A DNA stretch of 63,531 bases from an uncultured Alphaproteobacteria bacterium (GCA_946629975.1 CAMOYJ010000001.1:1-63531), one strand, 5' to 3'. Numbered from the stretch's first letter, positions 1 to 63,531 are shown. A program made the numbers and translations. The notes: a model not told the origin generated them from the letters alone.

Positions 1-2
1 TT

Positions 3-509
3 GCGGGGGAGGCGCCGGAAAAGTTTCAAAACCCGATATTTAACAACAAGCTTTATAGTGGCGGGAAGAAAGTTTTTTCACACGATATTTTGATAACACC
101 GACTTCAATCACGGATTATGACAATAGTAAAGAAAATGCCGAATGCGAATATATCGCTGAGAATGAAAAGGCGATATTGCTTAAATGCAATGAACCGCAT
201 GTTTTATCGCAAGGCAATTTTTGGAGTTATAGGCTGTTTTTTGTGAAATATAAAAATGAATGGTCTGATGGAACAAAAGAGTGTAATGTTTGGGTATGTG
301 AGATTATCTTAGATAATGAGGGGATGCCTAAAGAATACCAAGATAAATTTGCGCCGATTTATGTGAGCGAAATCTTTAACTGCGCGGATGAAAAAGATTA
401 TAATAAAGAACGTCCTAATTATGAAAAAATAGATTGTCAAAAAGAATATGAAGACAGGAATTGGGAAAAATATATTCCGGGCAGATGGGAAGATATGAAA
501 TGGTCTTAA
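3..509 (+). CDS. Hypothetical protein, 5' end outside the window
   Basis: The frame is open from base 3 to the stop at 507-509, so the TTG at 90 in the ORF track is probably internal. No family recognised. Confidence 0.4.
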   Translation, partial: AGEAPEKFQNPIFNNKLYSGGKKVFSHDILITPTSITDYDNSKENAECEYIAENEKAILLKCNEPHVLSQGNFWSYRLFFVKYKNEWSDGTKECNVWVCEIILDNEGMPKEYQDKFAPIYVSEIFNCADEKDYNKERPNYEKIDCQKEYEDRNWEKYIPGRWEDMKWS

Positions 510-595
510 AAAGTAAAGGATTGTTTTTATGAAAAAATTTGTTTTGATATTGAGTTTTAAGGCAATGATATAAAATTAAAAGTTTCGTTTTAAGC

Positions 596-627
596 AAAGA
601 GGGGCTTTCCCTCTTTTTTGTTTTTTG
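596..627 (+). terminator. Rho-independent terminator
   Basis: agaggg/ccctct hairpin followed by a T-run. Confidence 0.5.
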
Positions 628-639
628 AAAGGAAAAAAA

Positions 640-1182
640 ATGAGTATTGAATTTTTAAGTTTTCAGGATATGGCAAAAAACCAAAATGAAAATAGAGGTG
701 TTTTTGCGCGCTTTTACGACAAAAGCGTGAAGACCGGAAATATCAAAAAAAACGGAATGCCGGAGTTTGCAAACAAGCTTTATATCGAAATTCGCATCAA
801 AGATGAACGCGATGTGTTTGATCAACCGGCAACGGCAGAGCATATCAAAAGATTTGCGGTTGAATACAACAAATATTTGAGCGAAAAAAAGGAAATCGGA
901 AGCGGAACGCCGCTCAGCAGTTTTGCTTTTTTATCGGCTGAGCAAATCGAAAGTTGCAAGTTTAGAAATATTTTCAGCGTTGAGGCTCTGGCAGCTTTGG
1001 ACGATGAGAAGGCAAAAGAGCTTGATTTAAATATGGAAAAAAAGCTGGCCGCTGATTTTTTGAAAGCATCAAAAAACAACCAAGTGCTTTTTGAAAATAT
1101 GAAAAAAGAACGAAAATATTTGGAAGAAATCAGAGCCTTAAAAGAAGAAATTGAAAGGCTTAAAACAAATGGTGGAAAATAA
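640..1182 (+). CDS. Hypothetical phage protein
   Basis: ATG at 640 preceded by aaagga (the track start at 625 is a TTG). Lys/Glu-rich C-terminal coiled region. No family recognised. Confidence 0.55.
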   Translation: MSIEFLSFQDMAKNQNENRGVFARFYDKSVKTGNIKKNGMPEFANKLYIEIRIKDERDVFDQPATAEHIKRFAVEYNKYLSEKKEIGSGTPLSSFAFLSAEQIESCKFRNIFSVEALAALDDEKAKELDLNMEKKLAADFLKASKNNQVLFENMKKERKYLEEIRALKEEIERLKTNGGK

Positions 1183-1606
1183 AATAGAAATCTTTCTTGA
1201 TTTGACGGGAGATGTGAGAGATTGGGTCGGTTTAGGCTTAAATGAACCGAAAGATTGGGTCGGACAAAACATCACACTTGGGGTGAAAATGGGCAAACAG
1301 CTGATTGCAGGCATCGTTTTTCACGATATCAGACCAAGAACAGATGTTTGGCTGACAATTTTCAGCACTGACAAAAAATGGTGCAACAAAAGGGTTTTAA
1401 GGGCGATATTTGATATCGCTTTTAATTTTTTGGAATGCCGGCGGGCGAGTGTGCGCGTGGACGCGTTCAATAAAAAAAGCCGAAAACTCGTTGAGGGTTT
1501 GGGCTTTATAAAAGAAGGGGTTCTACGCCGCTTTGAAGACAACGGAAACGACGGTATAATTTATTCAATGTTAAAAAATGAATGTGTATGGAGGACAAAA
1601 AAATGA
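1169..1606 (+). CDS. GNAT-family N-acetyltransferase
   Basis: C-terminal half (RASVRVDAFNKKSRKLVEGLGFIKEGVLRRF...IIYSML) has the GNAT acetyl-CoA-binding pattern. ATG at 1169 overlaps the upstream stop. Confidence 0.6.
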   Translation: MVENKIEIFLDLTGDVRDWVGLGLNEPKDWVGQNITLGVKMGKQLIAGIVFHDIRPRTDVWLTIFSTDKKWCNKRVLRAIFDIAFNFLECRRASVRVDAFNKKSRKLVEGLGFIKEGVLRRFEDNGNDGIIYSMLKNECVWRTKK

Positions 1607-2298
1607 GTAAAAGCTTAAATGTTTTTAATAAGGTGAGCGACGGGTTGAAGGTCAATTTTGATCGTCGTCCGACAGATCAATATATCAACTATTTAAATAA
1701 TTATGACACAACAAATGCGGATAATGTTTATGCCAATTTGGGCAATTGGGCATCAAGAGCAAGCAACAATTTAAAAAATATGGGCGATTATACATTTCAT
1801 GTGGATGGCTCTGAGGCGGCAAAGAAACGCACGGAAGATGCAACTTTTGAAAATTATTTAGGCAAGATTTTGCCATCATATGAACTTGAAAAAGATGCTT
1901 TGCAAACAAGGCTCTTAAACCAAGGCATTGGTGTTGATTCGGCAGCTTATGCAAATGCAATGGGAAGCTTAAACAGTGCGCAAAATGGAGCATTAAATGA
2001 AGGAGCATATCAAGCCATAGCAGCCGGTCAAAATGCATTTACAAATGATTTGAACAACAACTTGGCAGTTGCAAATTTTGCTAACGCAGCCCAGCAAAAC
2101 TATATCAATCAACTTATCTCAGCTTTGGCGGGAAATTTAAGCGGATATGATGTGGCAAATGAAAAGTATAATGTCGGCAACACTCTTGCTCAAAATAAAG
2201 CGAGTGCACAAAACAACTCGTTAACTCAAAAACTAAAAGCATTGAAGATGGCCATTGATGGTGGAAAAAGTGCCGCTTCCATGTTTGCGCAAGGGTAA
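1603..2298 (+). CDS. Hypothetical phage structural protein (Ala/Asn/Gln-rich)
   Basis: ATG at 1603 follows ggagga and overlaps the upstream stop (ATGA). The low-complexity A/N/Q-rich sequence is typical of virion or tail-associated proteins. Confidence 0.5.
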   Translation: MSKSLNVFNKVSDGLKVNFDRRPTDQYINYLNNYDTTNADNVYANLGNWASRASNNLKNMGDYTFHVDGSEAAKKRTEDATFENYLGKILPSYELEKDALQTRLLNQGIGVDSAAYANAMGSLNSAQNGALNEGAYQAIAAGQNAFTNDLNNNLAVANFANAAQQNYINQLISALAGNLSGYDVANEKYNVGNTLAQNKASAQNNSLTQKLKALKMAIDGGKSAASMFAQG

Positions 2299-2309
2299 GG
2301 AGAAGAAAA

Positions 2310-3044
2310 ATGGCTTTTGACAGCGAAGGAAATTTTACACGTTTACATCATTGGGAAAATGATAGATTAAATGACATAGGTATTGTTTCTGACAGGCATG
2401 ATGAGGAAGATGATAATTTTGCAAATGCCTTGAATAATTGTTTCTTGCGAGATGGTCGTGTGCCTTTAAGCGGTGCGCTTAAAATGAACAGCAACCAAAT
2501 TAAAAACATGGCGCAGGGAACGGCGCTAAATGACGCCGTGACAAAAGGGCAGACCGAAAATTTAATTTCAATTTTGAAAGAAGAAATATTTGATTTGGTA
2601 TCGGCAAACTTGGATTTAGGGGATATTAAAGCATCCGTTCAAACAGAAAATCATGGCTGTTGGCTTTTATGTGACGGTCAGGCGGTTTCTCGCTCGACGT
2701 ATGCTGAGCTTTTTGATTTAATCGGAACGAACTTTGGTGCAGGCGATGGGGTGAGCACTTTTAATGTGCCGGACTATCGAGGAAAGTTTTTGCGCGGTTT
2801 GGGCGGCGATTCGGAAGAAGATATTTATACAACGCAAGCGGAAGGGTTGCCATCTGTGCCTTATACAAGGATTCCTCAAGCGCAAAATCAGTATGATAGA
2901 TATGGCTCATCAGGAACTTTTCCTGTTAATAATTGGAACTACCAAACAGTTTATGCAACAACTGATATTTACGGTGCAAGTGAACACGTGACACCGATTA
3001 ACCAAGCAGTTAACTTCTTTATTAAAGCAAAAAAGGAGGCTTAA
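2310..3044 (+). CDS. Phage tail-collar-domain protein (tail fibre / receptor-binding)
   Basis: CDGQAVSRSTYAELFDLIGTNFGAGDGVSTFNVPDYRGKFLRG matches the phage tail collar domain signature. Confidence 0.75.
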   Translation: MAFDSEGNFTRLHHWENDRLNDIGIVSDRHDEEDDNFANALNNCFLRDGRVPLSGALKMNSNQIKNMAQGTALNDAVTKGQTENLISILKEEIFDLVSANLDLGDIKASVQTENHGCWLLCDGQAVSRSTYAELFDLIGTNFGAGDGVSTFNVPDYRGKFLRGLGGDSEEDIYTTQAEGLPSVPYTRIPQAQNQYDRYGSSGTFPVNNWNYQTVYATTDIYGASEHVTPINQAVNFFIKAKKEA

Positions 3045-3045
3045 A

Positions 3046-3396
3046 ATGAGTGGAACGATTAGCGAAAATTTAATTACGGTCAGACAAGGCGACAGCTTTG
3101 CGATCAACTTTGAGCTCAAAGATAAATGCGAGCCGGTGGATTTGACAGGGGCAACAATGTTGATGCAGGTCAGAGACGACAGCGGAAACTTGATGTTTTC
3201 TGTGGGCGGAACGCTGGTCGATGCCGTAAACGGAAAAATTGCGATTTTATTAACGCCGTTACAGACAAACATTGCGGTTGGCGATTATAACACCGACATT
3301 CAGGTGACTTTATTGGACGGATCGGTCAACACCATATATCCAGCAAATCCGAACCAAATTGCGACATTTAGGGTCACCGAACAAATCACAAAATAG
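3046..3396 (+). CDS. Small beta-rich phage protein (hypothetical)
   Basis: Starts 2 nt after the previous stop. Good coding look. Position between two fibre genes. Confidence 0.5.
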   Translation: MSGTISENLITVRQGDSFAINFELKDKCEPVDLTGATMLMQVRDDSGNLMFSVGGTLVDAVNGKIAILLTPLQTNIAVGDYNTDIQVTLLDGSVNTIYPANPNQIATFRVTEQITK

Positions 3397-3405
3397 GGGT
3401 TTGAA

Positions 3406-4386
3406 ATGAAGATAAACGAAGATGAGGCACATTTAAGGGTTGAAATCAGCTCAGGCGGGCAGATGACAGCGCAAATTGAGCCGAAAAGAAAGATTGATGT
3501 TTTGATCGGCGATGCGGCAAAGATGGACTGCCAAAGGGCGATTAATTACATCAAATCAGGCACGGCGGAAATCGACAAAGCTGTTGAAGACGGCATTGAA
3601 AAGATAGAGCAAAAAGTTGAAGGCATGGCAGATGTTGACCTTTCAAATTTATCATTTTTAGGAAGAGCAAAGTTTGATGCAAAGCAAGATGCGATTTCAG
3701 ATTTAGCAACAATCAGAGAGGGCGCTGCTTTGGGGGCAACGGCTGTTCAGCCTACCGATTTAGCAATGGTTGCAACAACAGGTGATTATGATGACCTTTC
3801 TGGAACACCCACACTTGCAAGTGTGGCAACAAGCGGAAGTTATAACGATCTTTCAAACAAGCCAAGCATTCCTGCAGCGCAGGTCAATTCTGACTGGAAC
3901 GCTACATCGGGCGTGGCTCAGATTTTAAACAAACCTTCGCTTGCGGCAGTTGCAACAAGCGGTGCATATGCGGATTTGAGCGGCACGCCTGATTTAAGCG
4001 CAAAAGCAGATACCGACCTTTCAAACGTTTCGGCATCTGATATGACAACAGCAATGGAAGGCTCGAACACTCCCGTTATTGTTGAAACATATAAAAACGG
4101 TGATAACTGGTATCGGGTTTGGTCTGACGGATGGTGCGAGCAACGAATTTGGTGTAATGTGAACGGTGCAACAAATGCTTGGTCTTATAATATCGGTAAC
4201 TTTCAACTCTTAAAACAAATGAAAGATACAACATACACGGTTGTCCTTTGGTCTGATTTGCAACACACAAACAACGGACACGCAGTAACAATAGGAACAA
4301 AAACAACAACAGATTTTAAGCTGAACACATATAACTGTGCTGTTAATGGGCCGGCTATCATATACGGATATATTGCGGAGGAGTAA
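3406..4386 (+). CDS. Phage tail fibre protein with three VATxGxYxDLSxxPxL repeats
   Basis: Three copies of a ~15-aa motif (VATTGDYDDLSGTPTL, VATSGSYNDLSNKPSI, VATSGAYADLSGTPDL) of the kind common in tail fibre proteins. Trp/Asn-rich C-terminal domain. Confidence 0.7.
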   Translation: MKINEDEAHLRVEISSGGQMTAQIEPKRKIDVLIGDAAKMDCQRAINYIKSGTAEIDKAVEDGIEKIEQKVEGMADVDLSNLSFLGRAKFDAKQDAISDLATIREGAALGATAVQPTDLAMVATTGDYDDLSGTPTLASVATSGSYNDLSNKPSIPAAQVNSDWNATSGVAQILNKPSLAAVATSGAYADLSGTPDLSAKADTDLSNVSASDMTTAMEGSNTPVIVETYKNGDNWYRVWSDGWCEQRIWCNVNGATNAWSYNIGNFQLLKQMKDTTYTVVLWSDLQHTNNGHAVTIGTKTTTDFKLNTYNCAVNGPAIIYGYIAEE

Positions 4387-4390
4387 AAAG

Positions 4391-4717
4391 ATGAAACTGA
4401 ATAAACCATATACAAGTAAACAATACGCCGACTTGGCTGTTTATTGCAACGAAAATAATTGCCATATTGAAGATAAGGGCGATTATTTGGAAAGCGTTAA
4501 AAACCCGCCTTTGCCCGAGCCGACAGATGACGAGCAAAGACAAAATCGTGCGGCGGCGTATCAGGCAGAGGTTGACCCGATAACAGCGCATATCGAGCGT
4601 TTAAGAGATGAGGCAGAGCCTGACGAGGTAAAAATCGCCGAGCTCATTGCCGAGCGCACAAAAAAGGTTGAGGAAATTAAACAAAAGTTTCCGTATAAAA
4701 ACGGAGAGGAAAAATGA
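4391..4717 (+). CDS. Hypothetical phage protein (possible fibre chaperone)
   Basis: ATG at 4391 after ggaggag. Acidic, helical C-terminus. The function is inferred from position only. Confidence 0.45.
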   Translation: MKLNKPYTSKQYADLAVYCNENNCHIEDKGDYLESVKNPPLPEPTDDEQRQNRAAAYQAEVDPITAHIERLRDEAEPDEVKIAELIAERTKKVEEIKQKFPYKNGEEK

Positions 4718-4992
4718 TTAACGACATCAAAGTGGTTTTATTTTTGATAGCGGCGGCGATTGCTTCCGCTATCATTCGTTTTAAGAGCCTGACACAGCTT
4801 TTGATTGATGCGGTGTTGGGTTTTGTGATGGGGTATTCTTTTTATTTGCTCTTAGGCTTTTGGGTTGCAGACGGCGCAACAAGAAGCGGTTTTTGCGGCA
4901 TTATCATTTTATGCTCACGCCCCTTATACGACTGGGCAAATGCCTTTATTTTAAACAAACTGACAGATTTAATTGAAAAGAAAATCAAATGA
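4714..4992 (+). CDS. Holin-like small membrane protein
   Basis: 92 aa with three hydrophobic segments and a charged C-terminus. ATGA overlap with the upstream gene. Lies immediately upstream of the spanin-like pair. Confidence 0.5.
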   Translation: MINDIKVVLFLIAAAIASAIIRFKSLTQLLIDAVLGFVMGYSFYLLLGFWVADGATRSGFCGIIILCSRPLYDWANAFILNKLTDLIEKKIK

Positions 4993-5225
4993 CAACAGCT
5001 TATAAACTGTTTTTGGGCACATTGCTCGAAATTTTGCTTTGCGCCGGATTCTATTTTTTGGGTCGCGCGCATAGTGAGGTGAAAATTTTGCATGAAAGAG
5101 GTGAAGAAATCACCAAAGAAGTTGAGGTTATAAAATATGTGGAACAAAAGAAAGCTGAAATATGGACAGAGCCTAACGCTTCTAATGCTGAGCTTATCAA
5201 GTTGTTCATGCAAAATAAATTATGA
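4989..5225 (+). CDS. i-spanin-like protein (N-terminal TM helix plus charged helical domain)
   Basis: A single N-terminal TM helix (LFLGTLLEILLCAGFYFLG) followed by a charged region. Its 3' end overlaps a lipoprotein ORF in another frame. Confidence 0.4.
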   Translation: MTTAYKLFLGTLLEILLCAGFYFLGRAHSEVKILHERGEEITKEVEVIKYVEQKKAEIWTEPNASNAELIKLFMQNKL

Positions 5226-5376
5226 TGTTTGTCCGGTCTACCCCAAAGGCGGACAAAACGTTGGGCAAGAACTGAGTAAATTGAACACGGCGGAATATCC
5301 GGCGCTTTTTGAGTGGCTCGGACGGATTAACAAATTAAGGCAAGAATTAGAGCTTTGTGAGCAAAGCATAAAATAA
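5137..5376 (+). CDS. o-spanin-like small lipoprotein
   Basis: N-terminus MWNKRKLKYGQSLTLLMLSLSS|C has a positive n-region, an h-region and a lipobox. It overlaps the preceding ORF by 89 nt, matching the overlapped Rz/Rz1 architecture. Confidence 0.45.
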   Translation: MWNKRKLKYGQSLTLLMLSLSSCSCKINYDVCPVYPKGGQNVGQELSKLNTAEYPALFEWLGRINKLRQELELCEQSIK

Positions 5377-5377
5377 A

Positions 5378-5406
5378 CCCTCGCATTTGAGCGGGGGATT
5401 TTTTTT
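5378..5406 (+). terminator. Rho-independent terminator
   Basis: ccctcgc-atttga-gcggggg hairpin followed by a T8 run. Confidence 0.75.
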
Positions 5407-5418
5407 GTTTTAAATATA

Positions 5419-5447
5419 TTGACAAAAATCACAAAATTTGTTAAAAC
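5419..5447 (+). promoter_or_regulatory. Sigma70-type promoter candidate
   Basis: TTGACA, 17-nt spacer, TAAAAC, located 22 nt upstream of the 5470 start. Confidence 0.4.
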
Positions 5448-5469
5448 TTTTTTGAAAAGAGAACAATAA

Positions 5470-6723
5470 ATGTTATCAAAAGCAGAGCTTCAAGAAGATT
5501 TAAATGATATTTGCGCACAAACAAAGGGGCGCTGGCTTTGCTATGATGATATTCACACCAAAAATTTGAATGCAGACACGACGCGTTATCTCAAAGAGCT
5601 AAAAAGGCTTGGATATTCTAAAACGAATTTGCTTTCAATGGGGTATTTGGATTTGGCCTATGGCGGCGGATTGGAAATCAGGCACCAAGAAGAATCAAAA
5701 GGGGCCGGCTATACACTCGACGGAAAAAACAACAACAAAAATAAATTAGTCGTTTTATCAGGTTTTGCAAGGCAAAACGACAGACATACGGTTTATCATG
5801 AAGCGGCGCATCTCTACCAGTTTGAATACAACATTTTCAACATTCGTTATCGCGGAGAATATGAAACATATCTCTCAGAAACGCACGCAAATACCTTTGC
5901 GGCAGCAGTGCTGTTGCTCAAAGCAAAAAATGTGTTTGAATATAAAAAACAAAGGCTTGCTCTTTTTGCAAACAATGTGAACATGGTCAATGACAAACGC
6001 AAAAAACTGCTCTATTACCTCTCTTTGCCGATAGAGCTGGAGATGGTAAAAATTATCAGAAAAGAAGGACGTGCGAACGTGCGGGCAAAATTTGAGAAAA
6101 AAGGAAGGCTCGATTTTAAAAAAATCGCTTTTTGGACGGCTGATTTGGTGCGAGAGCATGCCTATACAAAAGAAGAATTTGAAAAAATTCAAAAAGGTGA
6201 TTTTACGCTAAGATATGAATTGCTCAAGAAAAAGGCCAAGTCATATCGTGTTTTGGGCAGAGCTTTTAGCTTGCAACAAAAACTTCAAAAAACAGCGCAA
6301 AACAAGCGACATTACAAAATTGAAAAGCAAAGAATTGAAACAATAAAAGAAAAACTGAAGCCGCTGCCTGAAAAAAATAAGCAGGCGCAAATGATAAATG
6401 CGGCGTGTGCCCTTGATAATTTTCAAGTAAGATTACTTCAAGAATATGGAATTTTTGATGCGCTTTCAGATGTTGTGGACGGCGAGGTTTGCAGCGTGCC
6501 AGATAAATATAAACAAAATGCAAAAGCACTTGATGAAATCAGCGCAACATTTGAAAAAATGAAAACCATTTATCAAAGGTGGCAAAATGAGGCATATTTT
6601 CAAGATTTGGTTGATAATCTGCTCTTTATTGAAACGCGCGATGAAGTCTGGGCCTCAAAAGAAGAAATGAAAAAAAATCTTCAAAGAAGAGATTTTGAAT
6701 TTGGTCTTCAAAACGAAAGATAA
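5470..6723 (+). CDS. ImmA/IrrE-like (M78, DUF955) zinc-metallopeptidase-domain protein with a long Lys/Glu-rich C-terminal region
   Basis: HEAAHLYQ (HExxH) is followed ~25 aa later by SETHANTFAAAVLL. This matches the ImmA/IrrE pattern HExxH...ExxANxFAxxLL. Confidence 0.55.
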   Translation: MLSKAELQEDLNDICAQTKGRWLCYDDIHTKNLNADTTRYLKELKRLGYSKTNLLSMGYLDLAYGGGLEIRHQEESKGAGYTLDGKNNNKNKLVVLSGFARQNDRHTVYHEAAHLYQFEYNIFNIRYRGEYETYLSETHANTFAAAVLLLKAKNVFEYKKQRLALFANNVNMVNDKRKKLLYYLSLPIELEMVKIIRKEGRANVRAKFEKKGRLDFKKIAFWTADLVREHAYTKEEFEKIQKGDFTLRYELLKKKAKSYRVLGRAFSLQQKLQKTAQNKRHYKIEKQRIETIKEKLKPLPEKNKQAQMINAACALDNFQVRLLQEYGIFDALSDVVDGEVCSVPDKYKQNAKALDEISATFEKMKTIYQRWQNEAYFQDLVDNLLFIETRDEVWASKEEMKKNLQRRDFEFGLQNER

Positions 6724-6732
6724 AAAACTTAT

Positions 6733-7008
6733 TTGACATTTGATGAAAAATCATCCATAATTAAAAACGGATATGAGATTTGCTTGTATCAAGTGCCTTT
6801 AAGGTGCGGAGCTTTAAAACGGCTTATACAGTATGCAGTGATGGATAACACTGTGATAAGTGTTGTTTTTTTATAACACGATTATCCCCGATAAGAGTCG
6901 GGGAGCTTATAACGGATGTTCAAGGTTTTTCCTAAAGGTTATAAGAGTCATTTCGTACTGTATGATTGTTTTACTCTCCGACCGCTCTTTGTAAGGTGCG
7001 GTTTTTTA
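6733..7008 (+). promoter_or_regulatory. Promoter + structured leader + intrinsic terminator (divergent member of a 3-copy leader family)
   Basis: TTGACA-17-CATAAT promoter (6733-6761). Nested helices 6807-6820/6968-6980 and 6826-6834/6955-6963. Hairpin tccccga/tcgggga (6885-6904). accgc/gcggt stem plus T-run at 6981-7007. SD and ATG follow at 7029. Confidence 0.45.
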
Positions 7009-7028
7009 TTTTGGAAGATGAGGGTAAC

Positions 7029-7649
7029 ATGATAAAAATAAAAGAAAACGGCAGAAGTATGGTTGAAATGTTAGGGGTGCTTGCAATTATCGGTGTTTTA
7101 AGCGCCGGTGCTTTGGCAGGTTTTAGTCATGCGATGAAAAAACATAAGATGAACCAATTGATTTCTGACTTAGAAACAATGGTAGAAGGATTATCAGAAT
7201 ATAAAGATGAGTTTGGGCAGCAAGGTAACGGAAATGAACAATTTGTGTTGTCGCAATATGTTAGACGATTTAATTTGCTGCCACAAAATTGGAAGACGGA
7301 TGGATATTATTTTTTTGATCTTTTTAATAACAAAATATTATTTTTTGCAAGAAGTTCGCGCTTAAGTATTGATTATTCCAATACGAGTGAAGTCAAAACA
7401 ATTTGTTCGGATTTAGTCATGGGTTTTGGCAAACCAAACAGCCATGCTTTATACCTTCTTCGCGTATGGCGACAGGCTGACGAAAACGGTGAAAATCAAG
7501 GTAATTCAGAAGTATATTATGGTGATAAAGTTTGCAATGACTCTAAAATCTGTATCAAAGATATGACAGCAACAGATGCGGCAGAAATGTGCCGGACATG
7601 TAATGAGGGCAGAACATGTGTTTTGGTTTTTGAGTTTTTGCCATACTAA
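7029..7649 (+). CDS. Prepilin-type N-terminal cleavage/methylation-domain protein (type IV pilin / pseudopilin-like)
   Basis: MIKIKENG|RSMVEMLGVLAIIGVLSAGALAGF is a class III signal, with Gly at -1, Glu at +5 and a hydrophobic helix. Six Cys in the C-terminal part. The start was moved from 6966 to the ATG at 7029, downstream of the terminator. Confidence 0.65.
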   Translation: MIKIKENGRSMVEMLGVLAIIGVLSAGALAGFSHAMKKHKMNQLISDLETMVEGLSEYKDEFGQQGNGNEQFVLSQYVRRFNLLPQNWKTDGYYFFDLFNNKILFFARSSRLSIDYSNTSEVKTICSDLVMGFGKPNSHALYLLRVWRQADENGENQGNSEVYYGDKVCNDSKICIKDMTATDAAEMCRTCNEGRTCVLVFEFLPY

Positions 7650-7657
7650 AAAAATTC

Positions 7658-7685
7658 TTGACTTAGAAAAAAAATCAGCTATAAA
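7658..7685 (+). promoter_or_regulatory. Sigma70-type promoter candidate for the ffh operon
   Basis: TTGACT, 16-nt spacer, TATAAA. It would give a ~130-nt leader. Confidence 0.4.
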
Positions 7686-7819
7686 TACCTCGAATTTAAC
7701 TTGAAAAAATTCGTTTGATATAACACGCCACGGCGTGCCGTCAGTCAGCGAGGGTTCGCACACTGGCGCGAAATTTTTATATAAAACGGGTTTTGAAAAA
7801 ATAAAAAGGAATTTGACTT

Positions 7820-9196
7820 TTGTTTGAAACATTGACCGATAAATTAGGTGCTGTTTTTAATAAAATCACCTCAAGGGGCGTGCTCTCTGAGGCAGATATT
7901 GACAGTGCTATGCGCGAAATCAGAGTCGCGCTTTTGGAGGCTGATGTTTCACTCTCCGTTGTCAAAGATTTTATTGCTCATGTTAAAGAACAGGCGCTTG
8001 GCGAAAAGGTTGTCAAATCTGTTCAGCCGGGGCAAATGGTTGTCAAAATTGTGCACGATGAGCTCGTCAAACTTTTGGGTGACGAAACCTCAGAGCTCAA
8101 TTTGAACGCACCTGCACCGGTGGTTGTGATGATGGTCGGTTTGCAAGGTTCGGGCAAAACAACGACGGCGGCAAAAATTGCAAACAAGCTTAAGAAAAAC
8201 AAAAAGGTTTTGCTTGCCTCACTCGATGTTTATCGTCCGGCCGCACAAGAACAACTCAAACAGTTATCTGAGCAAATCGGAGTCGATTCGCTTGAAATTG
8301 TTAAAGGTGAGTCCCCGCTTGAAATTACAAAGCGCGCCTTAACAGCTGCCAAAACGGGCGTATATGATGTGCTTGTTTTGGATACGGCTGGTCGCCTGCA
8401 GATTGATGAAACCCTGATGGATGAGGTAAGTGATGTTAAAAAGCTTGCAAATCCGACCGAAATTTTGCTCGTGGCTGATGCTTTAATCGGCCAAGAAGCA
8501 TGCAATGTTGCCAAAGCGTTTAATGAAAAACTCGGTATCACAGGCTTGGTTTTGACACGTGTTGACGGCTCGTCAAGGGCTGGTGCCGCGCTTTCAATGA
8601 AAATGATTTCAGGTGTGCCGATTAAATATTTGGGCACGGGTGAAAAGCTTGATGAAATTGAGGCTTTTCATGCTGACCGCATCGCCGGACGTATTTTGGG
8701 ACAGGGCGACGTTGTGAGCTTTGTTGAAAAAGCGATGGAAACGGTTGATCGCGCACAGGCTGAAAAAGATATGCTTGAAATGATGAAAGGAAAGTTTGAT
8801 TTGAACGACCTTTTATCTCAAATGAGACAGATGAAAAAACTCGGCTCAATGTCAAGCGTGCTCTCAATGATTCCTGGAATTGCAAAATATAAAACACAGT
8901 TGGAACAAATTAACGGCGACGAGATATTGAAAAAACAAGAGGCAATTATTCTTTCAATGACAAAGGCTGAAAGGTCTAACCCCGATATTATCAAGGCAAG
9001 CCGCAAAAAACGGATTGCAAACGGCTCGGGGGTTGAGGTAATGGATGTCAACAAGCTCTTAAAATCTTATGAGCAGATGGCTTCTATGGTCAAACAAATG
9101 GGAAAATTCGGCGGTATCAAAGGGTTTTCTCAAGTATTAAAACGCGGTTCAATGGGAGGCTTTCCATTTGGACCAATGAACAACAAACGGTTTTAA
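7820..9196 (+). CDS. ffh: Signal recognition particle protein Ffh
   Basis: MFETLTDKLGAVF N-terminus, GLQGSGKTTTAAK P-loop, DTAGR, and a Met-rich M domain. TTG start. Confidence 0.95.
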   Translation: MFETLTDKLGAVFNKITSRGVLSEADIDSAMREIRVALLEADVSLSVVKDFIAHVKEQALGEKVVKSVQPGQMVVKIVHDELVKLLGDETSELNLNAPAPVVVMMVGLQGSGKTTTAAKIANKLKKNKKVLLASLDVYRPAAQEQLKQLSEQIGVDSLEIVKGESPLEITKRALTAAKTGVYDVLVLDTAGRLQIDETLMDEVSDVKKLANPTEILLVADALIGQEACNVAKAFNEKLGITGLVLTRVDGSSRAGAALSMKMISGVPIKYLGTGEKLDEIEAFHADRIAGRILGQGDVVSFVEKAMETVDRAQAEKDMLEMMKGKFDLNDLLSQMRQMKKLGSMSSVLSMIPGIAKYKTQLEQINGDEILKKQEAIILSMTKAERSNPDIIKASRKKRIANGSGVEVMDVNKLLKSYEQMASMVKQMGKFGGIKGFSQVLKRGSMGGFPFGPMNNKRF

Positions 9197-9258
9197 GACT
9201 TTGCCATAAGGCTTGAAACTTTTAACAATTTAACTTTTTTAAGAAAGGAATTTATAAA

Positions 9259-9684
9259 ATGGCAGTTCGTATCAGATTATCAAGAGGCGGTTCTAAAAAA
9301 CGTCCGTTTTATCGCATTGTTGCAGCAGATCAACGCGCTCCTCGCGATGGCCGCTTTATTGAAAAATTAGGCACATATAACCCGCTTTTGCCGAAAGATC
9401 ATCAAGATCGTTTGATCGTTGACAGCGAAAAAGTGTCTGCATGGCTCAAAAAAGGTGCTCAGCCGACAGAAAGATTGCAAAAATTGTTTGCAGGTCTTGG
9501 ATTATGTGAAGCACCCGTTATTCATGAACAACCGAAAAAATCTGCGCCTCGTGCTAAAACATTAGAGCGCATTAAAGAAAAAGAAGAAAAAGCAAAAGCC
9601 GCTCAAGAGGCTGCCGCTGCCGCTAAAGCTGAGGCTGAAGCTGCCGCCGCATCTGAATCTGCTCCGGCTGAATCTGCTGAATAA
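9259..9684 (+). CDS. rpsP: 30S ribosomal protein S16 with an Ala/Glu/Lys-rich C-terminal extension
   Basis: [24 protein letters not shown] is the S16 signature. Position after ffh. Confidence 0.95.
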
Positions 9685-9713
9685 TTTTGATAAGTTATTT
9701 TTAAGGCAAAAAA

Positions 9714-10244
9714 ATGTCGGATTTGGTTTGTTTGGGCAAAATTGTTGCAGCGCACGGCATTAAGGGCGAAGTGAAAGTCAAGAGCTTTACCTCAAACCCT
9801 AAAGATATTTGTGCATACGGCAAGCTTTCAAACAAAGACAAAACGCATTTTTATCAAGGACAAGTCAAAGGTTTTGCAAAAGAACTTTTGCGTGTGAAAT
9901 TTGAAGGTGTTGACACAAGAAATGCCGCAGAAGAAATTGTCGGAACAGAGCTTTTTGTTTCGCGAGATGTTTTGCCGGAATTGAAAGAAAATACCTTTTA
10001 TTTGGCAGATCTTGTCGGGCTCAAGGTTTTGGAAGCAAAAACAAAAAAAGAGCTTGGCAAAATTGCAGGCGTTTATAATTTCGGCGCGGGAGATATTTTG
10101 GAAATCAGCTTTGAAGGGCAAAAACAAACCGAGATGTTGCCGTTTAATGACACATATGTGCCGACGGTTGATATCAAGGAGGGATTTGTTGAAGTGAGCC
10201 AAACCTCAATGAACTACCAGGAAGACGAAGAAAATGAAGGTTAA
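9714..10244 (+). CDS. rimM: 16S rRNA processing protein RimM
   Basis: [15 protein letters not shown] motif and conserved operon position. Confidence 0.9.
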
Positions 10245-10923
10245 AATCTTAACATTGTATCCTGAAATTTTCCCCGGTTTTTTAGGCTTTTCGTTGACGG
10301 GTAAGGCGCTTGCCGAAGGCAAATGGAGCTTTGAGGTGATCAACATCAGAGATTATGCCACCGACAAATACGGCTCTGTTGATGATACTCCGTGCGGCGG
10401 TGGTGCCGGAATGGTGATGCGCGCAGATATCTTGGGTTCGGCAATTGATGCAAACTTTAAGGCCGGCAAGCTCATTTATATGACCCCGAAAGGCAAACCT
10501 TTAACACAAGCTAAATTGCATGAGCTGGCAAAAGAGCCTGAGCTGACCATTGTTTGCAACCGTTTTGAAGGTATTGATGAGCGTGTTGTTGAAGTCTATC
10601 ACCCCGACGAAATCAGCATAGGAGACTATGTTTTGACAGGCGGTGAGCAAGCGGCGATGATTATGCTTGACGGTGTGATCAGACTGCTTGACGGTGTTTT
10701 GGGCAACAATGAATCTGCTCAAGACGAAAGTTTTGAAAACGGTTTGCTCGAGTATCCGCAATATACAAGGCCCATAGACTGGAAAGGTATGAAAGTGCCT
10801 GATGTGTTGCTCTCGGGGCATCATGCAAACATTGAAAAATGGCGCAAAGAGCAGTCCTTAAAAGTAACTCAAGAAAAACGACCCGACCTTTTTAAAAAAT
10901 ATCTTGATTTAAAAAAAGTTTAG
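10234..10923 (+). CDS. trmD: tRNA (guanine37-N1)-methyltransferase TrmD
   Basis: [11 protein letters not shown]...[13 protein letters not shown]...GGEQAAM motifs. Confidence 0.95.
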
Positions 10924-10964
10924 GGTTATAAGGTAACAAATTTTAAAAAGAAAAGGTTAAACTG

Positions 10965-11366
10965 ATGAATATTTTGAAAAACTTGGAAAAAGAGCAAATG
11001 GATAAGCTCACTCAAGGTAAAAACCTGCCTGATTTTAAAGCAGGTGATACTTTGAAAGTTCACACCAAAGTTAAAGAAGGTGATCGTGAACGTATCCAAA
11101 TTTATGAAGGCGTTTGCATCGCTCGCAAAAATGATGGTTTGAACTCTTCATTTACAGTTCGCAAAATTTCTTTCGGTGAAGGTGTGGAACGTGTGTTCCC
11201 GCTTTACTCTCCGAATGTGGCAAAAATTGAAGTGGCACGTATCGGTAAAGTTCGTCGTGCAAAACTTTATTTCTTGCGTGCACTCCGCGGTAGATCTGCT
11301 CGTATTGCTGACGATTTGACAGCAACATCAAAAGCAGCTGCCGAAAAAGCAAACGCAGAAAAATAA
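10965..11366 (+). CDS. rplS: 50S ribosomal protein L19
   Basis: [30 protein letters not shown]...SFTVRK signature. Confidence 0.95.
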
Positions 11367-11392
11367 TTATTTGCTTTTAAGTTAAAGAAAAT

Positions 11393-11418
11393 CCCTCGCA
11401 AATGCGGGGGATTTTTTT
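11393..11418. terminator. Bidirectional rho-independent terminator between convergent genes
   Basis: ccctcgc-aaat-gcggggg hairpin flanked by an A-run and a T-run. Confidence 0.7.
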
Positions 11419-11438
11419 GTTTTACAAAAAGTAAAAGA

Positions 11439-12218
11439 CTAGAATAATACTTTGAGTTGAGCACCGAGCGTCATATCATGCTGATAATCGCTGCCACCCA
11501 AGAAGTAGTCACCATGAACACCAACAGCAACGGAATCTGTTAAGAAGTAATCAGCTTCGCCTTGCAAATACCATTGGTTAGCATTGTCACCATGTGTTAC
11601 AAAATCATAACGAACACCGCCGTCAAGAGCCCATTTGTCAAGTGTTTTGTGAACACCGGCAAAAACAGAATAGTCAATCACGCGGTCAGCTTGATCAATC
11701 GGTGAATCAAGTGTAAACATGGTATAAGGAACTAAGCCGTTGCCCATATCATAGCCAACTTGTGCTTCAAATTGGAGCTCTTTATACCAGTCATTATCCA
11801 TTTTAACACCGCCGATGTGGTGACCAAACCAAGAACTCGGCTGGAATGTGAAATAGCCCAAACCGACTTGTGTCAAAATATTGTCATAGCTATAGTTATA
11901 TTTTGCGCCAACTTCATAAGCAAAGTTATGCTCGTTGTTGTATTGACGGCTTGTCAAACGATCAAAATTAAAAGCGTTCATAATACCGCCGTAAACAGAG
12001 AAGTTGTCTGTGATACCGTAGGTTAACTCTTCGCTCAACGCAAAATTTTTGATTTGTTTAACATGACGCGCTTTTGTGCGAGACCATTCAATTTGTGTGT
12101 CAGACAAAAATTCGCCTTGACCGGGCAAAAAGAGCGACCCAGTAAAATCTCTTGCATGTGCTGCGCTAACCATCAAAGTTGCGGCAGCTGTTGTGAGTAG
12201 CATATTTTTGATATTCAT
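11439..12218 (-). CDS. Outer-membrane beta-barrel protein (family not recognised)
   Basis: Signal peptide ending SAAHA, alternating Gly/Tyr/aromatic beta-strand pattern, and a C-terminal ...LKVLF. Confidence 0.65.
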   Translation of the reverse strand: MNIKNMLLTTAAATLMVSAAHARDFTGSLFLPGQGEFLSDTQIEWSRTKARHVKQIKNFALSEELTYGITDNFSVYGGIMNAFNFDRLTSRQYNNEHNFAYEVGAKYNYSYDNILTQVGLGYFTFQPSSWFGHHIGGVKMDNDWYKELQFEAQVGYDMGNGLVPYTMFTLDSPIDQADRVIDYSVFAGVHKTLDKWALDGGVRYDFVTHGDNANQWYLQGEADYFLTDSVAVGVHGDYFLGGSDYQHDMTLGAQLKVLF

Positions 12219-12379
12219 GAATATATCCTTTCTGTTGTTTCAACAATCCGATGTTTGTCGGATACACTAAGGATACTGCCATAAAGTTGACGAAATGTTA
12301 AGATAAATATGTTATATATTCCACAGAATTAAACAGAAATTAAGATTTGAAAATTATAGTAGCTCCAAAGGAGAATACA

Positions 12380-12811
12380 ATGGACGAAGAATACATCAAA
12401 ACATTATCTGAAGAAGAAAAGATTGTTTTCTTAAAACTTTTTTGTGTGTTAATTAAAAGCGATAATGAAATTGATCAAGATGAAATTTCATTTTTGAAAA
12501 TGATTAGTGCAAAATATGGTGTGCCTGAAACAACAATTGTCGAGATCATTAAATCGGCAAACTCAATAGACGCTGTTCGGGAAGCAGAAAAAATTAAAGA
12601 TCGTTTGCATGCGCTGGAGCTTGTGAAAGAGCTTTGTTTTTTAGCAAATGTGGATGATAGTCTTCATGAAAATGAATTGGGAACAATTATCAACATTTCT
12701 CGCGCAATGCATGTTGAAGATGAAAAACTTATTTTAATAAACAGATTTGTTTTGGACAGCCTTATTTTATACAAAGCAGGGCGAGTGATATTGGAAAAAG
12801 AAAATGGATGA
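12380..12811 (+). CDS. TerB-like (tellurite-resistance TerB / DjlA N-domain-like) protein
   Basis: Two helical repeats carrying acidic D-x-E-I motifs (SDNEIDQDEISFL and VDDSLHENELGTI). ATG at 12380 follows aaaggag. Confidence 0.5.
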   Translation: MDEEYIKTLSEEEKIVFLKLFCVLIKSDNEIDQDEISFLKMISAKYGVPETTIVEIIKSANSIDAVREAEKIKDRLHALELVKELCFLANVDDSLHENELGTIINISRAMHVEDEKLILINRFVLDSLILYKAGRVILEKENG

Positions 12812-13160
12812 GGTAAAGTTAAAAAAAATTCTAAGGGGACAAAGAGGTTCTCTTGCTGAAGCGGTTGGAAATAAGCTTGCTTACTTAAAGAGCAGCCATG
12901 TTTTTGAAAAAGATAGTTCGTATATGCAAAGTTTTACATTGGATTTTGAAATACCAACCGCAAAAACTTTAACACTTGAAGAAGCATTTCAAGAGATTTC
13001 AGGGCAACCGATACACAACGTTCCTTCTGTGTCTGCACAATCAAATCCGCAAAGCGACAAAGCAATACCATCTAAAGGTATGTCAATGGCGGAAAGAATT
13101 GCGGCTTTGAGAGGAGCTGTCAGCTCTCCCTCGACATGCATGGGCTATCAAAGAAAATAA
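12804..13160 (+). CDS. Hypothetical protein
   Basis: Overlaps the upstream stop by 8 nt. No family recognised. Confidence 0.4.
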   Translation: MDEVKLKKILRGQRGSLAEAVGNKLAYLKSSHVFEKDSSYMQSFTLDFEIPTAKTLTLEEAFQEISGQPIHNVPSVSAQSNPQSDKAIPSKGMSMAERIAALRGAVSSPSTCMGYQRK

Positions 13161-13280
13161 CTATAAATTAATTGACAAAATCAAAAAAAGTTGATACAAA
13201 ACAAAGTATTGCTTTTTAAGTCTATGTCCAATCATTAAATATAAATTATGTAAAAAAATAAACCTCTAAAACAAGAAAAT

Positions 13281-13622
13281 ATGAAAGAATTAAAACTGAC
13301 AACCGTCGAAAAGCGCAGCTTAGAACAAGGCATTGCGATAAGAAGTATCAGGTTAAAAGCCGGCAGAATCTTTTGGGATGAACTGGAAAAACAAGACCTT
13401 ATTTCATCCCCGATAAAAGAAGATAAGGCGGCAGCTTTCAAAAAAGAAGTTTTGAAAAGGCGTTGGTCTGAGATTGCAGCCTTAAAAGAGTGGCTGAACA
13501 CGCAGATTGAGTATTTAGAAGAAAGTCCGGCATTGGACTTGCTCGGCTCAAATGAAGAAACATGCAACAAAATGCTTGAAACCTACAAAAAGCACTTAGA
13601 GTTGCTTTGCAACCTTTTCTAA
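13281..13622 (+). CDS. Hypothetical helical protein
   Basis: Coding-like Lys/Glu-rich ORF followed by a strong terminator. Confidence 0.45.
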   Translation: MKELKLTTVEKRSLEQGIAIRSIRLKAGRIFWDELEKQDLISSPIKEDKAAAFKKEVLKRRWSEIAALKEWLNTQIEYLEESPALDLLGSNEETCNKMLETYKKHLELLCNLF

Positions 13623-13637
13623 CGATTCGCTTTAAAA

Positions 13638-13667
13638 CCGCCCCTTGCATAAAAGGGCGGTTTTTTT
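13638..13667 (+). terminator. Rho-independent terminator
   Basis: ccgcccctt/aagggcgg hairpin plus T7. Confidence 0.75.
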
Positions 13668-13757
13668 GGTTTTAAAAAAACATTAAAAATCAACATATTA
13701 AAAAATGGTATTAAAATACCGCAAATTAATGCATTGAAAATCAAAGAAAAATTGTTA

Positions 13758-13785
13758 TTGACAAGACGTTTTTTTTATGTATATT
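13758..13785 (+). promoter_or_regulatory. Sigma70-type promoter candidate for rplM-rpsI
   Basis: TTGACA, 16-nt spacer, TATATT. Confidence 0.45.
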
Positions 13786-13827
13786 AAAGCAGAATTTTTT
13801 GAAAAACTTTTTTATGGAAAGAAAAAT

Positions 13828-14295
13828 ATGACTACATATTCTACAAAACCCTCAGACATTGAGAGAAAATGGTATGTTGTTGACGCAGAAGGTGTTGTTT
13901 TGGGCCGTTTGGCTGCCGAAGTTGCAAAAATTTTGCGCGGTAAAAATAAACCTTACTTTGTTCCGAATTTGGACTGCGGCGACTACGTTGTTGTTATCAA
14001 TGCCGACAAGGTCAAATTAACCGGTAAGAAATTGACCGAGAAAAAATATTTCAAACACACAGGTTGGATCGGCGGTATCAAAGAAACCAATCCGACACGT
14101 ATTTTTGCAGGTTTTCACCCAGAGCAAGTTGTTGAAAAAGCTGTTGAACGCATGATCTCTCGTAACCCGATGGGACGTCAACAAATGGCAAAGCTCAAGG
14201 TTTATGCCGGACCTTCTCATCCGCATGCAGCTCAAAACCCTGAAGTTTTGGATATTGCAACACGTAACCCGAAGAATAAAAGGAGTGCTTTATAA
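13828..14295 (+). CDS. rplM: 50S ribosomal protein L13
   Basis: [22 protein letters not shown]...GRLA is the L13 N-terminus. The ATG at 13828 is preferred over the 13777 track start. Confidence 0.95.
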
Positions 14296-14912
14296 TGGCT
14301 ACAGCAAAAACAGAAACAGCTAAAAAGACAACAGCTGCCAAAAAGACAACTGCAACAAAGTCAACAGCAACAAAAACAGCCACAACAAAGAAAACAACGA
14401 CGACTGTTGTTAAGAAAACAGCAGCTAAAAAGATCGATTCTTTGAAAGACTTGAAAGCAGCGACAAAAGAAAAAGAAGCTCCGGTTGCAGAAGCAAAAGC
14501 CGCACCAAAAGCTAAAAAAGACAAACAAGGTCGTGCTTATGCAACAGGTCGCAGAAAAGATGCTGTTGCCAGAGTTTGGGTGATGCCGGGCAATGGTAAG
14601 GTGACCATCAACGATAAATCAATGGATGAATATTTTTCTCGTCCGGTTTTGAAAATGATTATCAATCAACCGTTTGAAGTGACAAACCGTATCAATGAAT
14701 TTGATGTTGTTTGCACTGTCAACGGCGGTGGTTTGTCGGGTCAGGCAGGCGCTATCAAACACGGTATTTCACGTGCTTTGAACGAATATGAGCCTGAATT
14801 GCACACAGCTTTGAAACAAGCCGGTTTCTTAACACGTGATGACAGAACTGTTGAACGTAAGAAATACGGTAAGGCAAAAGCTCGTCGTTCTTACCAATTC
14901 TCAAAACGTTAA
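14295..14912 (+). CDS. rpsI: 30S ribosomal protein S9 with a ~75-aa Lys/Thr/Ala-rich N-terminal extension
   Basis: The C-terminal 130 aa is canonical S9 ([12 protein letters not shown]...[19 protein letters not shown]...[10 protein letters not shown]). The N-terminus is a low-complexity KKTTA-type repeat. Confidence 0.9.
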
Positions 14913-14936
14913 TCTCGTTTTGCAAAAGAAGAAATC

Positions 14937-14965
14937 AAGGTGCCAATATTTGGCACCTTTTTTGT
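14937..14965 (+). terminator. Rho-independent terminator
   Basis: ggtgcca-atat-tggcacc hairpin plus a T-run. Confidence 0.75.
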
Positions 14966-15133
14966 TTGATCCTACTCTTTAGAAAGCGAGAAAACAGCGT
15001 TTTTAAGCAGCTGGATAATTATACACAAAACTTGCCGTCATATAGAAAATTTTTACTTGCTTTGAAAAAATGAAGGTGTATACTAGGCACAGACTGAAGA
15101 TTTTTACAATTTTTTAGAAAGGAAAATGAGACC

Positions 15134-17527
15134 ATGAACAAAAACTCAAGTTTGATTTTAGGTTTGATGCTCTCTACGGCAATTGTTGTGCCGGCAGGAG
15201 CAGCAGATCTTTGGCCTGATGATGGCACAACCATTTCAGGAACAATCGCTGATACATATAACATCGACCATGGATATAATGTCAGTTTTGAGAACGTAAA
15301 TGCCTCTAATATATCAATTGCGACATACGGAGGTTCTGTTATATACAGCAGTGGTAATGTAAGCATTAAAAACAGTACATTTGCATCAAACAGTGCGTTA
15401 GATGATGATGGTGGTGCTATTTTATCATATACGCCGGAAGGAAGCTTGAAGATTGAAAATTCTACTTTTACAAGTAATAAAGCATCTATTGGCGGTGCGA
15501 TTGCTGCTTATAGAAATTCAGGTAAAACGACAATTTCTAACAGTACGTTTAAGAATAATGAGGCAACAGAAATTGGTGCGCTTTATTTACTATCTGAGAC
15601 AAGCATTTCAGGTTCGACATTTGAGGGAAATAAATCAACAAATACGTCATCTTCCGCAACGTATGATGCCGGTGGCGCTCTATGGGTTGGCTCAGAGACA
15701 GTAACAGATATTTCTGACACGACATTTTCTTCAAATACGTCAGGAACAAATGGCGGCGCAATTGCCATGAGAAGATTTGACAGAGGTAATAACACAGCTG
15801 CTAAATTAGATATTTCGAATGCAACATTTTCAAGCAACGAAGCGCAAACAACAGGTGGCGCGATTGATAACTATTTGTATGGTTCAAAAGGTAAATCCGG
15901 CTCTGTTTATGTTTCAGATTCTACCTTCACTTCAAACAGTGCAAAAGACGGTGGTGCCATTTTCAACCATATCGGAAAAGATGGTGAAATTCTAAATGCT
16001 GGCGCAAAACAAGTTGGTAATATCTATTTGAACAATGCAACCTTTACAAGCAACACCGCGTCTTCCAAAGGCGGTGCAATCTACAACGAAGGCACATTGA
16101 CACTTGCCGGCACAAGCACCTTTACGGGCAACAAAGCAGGCGGCTCGGCAAACGATATTTATAACGAAGGCACCGTCAATATTGATGGCGAATACAAAAC
16201 AGACGGTGGTATCGTCAACAACGATGCCGGTTCGGTTGTATTTGCATCTTCTTCTAAATTCAATGCGGCCTTGGAAAACGGCACAGCTTATATTCAAGGC
16301 GGAACAGTCACAGGTTCGACAAACTTGGTGATTGATAACAGTGTGTCTGAATCATGGATCCAGATGTTTGATAAAGCACAAACATTTTCTTTGACAAACT
16401 CATTATATGACATCACAGAAGATGAGGGCACAGCTGGTAAATACAATATCGGTAAGAAATCTGCAGATGAAGTTGTCGAAAACTTGGAAGAACAAGGTGT
16501 TTCTGAAAGCGCTGCTCAAACCATTGCTGCTGTTGCACAGTCAACCTCTGATCATGAAGCTATCAAGGCGATTTCTGAGGCTGTCCAAACAGGTGATGTT
16601 AAAGCGGCCGAACAAGCTGCCGAAGAGTTGGCTCCTTCTAAAGCGAATGAAGTTTTGAGCATTGCAACTTCAATCAACAAGATGATTTATCAAGCTGTTG
16701 AAAACCGTTTGATGGCACTTGGCAGATCATCAGGTGATTTGCTCAAGGGCGGTGCTTTTTGGGTTCAAGGTTTGTATAACCAAGCCAAGCAAGATAAATC
16801 ATCACGCGTTGAAGGTTTTAGCGCTGATTCATCCGGCGTTTCATTCGGTTTTGATGCAGAGCTGACAGATGCTTTGACGATCGGCTTGGGTTATGGCCAC
16901 ACCAAAACAGATGCCAGCACAGACACACGTGATATTGATGTGGATGGCGATAATGTTTTCGTTTATGGCAAATATCAGCCTTCTCAGTGGTATGTGAACA
17001 CCATGCTTTCTTATGGCAATGCTCGCTATAGCGAAAAGAAAGCTCCTGCGGGCGTGAAAATGAAAGCTAACTACGATGTGAACACATATGCCGCAAACAT
17101 TATGGCCGGCTATGAATATGCAAACGGTTTCACCCCTGAGGCCGGCTTGCGTTATCTCTATGCACGCCAAAATGACTATAAAGATGGTGCACAAAGCGTT
17201 AAAACAGACAGCAATGATGTTTTGACAGCTGTGTTGGGCGCAAAATATGAACGTTCGCTCGAGACAAAACATATGCTCTTAAAGCCATCTGTTAAAGTTG
17301 CCGCAACATATGATGTGATGAGTGATAACTCAAAAGCACATGTTGCCATTTTAGGCGGCGGAAATTACCAAGTTCAAGGCAAACGTTTGCATCGCTTTGG
17401 CGTTGAAACAACTTTAGGCCTTGGTACATCTTGCAACAATTGGGACTTTGATGTTCAATATGTCGGCGCATTCCGCGAAGACTTCCACTCAAATACCATT
17501 TTGGGTAAGATCAAATACAATTTCTAA
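15134..17527 (+). CDS. Autotransporter outer-membrane protein with Pmp-type (GGAI / FxxN) passenger repeats
   Basis: Signal peptide. At least 8 repeats of the F(T/S)SN...GGAI type (FTSNKASIGGAIAA, FSSNTSGTNGGAIA, FTSNSAKDGGAIFN and others). C-terminal beta-domain (GGAFWVQGLYNQ...) ending KYNF. Confidence 0.85.
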   Translation: MNKNSSLILGLMLSTAIVVPAGAADLWPDDGTTISGTIADTYNIDHGYNVSFENVNASNISIATYGGSVIYSSGNVSIKNSTFASNSALDDDGGAILSYTPEGSLKIENSTFTSNKASIGGAIAAYRNSGKTTISNSTFKNNEATEIGALYLLSETSISGSTFEGNKSTNTSSSATYDAGGALWVGSETVTDISDTTFSSNTSGTNGGAIAMRRFDRGNNTAAKLDISNATFSSNEAQTTGGAIDNYLYGSKGKSGSVYVSDSTFTSNSAKDGGAIFNHIGKDGEILNAGAKQVGNIYLNNATFTSNTASSKGGAIYNEGTLTLAGTSTFTGNKAGGSANDIYNEGTVNIDGEYKTDGGIVNNDAGSVVFASSSKFNAALENGTAYIQGGTVTGSTNLVIDNSVSESWIQMFDKAQTFSLTNSLYDITEDEGTAGKYNIGKKSADEVVENLEEQGVSESAAQTIAAVAQSTSDHEAIKAISEAVQTGDVKAAEQAAEELAPSKANEVLSIATSINKMIYQAVENRLMALGRSSGDLLKGGAFWVQGLYNQAKQDKSSRVEGFSADSSGVSFGFDAELTDALTIGLGYGHTKTDASTDTRDIDVDGDNVFVYGKYQPSQWYVNTMLSYGNARYSEKKAPAGVKMKANYDVNTYAANIMAGYEYANGFTPEAGLRYLYARQNDYKDGAQSVKTDSNDVLTAVLGAKYERSLETKHMLLKPSVKVAATYDVMSDNSKAHVAILGGGNYQVQGKRLHRFGVETTLGLGTSCNNWDFDVQYVGAFREDFHSNTILGKIKYNF

Positions 17528-17550
17528 ATGTTAATGTATAAAAACAAAAG

Positions 17551-17577
17551 AGCGGGGCAAATGCCTCGCTTTTTTTA
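17551..17577 (+). terminator. Rho-independent terminator
   Basis: agcgggg/gcctcgct hairpin plus T7. Confidence 0.7.
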
Positions 17578-17645
17578 TCAAAAAAATCTTGAAATTAAAA
17601 AAAAACGCGCTATTGTAATGCGAATTTAAAAAGAGGAATAAAACC

Positions 17646-19463
17646 ATGAGTATGAGAAACATCGCCATTATTGCCCACGTTGACCACGGCAAAACAACCC
17701 TTGTTGACGGGCTTTTGAAACAAAGCGGCACCTTTCGCGACAACCAAAAAGTTGTTGATTGCGTTTTAGACAGCAACGATTTGGAACGTGAGCGCGGTAT
17801 TACGATTTTATCAAAATGCACATCGGTTGAGTGGCGCGGCAATCATATCAATATTGTTGACACCCCCGGACACGCAGACTTTGGCGGTGAAGTGGAGCGC
17901 ATTTTATCTATGGTTGATGGTGTGGTTTTGCTTGTGGATTCTTCAGAAGGACCGATGCCGCAAACAAAGTTCGTTTTGGGCAAGGCCTTAAAAATCGGCT
18001 TGAAACCGATTGTTGTTATCAACAAGGCAGATAAGCCGGATGCACGGCCGGATGCAGTTTTGGATGAAATTTTTGACCTTTTTGTGAGTTTGAATGCCAC
18101 TGATGAACAGCTTGATTTTCCGGTGCTTTATGCTTCAGGTCGAAACGGTTGGGCAGTCAAAGATTTAAAAGATGAGAAAAAAGATTTAACGCCGCTTTTT
18201 GAGCTGATTTTATCATATGTCAGCGAGCCGAAGTGTGAAAAAGACAAGCCGTTTTCAATGCTTGTGACAACATTGGAAGGCGACAAGTTTTTGGGCCGAA
18301 TTTTAACGGGCAAAATTTGGTCCGGCACATTGAAATTAAATGATCCGGTCAAAGTTATCAACGAACACGGCGAGGTTGAAAAAACGCGCATTTCAAAAAT
18401 TTTGGCTTATAAGGGTTTGGAACGTGTGGCGTTAAATGAGGCTCATGCAGGTGATATTGTGGCTGTGGCAGGTGTTGTCAAAGGCACGGTGGCAGACACA
18501 ATTTGTGCTTATGAGGTAGATACGCCAATCAAAGCGCAGCCGATTGATCCGCCGACCCTTGCTATGACCTTTTCAGTCAACGATTCGCCGCTCGCAGGAC
18601 GCGAGGGAGATAAGGTGACCTCACGTATGATTTGGGACCGCTTGGAAAAAGAAGCTGAAAGCAATATTGCACTCAAGATTTCAAAAACAGAGAGAACAGA
18701 TTCTTTTGAAGTGGCAGGCAGAGGCGAGTTGCAGCTCGGTGTGCTGATTGAAACCATGCGCCGCGAAGGTTTTGAACTTTCAATTTCACGTCCGCGTGTG
18801 CTGATGAGAAAAGATGAAAACGGCAACCTTTTAGAGCCTGTTGAAGAAGTTGTTGTTGATGTGGATGAAGAATTTTCAGGTACGGTTGTTGAAAAAATGG
18901 GTTTGCGTCGCGCTGAAATGACAGATATGATACCTTCACAATTGGGCGGCAAAGTTCGTTTGATTTTTCATGCACCGTCACGCGGTTTAATCGGCTATCA
19001 CAGCGAGTTTTTGACCGACACGCGCGGCACAGGTGTGATGAACCGCATTTTCTATGGCTATGAGCCTTATAAAGGCGAAATCGAAGGCAGACGCACGGGT
19101 GTTTTGATTTCATCTGAAAACGGAACGGCTGTGGCTTATGCGCTTTGGAAATTGCAAGACAGAGGGCCGATGTTTGTGGAACACAATTCGCCGGTTTATA
19201 TCGGTATGATTATCGGTGAACACACAAAATCAAACGATATTGAAGTCAATCCGACCAAAACAAAGCAATTGACAAACATTCGCGCTGCCGGCAAAGATGA
19301 AGCCATTGATCTTATTCCGCCGAGAAAGCTCAGCTTGGAACAAGCACTTTCTTATATTGCTGCCGATGAGCTTTTGGAGGTAACGCCGAAATCGCTTCGC
19401 TTGCGCAAAAAGATTTTAGACCCGCTTGCACGTAAACGTGCCAAACCTGAAGTTGAGGGTTAA
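17646..19463 (+). CDS. typA: Translational GTPase TypA/BipA
   Basis: [32 protein letters not shown] and NKADK motifs, at the length typical of BipA. Confidence 0.95.
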
Positions 19464-19559
19464 AAAAAATAAAAATCTGCTTGCTTTGATGAAAAAAAGC
19501 TTGATTTTGAAACGATATATGTGTATCAATAACAAAAAAATTGTTTTGCTTTGGAACAA

Positions 19560-19635
19560 AGGGGCATAGTTCAGTTGGTAGAACATCGGTCTCCAAAACC
19601 GAGTGTCGTGGGTTCAAGTCCTGCTGCCCCTGCCA
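19560..19635 (+). tRNA. trnW: tRNA-Trp (anticodon CCA), CCA end encoded
   Basis: 76-nt cloverleaf: acceptor aggggca/tgcccct, D arm gttc/gaac, anticodon arm tcggt-ctCCAaa-accga, T loop ttcaagt. Classic position upstream of secE-nusG. Confidence 0.9.
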
Positions 19636-19658
19636 TTTAAGCAAAGCTTGGTATTTTA

Positions 19659-19871
19659 ATGAAAAGGATTTTAGACGTGAAAATCAGTCCGATACAATTT
19701 TTTAGACAAGTTCGCCAAGAAGTTAAAAAAATTACTTGGCCGACAAGAAAAGAAGTGACACAAGTCACAACCGTTGTACTCATCATTGTAGCACTTGCGG
19801 CAGCTTTCTTCTTTATGGTAGATGTTGTCTTAGCTTGGGCTGTTAAACTTGTTTTAGGATTAGGAGCATAA
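19659..19871 (+). CDS. secE: Preprotein translocase subunit SecE
   Basis: FFRQVRQEVKKITWPTRKE followed by a single TM helix. Position between tRNA-Trp and nusG. Confidence 0.8.
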   Translation: MKRILDVKISPIQFFRQVRQEVKKITWPTRKEVTQVTTVVLIIVALAAAFFFMVDVVLAWAVKLVLGLGA

Positions 19872-19874
19872 GTC

Positions 19875-20420
19875 ATGGCTGCTCGTTGGTATGTTGTTAA
19901 TGTTTATTCCGGTTCGGAAAAGAAGGTTGCCGAGTCGCTCAAAGAACAAGCCGTTTTGAAAAAAATGGAAGACAAGATTTTAGATGTTTTGGTGCCGACA
20001 GAAGATGTGATCGAAATCAAAAAGGGCAAAAAAGTCAGCACTGAAAAGAAGTTTTTCCCCGGCTATATCTTAGTTAAAATGGATATGGATGACACAGTTT
20101 GGCACGTTGTGAAAAACACACCGCGTGTGAGCGGATTTTTGGGAACGCGTGACGGTTTGCGCTTAAAACCGCAACCGATCAGCGAAAAAGAAGTTGAACA
20201 AATTATGAAGCAAATGCAAGAAGGCGTTGAACGCCCGCAAACAATTGCAACTTTCGAAGTTGGCGAAAATGTTCGCGTGACCGATGGTCCGTTTGCATCT
20301 TTCGTTGGTGTTGTTGAAGAGGTAGACACAGAAAAAACACGTCTCAAGGTTTCTGTTTCTATTTTCGGTCGATACACACCGGTTGAGTTGGAATTTGCTC
20401 AAGTTGAAAAAGTAAAATAA
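19875..20420 (+). CDS. nusG: Transcription termination/antitermination factor NusG
   Basis: RWYVVNVYSGSEKKV...FPGYILVKM...KOW region (GENVRVTDGPFASFVGVVEEVD). Confidence 0.95.
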   Translation: MAARWYVVNVYSGSEKKVAESLKEQAVLKKMEDKILDVLVPTEDVIEIKKGKKVSTEKKFFPGYILVKMDMDDTVWHVVKNTPRVSGFLGTRDGLRLKPQPISEKEVEQIMKQMQEGVERPQTIATFEVGENVRVTDGPFASFVGVVEEVDTEKTRLKVSVSIFGRYTPVELEFAQVEKVK

Positions 20421-20730
20421 AAGCTTATAATGGTCAACTACTTGTGCGGCCGCTTTCTTATGTACCTTTTTTGTACACAGCGAAAGCGGCCGTACGTCGT
20501 ATTTGACTCATTCTAAGCTTTTATTGGCTAAAACAAATTGGTGAAAAGTATACGGGTTTTCTTATGTACCTTTTTTGTACACAGCGAAAGCGGCCGTACG
20601 TCGTATTTGACTCATTCTAAGCTTTTATTGGCTAAAACAAATTGGTGAAAAGTATACGGGTTTTCTTATGTACCTTTTTTGTACACAGCAAAACAGGCTT
20701 CCGTCGTAACTGACATATTCTGCATTTTGG
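20421..20730. repeat. Tandem array of a 104-bp unit (two identical central copies, degenerate outer copies)
   Basis: Units start at 20457, 20561 and 20665. Copies 1 and 2 look identical by eye. Copy 3 and the segment 20421-20456 are degenerate. Each unit contains the palindrome tgtac-ctttttt-gtaca and a GC-rich gaaagcggccg box. Confidence 0.85.
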
Positions 20731-20748
20731 TGTATAACAATTATTTTT

Positions 20749-21414
20749 TTACTGTGCCCAATGGATTTTAGAAGCGCAGGCTTGCTGTGTCATATCTTTC
20801 ACACGGCAACGATTGACAATCACATTAGGAGCTTTATCCATTTGGTAACAACCGTTTCCGAGCAATGCGTAATCTTGATAAAGAGCCACATTTGGTTCGA
20901 CATTGTCAAAACTTAAGGGCGTTTCCATATTCGGCCACTTCAAGCGAAAACTGACGTTTGAAATCGGGGTTCGAAGAGTTGACATCACAAAAAATCGCAT
21001 TGAGCAGTTGGTAAAACCTGAAAGGGTTTTGCCAACCTTAAAATTGCGCATATAGATAATAATATATTCATCATCATCATCATCGTCGTCTTTGCTTGTA
21101 TTTGTTGCCCCTGTAGCAACAGAAGATGCTGGCATCACTCGCTTAATTTGAACATTTCCTAAGCCGCCCTGCACCTGAACCTTTTGCTCAATGGGGGATT
21201 TAGGTTGTTCAGGTGTTCGAGCAGATGCCGGAGCCTCTTGAGGTGTTTCGGGCTGAATGGCAGGAGCCTGCTCAAAAATATTGTCACCGCTTGACGACGC
21301 GCCGCCAAAAACTTGTGCGGAAACCTCAAAAGGCATAAAAAACAAAAGAGCTAAGCTCCCTGAAAGAAGAGAGCCTGCTCTTTGTTTTATGAAAGCACTA
21401 ACCTTTGACATCAA
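20749..21414 (-). CDS. Secreted hypothetical protein with poly-Asp tract (paralogous domain with 21420-22214)
   Basis: Signal peptide (…FEVSAQ), Pro/Gln-rich linker, a D8 run, and a Cys-containing C-terminal domain. Confidence 0.55.
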   Translation of the reverse strand: MMSKVSAFIKQRAGSLLSGSLALLFFMPFEVSAQVFGGASSSGDNIFEQAPAIQPETPQEAPASARTPEQPKSPIEQKVQVQGGLGNVQIKRVMPASSVATGATNTSKDDDDDDDEYIIIYMRNFKVGKTLSGFTNCSMRFFVMSTLRTPISNVSFRLKWPNMETPLSFDNVEPNVALYQDYALLGNGCYQMDKAPNVIVNRCRVKDMTQQACASKIHWAQ

Positions 21415-21419
21415 TTTTT

Positions 21420-22214
21420 CTACTTAATGTTGCTTATAATAGTGTTTGTTTGATCTAAGTTTTTGGTGATTTTGTTATTGATTGATTGAATCATCTCTTT
21501 TTCTTTTTCTTCTTGTGTTTTTTCGCGTTCAACCTGTTCTTCATAAGAGATTTCTTTGAATTCACCATAATATTCGGGATGCTTTGAGTTGACATAAGCA
21601 AACATGCCGGCACAACTTGATAATTCTTTATCAGCATCCGCTCTGCCGCGGCGAGAATCAGTGTTTGTTTCTTGTCCTAAAATATTGCAAACCGAAACAT
21701 TGAATTTTAAGTTGTCAAACAAAGCAAAGCATTTGTCTGTTTCAGCGGTGCCATGGACACTGACTTGCTTTAACGAACCCAAAGCCGGAATATCGATGGT
21801 AGAACGAATAGCGCCCAAACCCTCTTCTTTAGGAGCGGGTTTGGCTTGACCAGGTTTTTCTTCATCCAAACTCGGATTGCCGTCAATCGGGAACAGTTCA
21901 GAAATACGATCTGTCCAGCCGAATTCTATTTTTGCCTGACGCAAGCTCACGGGTGTGCGGTTGTAAAAAGTTGCCGTATATTCACAAGCGGTGACAACCC
22001 CATCCGAATCAAGCACAGGTTTAATATCATGGACCTTAAACAAAATAACCTGAGGCTTGTTTGCAAAAACAGGATTAAGTTTTGGTGCAGCTTGTTCACG
22101 GGGGACTCTGTTGCCGAGTTTGTCGTTCGGGTCAACTTGTGCACTGGCAACGCCGGCTCCTAATACGCAACCGAATAAACTAACATAAAATAAAGCTTTC
22201 TTAAAATTTTTCAT
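21420..22214 (-). CDS. Secreted hypothetical protein
   Basis: Signal peptide (…GVASAQ). The central domain is alignable by eye with the C-terminal domain of 20749-21414. Lys/Glu-rich tail. Confidence 0.55.
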   Translation of the reverse strand: MKNFKKALFYVSLFGCVLGAGVASAQVDPNDKLGNRVPREQAAPKLNPVFANKPQVILFKVHDIKPVLDSDGVVTACEYTATFYNRTPVSLRQAKIEFGWTDRISELFPIDGNPSLDEEKPGQAKPAPKEEGLGAIRSTIDIPALGSLKQVSVHGTAETDKCFALFDNLKFNVSVCNILGQETNTDSRRGRADADKELSSCAGMFAYVNSKHPEYYGEFKEISYEEQVEREKTQEEKEKEMIQSINNKITKNLDQTNTIISNIK

Positions 22215-22267
22215 GGGTTTTTCCTTTTAAACAAAGTTCATGTGTTGTAACAATATAACGCTTTTAT

Positions 22268-23035
22268 TTAATTTTCCTTTAATTTTTTTAAAATACGTAA
22301 AAAATCTGACCAAACTTTTGCTTTTTGCGAACAATTGCGGAGCAAATATGCTGGGTGAAATGTTGCAAGCGCCGGAATGGAGGTATTAAGCGAAGTTTGA
22401 TATTCAAGCCATCTGCCGCGAAGTCTTGAAATAGAATCTGTGTTATCTAAAAGCGCATTAGCCGCACTGCCGCCTAAAAAAACAATCATTTTAGGGTTAA
22501 TCAGTTCAATTTGGCGCTTTAAAAACGGCAGACAAACAGCCACTTCGGCATCTGTCGGCGTTCTGTTGCCTGGCGGACGCCACATCACAACATTTGCAAT
22601 ATAAACATCTGCGCGCTTGAGACCGATAGCACTAAGCATTTTTTCAAGCAATCTGCCGCTGCGTCCGACAAACGGCAAGCCGATTCTGTCTTCATCCGCG
22701 CCCGGCGCTTCGCCGATGAACATGATTTTGGCATGTTCATTGCCATCGCCGAAAACGGTTGATTTTGCAGTGAGCTTCAAAGCGCATCCGTCAAAGCTAT
22801 CAACAATTTGTTTGAGCTCGGAAAGTGTTGTTGCTTTTGCGCACAAATCACGAGCATTTTGCTTTGACGCAATAACATTTTGTGAAAGGGAGGTTGTGGC
22901 TTGTCTTAAAAGCGAAGCTGGTTGTTGCAAAATGTTCTGAACACGGTAACACTCATCGCCGCAGGTTTGATCCACACCTGAAAGCACATACCACTCAAGC
23001 AAACTTTTTATTTCAGACAAGCTTTCCATAAGCAA
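22268..23035 (-). CDS. Uracil-DNA glycosylase, family 4
   Basis: [23 protein letters not shown] and HPAYLLR motifs. Confidence 0.85.
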
Positions 23036-23138
23036 AATTATAACATCAAAAAACTTTTTATTGCAACATAAAGCAATTATTTACACATAAGAATTATATT
23101 TAATTGAAAATCGTTTTATTTTAAGGCATAAATAAAAT

Positions 23139-24944
23139 ATGACAAACAAAATGAAAATAGCTTATGCGCTCGCGCTCATTATCAGTATCAGTGTGTTTAA
23201 TTCATGCACATTGAAGTTCTTTTTTAACCAAACATCTGACAAAGAATATAAAGTCACGGTGCAAGACAAAACTTTGCCGGACAATAAATACGGCACATAT
23301 TTGGCTGCGCGTGTGGCCCACATTAGGCAAAATTATGATGCCGCAGCCGATTATTATATGAAAAATTTGAAATTTGGTGCAGAAAATGAAGATGTTTTGG
23401 GAAGTACCTATCTTTTGCTTGCCTCTGAAGGACGCATTGATGAAGCGACAGAATATGCCTTAAAAGCAAGAGAAAGCGGAGATAAAACAAATTTGATTGC
23501 TTTTATTGCTATGACAAAGTATATGCATGAAAACAACTATAAAAATGCGTATGATAGTGTGCTATGGGTGGCTGATTCGCCTTTCAAGAATGTGGTTTTG
23601 CCGCTCTTTCAAAGTTGGATTTTAGCGGCATCAGGCAAAAATGAAAATGCTTTGGAAATATTAGATGCAATCAAAAAAGATGAGGGACTGATCCCGCTTT
23701 ATCATATGCAACGCGGTATGTTGAACGACTATTTCGGAAACGAAAAAGAAGCTTTTGAAGATTTTAATGTGATTGTTGATGACGAGGCAATGCCTTTATC
23801 TTTTCGTGCGCTCCAAATCATCGGTAATTTTTATTTGCGAAACGGGCAAAAAGACAAAATTGTTAAAGTGGCTCAAAAATATTATGAGCAAAACCGCGAA
23901 AATCCGATGCTTGGTTCTCTTGTTGAAAGTTTTAAAAATGCGGATACACAAAAACTTGAAAAAATTATCGATTCGCCGCAAAAAGGTTTAGCTGAAGCGG
24001 TGTTCAATGTGGGCACAATTTTCAGAGGATTTCAAAATGAAGTGGCGCAACTTTTCACATCGCTCGTGCTTTATTTGAACCCGGATTTTGAGGTAGCCCG
24101 TGTGTCAATGGCGGATATTTATGAGCAAACACACCGCTATCAAAAGGCAACGGATGAATATTTAAAAATCAAACCGTCATCGCCTGTTTATTATGTGGCG
24201 CAACTCAAAGCGGCCACCACATATATGACGCAAGACAAAAACAAAGAGGCTTTTGAAACACTTTCCAATTTGCTTAAGATGTATCCCAAAAGTGAACATA
24301 TCACTTTTCGTTTGGGCGAATTAAGCCGTGTGATGAAAAAATATGATAAGGCGATTGAGTTTTACCAAAAGGCACTTGATGAATTGGCAATGGCAGATAA
24401 AGAACGTTGGACGATTTATTATGCACTTGGCATATCTTATGAGCGCCAAAATAAGTGGCAAGAGGCAGAAGATGCATTTAAAAAAGCGCTTGAGTTGAGT
24501 AACAGGCATCCGTTTGTTTTAAACTATTTGGGATATTCGTGGATTGAACGGGGGATGAACTACAATGAGGCGCTCTATATGATTTTTGAGGCGCATCGCA
24601 AAAATTCGGAAGACGGACATATTATTGACAGTCTCGGTTGGGCGCTCTACAAAATGGGCAACTATGAAAATGCGGTCAAAGTTTTGGAAAGAGCTTCGGA
24701 ATATTTGCCTTCAAACGCTGTGGTGTTTGAACATTTAGGAGATGCATATTATCAAGTCGGGCGCAAAAACGAGGCGAAATATCAATGGCAACATGCTTTG
24801 CATGCAACAGAAGATAAAGAAGATTTGGATATTATAGCTGTTCAAGAAAAGCTCAAAAACGGTATGGAAAAACAAACGCCGATTCCGTTTAATGACGAAC
24901 TTTTGCAAGAACGTCTCAAAACACTTGATTCGCATTTGAACTGA
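23139..24944 (+). CDS. Tetratricopeptide-repeat lipoprotein
   Basis: Lipobox VFNS|C. Multiple TPR-like A/Y/L-patterned 34-aa repeats, e.g. WQEAEDAFKKALELS and YENAVKVLERASEY. Confidence 0.7.
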   Translation: MTNKMKIAYALALIISISVFNSCTLKFFFNQTSDKEYKVTVQDKTLPDNKYGTYLAARVAHIRQNYDAAADYYMKNLKFGAENEDVLGSTYLLLASEGRIDEATEYALKARESGDKTNLIAFIAMTKYMHENNYKNAYDSVLWVADSPFKNVVLPLFQSWILAASGKNENALEILDAIKKDEGLIPLYHMQRGMLNDYFGNEKEAFEDFNVIVDDEAMPLSFRALQIIGNFYLRNGQKDKIVKVAQKYYEQNRENPMLGSLVESFKNADTQKLEKIIDSPQKGLAEAVFNVGTIFRGFQNEVAQLFTSLVLYLNPDFEVARVSMADIYEQTHRYQKATDEYLKIKPSSPVYYVAQLKAATTYMTQDKNKEAFETLSNLLKMYPKSEHITFRLGELSRVMKKYDKAIEFYQKALDELAMADKERWTIYYALGISYERQNKWQEAEDAFKKALELSNRHPFVLNYLGYSWIERGMNYNEALYMIFEAHRKNSEDGHIIDSLGWALYKMGNYENAVKVLERASEYLPSNAVVFEHLGDAYYQVGRKNEAKYQWQHALHATEDKEDLDIIAVQEKLKNGMEKQTPIPFNDELLQERLKTLDSHLN

Positions 24945-25045
24945 AATCAGCCTGCTTTGTTTTGAAAAATTTATATTAGCATTATTGAATTAAAGCACAA
25001 CTTTATTATTTAAATCTCAAGTTTCATTGATGAGAGGTTTAAAAG

Positions 25046-26155
25046 ATGAAAAGAGCGCTTTATGTGTTGTTGATATGTGTTTTAATTGCGGCGGCTTTCG
25101 CTTTGGGTTTATTTTTTGCCGGCAAAAAAAATCAAAAGCCCGAAGATGTTCAAAAAAAGTCTTTGGAATTGAACGCTTTTAAAATTAAACCTCAAGACAT
25201 CACGGTTTCTCAAAAATATATTGGCTATGTCACACCCATTCATGAGGCTGTTGTTCAGCCGTTTATCAGCGGGTTTATCGAAAAAATATATGTCAAGGGC
25301 GGTCAGACTGTTCAAAAAGGCGATGTGCTGGTGGTTTTAAAGCAAGATGAATATGAGGCGGCGCTCAAAAGGGCTTATGCTGATGTTTTGAAAGCCGAGG
25401 CGGAATATCAAAACAAGCAATCTTATTTCAAACGTATACAAAAAGCGGATAAGGCTGTGTCTGCCGCCGAGCTCGAAAATGCCGAAGCGGCATATCTTTC
25501 CGCCGCGGCAGCTTTTGAACAAGCGAAAGCCGGTTATGAGCTTGCTAAAGTCAATTATGACTACACGCTTATTCGTGCGCCAATCACGGGTGTTGTGGGA
25601 GATGTTTCGCTAACCGAAGGTAACTATGTTTCGCCCGCAACGCCTGCGCTGTTGAGTATTGTGCAATATAGCCCGATCAGGGTCGTTTTTTCCGTTTCGG
25701 ACAATGAATATTTAAGCGAATTAAAAAAAGACACACCTTTTGCAGATGAAAAAATCAGGCTGGAACTGCCAAACGGGGAGATGTTCAAAAATACCGGCTC
25801 TTTTCAATACACCGGCAACACGCTTGATAAACAAACGAACTCCATGGCCATTTATGCCGATTTTAAGAACATCGGCAAAATCTTAACTCCGAACACTTAT
25901 GTGACGGTTTGGCTCGAAAAAAACATCAAAAATGCAATCTCGCTTTCAAAAGACAATGTGGTTTTGGAAAATAAAGGCAACTTTGTTTATCTCATAAGGG
26001 GGGATAAAGTGCGCAAAGTGCCGGTTGAGATTTTGTCGGCTTCGGGCAATCAGTTTATCTTAAAAAACACGTTTGAAAATAAAGATAAAATCATCACCGA
26101 TCAGGTTTTGCCCTCTTATTTGAACGAAAAAGTCAGTGCAAAAACGGGAGCTTAA
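25046..26155 (+). CDS. RND efflux periplasmic adaptor (membrane fusion protein)
   Basis: N-terminal TM helix, lipoyl/hairpin pattern (GDVLVVL...YDYTLIRAPITGVVG), and operon with an RND pump. Confidence 0.85.
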   Translation: MKRALYVLLICVLIAAAFALGLFFAGKKNQKPEDVQKKSLELNAFKIKPQDITVSQKYIGYVTPIHEAVVQPFISGFIEKIYVKGGQTVQKGDVLVVLKQDEYEAALKRAYADVLKAEAEYQNKQSYFKRIQKADKAVSAAELENAEAAYLSAAAAFEQAKAGYELAKVNYDYTLIRAPITGVVGDVSLTEGNYVSPATPALLSIVQYSPIRVVFSVSDNEYLSELKKDTPFADEKIRLELPNGEMFKNTGSFQYTGNTLDKQTNSMAIYADFKNIGKILTPNTYVTVWLEKNIKNAISLSKDNVVLENKGNFVYLIRGDKVRKVPVEILSASGNQFILKNTFENKDKIITDQVLPSYLNEKVSAKTGA

Positions 26156-26158
26156 CAA

Positions 26159-29100
26159 ATGTTTTCAAAGTTTTTTATAGATCGCCCGCGTTTTGCGATT
26201 GTTGTTTCACTTGTGCTTGTGTTGCTCGGGCTTTTAGCGCTTGCCGTTTTGCCGGTTTCACAATATCCCGAAATCACGCCGCCGCAAATTTCGCTCAAAA
26301 CAACTTATCCGGGTGCAAACTCAAAGGTGTTGGTGGATACGGTTGCCACCCCGATTGAAAATAAAATCAACGGTGTTGAAAATATGCTTTATATGGCCTC
26401 CACATCTGATGACGGCGGCAACTATAATTTGACAGTGACTTTTAATGTGGGTGCAAACCCTGATATTTCACAAGTGAAAGTGCAAAACAGGCTGCAACAG
26501 GTAATGTCTGAATTGCCGCCGATTGTGACCGAACAGGGCATAGATGTTGCAACGCGAAACCCGAATATTTTGGGCTTTTTGGTATTGCGCTCACCAAACA
26601 ACACCTATTCCGGATTATATTTGAGCAACTATGCTTATGAAAACATCAAAAACCCGATTGCACGCGTGAAGGGCATCGGCGATGTGCAGATTTTCGGGCC
26701 GCAATATGCCATGCGTATTTGGCTCGACACCGATAAAATTCATGCCTTGGGTTTAGATTCAAACAGCATTATCAATGCAGTCAAAACCCAAAATGTGCAG
26801 GCATCAGTGGGCAGTATTGGTGCCTCACCCGCAAGCAAAGACAACACCATGGTTTTAGCTCTAACGGCAAAGGGGTTGTTGCAAAGCGCTGAAGATTTTG
26901 AAAACATTGTGGTGGCAACCTCTCAAAACGGCGGATTGATACGTTTGAAAGATGTTGCAAAGGTTGAGCTCGGGGCAGATTCGTATGGCATTGAGTCGGC
27001 TTTTAAAAATGCACCCGGGGTGATTATTGCCTTAAACCAAACGCCGAATTCGAACTCACTTGACATTATGAAACGTATCAGAAAAGAGGTTGCTGAAATT
27101 TCAAAAAGCTTTCCGGATGATATGGTTTTAGAGGTAGCATACGATTCAACTGCTTATGTTTCAGCTTCAATTGCGGGTATTGTTGAAACGCTTGTTATCA
27201 CCTTTTTGCTTGTGGCGCTTGTAACATATGTGTTTTTGCAAAAGTTCAAAACAACACTTATTCCGCTTTTTACAATTCCTGTTTCATTGATTGCAACATT
27301 TATCATTGTTTATATGTTGGGGTTTGATATCAACATTTTGACATTGTTTGCGTTTATTTTAGCCATCGGTTTGGTGGTGGACGATGCCATTATTGTGGTT
27401 GAACGTGTGGAATATTTGATGGAGCATGAAAACTTAAATGCTTATGAAGCATCTGTTAAAGCAATGTCACAAATTTCAAGTGCGATTGTGGCAACAACAT
27501 TTGTGCTCTTGTCGATTTTTATTCCGGTCGGCTTGATGGCCGGTATCACAGGCAAAATCTATCAACAGTTTGCAGTGGCGATTGCAACTTCGGTTATTTT
27601 TTCGGCTGTCAATGCGCTCACCTTGTCGCCGGCATTGTGTGCCATCTTTTTGAAAAATGCAAATGAGAAAAAGACGGGCAAATTTTTTGAAAAATTTAAT
27701 CAGGCACTGAAATGGAGCGAAAAAAAATATATTTCAAGCGTCACATTTTTTGCCTCCAAATTGTGGGCAACGGTTGCCTCTGTTTTAGGGGCAATTTTGC
27801 TTATCTTTTTAGGCTTTAAGTTCACCCCCGCCTCTTTTTTGCCCGAAGAAGATCAGGGGATTATTTTTGCAAACATTCAATTGCCGAACACCGCACCGTT
27901 GAACCAAACCGAAGATGTCTTAAAAGATTTGTCGCAAAAAGCGATGGCAATGGAAGGGGTTGATTTTGTTGTAACCGTTGCAGGATACAGCTTGCTTGGC
28001 GGACAGGGCGAAAATGTTGCGCTCGGGGTGGTGGGTTTAAAAAACTGGAGCGAACGCAAACAAAAATCTCTTTCATCAGAGGCCATCACTTTAAGGCTTT
28101 CAAAAGAGTTTCAAGACAACTCAAAAGCAGAAATCAACTTTTTTGCGCCACCTGCCATTCCGGGTATCGGACAGGCCGGCGGGCTTTCATTTGAGCTCTT
28201 GGCATTAGATGGGAGCATTAGTCCGAAAGAGCTTTATGATAACTTGGCGCTTTTCTTGCAAAAACTCAATTCTTTGCCCGAAATTGCTTATGCCTTTTCA
28301 ACCTACACGGCAGATACACCGCATGTTTATCTTGATATTGACCGCACAAAACTTGAAAGTTTTGATGTGCCTGTTTCAGCATTATTTGAAACTTTGCAAA
28401 ATAATTTGGGCTCCAGATATGTCAACAACATGACATTAAACGGGCAGGTCAACAAGGTGATTATTCAGGCAGATTTTGATTATCGACAAAGTTTTGAAGA
28501 TATTGAAAACCTCTATGTGACCTCAAACAAAGGCGAGCAAATCAAGGTCAAAAGCTTTGCAAGGCTCAAAACAGAAGTGAGTCCGAAAATTATTTCGCGA
28601 TATAATTTATATAGCGCGGCGGCCATCACAGCCCAAAGCAAAACAAACATTTCAAGCGGCACGGCAATAGATAAGATTGTTCAAACGGCCGGCGAGATTT
28701 TGCCCAAAACATTTCGTATTTCGTGGACGGGTTTGTCGCTCCAAGAAGTTGAAGCCAGAGGGCTCGCCGGTATTTTGATCTCGATGGCGCTCGTGTTTTG
28801 CTATTTGTTTTTGGTGGCGCTTTATGAGAGCTGGATGCTTGCTTTTGCGGTGATGTTTTCAACGGTGTTTGCGATTTTGGGCGCCTTTGCCGGCCTGCAT
28901 ATTATGGGACACTCTTTGAGTATTTATGCGCAACTCGGTTTGATTATGCTCATCGGCTTGGCGGCTAAAAATGCGATTTTGATTGTGGAGTTCACCAAAA
29001 ATTATCGCGAGGCCGGCTATTCGATTTTAGAAGCTTCCGAAAAAGGAGCGGGCGAAAGGTTCAGAGCCGTTTTGATGACAGCCTTAACGTTTATTTTGGG

Positions 29101-29284
29101 CATTTTCCCAATGTTGATTGTTAAAGGGGCGGGCGCTGCTTCGCAGCACGCCATCGGCACATCTGTCTTTTTTGGGATGATTGCGGCAACCTTCATCGGC
29201 ATTATCTTTATTCCGGCTTTGTTTGCCCTTTTTGAAACCTTCAAAGAAAAGAAAGGCTATCATCAGGAGAAAAAAGATGCGTAA
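26159..29284 (+). CDS. RND multidrug efflux permease (AcrB/HAE1-like)
   Basis: [16 protein letters not shown]-terminus, 1041 aa, 12-TM pattern, [12 protein letters not shown] motif. Confidence 0.95.
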
Positions 29285-30677
29285 GATTATTGTTTTTTGT
29301 CTTGTGTTTATGGCTTCTTGCACGGTTGGGCCCGATTTTGAAAGAAGAGATGTTTATAAAGATCGGCAAATTGCCGAGAGCCTTCAACTCACGGGAAGAG
29401 ATTTGAAGATTGACCCGTGTTGGTATCAAGATTTCAAAGATGAGAGCCTAAATGCGCTGATAAACAAAAGCCTTTCAAACAACACCTCTGTTTTAAGCGG
29501 CATTGAGCGCTTAAAACAAGCGCGGACATCGGTCAAAATTGCAAGAGCCGAATATTTGCCGAAATTAAACACTTCGGCAGGGTATGATTATGCAAGGGCG
29601 AGCGAAAACATCGGACTTTCCGCCGACACAAACTATTTTTCTTTAGGCTTTGATGCTAATTGGGAGATAGATATTTGGGGCGCGGGCAGGCGCTTAAACG
29701 AAAAAACGACTGCACAATTTTGGCAAAGCTACTATAATTTGCAAAACATTAAGGCTTTGATTGCAGCCGAAACGGCAAGCACCTATTTTGCACTCAAAAC
29801 GGCTCAGGAAAAATGGCGCATTTCGAAAGCAAATCTTGCCTTGCAACAAGATATTTTTAAAACGGTTGAGGCAAAATATCAGGCAGGTTTGGCAGACCTT
29901 GCAAGCTATAATCAAAGCAAATATGTTGTCAACAAAACAAAGGCCTTAATTCCGGCCTTGGAGGCTCAAATCAAAGCTTATCAAACGGCACTTGCCGTGC
30001 TCACCGGAACGTTGCCCGACGAGTTGGGTGTTGATTTGAGCTTAAAAAAAGCAAATCCGATTAAAAAAGCTTATCAATACGATATGAAAAAACTTTTTGA
30101 TTTGCCGGCAAATATTATCCGCACGCGTGCCGATGTGAAAGCCGCCGAAAAGGCAATGGTGGCACAAAATGCGGCAATCGGGCAGGCTACTGCGGCCATT
30201 TATCCGAACATATCAATTTCGGGGCTCTTGGGGTTGCAATCAAGCGCCGGTTCAAAACTTTTCAAATCATCAAGCAAGGCATATGGCTACGAGCCCTCCC
30301 TTGTGCAGCCGATTTTTCATTTCGGACAGCTCAAAAACCAAATTGAACTGGAGCGCGAAAAAATGGAAGAAACATATCAAAACTATCGGCAAATTTTGCT
30401 CAATGCTGTCAAAGAACTTGCCGATTCGCTAACAAATTTGCAAAAAGAATATCAAACAAACCGCGCTTCTCAAAACGCGGCACATAGTATGAGAGAAGCG
30501 TTTCAATCTATGAAAGAAAAATATGAAAGCGGGCTGATTGAATATGCCGCGCTTTTGGAAGTTCAGCAGGATTTGCTTGAAGCCGAAACAGATTTGGCGC
30601 AGTCAAACGGCGCAATATATCAAAAAATCATCGCTTTTTATAAGGCAACCGGCGGCGGATATAATGATGAAAAATAA
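29277..30677 (+). CDS. RND efflux outer-membrane factor lipoprotein (NodT family)
   Basis: [14 protein letters not shown]|CTVGPDF lipobox and start motif. The ATG at 29277 overlaps the pump stop. The track start at 29181 lies inside the pump gene. Confidence 0.85.
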
Positions 30678-30680
30678 TGC

Positions 30681-30872
30681 TTGATTTTTTTATCTTAAGG
30701 CTTATGATAAAAAGTGCAGCGAGTTGCTGCGGTGTCTAGTAAACACGGTATATCCGAGAATACTCCTCAATGAAGGGGAGTTCTTGAAATAAGCGTATTT
30801 TATGGCGAATAAAAGAGTCTGTTCTCGGACAGTTTACTAGCTCCCCGTTTTGATTTTTCAAAGCGGTTTTTT
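30681..30872 (+). promoter_or_regulatory. Promoter + structured leader + intrinsic terminator (leader family member A)
   Basis: TTGATT-16-TATGAT promoter. Hairpin gcagc-gagtt-gctgc. Nested helices 30736-44/30832-40 and 30753-60/30822-29. Hairpin 30762-68/30775-81. Terminator 30845-30872 (9 bp plus T6) lies 30 nt before the OMP start. Confidence 0.55.
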
Positions 30873-30902
30873 AATTAATATTCTAAAGAAAGGACTCTTC
30901 TC

Positions 30903-31613
30903 ATGAAAAAAACATTACTACTTGCATCTGTGATTTCTTCTTTTGCATTTTGTGCACAGGCGCAATATTATCAACAACCTCGAACAAGAACTATTACAAG
31001 GACGGTATATCAGAACCCATATCAACCTCAACCGCAAAATATGGCACCATATCAACAAGCACAGTATTCAAGTCCATTTTATTTTCAACCCTATTTAGGC
31101 GTCGATTACAGTTATAATATTGTTGATTTTGGGAGCGATGAGGACGGCGATTCGCTTGACAGTTATTATAATGATAAGCTTCATACCGGTATTTTGTCTT
31201 TAGGTGCTAAAGTTCATGATAATTTTGCTTTAGAAGCCTATTATAAAAAATCAACCAAAGCCAAAAAAACTAATTCTACGCTTTTTACTGTGCCAGTGAC
31301 AACGGAACTTGAATTACAATCTTTCGGTGTTGATGCCATTTTTCACTCACCACGTTTAGGCTATGATAACAGGGTGGAATTAATTGGATCTGTTGGTGTC
31401 GCTTGGTATGAACTTAAAGTAAAAATGAATGCTTCAAGCCTTGGTTCTGCAAGTGGTAAAGATAATCATATCGGTTTTCGTGCTGGCGCAGGTTTTCAAT
31501 ATTACCTTAATGATAATGTCGCATTGCGATTGATGGGACACTATAATAATACAGGTATTGATGATGCCGAAAATTTGTACGATATAACAGCCGGTGTAAG
31601 ATTATATTTCTAA
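30903..31613 (+). CDS. Outer-membrane beta-barrel protein (OmpA-like/porin-family barrel) with a Gln/Pro/Tyr-rich N-terminal region
   Basis: Signal peptide (…CAQAQ), alternating beta-strand pattern, and a C-terminal GVRLYF. Confidence 0.7.
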   Translation: MKKTLLLASVISSFAFCAQAQYYQQPRTRTITRTVYQNPYQPQPQNMAPYQQAQYSSPFYFQPYLGVDYSYNIVDFGSDEDGDSLDSYYNDKLHTGILSLGAKVHDNFALEAYYKKSTKAKKTNSTLFTVPVTTELELQSFGVDAIFHSPRLGYDNRVELIGSVGVAWYELKVKMNASSLGSASGKDNHIGFRAGAGFQYYLNDNVALRLMGHYNNTGIDDAENLYDITAGVRLYF

Positions 31614-31625
31614 ATTCTCATATAA

Positions 31626-31652
31626 AAAAAGCCTCTCGATTGAGAGGCTTTT
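31626..31652 (+). terminator. Rho-independent terminator (copy 1 of a duplicated 27-nt hairpin)
   Basis: gcctctc-gatt-gagaggc hairpin plus TTTT. Confidence 0.65.
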
Positions 31653-31710
31653 GCTTGCAATTTAATTAAAACGAATATATTATTTTTATGTATTTATAAA
31701 AGAGGTATCT

Positions 31711-32529
31711 ATGGCAAAAAAAATTGTGTTATCTTTCTTCTTTCTTATTCTTATTTGTTTTGGTACATTTGTTTATGTAAAAACAAAACAACCCCCTTAT
31801 ATTCTTGGACAAGAGGATATCATAACACACAAAAAAGAAGACGCTATCAATAGATTTAAGAACGCTATAAAAACCAACAATCCGGAAATAGTTGCAGAAT
31901 ATGTTCAATATCCGTTTGTTCGTCGTAATCCTATCCCTGATATACAAAATAAACAGGAATTGATAGAAAGATATGATACATTGTTTGATAAAAATATCAG
32001 GCAGCTCATACTTGATTCAAAGACGGAAGATTGGGAAGAGGTTGGTTATGAAGGTATTATGTTATATAGCGGAGTTCTATGGATTAATTATGAGGGCAAA
32101 TTAATAGCAATAAATACATTAACAGAAAAAGAAGTTGATTTTGTAAATGATTGGTATGAAAAAGACAAAAAGAATCTTTATTCTGATATAAGAAATTTTT
32201 ATGAAAATGTATGTATTTTTGAAACGGAAACTTATCTTGGGCGCATTGATGAAATTAAGAAAACGAATGATGATCCTTACAGTAGCTATAGATTATCTCT
32301 TTGGAATAAAGGGCAATCAATGTTGGAAAAGCCTTTATTGATTGCTCCAAATGGAGAAATTAATTTTTATGGAAGCAGTGATAATCATATATATACTTTT
32401 GAAAATAACAATAAAACTTATATGTTTGAAGTCACTTATGTTGGACCGATAGATCTTATTCCTTACCAATTGACAATAAGTCAAGACGATAAAATCTTTT
32501 TATCACAAGAAGCAAAAATAATAAAATAA
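31711..32529 (+). CDS. Hypothetical membrane-anchored protein
   Basis: N-terminal TM helix. Asn/Lys/Glu/Tyr/Ile-rich and more AT-rich than neighbouring genes. No family recognised. Confidence 0.5.
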   Translation: MAKKIVLSFFFLILICFGTFVYVKTKQPPYILGQEDIITHKKEDAINRFKNAIKTNNPEIVAEYVQYPFVRRNPIPDIQNKQELIERYDTLFDKNIRQLILDSKTEDWEEVGYEGIMLYSGVLWINYEGKLIAINTLTEKEVDFVNDWYEKDKKNLYSDIRNFYENVCIFETETYLGRIDEIKKTNDDPYSSYRLSLWNKGQSMLEKPLLIAPNGEINFYGSSDNHIYTFENNNKTYMFEVTYVGPIDLIPYQLTISQDDKIFLSQEAKIIK

Positions 32530-32712
32530 AGTAAAGAGCTTTTTTTAAGCTCTTTACCACAAAACTACCAAAACAATCCAAGTTGGCGTATTAGCTCTTC
32601 AATCCAATCATTACGTTCTTTTCCAATATCTTTTCGATGAATGTTTTTTAAAATTCCATTTTCACCGAATACATCTTTATTACGTATTGCCTGATAAAGA
32701 TGAGGCAACATT

Positions 32713-32741
32713 TAAAAAAAAGCCTCTCGATTGAGAGGCTT
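32713..32741 (-). terminator. Rho-independent terminator (copy 2 of the duplicated 27-nt hairpin)
   Basis: Same gcctctc/gagaggc hairpin. On the minus strand it is followed by U8 and lies 18 nt after the stop of 32759-33397. Confidence 0.7.
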
Positions 32742-32758
32742 AGTTTTTTTTAATCAAT

Positions 32759-33397
32759 TTATTGTGCGTTAATCAAAAAGATTTCAACGCGGCGGTTTTG
32801 CTCGCGACCGGCTGCTGTGTCATTTGAGGCAATCGGTTGAGATGCGCCCATGCCGGCAACTGAAATACGCGCACCGTTCACACCACGCAGTTGCAAATAG
32901 TTTGCAACTGTTGCAGCTCTGCGTTGAGAGAGCGGAATGTTGATTTTGTCATTGCCTGTTGAATCGGTGTGTCCGATCACTTGCAAGTTTGTTTTGTTAT
33001 ATTCTTTGGCAACAATGGCAACAGAATCCAAAACCTTGTTGGCACTTGTTTTCATCACATCGTTGTTGGTGTCAAAGGTGATGGCGTTTGGCATGATGAG
33101 GCGAATATTTTGCCCGTCACGCGCAACCTGAACACCTGTGCCTTGCAAGCTTTCGCGGAGTTTTCGCGCTTGAATATCCATATAGCCGCCTGTGCCGGCT
33201 CCTGCTGCCGCACCGACACCTGCGCCGATTAAAGCACCTTTTTCACCGCCGATTAAGGCGCCGACACCGGCTCCGACTGCTGTGCCGATACCTGTGCCCC
33301 ATGCGGTTTTTGAAACCTTGCTTTCGCCTGTGTAAGGATCAGTTGCACAGGCTGAAAGAAAAGCAATAGCAATAAGAGATAAAATGGTTTTTTTCAT
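32759..33397 (-). CDS. OmpA-family lipoprotein with glycine-zipper N-domain
   Basis: Lipobox LSA|C. GxxxG glycine-zipper stretch. OmpA C-like domain (GHTDSTGNDKINIPLSQRRA...NRRVEI). Confidence 0.8.
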   Translation of the reverse strand: MKKTILSLIAIAFLSACATDPYTGESKVSKTAWGTGIGTAVGAGVGALIGGEKGALIGAGVGAAAGAGTGGYMDIQARKLRESLQGTGVQVARDGQNIRLIMPNAITFDTNNDVMKTSANKVLDSVAIVAKEYNKTNLQVIGHTDSTGNDKINIPLSQRRAATVANYLQLRGVNGARISVAGMGASQPIASNDTAAGREQNRRVEIFLINAQ

Positions 33398-33422
33398 AAA
33401 TTTGTTCCTTTCAAAAATAAAG

Positions 33423-36047
33423 TTATAAATCTTTTATGCGATCAAAAGCTTCTTGAAGCTTTTGTTTTTGTTCCAAAGCCTCGCTTTGGCGGCGTTTTTC
33501 TTCTTCAACAACCTTTTGGGGGGCTCTTGAAATGAAGCTCTCGTTTGTCAGTTTGGCCTCATAACCTTTAAGACGTCCCTCAAGCTCTGAAAGCTCTTTG
33601 TTCAAACGCGCTCTTTCAGCCTCGAAATCAACAACACCTTTCAGCGGAATGAAAAACACACCGCCCGAAAATGCGCCCTGAACCATATCTTTTGAAACTT
33701 CGGTTGCCAAAAGCTCAATGTTTTCAAGCCTTGCAAGCGACAAAACCATTTGCTTCGTTTCATCTAAATGATTTTGCTTTAAGTCATTTAAAAACACAGT
33801 CAATTTTGCGCCGGCAGGCAAGTTCAAATCTGCCCTCAAAGAACGGATAGAGGTAATCAAATCAATTGCCCAGTCAATAGCGGAAGCGTTTGCGTTCTGA
33901 GCTTTGACTTCCGGCCATGGGGCATGAATAAGTTTGATATCGCGCTCGGCTAAGTTGTTCCAAAGCTCTGTTGTGATAAACGGCATAAACGGGTGCAAAA
34001 TGATAAGGATCCGGTCAAGCACAAAGGCAGCCGTTTGTTGTGTTTCTTTCTTTTCAGCCTCATTTTGACCGTAAAACACTGATTTTGAAAGCTCAATATA
34101 CCAATCGCAGAATGTGCCCCAAACAAACTGATAAACAGCATTCGCCGCATCTGAAAAACGAAAATCGTTTAAGTTTTTGGTCACCTCCGATGTGGCTTCA
34201 TCGGCTTTGGCTAAAATCCATTTGTTCAAATCCATGTGAACTTTTTGAGGATCAAAATCTTTGGTATATTTACAACCATTCATTTCGCAGAACCTGGCTG
34301 CATTCCACAATTTCGTTGCAAAGTTTCGATAGCCTGCAATACGCGTATCAGAAATATTAATATCGCGACCTTGTGTTTCGGAAGCGGCCATAAAGAACCT
34401 CAAAGCATCGGCGCCGTATTTTTCAATAGTTTCCATCGGGTCAACCGTGTTGCCTTTGGATTTGCTCATTTTGCGACCTTGTTCATCGCGCACAAGCCCG
34501 TGGATGTAGCATTTTTTGAACGGTACTCTTTTCATTTGATACATGCTCATCATCATCATTCTGGCAACCCAGAAAAAGATGATGTCAAAACCGGTCACCA
34601 AAACAGAGGTTGGATAGAAGGTGTCTAAAAACTCTGTTTTGTCAGGCCAGCCTAATGTTGAAAATGCCCATAAACCTGATGAAAACCAAGTGTCTAACAC
34701 ATCTGTTTCGCGCGTGAGCTCAACTTTTTTACCAAAGTGTTTTTCGGCTTGTTTATAAGCTTCTTCTTCAGTTTCTTCACAAAAGATTGTGCCGTCTGAG
34801 GCATACCAAATCGGCATTTGATGCCCCCACCAAAGTTGGCGCGAAATACACCACGGCTGAATGTTGCGCATCCACTCAAAATACGTTTTTTCATAATTTT
34901 TCGGCACAAATTGCATATCACCATTCTCAACGGCTTTAATGGCATCAATGGCGAGCGTTGGGGCATCAACAAACCATTGGTCCGTCATCAAAGGTTCAAT
35001 CACGGCACCCGTTCTGTCGCCATAAGGAATAACCATCGGGTGGTCTTCAATTTTTTCCATCAAGCCTAATTTTTCCAAAGCCTCAATGGTCTTTTGGCGA
35101 GCCTCGGTTGTGCTCAATCCTTCAAACGGGGTGTTTCCATTTAAAGTGGCATCTTTGTTTAAGATGTTGATCATCTCTAAATTGTGACGTTTGCCAACTT
35201 CAAAGTCGTTGAAATCATGCGCCGGTGTGATCTTCACGGCACCTGTGCCCTTTTCGGGGTCGGCATGCTCGTCGGCAATAATCGGAATTTCACGATCCGT
35301 CAAAGGAAGCAGGCAGGTTTTGCCGATAAGGTGCTTTAATTTTTCATTGTCTTTCGAAACAGCAACAGCCGTATCGCCGAACATTGTTTCAGGACGTGTG
35401 GTTGCAATGTGGATAAACTCACCATCTTCGCCCTTAATCGGATATTTGTAATAATACATTTTGCCCACGGTTTCTTTTTGAACAACTTCCAAATCAGAAA
35501 CAGCGGTCATCAATTTCGGATCCCAGTTGACGAGTTTTTTGGCTTTATAAATCAAACCGTCTTTGTAAAGCGAAACAAAAATTTTCAAAACGGCGCGCGA
35601 CAAACCTTCGTCCATGGTAAAACGCTCGCGGCTCCAATCACACGAAGCACCCAAACGTCTTAGTTGTCTGCAAATTGTGCCGCCTGATTTTTCACGCCAC
35701 TTCCAAACAGTTTCAATAAACTTTTCACGGCCTAAATCATGGCGCGAAACGCCATCTTTTGCAAGCTCGCGCTCAACAACCATTTGAGTTGCAATGCCTG
35801 CATGGTCTGTGCCCGGCTGCCACAAAACTTTTTTGCCAAGCATTCTGTTGTAGCGCACCAAAATATCTTGAAGCGTATCGTCCAAAGCATGTCCCATGTG
35901 CAAAACGCCTGTCACATTCGGCGGGGGGATCACAATGGCAAAAGCATCTTTGTTCGAGCGCATATCAGGTTTAAAATCGCCCGATTGTTCCCAGTCTTGA
36001 TAAATACGTTGTTCCGCATCACTCGGATTATAATTTTTTTCTAACAT
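33423..36047 (-). CDS. valS: Valyl-tRNA synthetase
   Basis: PPPNVTGVLHMGHAL (HIGH) and KMSKSKGN motifs, plus a C-terminal coiled coil. Confidence 0.95.
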   Translation of the reverse strand: MLEKNYNPSDAEQRIYQDWEQSGDFKPDMRSNKDAFAIVIPPPNVTGVLHMGHALDDTLQDILVRYNRMLGKKVLWQPGTDHAGIATQMVVERELAKDGVSRHDLGREKFIETVWKWREKSGGTICRQLRRLGASCDWSRERFTMDEGLSRAVLKIFVSLYKDGLIYKAKKLVNWDPKLMTAVSDLEVVQKETVGKMYYYKYPIKGEDGEFIHIATTRPETMFGDTAVAVSKDNEKLKHLIGKTCLLPLTDREIPIIADEHADPEKGTGAVKITPAHDFNDFEVGKRHNLEMINILNKDATLNGNTPFEGLSTTEARQKTIEALEKLGLMEKIEDHPMVIPYGDRTGAVIEPLMTDQWFVDAPTLAIDAIKAVENGDMQFVPKNYEKTYFEWMRNIQPWCISRQLWWGHQMPIWYASDGTIFCEETEEEAYKQAEKHFGKKVELTRETDVLDTWFSSGLWAFSTLGWPDKTEFLDTFYPTSVLVTGFDIIFFWVARMMMMSMYQMKRVPFKKCYIHGLVRDEQGRKMSKSKGNTVDPMETIEKYGADALRFFMAASETQGRDINISDTRIAGYRNFATKLWNAARFCEMNGCKYTKDFDPQKVHMDLNKWILAKADEATSEVTKNLNDFRFSDAANAVYQFVWGTFCDWYIELSKSVFYGQNEAEKKETQQTAAFVLDRILIILHPFMPFITTELWNNLAERDIKLIHAPWPEVKAQNANASAIDWAIDLITSIRSLRADLNLPAGAKLTVFLNDLKQNHLDETKQMVLSLARLENIELLATEVSKDMVQGAFSGGVFFIPLKGVVDFEAERARLNKELSELEGRLKGYEAKLTNESFISRAPQKVVEEEKRRQSEALEQKQKLQEAFDRIKDL

Positions 36048-36115
36048 AACATTTCCTATTTTTTCTTGATGGTTAAAAACAAAAGTCGAAACGGAGACGG
36101 GTTAAGGCAAACGCT

Positions 36116-36370
36116 TTATAAATCCGTCTTTTCCGGCACTCGGACTTCTTGTTTTTTAGCCTCAGCTTCTTCCGCCTCAAAAATGGCGGCATATTCTTTT
36201 AAGACTTCATCAACAACCTTATTATAATCAAGCTCCAAGGAGGATTTGTGAATCATCTCTTTGGTGAGCTCAAAAACTTCTTCTTTTGAAGCAATTTCCT
36301 GCTTTTCAAGCAAGATGCTTCTGATGGAAGCTAAAATTTCTTCGGTTGATATGTCTTCTTGATTATCCAT
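36116..36370 (-). CDS. DUF2497-like small acidic protein
   Basis: EEILASIRSILLEK N-terminal motif. tolC-DUF2497-valS order as in many alphaproteobacteria. The ATG at 36370 is preferred because the longer track ORF would overlap tolC. Confidence 0.55.
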   Translation of the reverse strand: MDNQEDISTEEILASIRSILLEKQEIASKEEVFELTKEMIHKSSLELDYNKVVDEVLKEYAAIFEAEEAEAKKQEVRVPEKTDL

Positions 36371-36377
36371 TGTTGAC

Positions 36378-37742
36378 CTATTTATCAATAGAAAGTGAAA
36401 GCCATTTGTTTCGCGTTTCTTTTGAATGTTTTTCAGCATCGTAATATTCAACATTCAAATTCAAATCTTTGGCTGTGAGTTTGCCCATGGCAAGCATCAA
36501 AGCCATGCCCGAAACATAGTAGTCACGGCGGGCACGAACTTCTTGCACATTGGCATTTAAAAGCTCTTGATACGCATCCAACACATCTAAAACCGTGCGG
36601 TTGCCTAAAGCTTCTTCCTGCTGAACACCGTCAAGCGCAATGGCATAAGCTCTGATTTGGTCTTTCACCGATTTAATACGCGATTCGTTTGAAACCATAT
36701 ATTCATAGCTTGAAGTCACAATCGAAATCATCTCGCGTTCGGCAGCCTGAACTTGTTCTTGCGCCTGCCATTTTTGATATTTGCTTTGGCGAATTTTGGC
36801 ACGTGTTTGACCCGCGCTATATAAAGGCACATTTAAGTTGACGCCCCATTCAAAACTGTTTGTTTCAGGGTCTTTTGTTTGTTTAGATTCTGACTTTGAG
36901 CGAGCAGCCGTTGCATCAAAAGAAACTTGAGGCAAAAGAGCGCCGTTGTTTGCGGCAACGGTATATGTCTTGGAATCTAAGTTGCTTTTGGCGGCTTTTA
37001 AGTTGTAGTTGTGATCATAAGCATATTTTAAAGCTTCATCTTGATTTTTCGGGAACAGATCAGCCAAAGTTTTCGGTTCTTCTAAGCCGTCAGGCGATGT
37101 GCCGATAATTTCAACATAAGTTGCTTTTGAAGCGGCTAAGTTGCCTTCGGCGGCAATGCGATCCGAGATGGCTGCACTGTGGCGCGCTTCGGCTTGAGAA
37201 ACATCGGTCCTTGTGACCTCACCAACATTGAAACGTTCGCGTGTTTCATCCAAACGTTTTTTCAAAAGCTCTTCATTGTTTTTTTGGAGTTTGACAATCG
37301 ATTCGTCGCGCAAAACATCAAGATATGCCGTTGATGCAGCAAGCAAAATTTCTTGTTCGATGTTGTATAAATCGCTTTGTGCGGCCTCAACGCCTTTGTC
37401 TGCGGCTCTCACAGAATTAAAAGTTGAAAAACCGTTGAAAATAGGCTGGCTCAAAACGGCAGCAACAGATTTGCGGTAGCCTTCATTGACGGGCACAACA
37501 TCATTGTGAGCGTGTGTGTCCGTATAATTGCCGTTAAGATAAATGTTTGGGCGGTAGCCTGATTTGGCAATGGCAACATTTTCATCTGTTGCGCGAAGCC
37601 CGGCGCGGCCGGCTTGCAAAGTCGGGTTGTGCTGATAAGCATCCCCCATAGCTTCAAAAATAGAAGCGGCATTAGCATTAAATGATAAGATCGAACCGAG
37701 CAAAAGCGCGGCGGTCAAAGATTTTTTCATTTGGTTCACCAT
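36378..37742 (-). CDS. tolC: TolC-family outer-membrane channel
   Basis: Signal peptide plus two repeats of the TolC helical/barrel pattern (…YRPNIYLNGNY…, …LLPQVSFDA…). Confidence 0.85.
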   Translation of the reverse strand: MVNQMKKSLTAALLLGSILSFNANAASIFEAMGDAYQHNPTLQAGRAGLRATDENVAIAKSGYRPNIYLNGNYTDTHAHNDVVPVNEGYRKSVAAVLSQPIFNGFSTFNSVRAADKGVEAAQSDLYNIEQEILLAASTAYLDVLRDESIVKLQKNNEELLKKRLDETRERFNVGEVTRTDVSQAEARHSAAISDRIAAEGNLAASKATYVEIIGTSPDGLEEPKTLADLFPKNQDEALKYAYDHNYNLKAAKSNLDSKTYTVAANNGALLPQVSFDATAARSKSESKQTKDPETNSFEWGVNLNVPLYSAGQTRAKIRQSKYQKWQAQEQVQAAEREMISIVTSSYEYMVSNESRIKSVKDQIRAYAIALDGVQQEEALGNRTVLDVLDAYQELLNANVQEVRARRDYYVSGMALMLAMGKLTAKDLNLNVEYYDAEKHSKETRNKWLSLSIDK

Positions 37743-37912
37743 ACATATTTCTTCTAAAAACTGATGGCATACTATACAATTTATAACTCAAAAGCAAGTT
37801 TTTTTTATGAGTTTTGTATATGTGCAAGAAAGATTAATGAGATATTTTTCTGTTGAAATTTGAAATGAAGTTTATATAATGGCATCAATTTTGATTAAAG
37901 GACACAAGATAA

Positions 37913-39235
37913 ATGACAAATATAAAAGTTCGTTTTGCACCCTCCCCGACGGGGCATATGCATATCGGAAACACCAGAACAGCCTTGTTTAACTGGCTTT
38001 GGGCAAAAAAAATGGGCGGCGAATTTATGCTCCGCATTGATGACACGGATTTTGCGCGTTCTAAAAAAGAATATGAAGATTCAATGCGCGAAAGCCTCAA
38101 ATGGCTCGGGCTCACATGGAGCTCGGAAGCGCGTCAATCCGCGCGTTTTGAACGCTACAAAGAAATAACCGAAAAGCTCATCAAAGAAGGCCGTATTTAT
38201 GCTTGCTACGAAACGCCGGAAGAACTGGAGTTCAAAAGAAAACGCGCGCTTTCAAAAGGTTTGCCTCCGATTTATGACAGGCAGGCTTTGAGCTACACAA
38301 AAGAAGATATTGCTGCCTTTGAAAAAGAAGGGCGCAAACCGCACTATCGCTTCAAATTAAATGCCGGCGAAATCAAGTGGAATGATGCCGTCAGAGGTGA
38401 GGTCAAATATGATGCGGCTAATTTGAGCGACCCGATTATCATTCGTGAAGACGGTTCATATTTATATCATCTGCCGTCTGTGATTGATGATTCGGATTTT
38501 GGAATCACACATATTTTGCGTGGTGAAGACCATGTAACAAACACAGCCTCACAAATCCAGATGTTTGAAGCTATCGGCGGGTTTGTGCCAACTTTTGCGC
38601 ATTTGCCGCTCTTGACCGGCAAAGAGGGCAAGCTTTCAAAACGTTTAGGCAGTTTAGGGGTGCGCGAATTAAGAGCCGAAGGTGTGGAGAATATGGCGAT
38701 TTGCTCGTATCTTGCCAAACTCGGCACATCAGAAGACATTCGCTCGTTTTACAGTTTGGATGAGCTTGCCGAAACGCTCGATTTTTCAAAAATCGGACAC
38801 GCTCAGCCGAAGTTTGATGTGGAAGATTTGAAGCACTTTAATATCAAACATATCCACACAATGCCTTATACAAGCGTTAAAGACCGTGTGAGTGTTGATG
38901 AAGCTTTTTGGAACAAGGTAAAAGCCAACTTGGAAAAAGTTGAAGATATCAACGTTTGGGCGCGTATTTGTAACGACGAAATCACCCCGAGCATTGAAAA
39001 CAAAGCTTTAACGGATATGGCAGCAGATTTGCTTGAAAACAAAGCTTTTGATGAAGAAACATTCTCAGCTTGGATGAATGCCGTGAAAGAAAAATCAGGT
39101 TTAAAAGGCAAAGACCTTTTCCACCCGATTCGCATGGCTTTAACAGGCGAAGCATCGGGGCCTGAGCTCAAAACATTGCTCCCGTTGATCGGATATGAAA
39201 AAGCCTATAGGCGCCTCAAAGGACAAAAGGCCTAA
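37913..39235 (+). CDS. gltX: Glutamyl-tRNA synthetase
   Basis: VRFAPSPTGHMHIGNTRTALFNW (HIGH) and KLSKR motifs. Confidence 0.95.
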   Translation: MTNIKVRFAPSPTGHMHIGNTRTALFNWLWAKKMGGEFMLRIDDTDFARSKKEYEDSMRESLKWLGLTWSSEARQSARFERYKEITEKLIKEGRIYACYETPEELEFKRKRALSKGLPPIYDRQALSYTKEDIAAFEKEGRKPHYRFKLNAGEIKWNDAVRGEVKYDAANLSDPIIIREDGSYLYHLPSVIDDSDFGITHILRGEDHVTNTASQIQMFEAIGGFVPTFAHLPLLTGKEGKLSKRLGSLGVRELRAEGVENMAICSYLAKLGTSEDIRSFYSLDELAETLDFSKIGHAQPKFDVEDLKHFNIKHIHTMPYTSVKDRVSVDEAFWNKVKANLEKVEDINVWARICNDEITPSIENKALTDMAADLLENKAFDEETFSAWMNAVKEKSGLKGKDLFHPIRMALTGEASGPELKTLLPLIGYEKAYRRLKGQKA

Positions 39236-40104
39236 TGCAAAATTTTTCGCTTCATACGCATACCATCGGCTTTGATGGCAAGCACACCGAAGAGCAAATG
39301 CTAAAACAAGCAAAAGATTTAGGTTGGTCGAAAATCGGCTTTTCAAATCACTTTATTGTTTGTCCGTATATCAAAGAAACAAAAATGTATGAAGCAGCGC
39401 TTCAAAGAGGATATCAAAATATTTATTCGTCTTCTTTTGAAGAGGCAATTGAAAAGTTCAAACCGCATTATGAGCGCATTGATGAGCTGAAAGAAAAAAC
39501 AGGTTTCCCGATTTATAAAGGTATGGAAGTTGATTTTTTCAGAGACAATGAGTGGCGCGAAGGTTTTGAAAAAGCGTGTGCAGTTTTAAAGCCGGATTAT
39601 CTGATTGGTTCGGCGCATTTTGTGGCGGCAAACAAAACGCTTTATAATACACATGATTTGAAAAACGCTCCAAAAGAAGAACAAAATCTGTTGCTTCATA
39701 AATATTTTCAAAATGTTCGTGCGGCGGCAAAAAGCGGTTTGTTCAACTTTTTGGCACATCTGGATTTGATGAAAAAAGTTGGGCTTGGGCGCGAAGATAT
39801 GTGGCTTGAAGATGAGCTCAAAACGGTTGAAACAATTGCAAAAGCGGGTGCAAGGGCCGAAATCAACACAAGCGGTTTTAAGCTTGCCTACGGCGAGCCG
39901 TATCCGAGCAAACGGATAATGGGGTTGCTTGCAAAACACAAGGTGCCGGTGATTATCAGTGATGATGCACATAATTTTGAGCGTTTAGGCGACCATTTCG
40001 CGGAAGCGGAGCAAATGGCGCGAGATGCAGGAATCAAAAAGTTTTATGACCCGTTTCAACACTCAAATGAGATTACTTTTAAATCGGAGATTTCTTATGA
40101 TTAA
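39235..40104 (+). CDS. PHP-domain phosphoesterase (HisJ-type histidinol-phosphatase-like)
   Basis: N-terminal LHTHT..FDG motif and further His/Asp metal-ligand positions (SNH, GSAH, LAHLD, DDAH). Confidence 0.65.
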   Translation: MQNFSLHTHTIGFDGKHTEEQMLKQAKDLGWSKIGFSNHFIVCPYIKETKMYEAALQRGYQNIYSSSFEEAIEKFKPHYERIDELKEKTGFPIYKGMEVDFFRDNEWREGFEKACAVLKPDYLIGSAHFVAANKTLYNTHDLKNAPKEEQNLLLHKYFQNVRAAAKSGLFNFLAHLDLMKKVGLGREDMWLEDELKTVETIAKAGARAEINTSGFKLAYGEPYPSKRIMGLLAKHKVPVIISDDAHNFERLGDHFAEAEQMARDAGIKKFYDPFQHSNEITFKSEISYD

Positions 40105-40834
40105 AAAAATCTTGCCCACAATCATTTTTGTTTTTTTATTGCTTATCGGATTTACGGCATACAATTATTGGCGCGCATCAAAGCCCTTTGTTTATGCCGG
40201 TACACTTGAAACAACAAAGGTGATTGTTTCTTCAAAGGTTGCTTCTGACATCATCAATTTTCCGGTTGAAGAAGGAGATACCGTTGAAAAAGGTGATTTG
40301 CTTTTGGAAATGAGTTGCGATTCATATAAGGTTTTGTCACATCAAATAGATAATGATTATCAAAGAGCTGTAGCCTTGCTCCAAAAAGGACATATATCAC
40401 AAGCTCAATTTGATGTTTTGGAGAGAAACAAACAAGACAATGATTTGAAGCTTGAATGGTGCAAGGTCAACGCACCAATCAATGGTGTGATTATCACAAA
40501 GTTTAGAGAGGAAGGTGAAATTGTCGGACAAGGATCTTCTCTTGTTTCCATTGCCAATCCGTATGATATTTGGGCTTATTTTTATGTGCCACATGATGAA
40601 CTTTACCGTTTAAGAGTTGGTCAAAAAATTATCGGATATTTACCGGAAGCTCAAGGCAAAACCTTTGTCGGTAAAATTTTGAAAATTAATGAAGAAGCCG
40701 AGTTTACACCCAAAAATGTGCAAACAAGAGAGGAAAGGACACGCCTTGTATATGGTGTTAAGGTCAAATTTAACAATGAGGATTTGATGCTTAAGGCCGG
40801 AATGACAATTGAAAGTACCCTTTTTGATGAATAA
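40097..40834 (+). CDS. HlyD-family membrane fusion protein (YbhG-like)
   Basis: N-terminal TM helix, lipoyl motifs (GDLLLEM ... APINGVII), and a position ahead of ABC/ABC-2 genes. The ATG at 40097 overlaps the upstream stop. Confidence 0.75.
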   Translation: MIKKILPTIIFVFLLLIGFTAYNYWRASKPFVYAGTLETTKVIVSSKVASDIINFPVEEGDTVEKGDLLLEMSCDSYKVLSHQIDNDYQRAVALLQKGHISQAQFDVLERNKQDNDLKLEWCKVNAPINGVIITKFREEGEIVGQGSSLVSIANPYDIWAYFYVPHDELYRLRVGQKIIGYLPEAQGKTFVGKILKINEEAEFTPKNVQTREERTRLVYGVKVKFNNEDLMLKAGMTIESTLFDE

Positions 40835-41555
40835 AATCGGAATCAATATTTCAAACATCAAAAAAAAATTTAAGGACATTGAAGCATTAAAAGGTGTTTC
40901 AATGAATTTTCAAAACGGCAAGTTATATGGCATTATCGGGCCTGCCGGCGCAGGAAAAACAACTCTTTTTCGTTTGATGTTGAACTTAATGTCGAAGACA
41001 GACGGAAAAATAACATATCAAATTGATAACCGTGAAGTTTCTTTTCAAAATATCAAAGACAGCATTGCTTATATGCCTCAAACACAAAGCTTGTATGCTG
41101 ATTTATCCATCAAAGAACATTTGGAATTTTTTCGTGATTTATACGGCATCGAAAAAGAAATCTATGAAACAAAAAAGCGAGAACTGTTGGCGCTCACTCG
41201 TTTGGACGCATTTTTAGACAGACCGGCAGGAAAACTTTCAGGCGGGATGTATAAAAAATTGGGGTTAATGTGTGCCCTTTTGCGCTCGCCTAAAATTATA
41301 TTTTTGGACGAACCTACAAACGGTGTCGATCCGATTAGTCGTCGTGAATTTTGGGATATGTTGCACAGTGCTGTGGAAAGCGGCATTTTGGTTTTGATGA
41401 CCACGGCATACATGGACGAAGCTGAGCGTTGCGGTGAAGTCGTTTTAATGGAAAATGGTGTTGTTCTGGCTCAGGGAGAACCCACACAACTTTTGCATCA
41501 GCAAAATGTCAGCAACTTTGACGAATACTTTCTCAAAAGAGGAGGCATCAAATGA
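40827..41555 (+). CDS. ABC transporter ATP-binding protein
   Basis: Walker A GPAGAGKTT, signature LSGGMYKK, Walker B IIFLDEPT. Confidence 0.85.
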   Translation: MNKIGINISNIKKKFKDIEALKGVSMNFQNGKLYGIIGPAGAGKTTLFRLMLNLMSKTDGKITYQIDNREVSFQNIKDSIAYMPQTQSLYADLSIKEHLEFFRDLYGIEKEIYETKKRELLALTRLDAFLDRPAGKLSGGMYKKLGLMCALLRSPKIIFLDEPTNGVDPISRREFWDMLHSAVESGILVLMTTAYMDEAERCGEVVLMENGVVLAQGEPTQLLHQQNVSNFDEYFLKRGGIK

Positions 41556-42454
41556 GCAATGTTGTTGAAGTTAAAAATCTTTGCGTCAAGTTTGGTGATT
41601 TTTATGCCGTTAAAAATGTTTCATTTGATGTAGATAAAGGGGAAATATTCGGTTTTTTAGGGGCAAACGGCGCAGGCAAAACAACGACCATCCGTGTTTT
41701 GTGCGGACTTCTCAGACCAACTGATGGAGATGTTGTGGTTGACGGCATACCCTTGCAAAAAGGAAAAGAAAATTTAATTAAACAAAAAGTCGGTTATATG
41801 TCGCAACGCTTTACCCTTTATGACGGCATCACAATCAAAGAAAATATGGATTTTGCAGCATCTTTGCACCACCTTGAAAAACAAACTTATGAAGCACAAC
41901 GCGAAAAACTGCTTCATTTTATAGATTTTAAAGAAGATTTATCAACCATCGTCAAAGACTTACCGGGGGGAGTCAAACAAGAAATTGCGCTTTGTGTTTC
42001 GCTTTTGCACAATCCCACAGTTGTGTTTTTGGACGAGCCGACAGCCGGCGTTGCTCCCAGTGCCAGATTTCGTTTTTGGCAGCTGATTAGAGAATTGGCA
42101 GCACAAGGGAAAACCGTGTTCGTAACAACACACTATATGGACGAAGCTGAAAATTGCGGACGAATCGCATTGATGCGTGCGGGAGAATTGATTGCTCTCG
42201 ATTCACCCAAAAATTTAAAATCAAAGAGTTTCAAAAAAACAATTTATCTTTTGACTCCAAAAACACATACACCGAATTTACCGGATCCTTCTTTGTTCGA
42301 AATTTTTGAACCTTATGGCCAACACTATCATGCCGTCATTAAATCGGATGAAAAAAATGTTTTAAAACAACTGCAGAAAGATTTTGATATTTCACCGATA
42401 GAACCGTCACTTGAAGATGTGTTTATGCGCATTGTGGAGGGGAAAAACAGATGA
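41552..42454 (+). CDS. ABC transporter ATP-binding protein
   Basis: Walker A GANGAGKTT, signature-like LPGGVKQE, Walker B VVFLDEPT. Confidence 0.85.
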   Translation: MSNVVEVKNLCVKFGDFYAVKNVSFDVDKGEIFGFLGANGAGKTTTIRVLCGLLRPTDGDVVVDGIPLQKGKENLIKQKVGYMSQRFTLYDGITIKENMDFAASLHHLEKQTYEAQREKLLHFIDFKEDLSTIVKDLPGGVKQEIALCVSLLHNPTVVFLDEPTAGVAPSARFRFWQLIRELAAQGKTVFVTTHYMDEAENCGRIALMRAGELIALDSPKNLKSKSFKKTIYLLTPKTHTPNLPDPSLFEIFEPYGQHYHAVIKSDEKNVLKQLQKDFDISPIEPSLEDVFMRIVEGKNR

Positions 42455-43572
42455 ACCATTTTTCAATATTGAGAGCAAGAGCCGTTTGTCAAAAAGAATT
42501 TATGCATATCTTTCGTGACCCTTTCACATTGATGGTTGCCCTGTTGCTGCCGCTTATGATTGTGCTGATTTTAGGTTATTGTATCGAATTTAATGTCAAG
42601 CATATCAATTTGGCATACATGGATCATGACAAAACGCAAAGTTCTCGTAAATTGATTGAAACCTTTGGTTCTTCCAACTATTTCAAGCCTTACGAAATTA
42701 ACACACCCACACAGGGAATGAACGATTTGACGGCTGAAAAGGCCAAAATGGTGCTTATCATTTTACCAAATTTTGAAAAAGAAATTATGGCTGACCGCAC
42801 GGGACGCGTCCAAATTATCTTAGATGGGGCGGACAATTCTTCTGTTGCCTCAATTATGAACTATTTAAACACAATCAATGTTAATGCCATATATAAAATT
42901 CGAGACGTTGATGTTTCGCAAGACCAGCTTTTAAAATTTAAGACACGTTACTTATTTAATCCGGAACTAAGTTCCCAATGGTTTTCTGTTCCGGGTATTA
43001 CTGCCATTATTATTGCCTTGGTATCAATCATGCTGACAACATTAACAGTCTGTCGTGAGTGGGAACAGGGTTCAATGGAGATGCTGCTTGTCACACCGAT
43101 AAGGTCATCTGAAATTATTGCCGGGAAACTGCTGCCTTATGCATTGTTGAGTTTGATCGGATTTTTAATTGTATTTGTGATTGCAAGGGTTGTTTTCAAA
43201 GTCCCGTTTGTCGGAAACTTTTTTGTTTTATCTCTTGGTACAATGTTGTTTATTTTGGGATATTTGGCCTTAGGGCTTCTTATTTCAATTATTTCGCATG
43301 AGCAACAAGTTGCCGTTCAATATGCTGCCCTTATCGGTCTGATGCCGACATCACTTTTTTCGGGAGTGTTTTTCCCTGTGCAATATATGGCACCTGTTTT
43401 TCAATATATTGCCTCCATCTTTCCCGCACGGTTTTATGTGGAAATTGTGCGTGATCAATTCTTAAAAGGCAGCTCATTTATCAACTTATGGCCCTTGTTT
43501 GCCATATTGTTTTTGCAATTTTTCGTTCTGTCTTGTTTATGTGTTATTAAATTTAAGAGGACTTTAGAATGA
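42451..43572 (+). CDS. ABC-2 type transporter permease (YbhS-like)
   Basis: N-terminal TM helix, large periplasmic loop and five C-terminal TM helices. Translationally coupled to neighbours. Confidence 0.8.
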   Translation: MNHFSILRARAVCQKEFMHIFRDPFTLMVALLLPLMIVLILGYCIEFNVKHINLAYMDHDKTQSSRKLIETFGSSNYFKPYEINTPTQGMNDLTAEKAKMVLIILPNFEKEIMADRTGRVQIILDGADNSSVASIMNYLNTINVNAIYKIRDVDVSQDQLLKFKTRYLFNPELSSQWFSVPGITAIIIALVSIMLTTLTVCREWEQGSMEMLLVTPIRSSEIIAGKLLPYALLSLIGFLIVFVIARVVFKVPFVGNFFVLSLGTMLFILGYLALGLLISIISHEQQVAVQYAALIGLMPTSLFSGVFFPVQYMAPVFQYIASIFPARFYVEIVRDQFLKGSSFINLWPLFAILFLQFFVLSCLCVIKFKRTLE

Positions 43573-44666
43573 ACACCTTGAAAGGTTTTGTAAAAAAAGA
43601 ATTGCTTGCTTTGCTGAGAGATCCGACTCTTTTGGTTGCAATTTTGATTTTACCGATTATTCAAATATTGATTATCGGTGAAGCAATCACCATGGAGGCA
43701 AAAAACATTAAATTGATTGTTGACAGCGAGCCAAACGATTTTGTTATGGAAAGAATTTATGATCATGCTCTGGCATCCGGTTGGTTTATCAAAACAAAAC
43801 CTGTCCAAAAAAGTGCTATAGAAGCCGTATCACAAGGTTTGGCTGATGTTGCTATTGTCGCCCCCGAAGGTGGGCTTTTGCGCTCAATGGCACGAAATGA
43901 GGGAAGCATTCAAATATTGATTAACGCAACAAATGTTATTCAGGCTCAAAGTGTTGACGCTTATTTAAGGGGCATTATTACATCGGTTTTACAAGACGAA
44001 AAATTCGGTGCCAAAACCAATTTACCCATTGAATTTACAACGCGCTTAATGTTTAATCCGGAACTGAGCACACAATGGTTTTTTGTGCCGGCCATGATTG
44101 TTATACAAGTTTTTATGACCATCTTGTTGCTCACAACAGTTTCCATGACAAGAGAAAAAGAAAACGGCACAATAGAAACGCTGATTTCTGCGCCGATTTC
44201 AAAATATGACATTATTTTTGGAAAGACAATTCCTGCGGTTATTATGGCTTTTTTTAACATGATATTGGTTTTAATGGCCGGTATGATGTTGTTTGAATTG
44301 CCCTTTGTGGGTTCTTTCTTTATGTTTGTTATGGCGTTCTTGATGTTTTGTGTGCCTGCCTGCGCCATCGGTATTTGGCTTTCAACATACACAAACACTC
44401 AACAACAAGCCATGCTTGGTATGATGATGGTGGCCTTTTTGGCTATGATGCTTTCGGGAACAATTTTTCCGAGTGAAAATATGCCGGATGTGTTGCAATG
44501 GGTAAGCTATATTAACCCTCTGACACACTACACATACATGATTCGAAACATCATATTGAAAGGGGCCGGCTGGGGATATTTTGCGGAACATTCTTGTGTT
44601 TTGCTTTTAACCGGTATTGTTATGGCTTTTTTTGCCGTCAGAAAATTTAAGACAAATCTGATTTAG
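43569..44666 (+). CDS. ABC-2 type transporter permease (YbhR-like)
   Basis: Same architecture as the previous gene, and paralogous to it. Confidence 0.8.
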   Translation: MNTLKGFVKKELLALLRDPTLLVAILILPIIQILIIGEAITMEAKNIKLIVDSEPNDFVMERIYDHALASGWFIKTKPVQKSAIEAVSQGLADVAIVAPEGGLLRSMARNEGSIQILINATNVIQAQSVDAYLRGIITSVLQDEKFGAKTNLPIEFTTRLMFNPELSTQWFFVPAMIVIQVFMTILLLTTVSMTREKENGTIETLISAPISKYDIIFGKTIPAVIMAFFNMILVLMAGMMLFELPFVGSFFMFVMAFLMFCVPACAIGIWLSTYTNTQQQAMLGMMMVAFLAMMLSGTIFPSENMPDVLQWVSYINPLTHYTYMIRNIILKGAGWGYFAEHSCVLLLTGIVMAFFAVRKFKTNLI

Positions 44667-44721
44667 ATATAAACAAACAACTTTTGATAAAAAATCTCTC
44701 CAAAGCCTTGATAATGCTTGC

Positions 44722-45351
44722 TTGAACTCGACTTATCCGATACATGAAAAATCAAAAGAAAGGGATTTATTCAAAGCAGATAATGACAATAATTTGGAAG
44801 ATGAAGAAGATGGTAAAGAGGCAAATCAAAATCCATATATTTTTTCTGAAGAAATGCGTAATCTTTTAGGAGAAATAGAATCCGGAAACAACTATTCAAA
44901 GGTAAATTCTGAAGGCGGTGGATTTGGAGCTTTGGGAAAATATCAGATTCGTCGAGATGGATTTAAGGATATGGGTTATATTGATCGAAATAATCAGTGG
45001 ATTGGAAAAAATAATATTTATTCCAGTCAAGATTATTTGAACAATGAGCAAGCACAGGAAAAAGCTTTAGATGATTTTATGCAAGTCAAATATAATCAGC
45101 TCAAAAATAACGGCTCGCATCAATACAAAAATTATCCTATTAAAGGAATAGCTGATAATTTTGATATCACGGACACGGGTTTGCTTGCAGCCAGCCATCG
45201 TGAAGGGGCAGGTGCTGTTCATAATTATTTATCGCATCTTGAAAAAGATCAAAGTGGTCGTTACTATATCGACTATGATAAAATACAAGATCCGAGAATA
45301 CGTGAAATGTTTAAGCGAATTGAAACAAGGTTGCGTCGGTTTGCTAAATAA
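44722..45351 (+). CDS. Lysozyme-like / lytic-transglycosylase-like domain protein (tentative)
   Basis: GEIESGNNYSKVNSEGGGFGALGKYQI resembles the catalytic E-S ... G-x-x-Q motif of goose-type/SLT-fold muramidases. TTG start, and no signal peptide visible. Confidence 0.35.
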   Translation: MNSTYPIHEKSKERDLFKADNDNNLEDEEDGKEANQNPYIFSEEMRNLLGEIESGNNYSKVNSEGGGFGALGKYQIRRDGFKDMGYIDRNNQWIGKNNIYSSQDYLNNEQAQEKALDDFMQVKYNQLKNNGSHQYKNYPIKGIADNFDITDTGLLAASHREGAGAVHNYLSHLEKDQSGRYYIDYDKIQDPRIREMFKRIETRLRRFAK

Positions 45352-45958
45352 ATTTTCTATATTATTTGTATTTCTATCTTGCGGTAAAGTGTATGCCTTG
45401 CCGCAAGATTGGTCATGTAATACCTTTACCTTGCATGAAAAAGATGTTTTAAGCAGAAGCGCCAATGAATTGCATAATTTATATCAAGGTGAATATGGTG
45501 AGTATATTGTTGAAGTAGAGGCTTATTGGCAACTTAACTCTTTAAGCGACGACGCAGATTGTGGCACTTCAGGTTGCACTGGTCGTATGATAGATATGAA
45601 AAATAATCAGGCAGAAGATTTGCGCTTTTTTTGCACAAAAGTTAACTCTGAAAATTTTAATCAAGCACAATGTTTTATCCATAATAGTGAAGAATACCTT
45701 TTAACCGCTGAACAGAATCATGAATATCGTGTTAAGTTATGCGGAACATATGACAAGTATGTCGATTTAAAAAAGTGCGATAAATGTTTTTGCTTGATAC
45801 AAGATTCTCGGGGTGAGCAATATGTTGATAAGATGGGGTGCACACTTCAATCTGATGGACGTTTGCATTGTATGACTGGAAATATTTATTTTGAAAAATA
45901 TCGCCCGAATGCAACAGCAACAGATTATGAAAAGTGCATTGGCTTAGAAATAAAATGA
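45341..45958 (+). CDS. Cys-rich secreted (lipo)protein, hypothetical
   Basis: A TTG at 45341 gives MLNKFSILFVFLS|CGK (signal plus lipobox). About 14 Cys in the mature part. The start is uncertain (alternative ATG at 45275). Confidence 0.4.
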   Translation: MLNKFSILFVFLSCGKVYALPQDWSCNTFTLHEKDVLSRSANELHNLYQGEYGEYIVEVEAYWQLNSLSDDADCGTSGCTGRMIDMKNNQAEDLRFFCTKVNSENFNQAQCFIHNSEEYLLTAEQNHEYRVKLCGTYDKYVDLKKCDKCFCLIQDSRGEQYVDKMGCTLQSDGRLHCMTGNIYFEKYRPNATATDYEKCIGLEIK

Positions 45959-46008
45959 TATAAAAAAAGAGCCGCATCAAAGCGGCCCCTTTGGGGAGAA
46001 AAGAAAGG

Positions 46009-47127
46009 TTATTTCTTTTTTTGATAAATCGGGAAAACCTCAACACCGTTGTATTCCGTTCCTTTCACATCTTGTGAAACGGAAGGATTGTAGACCGACA
46101 TATTTGTTGTTTCTGTCTTTGTCGGTTTGATGTTTTTGGTGTTGACGGCTTTTTGATTTTTAATATTTTTAATCGCCTTTGGCATAATCACACCCTTTGA
46201 ACGTTCAATCTGTTCGCCGGTTTCAGTGATGATGGTGAAGTTTTCGGCTTGCGGTTCCGGACAAATGATTTTGCCGACAGCTTCTTCTTCATAGCAGGGC
46301 CATTCTTCATAGCAAGGCATCGGTTCAAGCGCTGTTGAATAGCATTCATAACCCTCAAAAGGCGTTGTTTCATATTGTTGTTGAACTTGCACTTGAGGTT
46401 CGGGCTCTGCAGGTTTTTCTTTCAAAATCAAATCAGCGCTCAAGGGATAAGCATCATTTTTGAGCTTAAACATCATATAGCCTGATCTGCCGCCATAAGC
46501 GGGGCCTGACAAACCGATGGAGTAATATCCGCCGATAAATCCATAATCCAAATCAATGTAGTCTATGGCAAAAAGCGTTTTGATGGTGGTGTTGCCGATG
46601 GTTGTCATTTTGCACATATAACCGTTGTCTTCTAAAACAATGTTTTGTGTGTTTTTCACATAAACCAAAGACTTAGCCGGCTTGCAAGTCGGGGTTTGAC
46701 CGTTGTAAGAAACGCCGTAATTTAAGAGCAAATCAATTGATCTGCGGTTTAAGGCAACGGAAACATCTGTGAGCTCAACATCATTCAAATACATATTTGC
46801 AGGGGTCACCCCAACGGTAATCGGCAATGTTAAATAGTCTTCCGTGCAAACGTGTGTGAACGGATCTGCCTGACAGATGAGCGCTTTTTCGTGAGCATTT
46901 TGCTCTAAAAGGTGCATCAAAGAATTATAAATATATTCTTTCGACATCGAAAGTTTTGCCGGTGCGCATTGTTTTGCGCGGCAAACAACCACCGAAACAG
47001 GCATGTTGATTTGTGGTTGCCACTCTTGCGCACGAATAGATGTATCTGCCTTTTGAGGTGTGTGGCATCCGCTCAAAGCAAGCACGGTGCCAAACATGGC
47101 AAATGTTTTCAAAGCATATTTAATCAC
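46009..47127 (-). CDS. Lipoprotein, hypothetical
   Basis: Lipobox LALSG|C. 372 aa. No family recognised. Confidence 0.6.
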   Translation of the reverse strand: MIKYALKTFAMFGTVLALSGCHTPQKADTSIRAQEWQPQINMPVSVVVCRAKQCAPAKLSMSKEYIYNSLMHLLEQNAHEKALICQADPFTHVCTEDYLTLPITVGVTPANMYLNDVELTDVSVALNRRSIDLLLNYGVSYNGQTPTCKPAKSLVYVKNTQNIVLEDNGYMCKMTTIGNTTIKTLFAIDYIDLDYGFIGGYYSIGLSGPAYGGRSGYMMFKLKNDAYPLSADLILKEKPAEPEPQVQVQQQYETTPFEGYECYSTALEPMPCYEEWPCYEEEAVGKIICPEPQAENFTIITETGEQIERSKGVIMPKAIKNIKNQKAVNTKNIKPTKTETTNMSVYNPSVSQDVKGTEYNGVEVFPIYQKKK

Positions 47128-47240
47128 GGTTTTTCCCCATAAATTATATCAAATATAGCATAATATAAATCAATAATATGAACGAATCGTAAATAAATTA
47201 AAGCTTGCATAAAAAAAGTTTTTTTATATAATCAACCTTT

Positions 47241-47741
47241 ATGAAGAAGTTGATTTGTTTGATTATTGCCCTTATTTTGCTTGAGCTGACTCATGAAACG
47301 ATTGCCGGCTCAAATGTTAAGGTTGTTGATGGTGACAGCTTAGAAATCGGAGCCAAAAGAATCCGCCTTATCGGCATTGATGCGCCGGAATATTTTCAAG
47401 AATGTTTTGATGAAAACGGAAAGTCGTATCAGTGTGGACAGCTCGCCAAAACCTATTTGGAAGAAATGATTGAAAAGCAATCTGCAATGGGTAAAAAGGT
47501 GAAATGTGTTGCCGAAGATGTTGATCGCTACAAGCGCGATTTGAGTGTGTGCTATGCAGGTGATGTGAACTTAAATCTTGAAATGGTGAAAAAAGGGCTT
47601 GCCGTTGCCTACAAACACGAGCGTTATGAACTTGCGCAAAAACGCGCCAAAGAGCGAAAAATCGGCATCTGGCAGGGAAAATTTATGCGTCCGGAGCTAT
47701 ATCGCGCCTTGCATCGCAGGGATGAAAAGCAAAAAAATTAA
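47241..47741 (+). CDS. Thermonuclease (staphylococcal nuclease, SNase) family protein
   Basis: Signal peptide, then VVDGDSLEIG...IRLIGIDAPE ... VDRYKRDL ... MVKKGLAVAY motifs. Confidence 0.8.
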   Translation: MKKLICLIIALILLELTHETIAGSNVKVVDGDSLEIGAKRIRLIGIDAPEYFQECFDENGKSYQCGQLAKTYLEEMIEKQSAMGKKVKCVAEDVDRYKRDLSVCYAGDVNLNLEMVKKGLAVAYKHERYELAQKRAKERKIGIWQGKFMRPELYRALHRRDEKQKN

Positions 47742-47759
47742 TAAAATATATATTTTCTC

Positions 47760-47787
47760 TTGACAGATAAAAAAACTTGGGTATATT
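47760..47787 (+). promoter_or_regulatory. Sigma70-type promoter candidate for rplU-rpmA
   Basis: TTGACA, 16-nt spacer, TATATT. Confidence 0.45.
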
Positions 47788-47832
47788 GCAACACACGATT
47801 TAATTTAAATTTTTTAATTTAGGTGAAAGAAA

Positions 47833-48147
47833 ATGTTCGCAGTTATTAAAACGGGCGGAAAACAATATAAGGTCACAACAGGTGATGTTGTTAAGGTTGA
47901 AAAGCTTGCAGCGGCCGAAGGCGCTGAAGTTGTTTTCGACCAAGTTTTAGCCCTTGATGAAAAAATCGGCAAACCTTTTGTAAAAGGTGCCAGCGTTAAG
48001 GCAACTGTTTTGAAACAAGCCAAAGACGCAAAAGTGATTATCTTCAAAAAGAAGAGAAGACAAAACTATCGTCGTAAAAACGGCCACAGACAACAAATCA
48101 CACTCGTGAAGATTTTGGATGTTTGTGCAAAAGAAAAAGAAGCATAA
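47833..48147 (+). CDS. rplU: 50S ribosomal protein L21
   Basis: [14 protein letters not shown] signature. Confidence 0.95.
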
Positions 48148-48159
48148 AGGAGAAACACG

Positions 48160-48411
48160 ATGGCACATAAGAAATCAGGTGGTAGCTCTAACAACGGGCG
48201 CGATTCTATCGGGCGTCGTTTGGGTGTGAAAAAATTCGGCGGTGAAGCCGTTATTCCCGGCAACATCATTATCCGCCAACGCGGAACAAAGTATCATCCG
48301 GGTGCAAATGTTGATATGGGCAAAGACCATACAATTTTTGCTGTGGCTGAAGGTAAAGTCGAGTTCAAAGAGCAAGGCGATAAAATGTTCGTCTCTGTTG
48401 TGACAGAGTAG
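48160..48411 (+). CDS. rpmA: 50S ribosomal protein L27
   Basis: [16 protein letters not shown]...GVKKFGGE...IIRQRGTK signature. Confidence 0.95.
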
Positions 48412-48440
48412 TTATGCCTTTGTAGAAAAACAATAAATGT

Positions 48441-48469
48441 GGGGTAAAATCTTTACCCCCTTTATTTTT
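48441..48469 (+). terminator. Rho-independent terminator
   Basis: ggggtaaa-atc-tttacccc hairpin plus a T-rich tail. Confidence 0.7.
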
Positions 48470-48486
48470 CTGATGTTTTGAATTAA

Positions 48487-49554
<1,068 letters not shown>

Positions 49555-49569
49555 AAAAAGGAAAGATAA

Positions 49570-49905
49570 ATGGAAAAAAATGAAATTTTAGAAATTGTTC
49601 AAAAAGTTTTGGATGACAACAAGGCAGAAGATGTTGTTGTGATTGATTTGGAAGGAAAAACATCTATCGCAAACCAAATGGTTGTGGCTTCAGGCACATC
49701 AAATCGCCATGTGGCCTCTATGGCAGATAAATTGATGGAAGCTCTGAAAAAGGCAGGTTTTAAGGCAACGATTGAAGGTGAAGACAAAGCTGATTGGGTT
49801 TTGATAGATGCTTTCGATGTGATTGTGCACATCTTCCGCCCGGAAGTCCGCGAGTTTTATAATTTGGAAAAAATGTGGCAAGCCATCGCCGAAAAAAGAA
49901 AATAA
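49570..49905 (+). CDS. rsfS: Ribosome silencing factor RsfS (Iojap family)
   Basis: ...DLEGKTSIANQMVVASGTSNRHV...DWVLIDAFDVIVHIF..E.REFYNLEKMW signature. Confidence 0.9.
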   Translation: MEKNEILEIVQKVLDDNKAEDVVVIDLEGKTSIANQMVVASGTSNRHVASMADKLMEALKKAGFKATIEGEDKADWVLIDAFDVIVHIFRPEVREFYNLEKMWQAIAEKRK

Positions 49906-49926
49906 ATAAGTTTTTACTTGATTGTC

Positions 49927-49964
49927 TCAGGTTTTCTTTTCAAAAAGAGAACCTGATTTTTTTT
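49927..49964 (+). terminator. Rho-independent terminator
   Basis: tcaggttttc/gagaacctga hairpin plus T8. Confidence 0.75.
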
Positions 49965-49966
49965 GC

Positions 49967-50157
49967 TTTACAAAATCGAAAATATTATGCATAATTAAAA
50001 ATGTAGCCGAGTTGGCTATGGTGTTCCTAAAACATCTTTTAGCACATCACTCCTTAAAAGGGAGTTGTTGAAATAAGGCATTTGCACGAATAAGACAAAC
50101 TGTGTGCTAACAGTTTTTAGGGCTCCCACTTTGGATTTCTTTCAAGGTGGTTTTTTT
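49967..50157 (+). promoter_or_regulatory. Promoter + structured leader + intrinsic terminator (leader family member B)
   Basis: TTTACA-17-CATAAT promoter. Hairpin tagcc-gagtt-ggcta. Nested helices 50026-33/50113-21 and 50039-46/50103-10. Hairpin 50049-53/50061-65. Terminator 50126-50157 (8 bp plus T7) lies 30 nt before the LRR gene start. Confidence 0.55.
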
Positions 50158-50186
50158 GTTGAATAATATAAAATAGGAGAACAAAT

Positions 50187-50993
50187 ATGAAGAGGTTTTT
50201 TTTAAGTTTAATAATAATGGTGAGCCCATTTATTGCAAATGCTGAAATAGCAAGCGGAAATGATTGTGGCAAAGAATGTTCATGGAGCATATCAGATGAT
50301 GGCACTTTAACAATATTAGGCAAAGGAGATATGAAAAACTGGAGTGCCTCTCAAACACCGTGGGCTGCATATGCGTCAAAGGTAAACAGCATTAAGGTTG
50401 GTGAAGGTATTACATCGATTGGCAACTGGGCATTTTTTGTTTTTCATGCATCAGAAATCAGTTTGCCGAATACATTAACTTCTATTGGGGCAAGCGCAAT
50501 TACATGGATGGATAATCTTAAAGAGCTTCACCTTCCAGATTCGCTGCTCTATGTTGGTAATGGTGCATTTTATGGACTTACAGAACTTGAAAATATTGTT
50601 ATCCCAGATTCTGTTATTTCAATCGGTGCTGATGCATTTGGCAGAGATTATAAATTAAAAAGTATTACCATTGGCGATAAAACAATTTTAGAAGGAGATC
50701 CATTTAAAGATCCAACTGACGATAGAGTATATACCGGTGGACAAGCTCAAGGGGGAACGGTTGTTTTTTGCACAGGGCAAATCAGTCAATGTAAAGATAA
50801 TTTTGGAGATTATAGAGATAAAGTTCAAGAGGCAAATAAAAAAACGATTAATGGTGTGACATATGTTTATGATAAAAACGGTAATTTGGTTGTTAAAGAT
50901 GGAAAAAGGTTTGAAAAACGCATTTATACCGTTGAAGAAGCGGCAGCGGTGAGTAAACCGACAGGAAATACTTTCAAACTACGTTACAAATAA
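50187..50993 (+). CDS. Secreted leucine-rich-repeat protein (BspA-type LRR)
   Basis: Signal peptide (…FIANAE). Repeats of the type (I/L)P(D/N)(S/T)(L/V)xxIGxxAF. Confidence 0.7.
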   Translation: MKRFFLSLIIMVSPFIANAEIASGNDCGKECSWSISDDGTLTILGKGDMKNWSASQTPWAAYASKVNSIKVGEGITSIGNWAFFVFHASEISLPNTLTSIGASAITWMDNLKELHLPDSLLYVGNGAFYGLTELENIVIPDSVISIGADAFGRDYKLKSITIGDKTILEGDPFKDPTDDRVYTGGQAQGGTVVFCTGQISQCKDNFGDYRDKVQEANKKTINGVTYVYDKNGNLVVKDGKRFEKRIYTVEEAAAVSKPTGNTFKLRYK

Positions 50994-51064
50994 AATTTTG
51001 CGCCTTGATAAATGTCATTTTGCGATTAAATCTCCTTATCATGTTTTTTTAAGGAGATTTTTTG

Positions 51065-51364
51065 ATGCGATATTTTGTTTTGAATTTGCTTTTTGTTTTA
51101 AGCGCCTGTGCACACACGGTCGAAATTGACGAAGCAAAAGAATATAAATGCGGTGACAAGATTGTGAAAGCCGAATTTTTAGATGATGATTCGGTTATCA
51201 TCAAAATCAACGGCAACAGCACGGTTTTGCATCAAACAGCCTCAGAAAGCGGCACGCGTTATGACAATTCGGATTCTAAAATGACATTGATGCGGCAGGG
51301 CAGAGATACATACCTTTCTGTTGACGGCACAAACTACCCGCTTTGTTACGAAATCGAGAGATAA
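51065..51364 (+). CDS. MliC-family lipoprotein (inhibitor of C-type lysozyme)
   Basis: Lipobox VLSA|C, SESGTRY (the SxSGxxY MliC motif), and conserved Cys positions. The start could be the TTG at 51062. Confidence 0.65.
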   Translation: MRYFVLNLLFVLSACAHTVEIDEAKEYKCGDKIVKAEFLDDDSVIIKINGNSTVLHQTASESGTRYDNSDSKMTLMRQGRDTYLSVDGTNYPLCYEIER

Positions 51365-51391
51365 AAAAGCGCTCATTTGAGCGCTCTTTTC
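51364..51391. terminator. Bidirectional rho-independent terminator
   Basis: agcgctc-attt-gagcgct hairpin flanked by an A-run and a T-run, between convergent genes. Confidence 0.7.
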
Positions 51392-54300
51392 TATTTTGCT
51401 TTGCCGTATTTTTCCGTGATGGTTTGGAAGAGAACATACAAAAGCGGAATGATGAGCAAACCGCCCATTGTGCCGATGAGCATACCCCAGAAAACAGGCA
51501 CGCCGATGGCAACACGGCTTCCTGCGCCGGCGCCTGTGGCCACAATCAAGGGGAGCATACCCAAAATAAAGGTAAATGCGGTCATCAACACGGCTCTGAA
51601 ACGCTCTTTGGTGGCAGTTGTTGCCGCTTTGTCAATCGAGGCGCCTTTGGCGCGTTCATCGCGCGCAAATTCCACAATCAAAATAGCGTTTTTCGCCGCC
51701 AAGCCAACAAGCAAAATCAGACCGAGCTGGGCATAAATGCTGAGCGGTAAGCCTGTGATGAAGATGCCGACAAATGCACCGAGCATAGCAACCAAAACAG
51801 ACATCAAAACCGAAACAGGCAACATCCAGCTTTCGTATTGCGCCACCAAAAACAGATAAGCAAACAACACGGCAAGTGCAATCAAATAGCCCACCTGTCC
51901 GCTGTTTTTCTTTTCTTGCAAACTCATGGTTGACCACTCATAGTTATAGCCATCGGGCAGAACTGAAGCTGCCAAATCTTCCATCGCTTTCATAGCCTGT
52001 CCGCTTGAAACGCCGGGCGCGGTCATAGCTGTGATGGTTGCGGCCGGAAACTGATTGTATCGGTCTAGACTACGTGGCGCTTGAATCATTTCAATTTTAA
52101 TCAAACTTCCTAAAGGCACCATATTGCCGTTGTTTGAGGGAACATGGATTTTGCGGATGCTGTCAATATCTTTACGATATGGCCAATCTGCCTGAACCAT
52201 GACCTTGTTGACCTGTGTGCCGATGTTGATGTCGTTCACATAGCCCGAGCCGAGATAGTTTTGCAAAACCGAATAAATGGAAGAGACGGAAACATTCATC
52301 ACTTCGGCTTTTTCTTTGTCTATCTCAATATGAGCGTGCGGGGTGGCAGCCGTAAAAGTTGAAAAGGCATACATAATTTCAGGCAAAGCGTTCACCTTTG
52401 CAACAAAACTTTTGGTCACGGTCTCGAGCAGCTTTGGATCTGTTGAATCAATAGACTGCAGCCTAAAGTCCATACCGCCGGTGTTGCCCAAACCGGGAAT
52501 AGCCGGAAATTCAAAAAGGTTGATGTCGGCCTCAGGGATGTTTGCAACCCGTGCCTTAATGCGGTTTAAAATGTTGGTTGAATATTCGGATTTTCCTTTT
52601 CTTTGATCCCACGGTTTTAAGTGAACAACGGCAATACCCACGTTTTCGCCTTGTCCGGAGAGCATCGAAAAGCCGATAATATCCATCACCGATTCAACAC
52701 TTTTTTCGGCCTTTGCAAGCGGGATAAACTCTTTGATGACTTCATCTGTTCGAGGCTGTGTTGCGCCTTCCGGAAGCTGAATATTAGTCACAATCACACC
52801 TTGGTCTTCAGCCGGAATAAAGCTCGTGTGGCTCACTTTGAAGAACAACGCATTAAAGACAAACAAAAGCCCTAAAATGAGCGCAATAACGCTCACTTTG
52901 CGCGCAATATATCCGACAACGGCCAAATATTTGTTGCGACTCTTATCCACAATCTTGTTAAACCACAAAAGCGGTCCATGTGTTGCCGGTTTTAAAGGCC
53001 TTAAAATAGTTGCACACAAAGCAGGCGATAATGTCAAAGCATTAAGCGATGAAAACGACACGGCAAATGAAATGGAAATCGCAAATTGCTGATAAATTTT
53101 GCCGGTAATGCCGCCGATAAAAGCAATCGGCACAAAAATGGCAAGCAACACCAACGTTGTGGCAATAATGGCAGATGAAACCTGTTCCATAGCTTTAACG
53201 GCAGCATCATGCGGCGAAAGTTTTTCTTGTTCCATCAAGGTCAAAACGCGCTCCACCACCACAATGGCATCATCAACCACCAAACCGATTGCAAGCACCA
53301 AACCGAACAATGTCAAAATATTTAAGCTGTATCCAAATGCAAGCATCACCGCAAAGGTTGCTAAAAGCGAAACAGGAATGGTGATAGACGGCACAAGCGT
53401 TGAACGCCAGTCTTGCAAAAAGATATAACAAACGGCAACCACCAAAACAAAGGTCATCAAAAGCGTTTCAACAACTTCTTTGATGGAGGCTTTAATATAG
53501 TCCGTTGCATCAAAGAAAACTTCAATTGTGAAATCTTCAGGATAAAATTGTTCCAACCGTTTGAGCTCGGCCCTGACGGCTTTCATGGCCTGAATGGCAT
53601 TTGCGCCTGAGAGCGTATTAAGCCCGATTGAAACAGAGGTTGCACCATCAATCTCAGATTTGAAAACATAGTTTTCAGAGCCGATTTCAACGCGTGCAAT
53701 GTCTTTTAAGCGCACAAGCCCGCCGTCTTCTTCGGTGCGGACGATAATGTTTTCAAAATCTTTGGCTTCATTCAAACGGCCTTGCGTTTCCAAAGTATAA
53801 ACCATTTGCTGACCGTCATCACCGGGCATTGACCCGACCGAACCCAAAGAAGGCTGGAAGTTTTGGCTTGAAATGGCGGCTCTAACGCTTGAAACAGGAA
53901 TGTTCAACGCTGCAATTTTATCAGCATCGAGCCAAACACGCATTGAAAGCGGTGCGGCGTAAACGCTTACTTCACCCACACCGTAAAGACGCGCCAAGTT
54001 GTTTTTGACGTTGTTTTCAATATAGTTACTCATAAAGCTGCGGTCGTGTGTGCCATTTGGCGAACGGGCAACCAAAAAGCCCAAAATATCAGACGAGCGG
54101 CGTTTGACCGAAACACCATATTGCTGAACTTCAGTCGGCAACTTGTTCATGGCCTGTTGAACGCGGTTTTGAACTTTCACTTGCGCCATATCCGGATCCG
54201 TGCCAACCTCAAAGCTGACCGCTAAGCGATAAGAACCGGTGTTTGATGAGGTAGATGACATATAAAGCATATCTTCCACACCGTTGACTTCTTGCTCAAT

Positions 54301-54495
54301 CGGAATACCGATTGTGTTGGCAACAACCTCGGCCGATGCACCGGTGTAGTTTGCTGTCACATTCACTTCAGGCGGGGTAATTTGCGGATAAAGCGAAATC
54401 GGAAGTGAAAAAACGGAGATGATGCCTGCAAGAAGCATCACAACTGCAATCACAATTGCAAAACGCGGACGTTCAATAAAAAACTTTGAAAACAT
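51391..54495 (-). CDS. RND multidrug efflux permease (AcrB/HAE1-like), paralogue of 26159-29284
   Basis: [16 protein letters not shown]-terminus, 1034 aa, [12 protein letters not shown] motif. Confidence 0.95.
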
Positions 54496-54516
54496 AATAT
54501 AAGGTCCTTATCTTTT

Positions 54517-55668
54517 TTATAGTTCTGTGGCGGGAGTAACGAGCGCAGCCTTAACTTTTGCGCCGTTTGAAAGCTTTTGAATACCTTTGATGACAACTTT
54601 TTCGCCTTCTTTTAAGCCGCTTTTGACAATTTGCTTATCACCAATCACATCGCCCATCACCAAACGACGTTCTTCAGCAACATCATCATCTGTGATCACA
54701 TAAGTGTAAAAACCGTTTTCATCTTGAGCAAGCGAGGCTTGTGGAACAACAATATTGAGCTCGGGCTTTAAGATAAGCGCAATTTGAACATAACTGCCCG
54801 GAATGAGGTTTTCGGCATCATTTTCAAAATCGCCGTAAATAGAAACCGTTGCTGTGCTTGTGCTTACTTCGTTGTCAACAAATCCGGCCTTAAAATCTTT
54901 AACCAAAACCGTGCCGTCGGGAAGTGTGATACGTGCTTTCATCTCAGGTTGTTTTTCTGAGCTGCTTTTGAAAGCAATAAATTCCTTATCGGTTAATGTG
55001 AAAGCCACACGAACCGGGTTGAGCTGAACAATACGTGCAAGTGTGTTTGTTGAGGCAACAACGCTGTTTCCTTTTGTTGCCAAAGCTTTGCCGATATATC
55101 CGTTAATAGGTGCTTTCACAAAGGTGTAATCATAATTGATTTGAGCGAGCGCCAAGTTTGCTTCAGCCTGAGCAACATTTGCTTTGGACTGCAAATAATT
55201 GCTTTCGGCATTGTCAAATGTGGCCTTTGAAGCAATGTTTTGCTTTGAGAGCTTGATTTGGCGGTTGTAGTTGCGTTCTGCTTCGGTCAGGCTTGCTTTG
55301 GCGCGCTCTAATTCTGCTTTGCGCAAATTAAGTGTTGCTTCATAAATTTCAGGTTCGATCGTAAAAAGAACATCACCTTCTTTGACAAAGCTGCCTTCTT
55401 CAAAATGAACTGCTTCTAATGTGCCGCCAACTTTCGGTTGAATGTTGACGCTGTTGATGGCTTCAACATGGCCGATATGCGTGTCTGCTTTAGCAGTGTC
55501 TTCAAGAGCAACTGTTTGCATCAAAACATAAGGTGTGCCGGCGCCAAAGCCGCCCATGCCCATTGAAGGAGTCATTTTGCCTTTTAAATACCAGCCGATG
55601 GCCATGCAAAAAATCACAAAAGCCAAACGTTTTAAGATCACAGTTTTATGCGGTTTTGTCAGTAACAT
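54517..55668 (-). CDS. RND efflux periplasmic adaptor (membrane fusion protein)
   Basis: N-terminal TM helix plus GDVLFTIEP...YDYTFVKAPINGYIG pattern. Confidence 0.85.
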   Translation of the reverse strand: MLLTKPHKTVILKRLAFVIFCMAIGWYLKGKMTPSMGMGGFGAGTPYVLMQTVALEDTAKADTHIGHVEAINSVNIQPKVGGTLEAVHFEEGSFVKEGDVLFTIEPEIYEATLNLRKAELERAKASLTEAERNYNRQIKLSKQNIASKATFDNAESNYLQSKANVAQAEANLALAQINYDYTFVKAPINGYIGKALATKGNSVVASTNTLARIVQLNPVRVAFTLTDKEFIAFKSSSEKQPEMKARITLPDGTVLVKDFKAGFVDNEVSTSTATVSIYGDFENDAENLIPGSYVQIALILKPELNIVVPQASLAQDENGFYTYVITDDDVAEERRLVMGDVIGDKQIVKSGLKEGEKVVIKGIQKLSNGAKVKAALVTPATEL

Positions 55669-55670
55669 AT

Positions 55671-56285
55671 TTAATCCTTTCTCATCAAACCATTAAAAAA
55701 CAAATCAAAACTTTTCTGTACCATAATTTTTAAATCAATCGGACATTTTTTGCTCAAATAAGCCTCTAAATGCCCGCACCATGTGTTAAATAAAATAGAG
55801 GTAAGCATTTGAACATCTATATCGGCGCGAATATCGCCTTTTTTTTGCATTTCAGACAAGGCTTTGCGAACGTGTTCAAAAGAATTTGCAGTGTTTTGGC
55901 TTATTTCTTCAAGAACCTTTGTTATAATTGTTTCGGACCATTCCATCTGAAGCGAAAGAAAAAATGCGAGCTTTAAGGCATTTTCATCGCTCAAAATAAA
56001 ATCCGTCGTTGCAAGAAAATACGCTTCAATATCTTTAAAATGCTTTAAAAAAGGCACTTTTTGTTCAAGATATTTCTTTTTTTTCTCAACATATTCGTTT
56101 ATAAGCGCAACAACTAAATCAGGCTTGTTCTTAAAATACCAATAAACAGCACCCTTGGTGAGGCCAATGCGCAAGGCAATCTGCTCAAAAGTTGTTTTGG
56201 AATACCCCTTTTGATAAAACAAATCTAAAGCCGATTGTAAAATAGCTTGCCTTGTTTCTAAAGCTTCCTCTTTTGTGCGTTTCAA
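55671..56285 (-). CDS. TetR/AcrR-family transcriptional regulator
   Basis: N-terminal HTH (GYSKTTFEQIALRIGLTKGAVYWYFKNKPDL). It is the first gene of the efflux operon. Confidence 0.85.
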   Translation of the reverse strand: MKRTKEEALETRQAILQSALDLFYQKGYSKTTFEQIALRIGLTKGAVYWYFKNKPDLVVALINEYVEKKKKYLEQKVPFLKHFKDIEAYFLATTDFILSDENALKLAFFLSLQMEWSETIITKVLEEISQNTANSFEHVRKALSEMQKKGDIRADIDVQMLTSILFNTWCGHLEAYLSKKCPIDLKIMVQKSFDLFFNGLMRKD

Positions 56286-56380
56286 AGCGATTAACCTAAA
56301 ATTTGTTTACATACCTTCGGGTAGGTATAAAACTTTTTTGATGAAATGCAAGGATTTTTTTCTTATGCACAGAAGTTTTT

Positions 56381-56944
56381 TTAAGCAAAATCAATCTCGT
56401 CCAAAACGGCTTCGAAGGATTCGTTTTGAGGGGAGGCAAGATATGCCCCGATTTTAATTTCGCTTTCAACGCCACGCAAATAAAATTGGCGCAATCTGAT
56501 GTATGTTTGCCCGTCAAGAGAGTAATAACAAACAAAGTCGTCGCCTCGGCGCTCGAGCTTATAAAAAATTTCGTTTGGCATATCAGAAAGCATTGCCCCC
56601 GCCCAGTCTGAATAGCCTTGAACGGTCAAACAGGTGCCGATTTCGGGCGAATTTTCATCTTTTGAAAGAAGGGAGGCCTTAAACCAATTGCGTTCATCAA
56701 TGCGCGCCATAATGCCGCATTGTTTGAAAGGTGTTGTGTTTTCAAAACGCCATTTCACGACAAAAGAAAAATTACCTTCCGTTTTTTTATAGAAAAAATG
56801 AGCATTATCTTTTTTGATTTGATGATGAAGAGCCTGCCAAAAATCGGTGTTTGCATTGGCAACAAGCCTGATTTCCTTGTCCGCAAAATTGACATTTTCG
56901 GGCTCATTTAACCATTCAAAATCAATCAGGTTTTCAAGCTTCAT
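56381..56944 (-). CDS. DUF1349-family protein (concanavalin-like fold)
   Basis: FEWLNEPENV...ANANTDFWQ N-terminal motif typical of DUF1349. Confidence 0.55.
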   Translation of the reverse strand: MKLENLIDFEWLNEPENVNFADKEIRLVANANTDFWQALHHQIKKDNAHFFYKKTEGNFSFVVKWRFENTTPFKQCGIMARIDERNWFKASLLSKDENSPEIGTCLTVQGYSDWAGAMLSDMPNEIFYKLERRGDDFVCYYSLDGQTYIRLRQFYLRGVESEIKIGAYLASPQNESFEAVLDEIDFA

Positions 56945-57873
56945 TAAAAGTTCCTTTGCGGCACATCGCCCATTTCAGAGAGCACTTGTTCCAAAATTTT
57001 GTTGTGTTCTTGAGGCGCCATGATTTTCAAGGTAATGATTTCGTCGCCAACGCCCGTTTTGCTGCTAATCCCTTTGCCTTTCAATCTCAACTTTTCGCCG
57101 CTTGAAGAATAGGGGGGCACGCTGATTTTCACCTTGCCGTTTAAGGTCGGCACAGTGATTTTGGCGCCCAAAACAGCCTCTTTGATTGAAATCGGCAGTT
57201 CAAGCAACAAATTTTTTCCATCCAGCTTAAAATAAGGATGAGGCAAAACATGAACAGTGATTAAAACATCGCCGTTTTCGCCGCCGTTCATAGAAACTCC
57301 ACCCAAGCCTTTGAGACGCAAAGTTTGTCCGTCTTCAAAGCCGGCAGGGATTTTAACATTGACATTTTTGCCGTTGATATTGACTTTCTTTTCCGCACCT
57401 TTGGCAACATCTAAAAAGTCAACATCAAGCGAATAAGAAATATCTTGTCCTTTTGATTGTGCGGAAGAAAAAGGGTTTGAACGCGATCTTGAACGTGTAG
57501 CGCCTGAAAAGGCACTCATGATATCTTCTCCGAAAATGGAAGAAAAATCAAATCCGCCGTCACCGAACGGGTTTTGAGAGCTATATGTTCGATAAGAACC
57601 GCTGCCAAACGGATTTTCGCCGCCGCCGAATCCGGCGCCGAAACCTGTCGGTTTGCCGTCAGCATCTATTTCGCCCGCATCATATTTTTTGCGCTTTTCT
57701 TTATCGCCTAAAACTTCATAAGCAGATGACACTTCTTTAAATTTGTCGGCCGCGCTTTTATCGTCTTTGTTCAAATCCGGATGATATTTACGCGCCAATT
57801 TGCGGTAAGCGGATTTTACTTCAGCATCGCTTGCCGATTTTGAAACACCTAAAACATCATATAAATTTTTCAT
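56944..57873 (-). CDS. DnaJ-class co-chaperone lacking the zinc-finger domain (CbpA-like)
   Basis: J domain (YDVLGV...[15 protein letters not shown]), Gly/Phe-rich linker, two C-terminal beta domains, and no CxxCxGxG repeats. Confidence 0.8.
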
Positions 57874-57932
57874 TGCTCTTTTAGCCTTTAAAAATACATA
57901 TTCCTAAAGGTTTATATAGGAAGCTCTTTTTC

Positions 57933-58250
57933 TTATTGCAAGTTTGCGCAATCAAAAGTTGCCAAGCGCGAATGATTCTCACGCATGATAATTTCGCGCA
58001 AATGTGCGGTTGTGTTTGCATTTTTTTCTTGGCAATAGTGCACAGCAAGCGGCGTTAACTCGTCAATACGAACATCGCGATATTCATAAGAAACATACGA
58101 AGGACCACGACGTTTTTCAATAATATTATCGCGATAACGCGCAGCATCGGCTTCGGAAATATAATTTTCCTGACTGACATTGATTTGTTTCGGTTCATTT
58201 GCACAAGCTACAATCAAGAATATCGGTAAAATAAATAAAAACTTTTTCAT
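57933..58250 (-). CDS. Small lipoprotein, hypothetical
   Basis: Lipobox LIVA|C. 105 aa. Confidence 0.5.
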   Translation of the reverse strand: MKKFLFILPIFLIVACANEPKQINVSQENYISEADAARYRDNIIEKRRGPSYVSYEYRDVRIDELTPLAVHYCQEKNANTTAHLREIIMRENHSRLATFDCANLQ

Positions 58251-58254
58251 CTTT

Positions 58255-58428
58255 TTAATCTTTCACATTAACTTTTGAAATGGCAATCACCTTGTTTGTT
58301 TTAGAGACGGGAGCTTTTCTGTTTTTCTTCACATTTGAAACACCTTCAACAGCGCCTTTTATTTGAACAACAAACTCTCGCGTATGTTCAATGCTTTTTT
58401 GAAATTTTTTATATTCGTTGTTTTCCAT
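58255..58428 (-). CDS. Small basic protein (57 aa), hypothetical; below the ORF-track cutoff
   Basis: ATG preceded by agaggtg at ideal spacing. Translates to MENNEYKKFQKSIEHTREFVVQIKGAVEGVSNVKKNRKAPVSKTNKVIAISKVNVKD. Its stop lies 4 nt before the next gene's start. Confidence 0.35.
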   Translation of the reverse strand: MENNEYKKFQKSIEHTREFVVQIKGAVEGVSNVKKNRKAPVSKTNKVIAISKVNVKD

Positions 58429-58477
58429 GTTGCACCTCTCTTTTTCTGCCTTATATCATAAGATACTAAAAAAAGTG

Positions 58478-58783
58478 TTAATTCAGTTCTTGATATATTT
58501 TTTGCCCATATTTTTTGAGCATATCATAAACGCGTCTGTTTGTTCCGATTTTAGACTTTTTATTATCCAATTTGCCAAGCATTTTTTGAAGTTTTTGATT
58601 AAAATTTTTATCTTCGCGGAGCTTTTGAAGATTTTTGAGTGTTTCTTCATCATTCATTTTGTAGTCAAGAACAACTTTAAGCGTTGCCAAATAAACAGCA
58701 TCCATTTCGGCGGGCGAATAAGACTGTCCGCTTGCTGAACCGATATATAAAAAAGCACATAAAAACAAAATGTATTTCATCAA
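58478..58783 (-). CDS. Small secreted protein, hypothetical
   Basis: Signal peptide MMKYILFLCAFLYIGSASG, then a Lys-rich helical mature part. Confidence 0.5.
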   Translation of the reverse strand: MMKYILFLCAFLYIGSASGQSYSPAEMDAVYLATLKVVLDYKMNDEETLKNLQKLREDKNFNQKLQKMLGKLDNKKSKIGTNRRVYDMLKKYGQKIYQELN

Positions 58784-58811
58784 AAAATCTCTCCGTTCTT
58801 AAAGCTTTAAT

Positions 58812-60197
58812 TTAACATTTCAAAGCGTTTTTTGCAATGCCGCCAAGCGAAGTTTCTTTGTATTTTTCATTAAGGCTTAAGCCTGTTTCATACATTGTTT
58901 TGATAATTGAATCTAAACTCACCAAATGTGTTGAAGAACGTTGCAAAGCAAGCCGTGCGGCATTAACGGCTTTCATCGCGCCCATAGCGTTGCGCTCAAT
59001 GCATGGCACTTGCACAAGCCCTTTGATCGGATCACATGTGAGCCCCAAATTGTGTTCCATTGCAATTTCTGCCGCATTTTCAATTTGTTTGTTTGTGCCC
59101 GAAAGCGCTGCAACCAAACCGCCGGCAGCCATAGAACAGGCAACGCCGATTTCGCCCTGACAGCCGACTTCTGCCCCTGAAATGGAAGCATTTGTGCGAT
59201 ACAAACTGCAAATGGCGGAAGCCGTTGCCAAAAAGGTGATAACAGCCTTTTTCTTATCATTTTCAGACCCGAACCGGCCATAACGCACCATATAGCGCAA
59301 AACGGACGGAATAACCCCGGCCGAACCCATTGTCGGGGCTGTGACCATACGCCCGCCGGCCGCATTTTCTTCTGCCACGGCAATTGCCCAAATATTGATC
59401 CAGTCAATTGCAGTAAGGGAATCCGTTTCATTTTTTTTGAACTTATCTTTTAAGCGATTATACATTTCTCTTGCGTGGCGTTTAAGTTTTAAGCCCCCCG
59501 GTAAAATGCCTTCTGTCCTAAGGCCTAAACCGATATTTTCTTCCATAATGCTCCAGAGTTTAAGCAATTTTTTGTTTACAAAGGAGCGGTTGCCCCAAAT
59601 GGCTTTTTCGTTTTGCAAAACAAGTTCGGCGATGCTCATTTTGTTTTGTTCGCATAATTGCATAAGCTCATTGCATGTATTGAACTGATAGGGCACGTCA
59701 TAAGGCTTGCGATCAATGCGTCTGCCTATTTCGTCTGCGCGCGCAATTGTCCCGCCGCCGACCGAAAAATATGTTTCTTCCAAAAGGATTTTTCCTTTTC
59801 TGTCAAAAGCAGTGAACTTCATGCCGTTTGAATGTTCTTTTAAATAAACGTTTTTTTCCAAAATAATATCATCTTTGAAACAAAAAGAAATTTTATGTTC
59901 GCCGAGAAGCGAGATCTTTCCGTCGTTTTCAATTTGGGCAATATAGTCGGTGTGCACATCCATTTCTTCCGGATTAAGCCCGAGAAATCCATAAGCAATG
60001 GCTTTTAAGGTGCCATGCCCGACACCTGTTAAGGCAAGTGAGCCATAGAGATGCGTTTCGATATGTGCAATTTTTTTTAAATTGCCGCTGTTTTTGATGT
60101 TTTGAGTAAAGCGGTGCGCAGCTTTCATCGGCCCCACGGTGTGAGAACTTGAAGGCCCGATTCCAACCGAAAAAATTTCAAATAAACTGTAATACAT
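58812..60197 (-). CDS. sdaA: L-serine ammonia-lyase (iron-sulfur-dependent, single chain)
   Basis: SLFEIFSVGIGPSSSHTVGPMKAA N-terminus and conserved Cys motifs (CDP..GLVQVPCIERN). Confidence 0.9.
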   Translation of the reverse strand: MYYSLFEIFSVGIGPSSSHTVGPMKAAHRFTQNIKNSGNLKKIAHIETHLYGSLALTGVGHGTLKAIAYGFLGLNPEEMDVHTDYIAQIENDGKISLLGEHKISFCFKDDIILEKNVYLKEHSNGMKFTAFDRKGKILLEETYFSVGGGTIARADEIGRRIDRKPYDVPYQFNTCNELMQLCEQNKMSIAELVLQNEKAIWGNRSFVNKKLLKLWSIMEENIGLGLRTEGILPGGLKLKRHAREMYNRLKDKFKKNETDSLTAIDWINIWAIAVAEENAAGGRMVTAPTMGSAGVIPSVLRYMVRYGRFGSENDKKKAVITFLATASAICSLYRTNASISGAEVGCQGEIGVACSMAAGGLVAALSGTNKQIENAAEIAMEHNLGLTCDPIKGLVQVPCIERNAMGAMKAVNAARLALQRSSTHLVSLDSIIKTMYETGLSLNEKYKETSLGGIAKNALKC

Positions 60198-60207
60198 TTC
60201 TTTGCCT

Positions 60208-60699
60208 TTATGAAAGTTTAAAAACGCAAGATACCTGTTTGAAACCTTGCTTTTTGTAAAAATTATGCGCGGAATGGTTGTTTTTGCCGGATTCTAAATA
60301 TATATCCTCAATGCCTAAATCGGCAAACCAGTCGAGCCCTTTTTGCAAAAGTTGTTCTCCCAAACCATGACGACGAAACTTTTTTCGCACAACCATATCA
60401 CAAACAACTCCGAATTTGCGCCAATCATCATCTGTGACCATAAAAACCCCGAAAGCGATGATTTTGCCGGCGCGCTGATATTTTAAAACAAGCGACGGAT
60501 ATTTACGGCTTTTGTTTTCAATTTTCTTTTTAATGTAATATCTCCAACGTTCCTCAGCCCCTTGGAGAATATTTCCTTTGAAACCCGCAATACCCATTTG
60601 CATTTCGCCATGTGAAATATAGGAATGTTTTTCTTCCAAAACCTGAAAGAACATTTGAGACAAAACAGGAATGTCTTTAAGATGTGCTTTTTGCCACAT
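60208..60699 (-). CDS. GNAT-family N-acetyltransferase
   Basis: VVRKKFRRHGLGEQLL...AHNFYKKQGF motifs A and B. Confidence 0.7.
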   Translation of the reverse strand: MWQKAHLKDIPVLSQMFFQVLEEKHSYISHGEMQMGIAGFKGNILQGAEERWRYYIKKKIENKSRKYPSLVLKYQRAGKIIAFGVFMVTDDDWRKFGVVCDMVVRKKFRRHGLGEQLLQKGLDWFADLGIEDIYLESGKNNHSAHNFYKKQGFKQVSCVFKLS

Positions 60700-60855
60700 T
60701 TGATCCTCAAATAAAAAAAAACAGATATTTTGAAAATATGCTAAAGCAAGAATGTTAAAATATCATTAGCTTCAAAGAGTTTATTTTTTTATCAAAAATT
60801 CTTTCTTGCATCAAAAATAAAATATGCTAACATCATGTGAGCAAAAGGAGTTCAT

Positions 60856-61386
60856 ATGAAAATCACTTTGAAAAACGGACAAGAAGCCGCATTACGACGC
60901 ATCCGAGCAAAAGACTATGAAGATGTGATGACTTTTTTAGATAAATTTTCTCGCGGAAAGGGTGCTGTTTGGACACATCAATACCCGAACCAACCTAAAA
61001 AAGATAAACAAAAATCTGTTGAACATTATGAATCGGATGATGAATTGTTTGTTGGTGTTTTTGTGGGGAAAAATATTGTTGCGGAAGGATCCGTTCATCT
61101 CAAAAAGGTGGCAGATCCGTGGAGTGTGAAACAAGCAAGTTTCGGATTATGCGTGTTGGAAGAATACACGAGTATGGGCATCGGAACGCGTATGCTCAAA
61201 GAGCTTGAAAAGTGGGCGCTCAAAAGAAAGGTTCATCGTATTTTTGCAACCGTTCGCCACAACAATAAAAGAGCTTTGGGGCTGTATTTGAAAATGGGCT
61301 ATCAAATTGAGGGAACAGCTCGAGAAACAGCGTTTTTTGACAACGAATGGCAGCATGAATACCACATTGCAAAAATCATAAAATAA
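60856..61386 (+). CDS. GNAT-family N-acetyltransferase
   Basis: VLEEYTSMGIGTRMLKELEKWA...NNKRALGLYLKMGYQIEG motifs. Confidence 0.75.
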   Translation: MKITLKNGQEAALRRIRAKDYEDVMTFLDKFSRGKGAVWTHQYPNQPKKDKQKSVEHYESDDELFVGVFVGKNIVAEGSVHLKKVADPWSVKQASFGLCVLEEYTSMGIGTRMLKELEKWALKRKVHRIFATVRHNNKRALGLYLKMGYQIEGTARETAFFDNEWQHEYHIAKIIK

Positions 61387-61392
61387 ACAATC

Positions 61393-61419
61393 AAAAAAAA
61401 CAGCCCCATGAAGGGGCTC
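61393..61419. terminator. Hairpin terminator (strong on the minus strand)
   Basis: agcccc-atgaa-ggggct. The minus-strand transcript is followed by U8, whereas the plus strand lacks a U-run. Confidence 0.55.
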
Positions 61420-61425
61420 GTTAGT

Positions 61426-61536
61426 GGCTGCGCGGAGTGTACAATCTTCGAACTTTTAGAGCACCACCGTGCAGAAATAATTGCAGTTAAGGAGCAGATG
61501 CGGTATGTGGAAGAAAGACTCATAAAAAATGCCTCA
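61426..61536 (+). repeat. Conserved module M, copy 1 (GGCTGC box plus codon-like conserved segment)
   Basis: Its first 33 nt match 62469-62501 with one mismatch. The remainder is ~70 % identical to 62502-62579 in one reading frame. Confidence 0.7.
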
Positions 61537-61549
61537 CCGAAAAGATGAG
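61523..61549 (-). terminator. Rho-independent terminator of 61580-62143
   Basis: Minus-strand hairpin ctcatc-ttttc-ggtgag (one G-U pair) followed by a U-run. Confidence 0.55.
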
Positions 61550-61579
61550 ACATTAAATTATTCTCAACTACCTTTCATT

Positions 61580-62143
61580 TTACATCTCTCGACCATTGGT
61601 ACGAGTTTGATGGCCATTTTCTTGTGGCATATATGTATCTTTGACAGCGGTTTTAATTGTTAATATTTGTTCGTCATTTAAGCCAATTGCATGCCCAAGC
61701 TCCTCACCATGTTTCCATGTTGCTATCAGATATTTACAAATTGCTCTGTCTCCTGCATGACAGTATGTATCAGGCACATAATCTACGTATTCGTGACCAT
61801 CTTTAATATATTTAGTTTCATAACCAAAGCGAAAGAAATTTCGTTTCACTTTACTGTATACACCAGCTGTTAATCTGCCACCGTTTTTTTTCATTTCTAC
61901 CTGAATGGCTCTTCCTATAATTTCGGAATCTCTCGCAATAATGTCACACATATCAAAAGTTTTTATGTTATTTGCCAACTCTTGATCAGTACATTTATAA
62001 GTTTCAGAATCAATACTTGAAATAAATTTTTTTTGTTCTTCTAAAAATTTTTTCTTGTTAATTTTATCATATGCGAAACTGAAAGACTGCTCAATTTTTT
62101 CCTTCAGCGTATAATTAGGAGTTGGCATATATATTCCCATCAT
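61580..62143 (-). CDS. Hypothetical protein (cassette gene B)
   Basis: 187 aa. SD gaaagga before ATGATG, with its own TTGACA-17-TAAAAT promoter. No family recognised. Confidence 0.55.
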   Translation of the reverse strand: MMGIYMPTPNYTLKEKIEQSFSFAYDKINKKKFLEEQKKFISSIDSETYKCTDQELANNIKTFDMCDIIARDSEIIGRAIQVEMKKNGGRLTAGVYSKVKRNFFRFGYETKYIKDGHEYVDYVPDTYCHAGDRAICKYLIATWKHGEELGHAIGLNDEQILTIKTAVKDTYMPQENGHQTRTNGREM

Positions 62144-62193
62144 TTTATCCTTTCAAAATTTATCTAATACAAAGAATCACTTCTTATGTTCTC

Positions 62194-62222
62194 ATTTTAC
62201 CACCCTCCCGATATTTTGTCAA
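62194..62222 (-). promoter_or_regulatory. Sigma70-type promoter of cassette gene B
   Basis: The minus strand reads TTGACA, 17-nt spacer, TAAAAT. Confidence 0.55.
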
Positions 62223-62304
62223 TTTTTTTATGCAAAAAAACGATTTTTTTATTCAAAATAAAAATAAAGGGCTCTCGACGTGTTGTGAGAACCCTGTTCA
62301 ACTT

Positions 62305-62474
62305 GGCTGCTTTACCTGGACTGGGCTACGGCTTTTATCAAAAAAGCCTCGCCCGATCTTGTCGCGTGCCGACATTGCCGTCACGCACCGCGATTTCGAA
62401 CCGCTTGGTTCTTCACCATAGGATAAAATAGCCAACAAAAAAAGCACCGCAAGGGTGCTGTTTTCGTTGGCTGC
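62305..62474. repeat. Structured repeat E, copy 1 (four hairpins, bounded by GGCTGC boxes)
   Basis: About 93 % identical by eye to 63363-63531. Hairpins at 62323-62354, 62364-62386, 62398-62411 and 62430-62472. Confidence 0.85.
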
Positions 62475-62579
62475 ACGGAGTGTACAATCTTCGAACTTTT
62501 AAAAGCCCATCGCCTGGAAGTTGTTGCCATAAGAGAACAACTCAGTTTTGTTAGAAAAAGACTTATAAAAAATACCTCA
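62469..62579 (+). repeat. Conserved module M, copy 2
   Basis: See 61426-61536. It follows repeat E directly and has no in-frame start codon. Confidence 0.7.
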
Positions 62580-62596
62580 ATTATTAAAATTGAGGC
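62565..62596 (-). terminator. Rho-independent terminator of 62623-63273
   Basis: cctcaat/attgagg hairpin. The minus-strand transcript is followed by a U-rich run. Confidence 0.55.
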
Positions 62597-62622
62597 GCGA
62601 AATGTCCATAATAAAGAAAAAA

Positions 62623-63273
62623 TCACTTACCTTGAGATTTTTTGAATTTTGTTTTTGCAACAGATACGGCGATATTATTAAATGCTTTTGAATCGGCAAT
62701 TTTAGCGGCTGCTTTTTGAAGTTTTGGCTTATCTTCAAGTTTTTTAAGTTGCTCTTCTTTTTTCTTTTCAACATGTTGCTTAGCAAAATAAATTTTTGTG
62801 TCTTCAACACCATCTTTATCAAAATGTTTAATTCCGCCCTTTTCAGTCCATTCAAACTCTTTTTGTTTTGAATTAGGATAATATACACGTTTGGTTGAAT
62901 TACATTCGATACAATTTTCTAATTCATCAAAACGACAGAAAATCTCTCCTCCATCTGAGTTAGAATAATGAGATGATGACATTTTTCCGTTTTCATATCT
63001 GTATACGGATTTACTTTCCGAATAATCAGAACAAGAAAATGAGTCATATTCATCTTTTGCTTCATGAGTTAACAATTTTGAGAGTCTATCTTCCTGTTTT
63101 TTCCATGCTTCTTCGAATTTTTCTTTCAAAAGTGCTGGTGGTTCTTTTCTTTTTTGTTCTTTTGAAGATTTTTGATAACCATTGCCTGATGTGCCACGTC
63201 TTCTCATTCGAGATAAATTTGCAACCGTTGCAGCATTAGCCGCTGCAGTTGCTGCAGATATAATCACAACCAT
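62623..63273 (-). CDS. Hypothetical protein (cassette gene A)
   Basis: 216 aa with an Ala-rich N-terminus and Lys/Glu-rich regions. Has its own promoter. No family recognised. Confidence 0.55.
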   Translation of the reverse strand: MVVIISAATAAANAATVANLSRMRRRGTSGNGYQKSSKEQKRKEPPALLKEKFEEAWKKQEDRLSKLLTHEAKDEYDSFSCSDYSESKSVYRYENGKMSSSHYSNSDGGEIFCRFDELENCIECNSTKRVYYPNSKQKEFEWTEKGGIKHFDKDGVEDTKIYFAKQHVEKKKEEQLKKLEDKPKLQKAAAKIADSKAFNNIAVSVAKTKFKKSQGK

Positions 63274-63308
63274 ACTTTATTCCTTTCGAGATTCCAATTT
63301 ATGGTAAT

Positions 63309-63338
63309 AGTATAGCAGAAAACAAGCATTAAAGTCAA
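63309..63338 (-). promoter_or_regulatory. Sigma70-type promoter of cassette gene A
   Basis: The minus strand reads TTGACT, 18-nt spacer, TATACT. Confidence 0.5.
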
Positions 63339-63362
63339 TCTTTTTTGATATTTTTGATTAGT

Positions 63363-63531
63363 GGCTGCTTGAACTGGACTGGGCTGCGGCTTTTATAAAA
63401 AAGCCTCGCCCGATCTTGTCGTGTGTCGACGTTGCCGACACACACTGCGATTTCGAACCCCTTGGTTCTTCACCATAGGATAAAATAGCCAACAAAAAAA
63501 GCACCGCAAGGGTGCTGTTTTCGTTGGCTGC
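63363..63531. repeat. Structured repeat E, copy 2 (ends exactly at the window edge)
   Basis: Colinear with 62305-62474. The last ~75 nt look identical by eye. The window ends at the second GGCTGC box. Confidence 0.85.

What the first reader, a model, noticed from the sequence alone, without database searches (positions are those of the whole stretch)
62305..62474. Repeat E: four consecutive hairpins whose differences between copies are compensatory
Copy 1 (62305-62474) and copy 2 (63363-63531) differ at about 11 positions by my count. Six of these fall in or next to hairpin H2. Copy 1 reads gcgtgccg-acattgc-cgtcacgc (62364-62386, one C-T mismatch) and copy 2 reads gtgtgtcg-acgttgc-cgacacac (a perfect 8 bp). 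One C-G pair becomes T-A and the mismatch becomes a T-A pair, so four of the changes preserve or improve pairing. H1 is gggc..ggctttt-loop-aaaagcc..gccc (62323-62354). H3 is gaacc-gctt-ggttc (62398-62411), with loop cctt in copy 2. In H1 and H3, differences are confined to loops. H4 (62430-62472) is identical in both copies. Selection therefore seems to act on secondary structure, either of an RNA or of single-stranded DNA (as in integron attC sites, REP elements and IS200/IS605 ends). I could not find a convincing promoter for E on either strand. On the minus strand E lies downstream of a terminator, which slightly favours a DNA-level role.
Basis: partly seen in the sequence, partly recalled or inferred. 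Interest (0 to 1): 0.65.

Follow-up and report, generated by a model that had tools for sequence, protein, structure and literature searches.

The report
tRNA-Gln-derived structured spacer in integration array
Repeat E is a real, structure-conserved 165-base non-coding unit built from two inverted pieces of a tRNA-Gln gene; it sits between gene cassettes that a phage-type serine recombinase has inserted next to that tRNA gene, and each unit border re-creates the recombinase's target site.

Summary
The two copies differ at 11 positions, and four changes in H2 are compensatory. Across 17 distinct copies from 10 loci, H1 and H2 co-vary well beyond the shuffle and slide controls.

The context changes the meaning. 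The 7-mer TGGCTGC at every module border is the reverse complement of the 3' end of a tRNA-Gln(CUG) gene. In 7 related loci that gene closes the array.

The neighbouring repeat D is the displaced 3' coding end of a large serine recombinase (LSR) gene. The LSR attP lies inside its own gene. This is shown by a free phage, a prophage, and full-length LSRs that end in the D peptide.

E starts with 13-19 nt of antisense tRNA 3' end. It ends with a degenerate sense copy of the tRNA 3' half plus a bidirectional terminator (H4). As a result, every E|E, E|tRNA and E|cassette junction looks like an empty or an occupied LSR attB.

E has no promoter on either strand, no Rfam match, and no clear RNA-seq signal.

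Best reading: E is a tRNA-derived, tandemly arrayed landing-pad and insulator unit. What its conserved hairpins do is unresolved. It is not an integron attC site, a REP element or an IS200/IS605 end.

The parts
61402..61418 (.). Native chromosomal terminator hairpin downstream of the GNAT gene. It is the left (B) half of the first occupied attachment site.
   Evidence: It is terminator-like on the - strand. It is followed by GTTAG|TGGCTGC and then D1.
61425..61431 (.). Core TGGCTGC, the reverse complement of the tRNA-Gln 3' end GCAGCCA, at the chromosome/D1 junction.
61426..61548 (+). D1: a remnant of the 3' coding end of a large serine recombinase gene (..CTIFELLEHHRAEIIAVKEQMRYVEERL..).
   Evidence: Peptide conservation and codon-position bias. 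Full-length LSRs end in this tail.
61580..62143 (-). Cassette ORF1 (187 aa, no family match). It has its own promoter (62222-62194) and its own terminator (61554-61528).
   Evidence: Metatranscriptome contigs cover it.
62266..62303 (.). Right end of cassette 1: a hairpin plus CCCTGTTCAACT, which is a remnant of the LSR 3' end (the P arm).
   Evidence: 16 of 20 nt are identical to the prophage LSR end CCTCTGTTCAGTGTGGCTGC.
62304..62322 (.). A 19-nt copy (1 mismatch) of the antisense tRNA-Gln 3' end, TGGCTGCTTtACCTGGACT. It forms the left border of E1.
62305..62474 (.). Repeat E, copy 1 (the finding).
62320..62357 (.). H1. It has a 7-bp base stem (ACTGGGC/GCCCGAT) and a type-specific extension.
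   Evidence: 11 of 15 pairs covary. The base stem is ATCGGGC/GCCCGAT or ATTGAGC/GCTCAAT in other E types.
62359..62393 (.). P2. P2a is TTGT/GCGA.
   Evidence: 6 of 8 P2b pairs covary. The differences between copy 1 and copy 2 are compensatory.
62390..62434 (+). Degenerate sense copy of the tRNA-Gln 3' half, from the anticodon loop to GCCA. It contains H3 (62398-62411) and a T-arm-like CTTGGTTCTTCACCATAGG.
   Evidence: Local alignment to the tRNA beats shuffles, with p from 0.03 to below 0.0005 in four E variants. L016 has a canonical T arm at this place.
62430..62474 (.). H4: a bidirectional terminator-like hairpin that ends in the core TGGCTGC (62468-62474). It is the B half of the next attachment site.
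62469..62645 (+). D2: the second remnant of the LSR 3' end.
62623..63273 (-). Cassette ORF2 (216 aa, no family match). Promoter at 63338-63309, terminator at 62596-62574.
63362..63531 (.). Core plus repeat E, copy 2. It runs to the window end, where the assembly breaks.
   Evidence: The array continues on scaffold_6124 of the same sample (L021).

Best explanation
What E is. E is the repeat unit of a tRNA-Gln-linked array of attachment sites. It is not a free-standing RNA gene and not a transposon end.

Shown:
1. Every module border carries TGGCTGC(TTCACCTGGACT), the antisense of the 3' end of a tRNA-Gln(CUG) gene. In related genomes that gene ends the array.
2. The adjoining repeat D is the 3' end of a large serine recombinase (LSR) gene. 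The attP of that LSR lies inside its own coding end. When the element integrates at the tRNA end, the tail is carried to the far side of the element.
3. The small ORF cassettes keep both LSR-element ends (D on the left, ..CTGTTCAnnT on the right) but have no recombinase gene.
4. E begins with 13-19 nt of antisense tRNA end, which includes the TGGAC motif shared with attP. It ends with a degenerate sense tRNA 3' half plus a terminator hairpin of the form ..CTGTTTTCGT|TGGCTGC.

Inferred:
- Each E|E and E|tRNA junction is an unoccupied attB.
- Each junction of the form 'cassette right end|E' or 'E|D' is an occupied attB.
- A tandem run of E units therefore acts as a multi-site landing pad, and it accumulates phage-derived cassettes without disturbing the tRNA gene.
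- H4 terminates tRNA-Gln transcription on one strand. On the other strand it terminates read-through from integrated elements, including the truncated LSR gene.
- The stems between (H1, P2) are kept as hairpins whatever their sequence. My best guess is that together with H4 they form a strand-symmetric structural insulator, comparable to a BIME. The two inverted tRNA-derived ends can pair and close the structure into a cloverleaf-like fold.
For: tRNA identity of the core, and intact tRNA-Gln at the array end in 7 loci (2 more are cut by the contig end).

D is the LSR tail:
- LSRs P0024/25/31/32/35/36 end in ..HRAEVxAIKxQLxxVRxKxAA.
- P0029/30 read across CGC into antisense tRNA (FTWTRTKIDGVRIRCPTIRR).
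- Free-phage attP and the prophage junction.
- Pfam Resolvase + Recombinase.
- Coding signature of D: 342 synonymous codon differences in frame against 98 and 25 in the other frames.

The window's own array continues to an element that ends in two LSR genes.

Module grammar is consistent in all loci.

E occurs without any cassette as chromosome|E|E|tRNA in L008. It also occurs as the chromosome-proximal unit in L017/L023, where LSR cassettes follow it.

An E-E tandem is seen in another sample ('goes back 163').

Covariation. No promoter, and terminators on both strands. tRNA homology of the right part of E.
Against: - No recombination assay exists. That E junctions work as attB is inferred from sequence similarity only. 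E keeps just 13-19 nt of the tRNA side and lacks the TCGAAC motif that the tRNA and attP have further out.
- An insulator role does not obviously need two sequence-free hairpins plus conserved linkers (GATCTTG, GCGATTYCGAAC). H1 and P2 have no U-tracts.
- Different E types (A-D) are mixed within arrays, and H4 types are shuffled relative to body types. That fits mobility or frequent recombination better than simple local duplication.
- The tRNA gene of the window's own genome was not reached, because the contigs end first.
Confidence: 0.45

Rival explanations
1. E is itself a mobile, non-autonomous mini-element of about 150 nt plus an att core. A recombinase supplied in trans inserts it at the tRNA-Gln 3' end one copy after another. 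Its folded, cloverleaf-like form or its conserved linkers would be the recognition element.
For: - In tandem runs each E is flanked by 15-19-nt direct repeats of the tRNA end.
- The leftmost E in L008 and L017 abuts chromosomal DNA exactly at TGCTTCA/TGCTTTA.
- Arrays mix diverged E types, and the same types recur in different genomes in different orders.
- E lies between cassettes in the window although the chromosome-proximal site has no E.
- A 190-aa tyrosine-recombinase-domain protein is encoded in the adjacent element.
Against: - The junction of a circular E would be identical to an attB-like site, and LSRs do not recombine B-type sites with each other.
- No empty-site versus filled-site pair with exact borders was found.
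- No circular junction can be told apart from a tandem repeat.
- E was not found in viral contigs or phage records.
Confidence: 0.2
2. E(+) is a gene for a tRNA-shaped small RNA. TGCTTCA would be its 5' acceptor strand. H1 and P2 would replace the D and anticodon arms. A T-arm-like hairpin, a 3' acceptor strand and GCCA follow, and H4 terminates it.
For: - The right 48 nt are homologous to the sense 3' half of tRNA-Gln. L016 has a canonical T arm, ATTGGTTCAAATCCAAT.
- H4 is terminator-like on the + strand.
- G.T wobbles outnumber A.C on the + strand, 52 to 22.
- The MFE fold closes into a four-way junction.
Against: - There is no promoter. E is often directly preceded by a terminator: the H4 of the previous unit, or the hairpin + T-run in L023.
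- ARAGORN and the Rfam tRNA model do not score it.
- The acceptor-like stem has 2 mismatches in 7.
- Metatranscriptome contigs cover the cassette ORFs. Over E there is only one low-depth fragment.
Confidence: 0.12
3. The hairpins are relics. E is decayed att and tRNA debris from old integrations. Its palindromes persist through template-switch (quasi-palindrome) mutation and gene conversion between copies, without selection for function.
For: - Both ends are recognisable tRNA fragments.
- The paired changes between copy 1 and copy 2 are of the kind that template switching produces.
- The copies are related, so shuffle controls overstate significance (caveat).
Against: - H1 and P2b keep pairing in types whose stems differ at 5 of 8 positions. 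L007 and L006 differ by two double changes in the inner P2 hairpin.
- The linkers between the stems are conserved over the same divergence.
- Architecture and length are kept in all 17 distinct copies.
Confidence: 0.1
4. E folds as single-stranded DNA and is the substrate of a recombinase or HUH nuclease. This would resemble integron attC, CTX-phage attP or IS608 ends, and is the first reader's preferred reading.
For: - The structure is equally available on both strands and as DNA.
- There is no promoter.
- The paired inverted tRNA-derived ends would rebuild a duplex copy of the attB half-site.
- A 357-aa protein with HUH-like motifs (FTLN, HIHGVI, YITKY) is encoded just after D in two elements.
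Against: - The recombinases clearly tied to the borders are serine recombinases, which use double-stranded sites.
- No IntI, TnpA or RAYT gene was found in about 35 kb around the array.
- Cassette borders lie at the tRNA core after H4, not inside the E stem.
- The HUH-like protein has no family match and only a low-confidence model.
Confidence: 0.08
5. E(-) is co-transcribed with tRNA-Gln. It would be processed as a tRNA-like RNA whose 3' end is the tRNA-Gln 3' end and whose 5' and 3' ends pair into a 12-15-bp minihelix.
For: - The - strand folds better (z = -5.9).
- Every E(-) ends in ..AGTCCAGGTGAAGCAGCCA followed by a terminator-like hairpin.
- The closing stem has 14 of 15 pairs on the - strand in L012_1952 (sequence reading).
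Against: - A strong terminator (H4, 7 U) lies between the tRNA and each E body.
- There is no promoter.
- On the - strand the invariant T.G pairs of P2a become C.A mismatches.
Confidence: 0.05

Closest known systems
Tandem arrays of integrative elements at tRNA genes (tycheposon islands of Prochlorococcus; tRNA/tmRNA islands catalogued in Islander)
   Same: An intact tRNA sits at one end, and partial tRNA copies mark the module borders. New elements push older ones outward. Integrase-less remnants and cargo or defence genes are present (bioRxiv 10.1101/2020.12.28.424599; PMC4383910).
   Different: Here the recombinase is a large serine recombinase, not a tyrosine recombinase. Identity at the cassette borders is only 7 nt. 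Structure-conserved non-coding units (E) are interleaved, and they are not simple displaced tRNA fragments.
CIMEs (cis-mobilisable elements) and site-specific accretion, as described for the ICESt1/ICESt3 family (from my own knowledge)
   Same: The cassettes are flanked by att sites but lack recombination genes, and they accumulate next to the primary site.
   Different: Mobilisation of these cassettes is not shown. E carries no gene at all.
Integron attC sites
   Same: Non-coding units lie between single-gene cassettes. Structure is conserved more than sequence. The array sits next to a primary site.
   Different: There is no IntI/attI and no R''/R' consensus. The borders are a tRNA 3' end. 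Cassette ORFs have their own promoters and face away. The associated enzyme uses duplex DNA.
Integration-dependent gene truncation in mycobacteriophage BPs (attP inside the repressor gene; an ssrA-like tail is removed on integration; PMC4557955)
   Same: attP lies inside a coding 3' end, and integration replaces the C-terminal tail. The free-form LSR tails end in ..AA.
   Different: The gene that is cut is the serine integrase itself. The role of the tail has not been tested. This concerns repeat D, not E.
REP/BIME extragenic palindromes
   Same: Mosaics of hairpins with compensatory stem changes lie between converging transcription units. They are usable on either strand and are terminator-associated.
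   Different: E is 165 nt, derived from a tRNA, and confined to one locus. No RAYT gene was found.

Membership tests
Integron attC | IntI-type tyrosine integrase with attI next to the array | tested here: not met
   Pfam scans of the genes around the array in the window, L001, L016, L008, L021 and L025 show two LSRs and one 190-aa Phage_integrase-domain protein far from the array start. No IntI/attI arrangement is present.
Integron attC | R'' RYYYAAC ... R' GTTRRRY imperfect palindrome, with the cassette border inside R' (G|TT) | tested here: not met
   The borders are TGGCTGC, which is the tRNA end. The outer arms of H4 are AGCCAAC/GTTGGCT in some copies but AGCCACTAA/TTAGTGGCT or AGCCATAAA/TTTATGGCT in others.
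REP/BIME | Short palindromic units dispersed in many intergenic regions, with a RAYT gene in the genome | tested here: not met
   The covariance model finds E only in the array within 63.5 kb of window and about 240 kb of loci. Repeat search of the whole window gives the same result. The rest of the genome was not available.
IS200/IS605 ends or PATE | TnpA (Y1 HUH) and/or TnpB nearby, subterminal hairpins, and insertion 3' of a fixed tetra- or pentanucleotide without repeats | tested here: not met
   No such gene was found. The modules are flanked by direct repeats of the tRNA end.
tRNA-linked integration hotspot (island array) | Intact tRNA gene at one end, and copies of its 3' end at each module border | tested here: met
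   tRNA-Gln(CUG) is found at the end of the array in L006, L007, L008, L012, L014, L015 and L016. The core is present at all borders. In the window itself the tRNA lies beyond the contig end.
Large serine recombinase att system | LSR gene (Resolvase + Recombinase domains) at the element end | tested here: met
   P0014 (486 aa) and a second LSR lie on the continuation of the window's array. P0030 lies next to tRNA-Gln in a prophage.
Large serine recombinase att system | attP x attB gives hybrid junctions with only a short shared core. The half-sites are imperfect inverted repeats. | tested here: met
   Free phage attP is GTGTTCACTC-TGGCTGC-CCCGGCTGGACA. The prophage junction is TCTGTTCAGTG-TGGCTGC-TTTGCCTGGATTCGAACC. 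This is a sequence comparison only.
Large serine recombinase att system | Recombination at E junctions is actually catalysed by the LSR | not testable with these tools
   This needs an in vivo or in vitro assay.
Known RNA families (Rfam 15, including tRNA, tmRNA and Y RNA-like) | Score at or above the family gathering threshold | tested here: not met
   There is no hit at E at the gathering threshold. Only sub-threshold terminator-type hits appear at E <= 10. ARAGORN is negative.
MITE | Terminal inverted repeats, a target-site duplication, and many dispersed copies | tested here: inconclusive
   The inverted tRNA-derived ends pair at 13-14 of 15 positions. The flanking repeats are the tRNA end, not a duplication of arbitrary target. 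No dispersed copies were seen in the DNA at hand.

The most novel reading that the evidence does not exclude
E is a new kind of non-autonomous element: a portable, structure-defined copy of a recombinase target. It would be a tRNA-mimicking 'landing pad' that propagates at the tRNA-Gln 3' end and multiplies the docking sites for serine-integrase phages and cassettes. For a serine-recombinase system that would play the role attC plays in integrons. Its fold (the paired inverted tRNA ends plus H1 and P2) would be what is recognised or selected.
Probability: 0.2. Interest if true: 0.8.

Novelty: new variant of a known kind. Interest (0 to 1): 0.55.

Why it matters
If E units work as repeated attB sites, this locus is an integron-like gene-capture platform. 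It would be built from a tRNA gene, a serine integrase and structured spacer units, in uncultured rumen and gut Alphaproteobacteria. Its cargo looks like phage defence: MmeI-type restriction-modification, helicases, AbiTii and Gp30.3-like genes.

That would extend the ways bacteria are known to stack mobile cassettes. It would also offer natural multi-site landing pads for serine integrases, which are widely used tools.

The side finding may matter in its own right. The LSR gene carries its attP in its own 3' end and swaps its C-terminal tail on integration, which suggests a built-in switch of integrase stability or activity.

Tried and rejected
- Rfam, at gathering and at permissive thresholds, and ARAGORN: nothing at E.
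- Viral contig scans with two patterns: 0 hits, then 8 chance hits inside coding sequence.
- blastn against phage records: no match.
- First genome-collection pattern: 4 hits, of which 2 were relevant and 2 (L004, L005) had no array features. L009 from the metagenome scan likewise had none.
- MAFFT + RNAalifold on mixed E types misaligned H1 and H2 and found little. I replaced this with a covariance-model alignment.
- D as a stand-alone small ORF or as the tail of some other protein: rejected once full-length LSRs with that tail were found.
- tmRNA-like, two-piece tmRNA and retron ideas: no support.
- The strand test by G.U against A.C is not decisive.
- RNA-seq contigs are too sparse to decide whether E is transcribed.
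- HUH-like 357-aa protein: no Pfam, PHROG or PDB sequence match. The AlphaFold model has pLDDT 42, so I ran no fold search.
- Sigma-70 promoter scan: nothing for E on either strand.

Full report
**Observation**

The two copies of repeat E (62305-62474 and 63363-63531) are real. They differ at 10 substitutions and one indel.
- In H2, 62365/62385 change a C-G pair to T-A.
- 62369/62381 repair a C-T mismatch to T-A.
- Two more changes lie in or next to the H2 loop.
- H3 and part of H1 change only in loops.
- H4 is identical in both copies.

E folds much better than dinucleotide shuffles on either strand and as DNA, with z from -4.4 to -5.9.

**What the borders are**

Every module border in the array carries TGGCTGC or TGGCTGG. 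Searches of public genomes and metagenomes for conserved E linkers returned rumen and gut Alphaproteobacteria MAGs and contigs.

In these, the array ends in TGGCTGCTTCACCTGGACTCGAACC.., which is the reverse complement of an intact tRNA-Gln(CUG) gene. The 7-mer is therefore the acceptor end, discriminator base and CCA (GCAGCCA) of that tRNA. The left 13-19 nt of each E are a copy of the tRNA 3' end. On the tRNA strand, H4 is the terminator-like hairpin that follows every such copy, and it is terminator-like on both strands.

The window is the end of a metagenome scaffold. The same locus in MAG GCA_003542415.1 (L001), and a second scaffold of the same sample (L021, L025), continue the array.

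**What the neighbouring repeat D is**

The 100-nt repeat that follows E (61425-61536 and 62468-62579) encodes a conserved peptide on the + strand..CT(I/V)xxLLxxHRxE(V/I)(V/I)A(I/V)KEQLxYVxERL. Its substitutions are mainly at third codon positions. There are 342 synonymous codon differences in frame, against 98 and 25 in the other two frames.

A first homology search found only small ORFs. Following the array outward led to large serine recombinase (LSR) genes.
- Full-length LSRs of 577-583 aa (P0024/25/26/31/32/35/36) end in exactly this peptide, typically ..HRAEVLAIKEQLxYVREKLAA.
- Their relatives P0029/30 instead read ..NLTSVQCGC|FTWTRTKIDGVRIRCPTIRR. That is, they read across TGGCTGC into the antisense of tRNA-Gln.
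- A free phage genome (L027) shows the intact attP inside the LSR 3' end.
- A prophage (L026) shows the LSR-tRNA junction.

D is therefore the part of the integrase gene that integration moves to the far end of the element. The right ends of the cassettes (..CCCTGTTCAACT|TGGCTGC) are remnants of the LSR coding end. The small cassettes in the window are ORF1 (61580-62143) and ORF2 (62623-63273). Each has its own promoter and terminator, neither matches any family, and both are integrase-less derivatives of such elements.

**Where that leaves E**

Read with LSR logic, E is flanked as follows:
- On the left: [element right end]|core|[first 13-19 nt of tRNA antisense, including the TGGAC motif that attP also has 6 nt from the core].
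- On the right: [H4 ..CTGTTTTCGT]|core|[D]. Its CTGTT motif is 3 nt from the core, as in the LSR end.

Junctions E|E and E|tRNA are therefore complete and unoccupied attB-like sites. Junctions with cassettes are occupied ones. All loci obey this grammar.

E also occurs with no cassette at all, as chromosome|E|E|tRNA in L008. It also occurs as the chromosome-proximal unit in L017/L023, where LSR cassettes follow it. In these cases its left border is TGCTTCA.. without the CCA-derived GGC. A tandem E-E junction is seen in another sample. One contig lacks exactly one E+D+ORF unit of 1058 nt.

**Anatomy of E**

A covariance model built from five A-type copies finds 19 copies, 17 of them distinct, in 10 loci.

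On that alignment 92.3% of cells are paired, against 82.1% in shuffles and 32-44% when partners are slid. 19 pairs change on both sides, against 10.2 +/- 1.7.
- Covariation is concentrated in H1 (11 of 15 pairs) and P2b, which is H2 (6 of 8 pairs).
- The H1 base stem is ACTGGGC/GCCCGAT, ATCGGGC/GCCCGAT or ATTGAGC/GCTCAAT.
- P2b is GTGTGTCG/CGACACAC or ACACGGCG/CGCCGTGT.
- The inner P2 hairpin of B-type copies is AAGCG/CGCTT or ACGCC/GGCGT.
- The linkers (CCTGGA, GATCTTG, GCGATTYCGAAC, CTTGGTTCTTCACC) are conserved.

The right 48 nt of E align to the sense 3' half of tRNA-Gln, from the anticodon loop to GCCA, better than shuffles. p ranges from 0.03 to below 0.0005, and L016 has a canonical T arm.

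E thus carries two inverted tRNA-Gln-derived ends. They can pair at 13-14 of 15 positions and close a four-way junction.

H4 types are shuffled relative to body types, so the units are mosaics.

**RNA or DNA?**

- No sigma-70-like promoter precedes E on either strand. E is bracketed by terminator-like hairpins.
- Rfam and ARAGORN find nothing.
- Metatranscriptome contigs cover the cassette ORFs. They show only a low-depth fragment over E, which could be DNA carry-over.
- G.T pairs outnumber A.C pairs 52 to 22 on the + strand. Most of these come from invariant positions. Segment energies slightly favour the - strand.

The question stays open.

**Interpretation**

Firmly shown:
- E lies in an integration hotspot next to tRNA-Gln that is driven by a serine integrase.
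- The borders of E are tRNA-derived.
- D is an integrase-gene remnant.

Most likely, at about 0.45: E units are tandem, tRNA-derived landing-pad and insulator modules, whose junctions offer extra attB sites and whose H4 terminates transcription in both directions. The conserved hairpins are unexplained by this alone.

Rivals:
- A self-propagating mini-element (0.2).
- A tRNA-shaped small RNA on the + strand (0.12).
- Neutral relics kept palindromic by templated mutation (0.1).
- A folded single-stranded DNA site (0.08).
- A co-transcribed - strand RNA (0.05).

Membership in integron attC, REP/BIME or IS200/IS605 was tested and not met.

**Comparison with known systems**

Accretion of islands at tRNA genes with partial tRNA repeats is well known (10.1101/2020.12.28.424599; PMC4383910). 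Truncation of a phage gene by an internal attP is known from mycobacteriophage BPs (PMC4557955).

I found no description of three things: a structure-conserved, doubly tRNA-derived spacer unit that alternates with cassettes; a serine integrase whose attP lies in its own 3' end and targets a tRNA end; and the combination of the two into an integron-like array. The literature search was limited.

Noticed in passing
L027 4740-4870; L026 7600-7690; proteins P0024-P0036: A family of large serine recombinases carries attP inside its own 3' coding end and targets tRNA 3' ends. Free forms end in a conserved helix that finishes with ..AA, which is ssrA-like. Integrated forms get a tail encoded by the antisense tRNA. 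P0027, P0028, P0033 and P0034 read into other tRNAs.
   Followed up: partly
L001 1341-2414 (- strand) = L021 2442-3515; L017/L023 homologue (P0011): A 346-357-aa protein sits just after D in two elements. It has only 8 homologues in 5.8 billion proteins and no Pfam, PHROG or PDB match. It carries motifs like those of rolling-circle Rep/HUH Y2 enzymes (FPFTLNLS, LHIHGVIEV, WFNYITKY). The AlphaFold model is low-confidence (pLDDT 42).
   Followed up: partly
L021/L025 (scaffold_6124 of the window's sample): The element after D4 is a defence-type island. It carries a Y-family polymerase, DUF3768, an MmeI-type restriction-modification enzyme, a ResIII helicase, T5orf172, a 190-aa tyrosine-recombinase-domain protein, an HTH regulator, an SNase and two tandem LSR genes.
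   Followed up: partly
window 61580-62143 and 62623-63273 (- strand): Two cassette ORFs (187 and 216 aa) have strong own promoters and terminators and no hit in Pfam or PHROGs. Both appear in rumen metatranscriptome contigs.
   Followed up: partly
L013 1301-1420: A chimeric module. The left part of E (core, H1, GATCTTTCC) is fused directly to the distal part of D (..KEQIRYIKEILTKNAS). This looks like a deletion or a recombinant between E and D.
   Followed up: no
window 20454-20698: A perfect tandem repeat of 104 nt (2 full copies plus a 37-nt start of a third), downstream of the 19875-20420 ORF.
   Followed up: no
window 26159-29284 (+) and 51391-54495 (-): Two inverted paralogous RND efflux pump genes, seen as long inverted repeats with 70-84% complementarity. 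Membrane-fusion genes lie next to each.
   Followed up: no
L007 661-790: The chromosomal flank left of the first D contains an E-like right half (..CAACTCTCCGAACGGCTGGTTCAAGTCCAATGATGGAGCAACCCA + hairpin). It resembles D-type E units and includes a T-arm-like GGTTCAAGTCC.
   Followed up: no
L010 1501-1591: A tRNA-Ser(GGA) gene lies inside the cassette region of one array.
   Followed up: no
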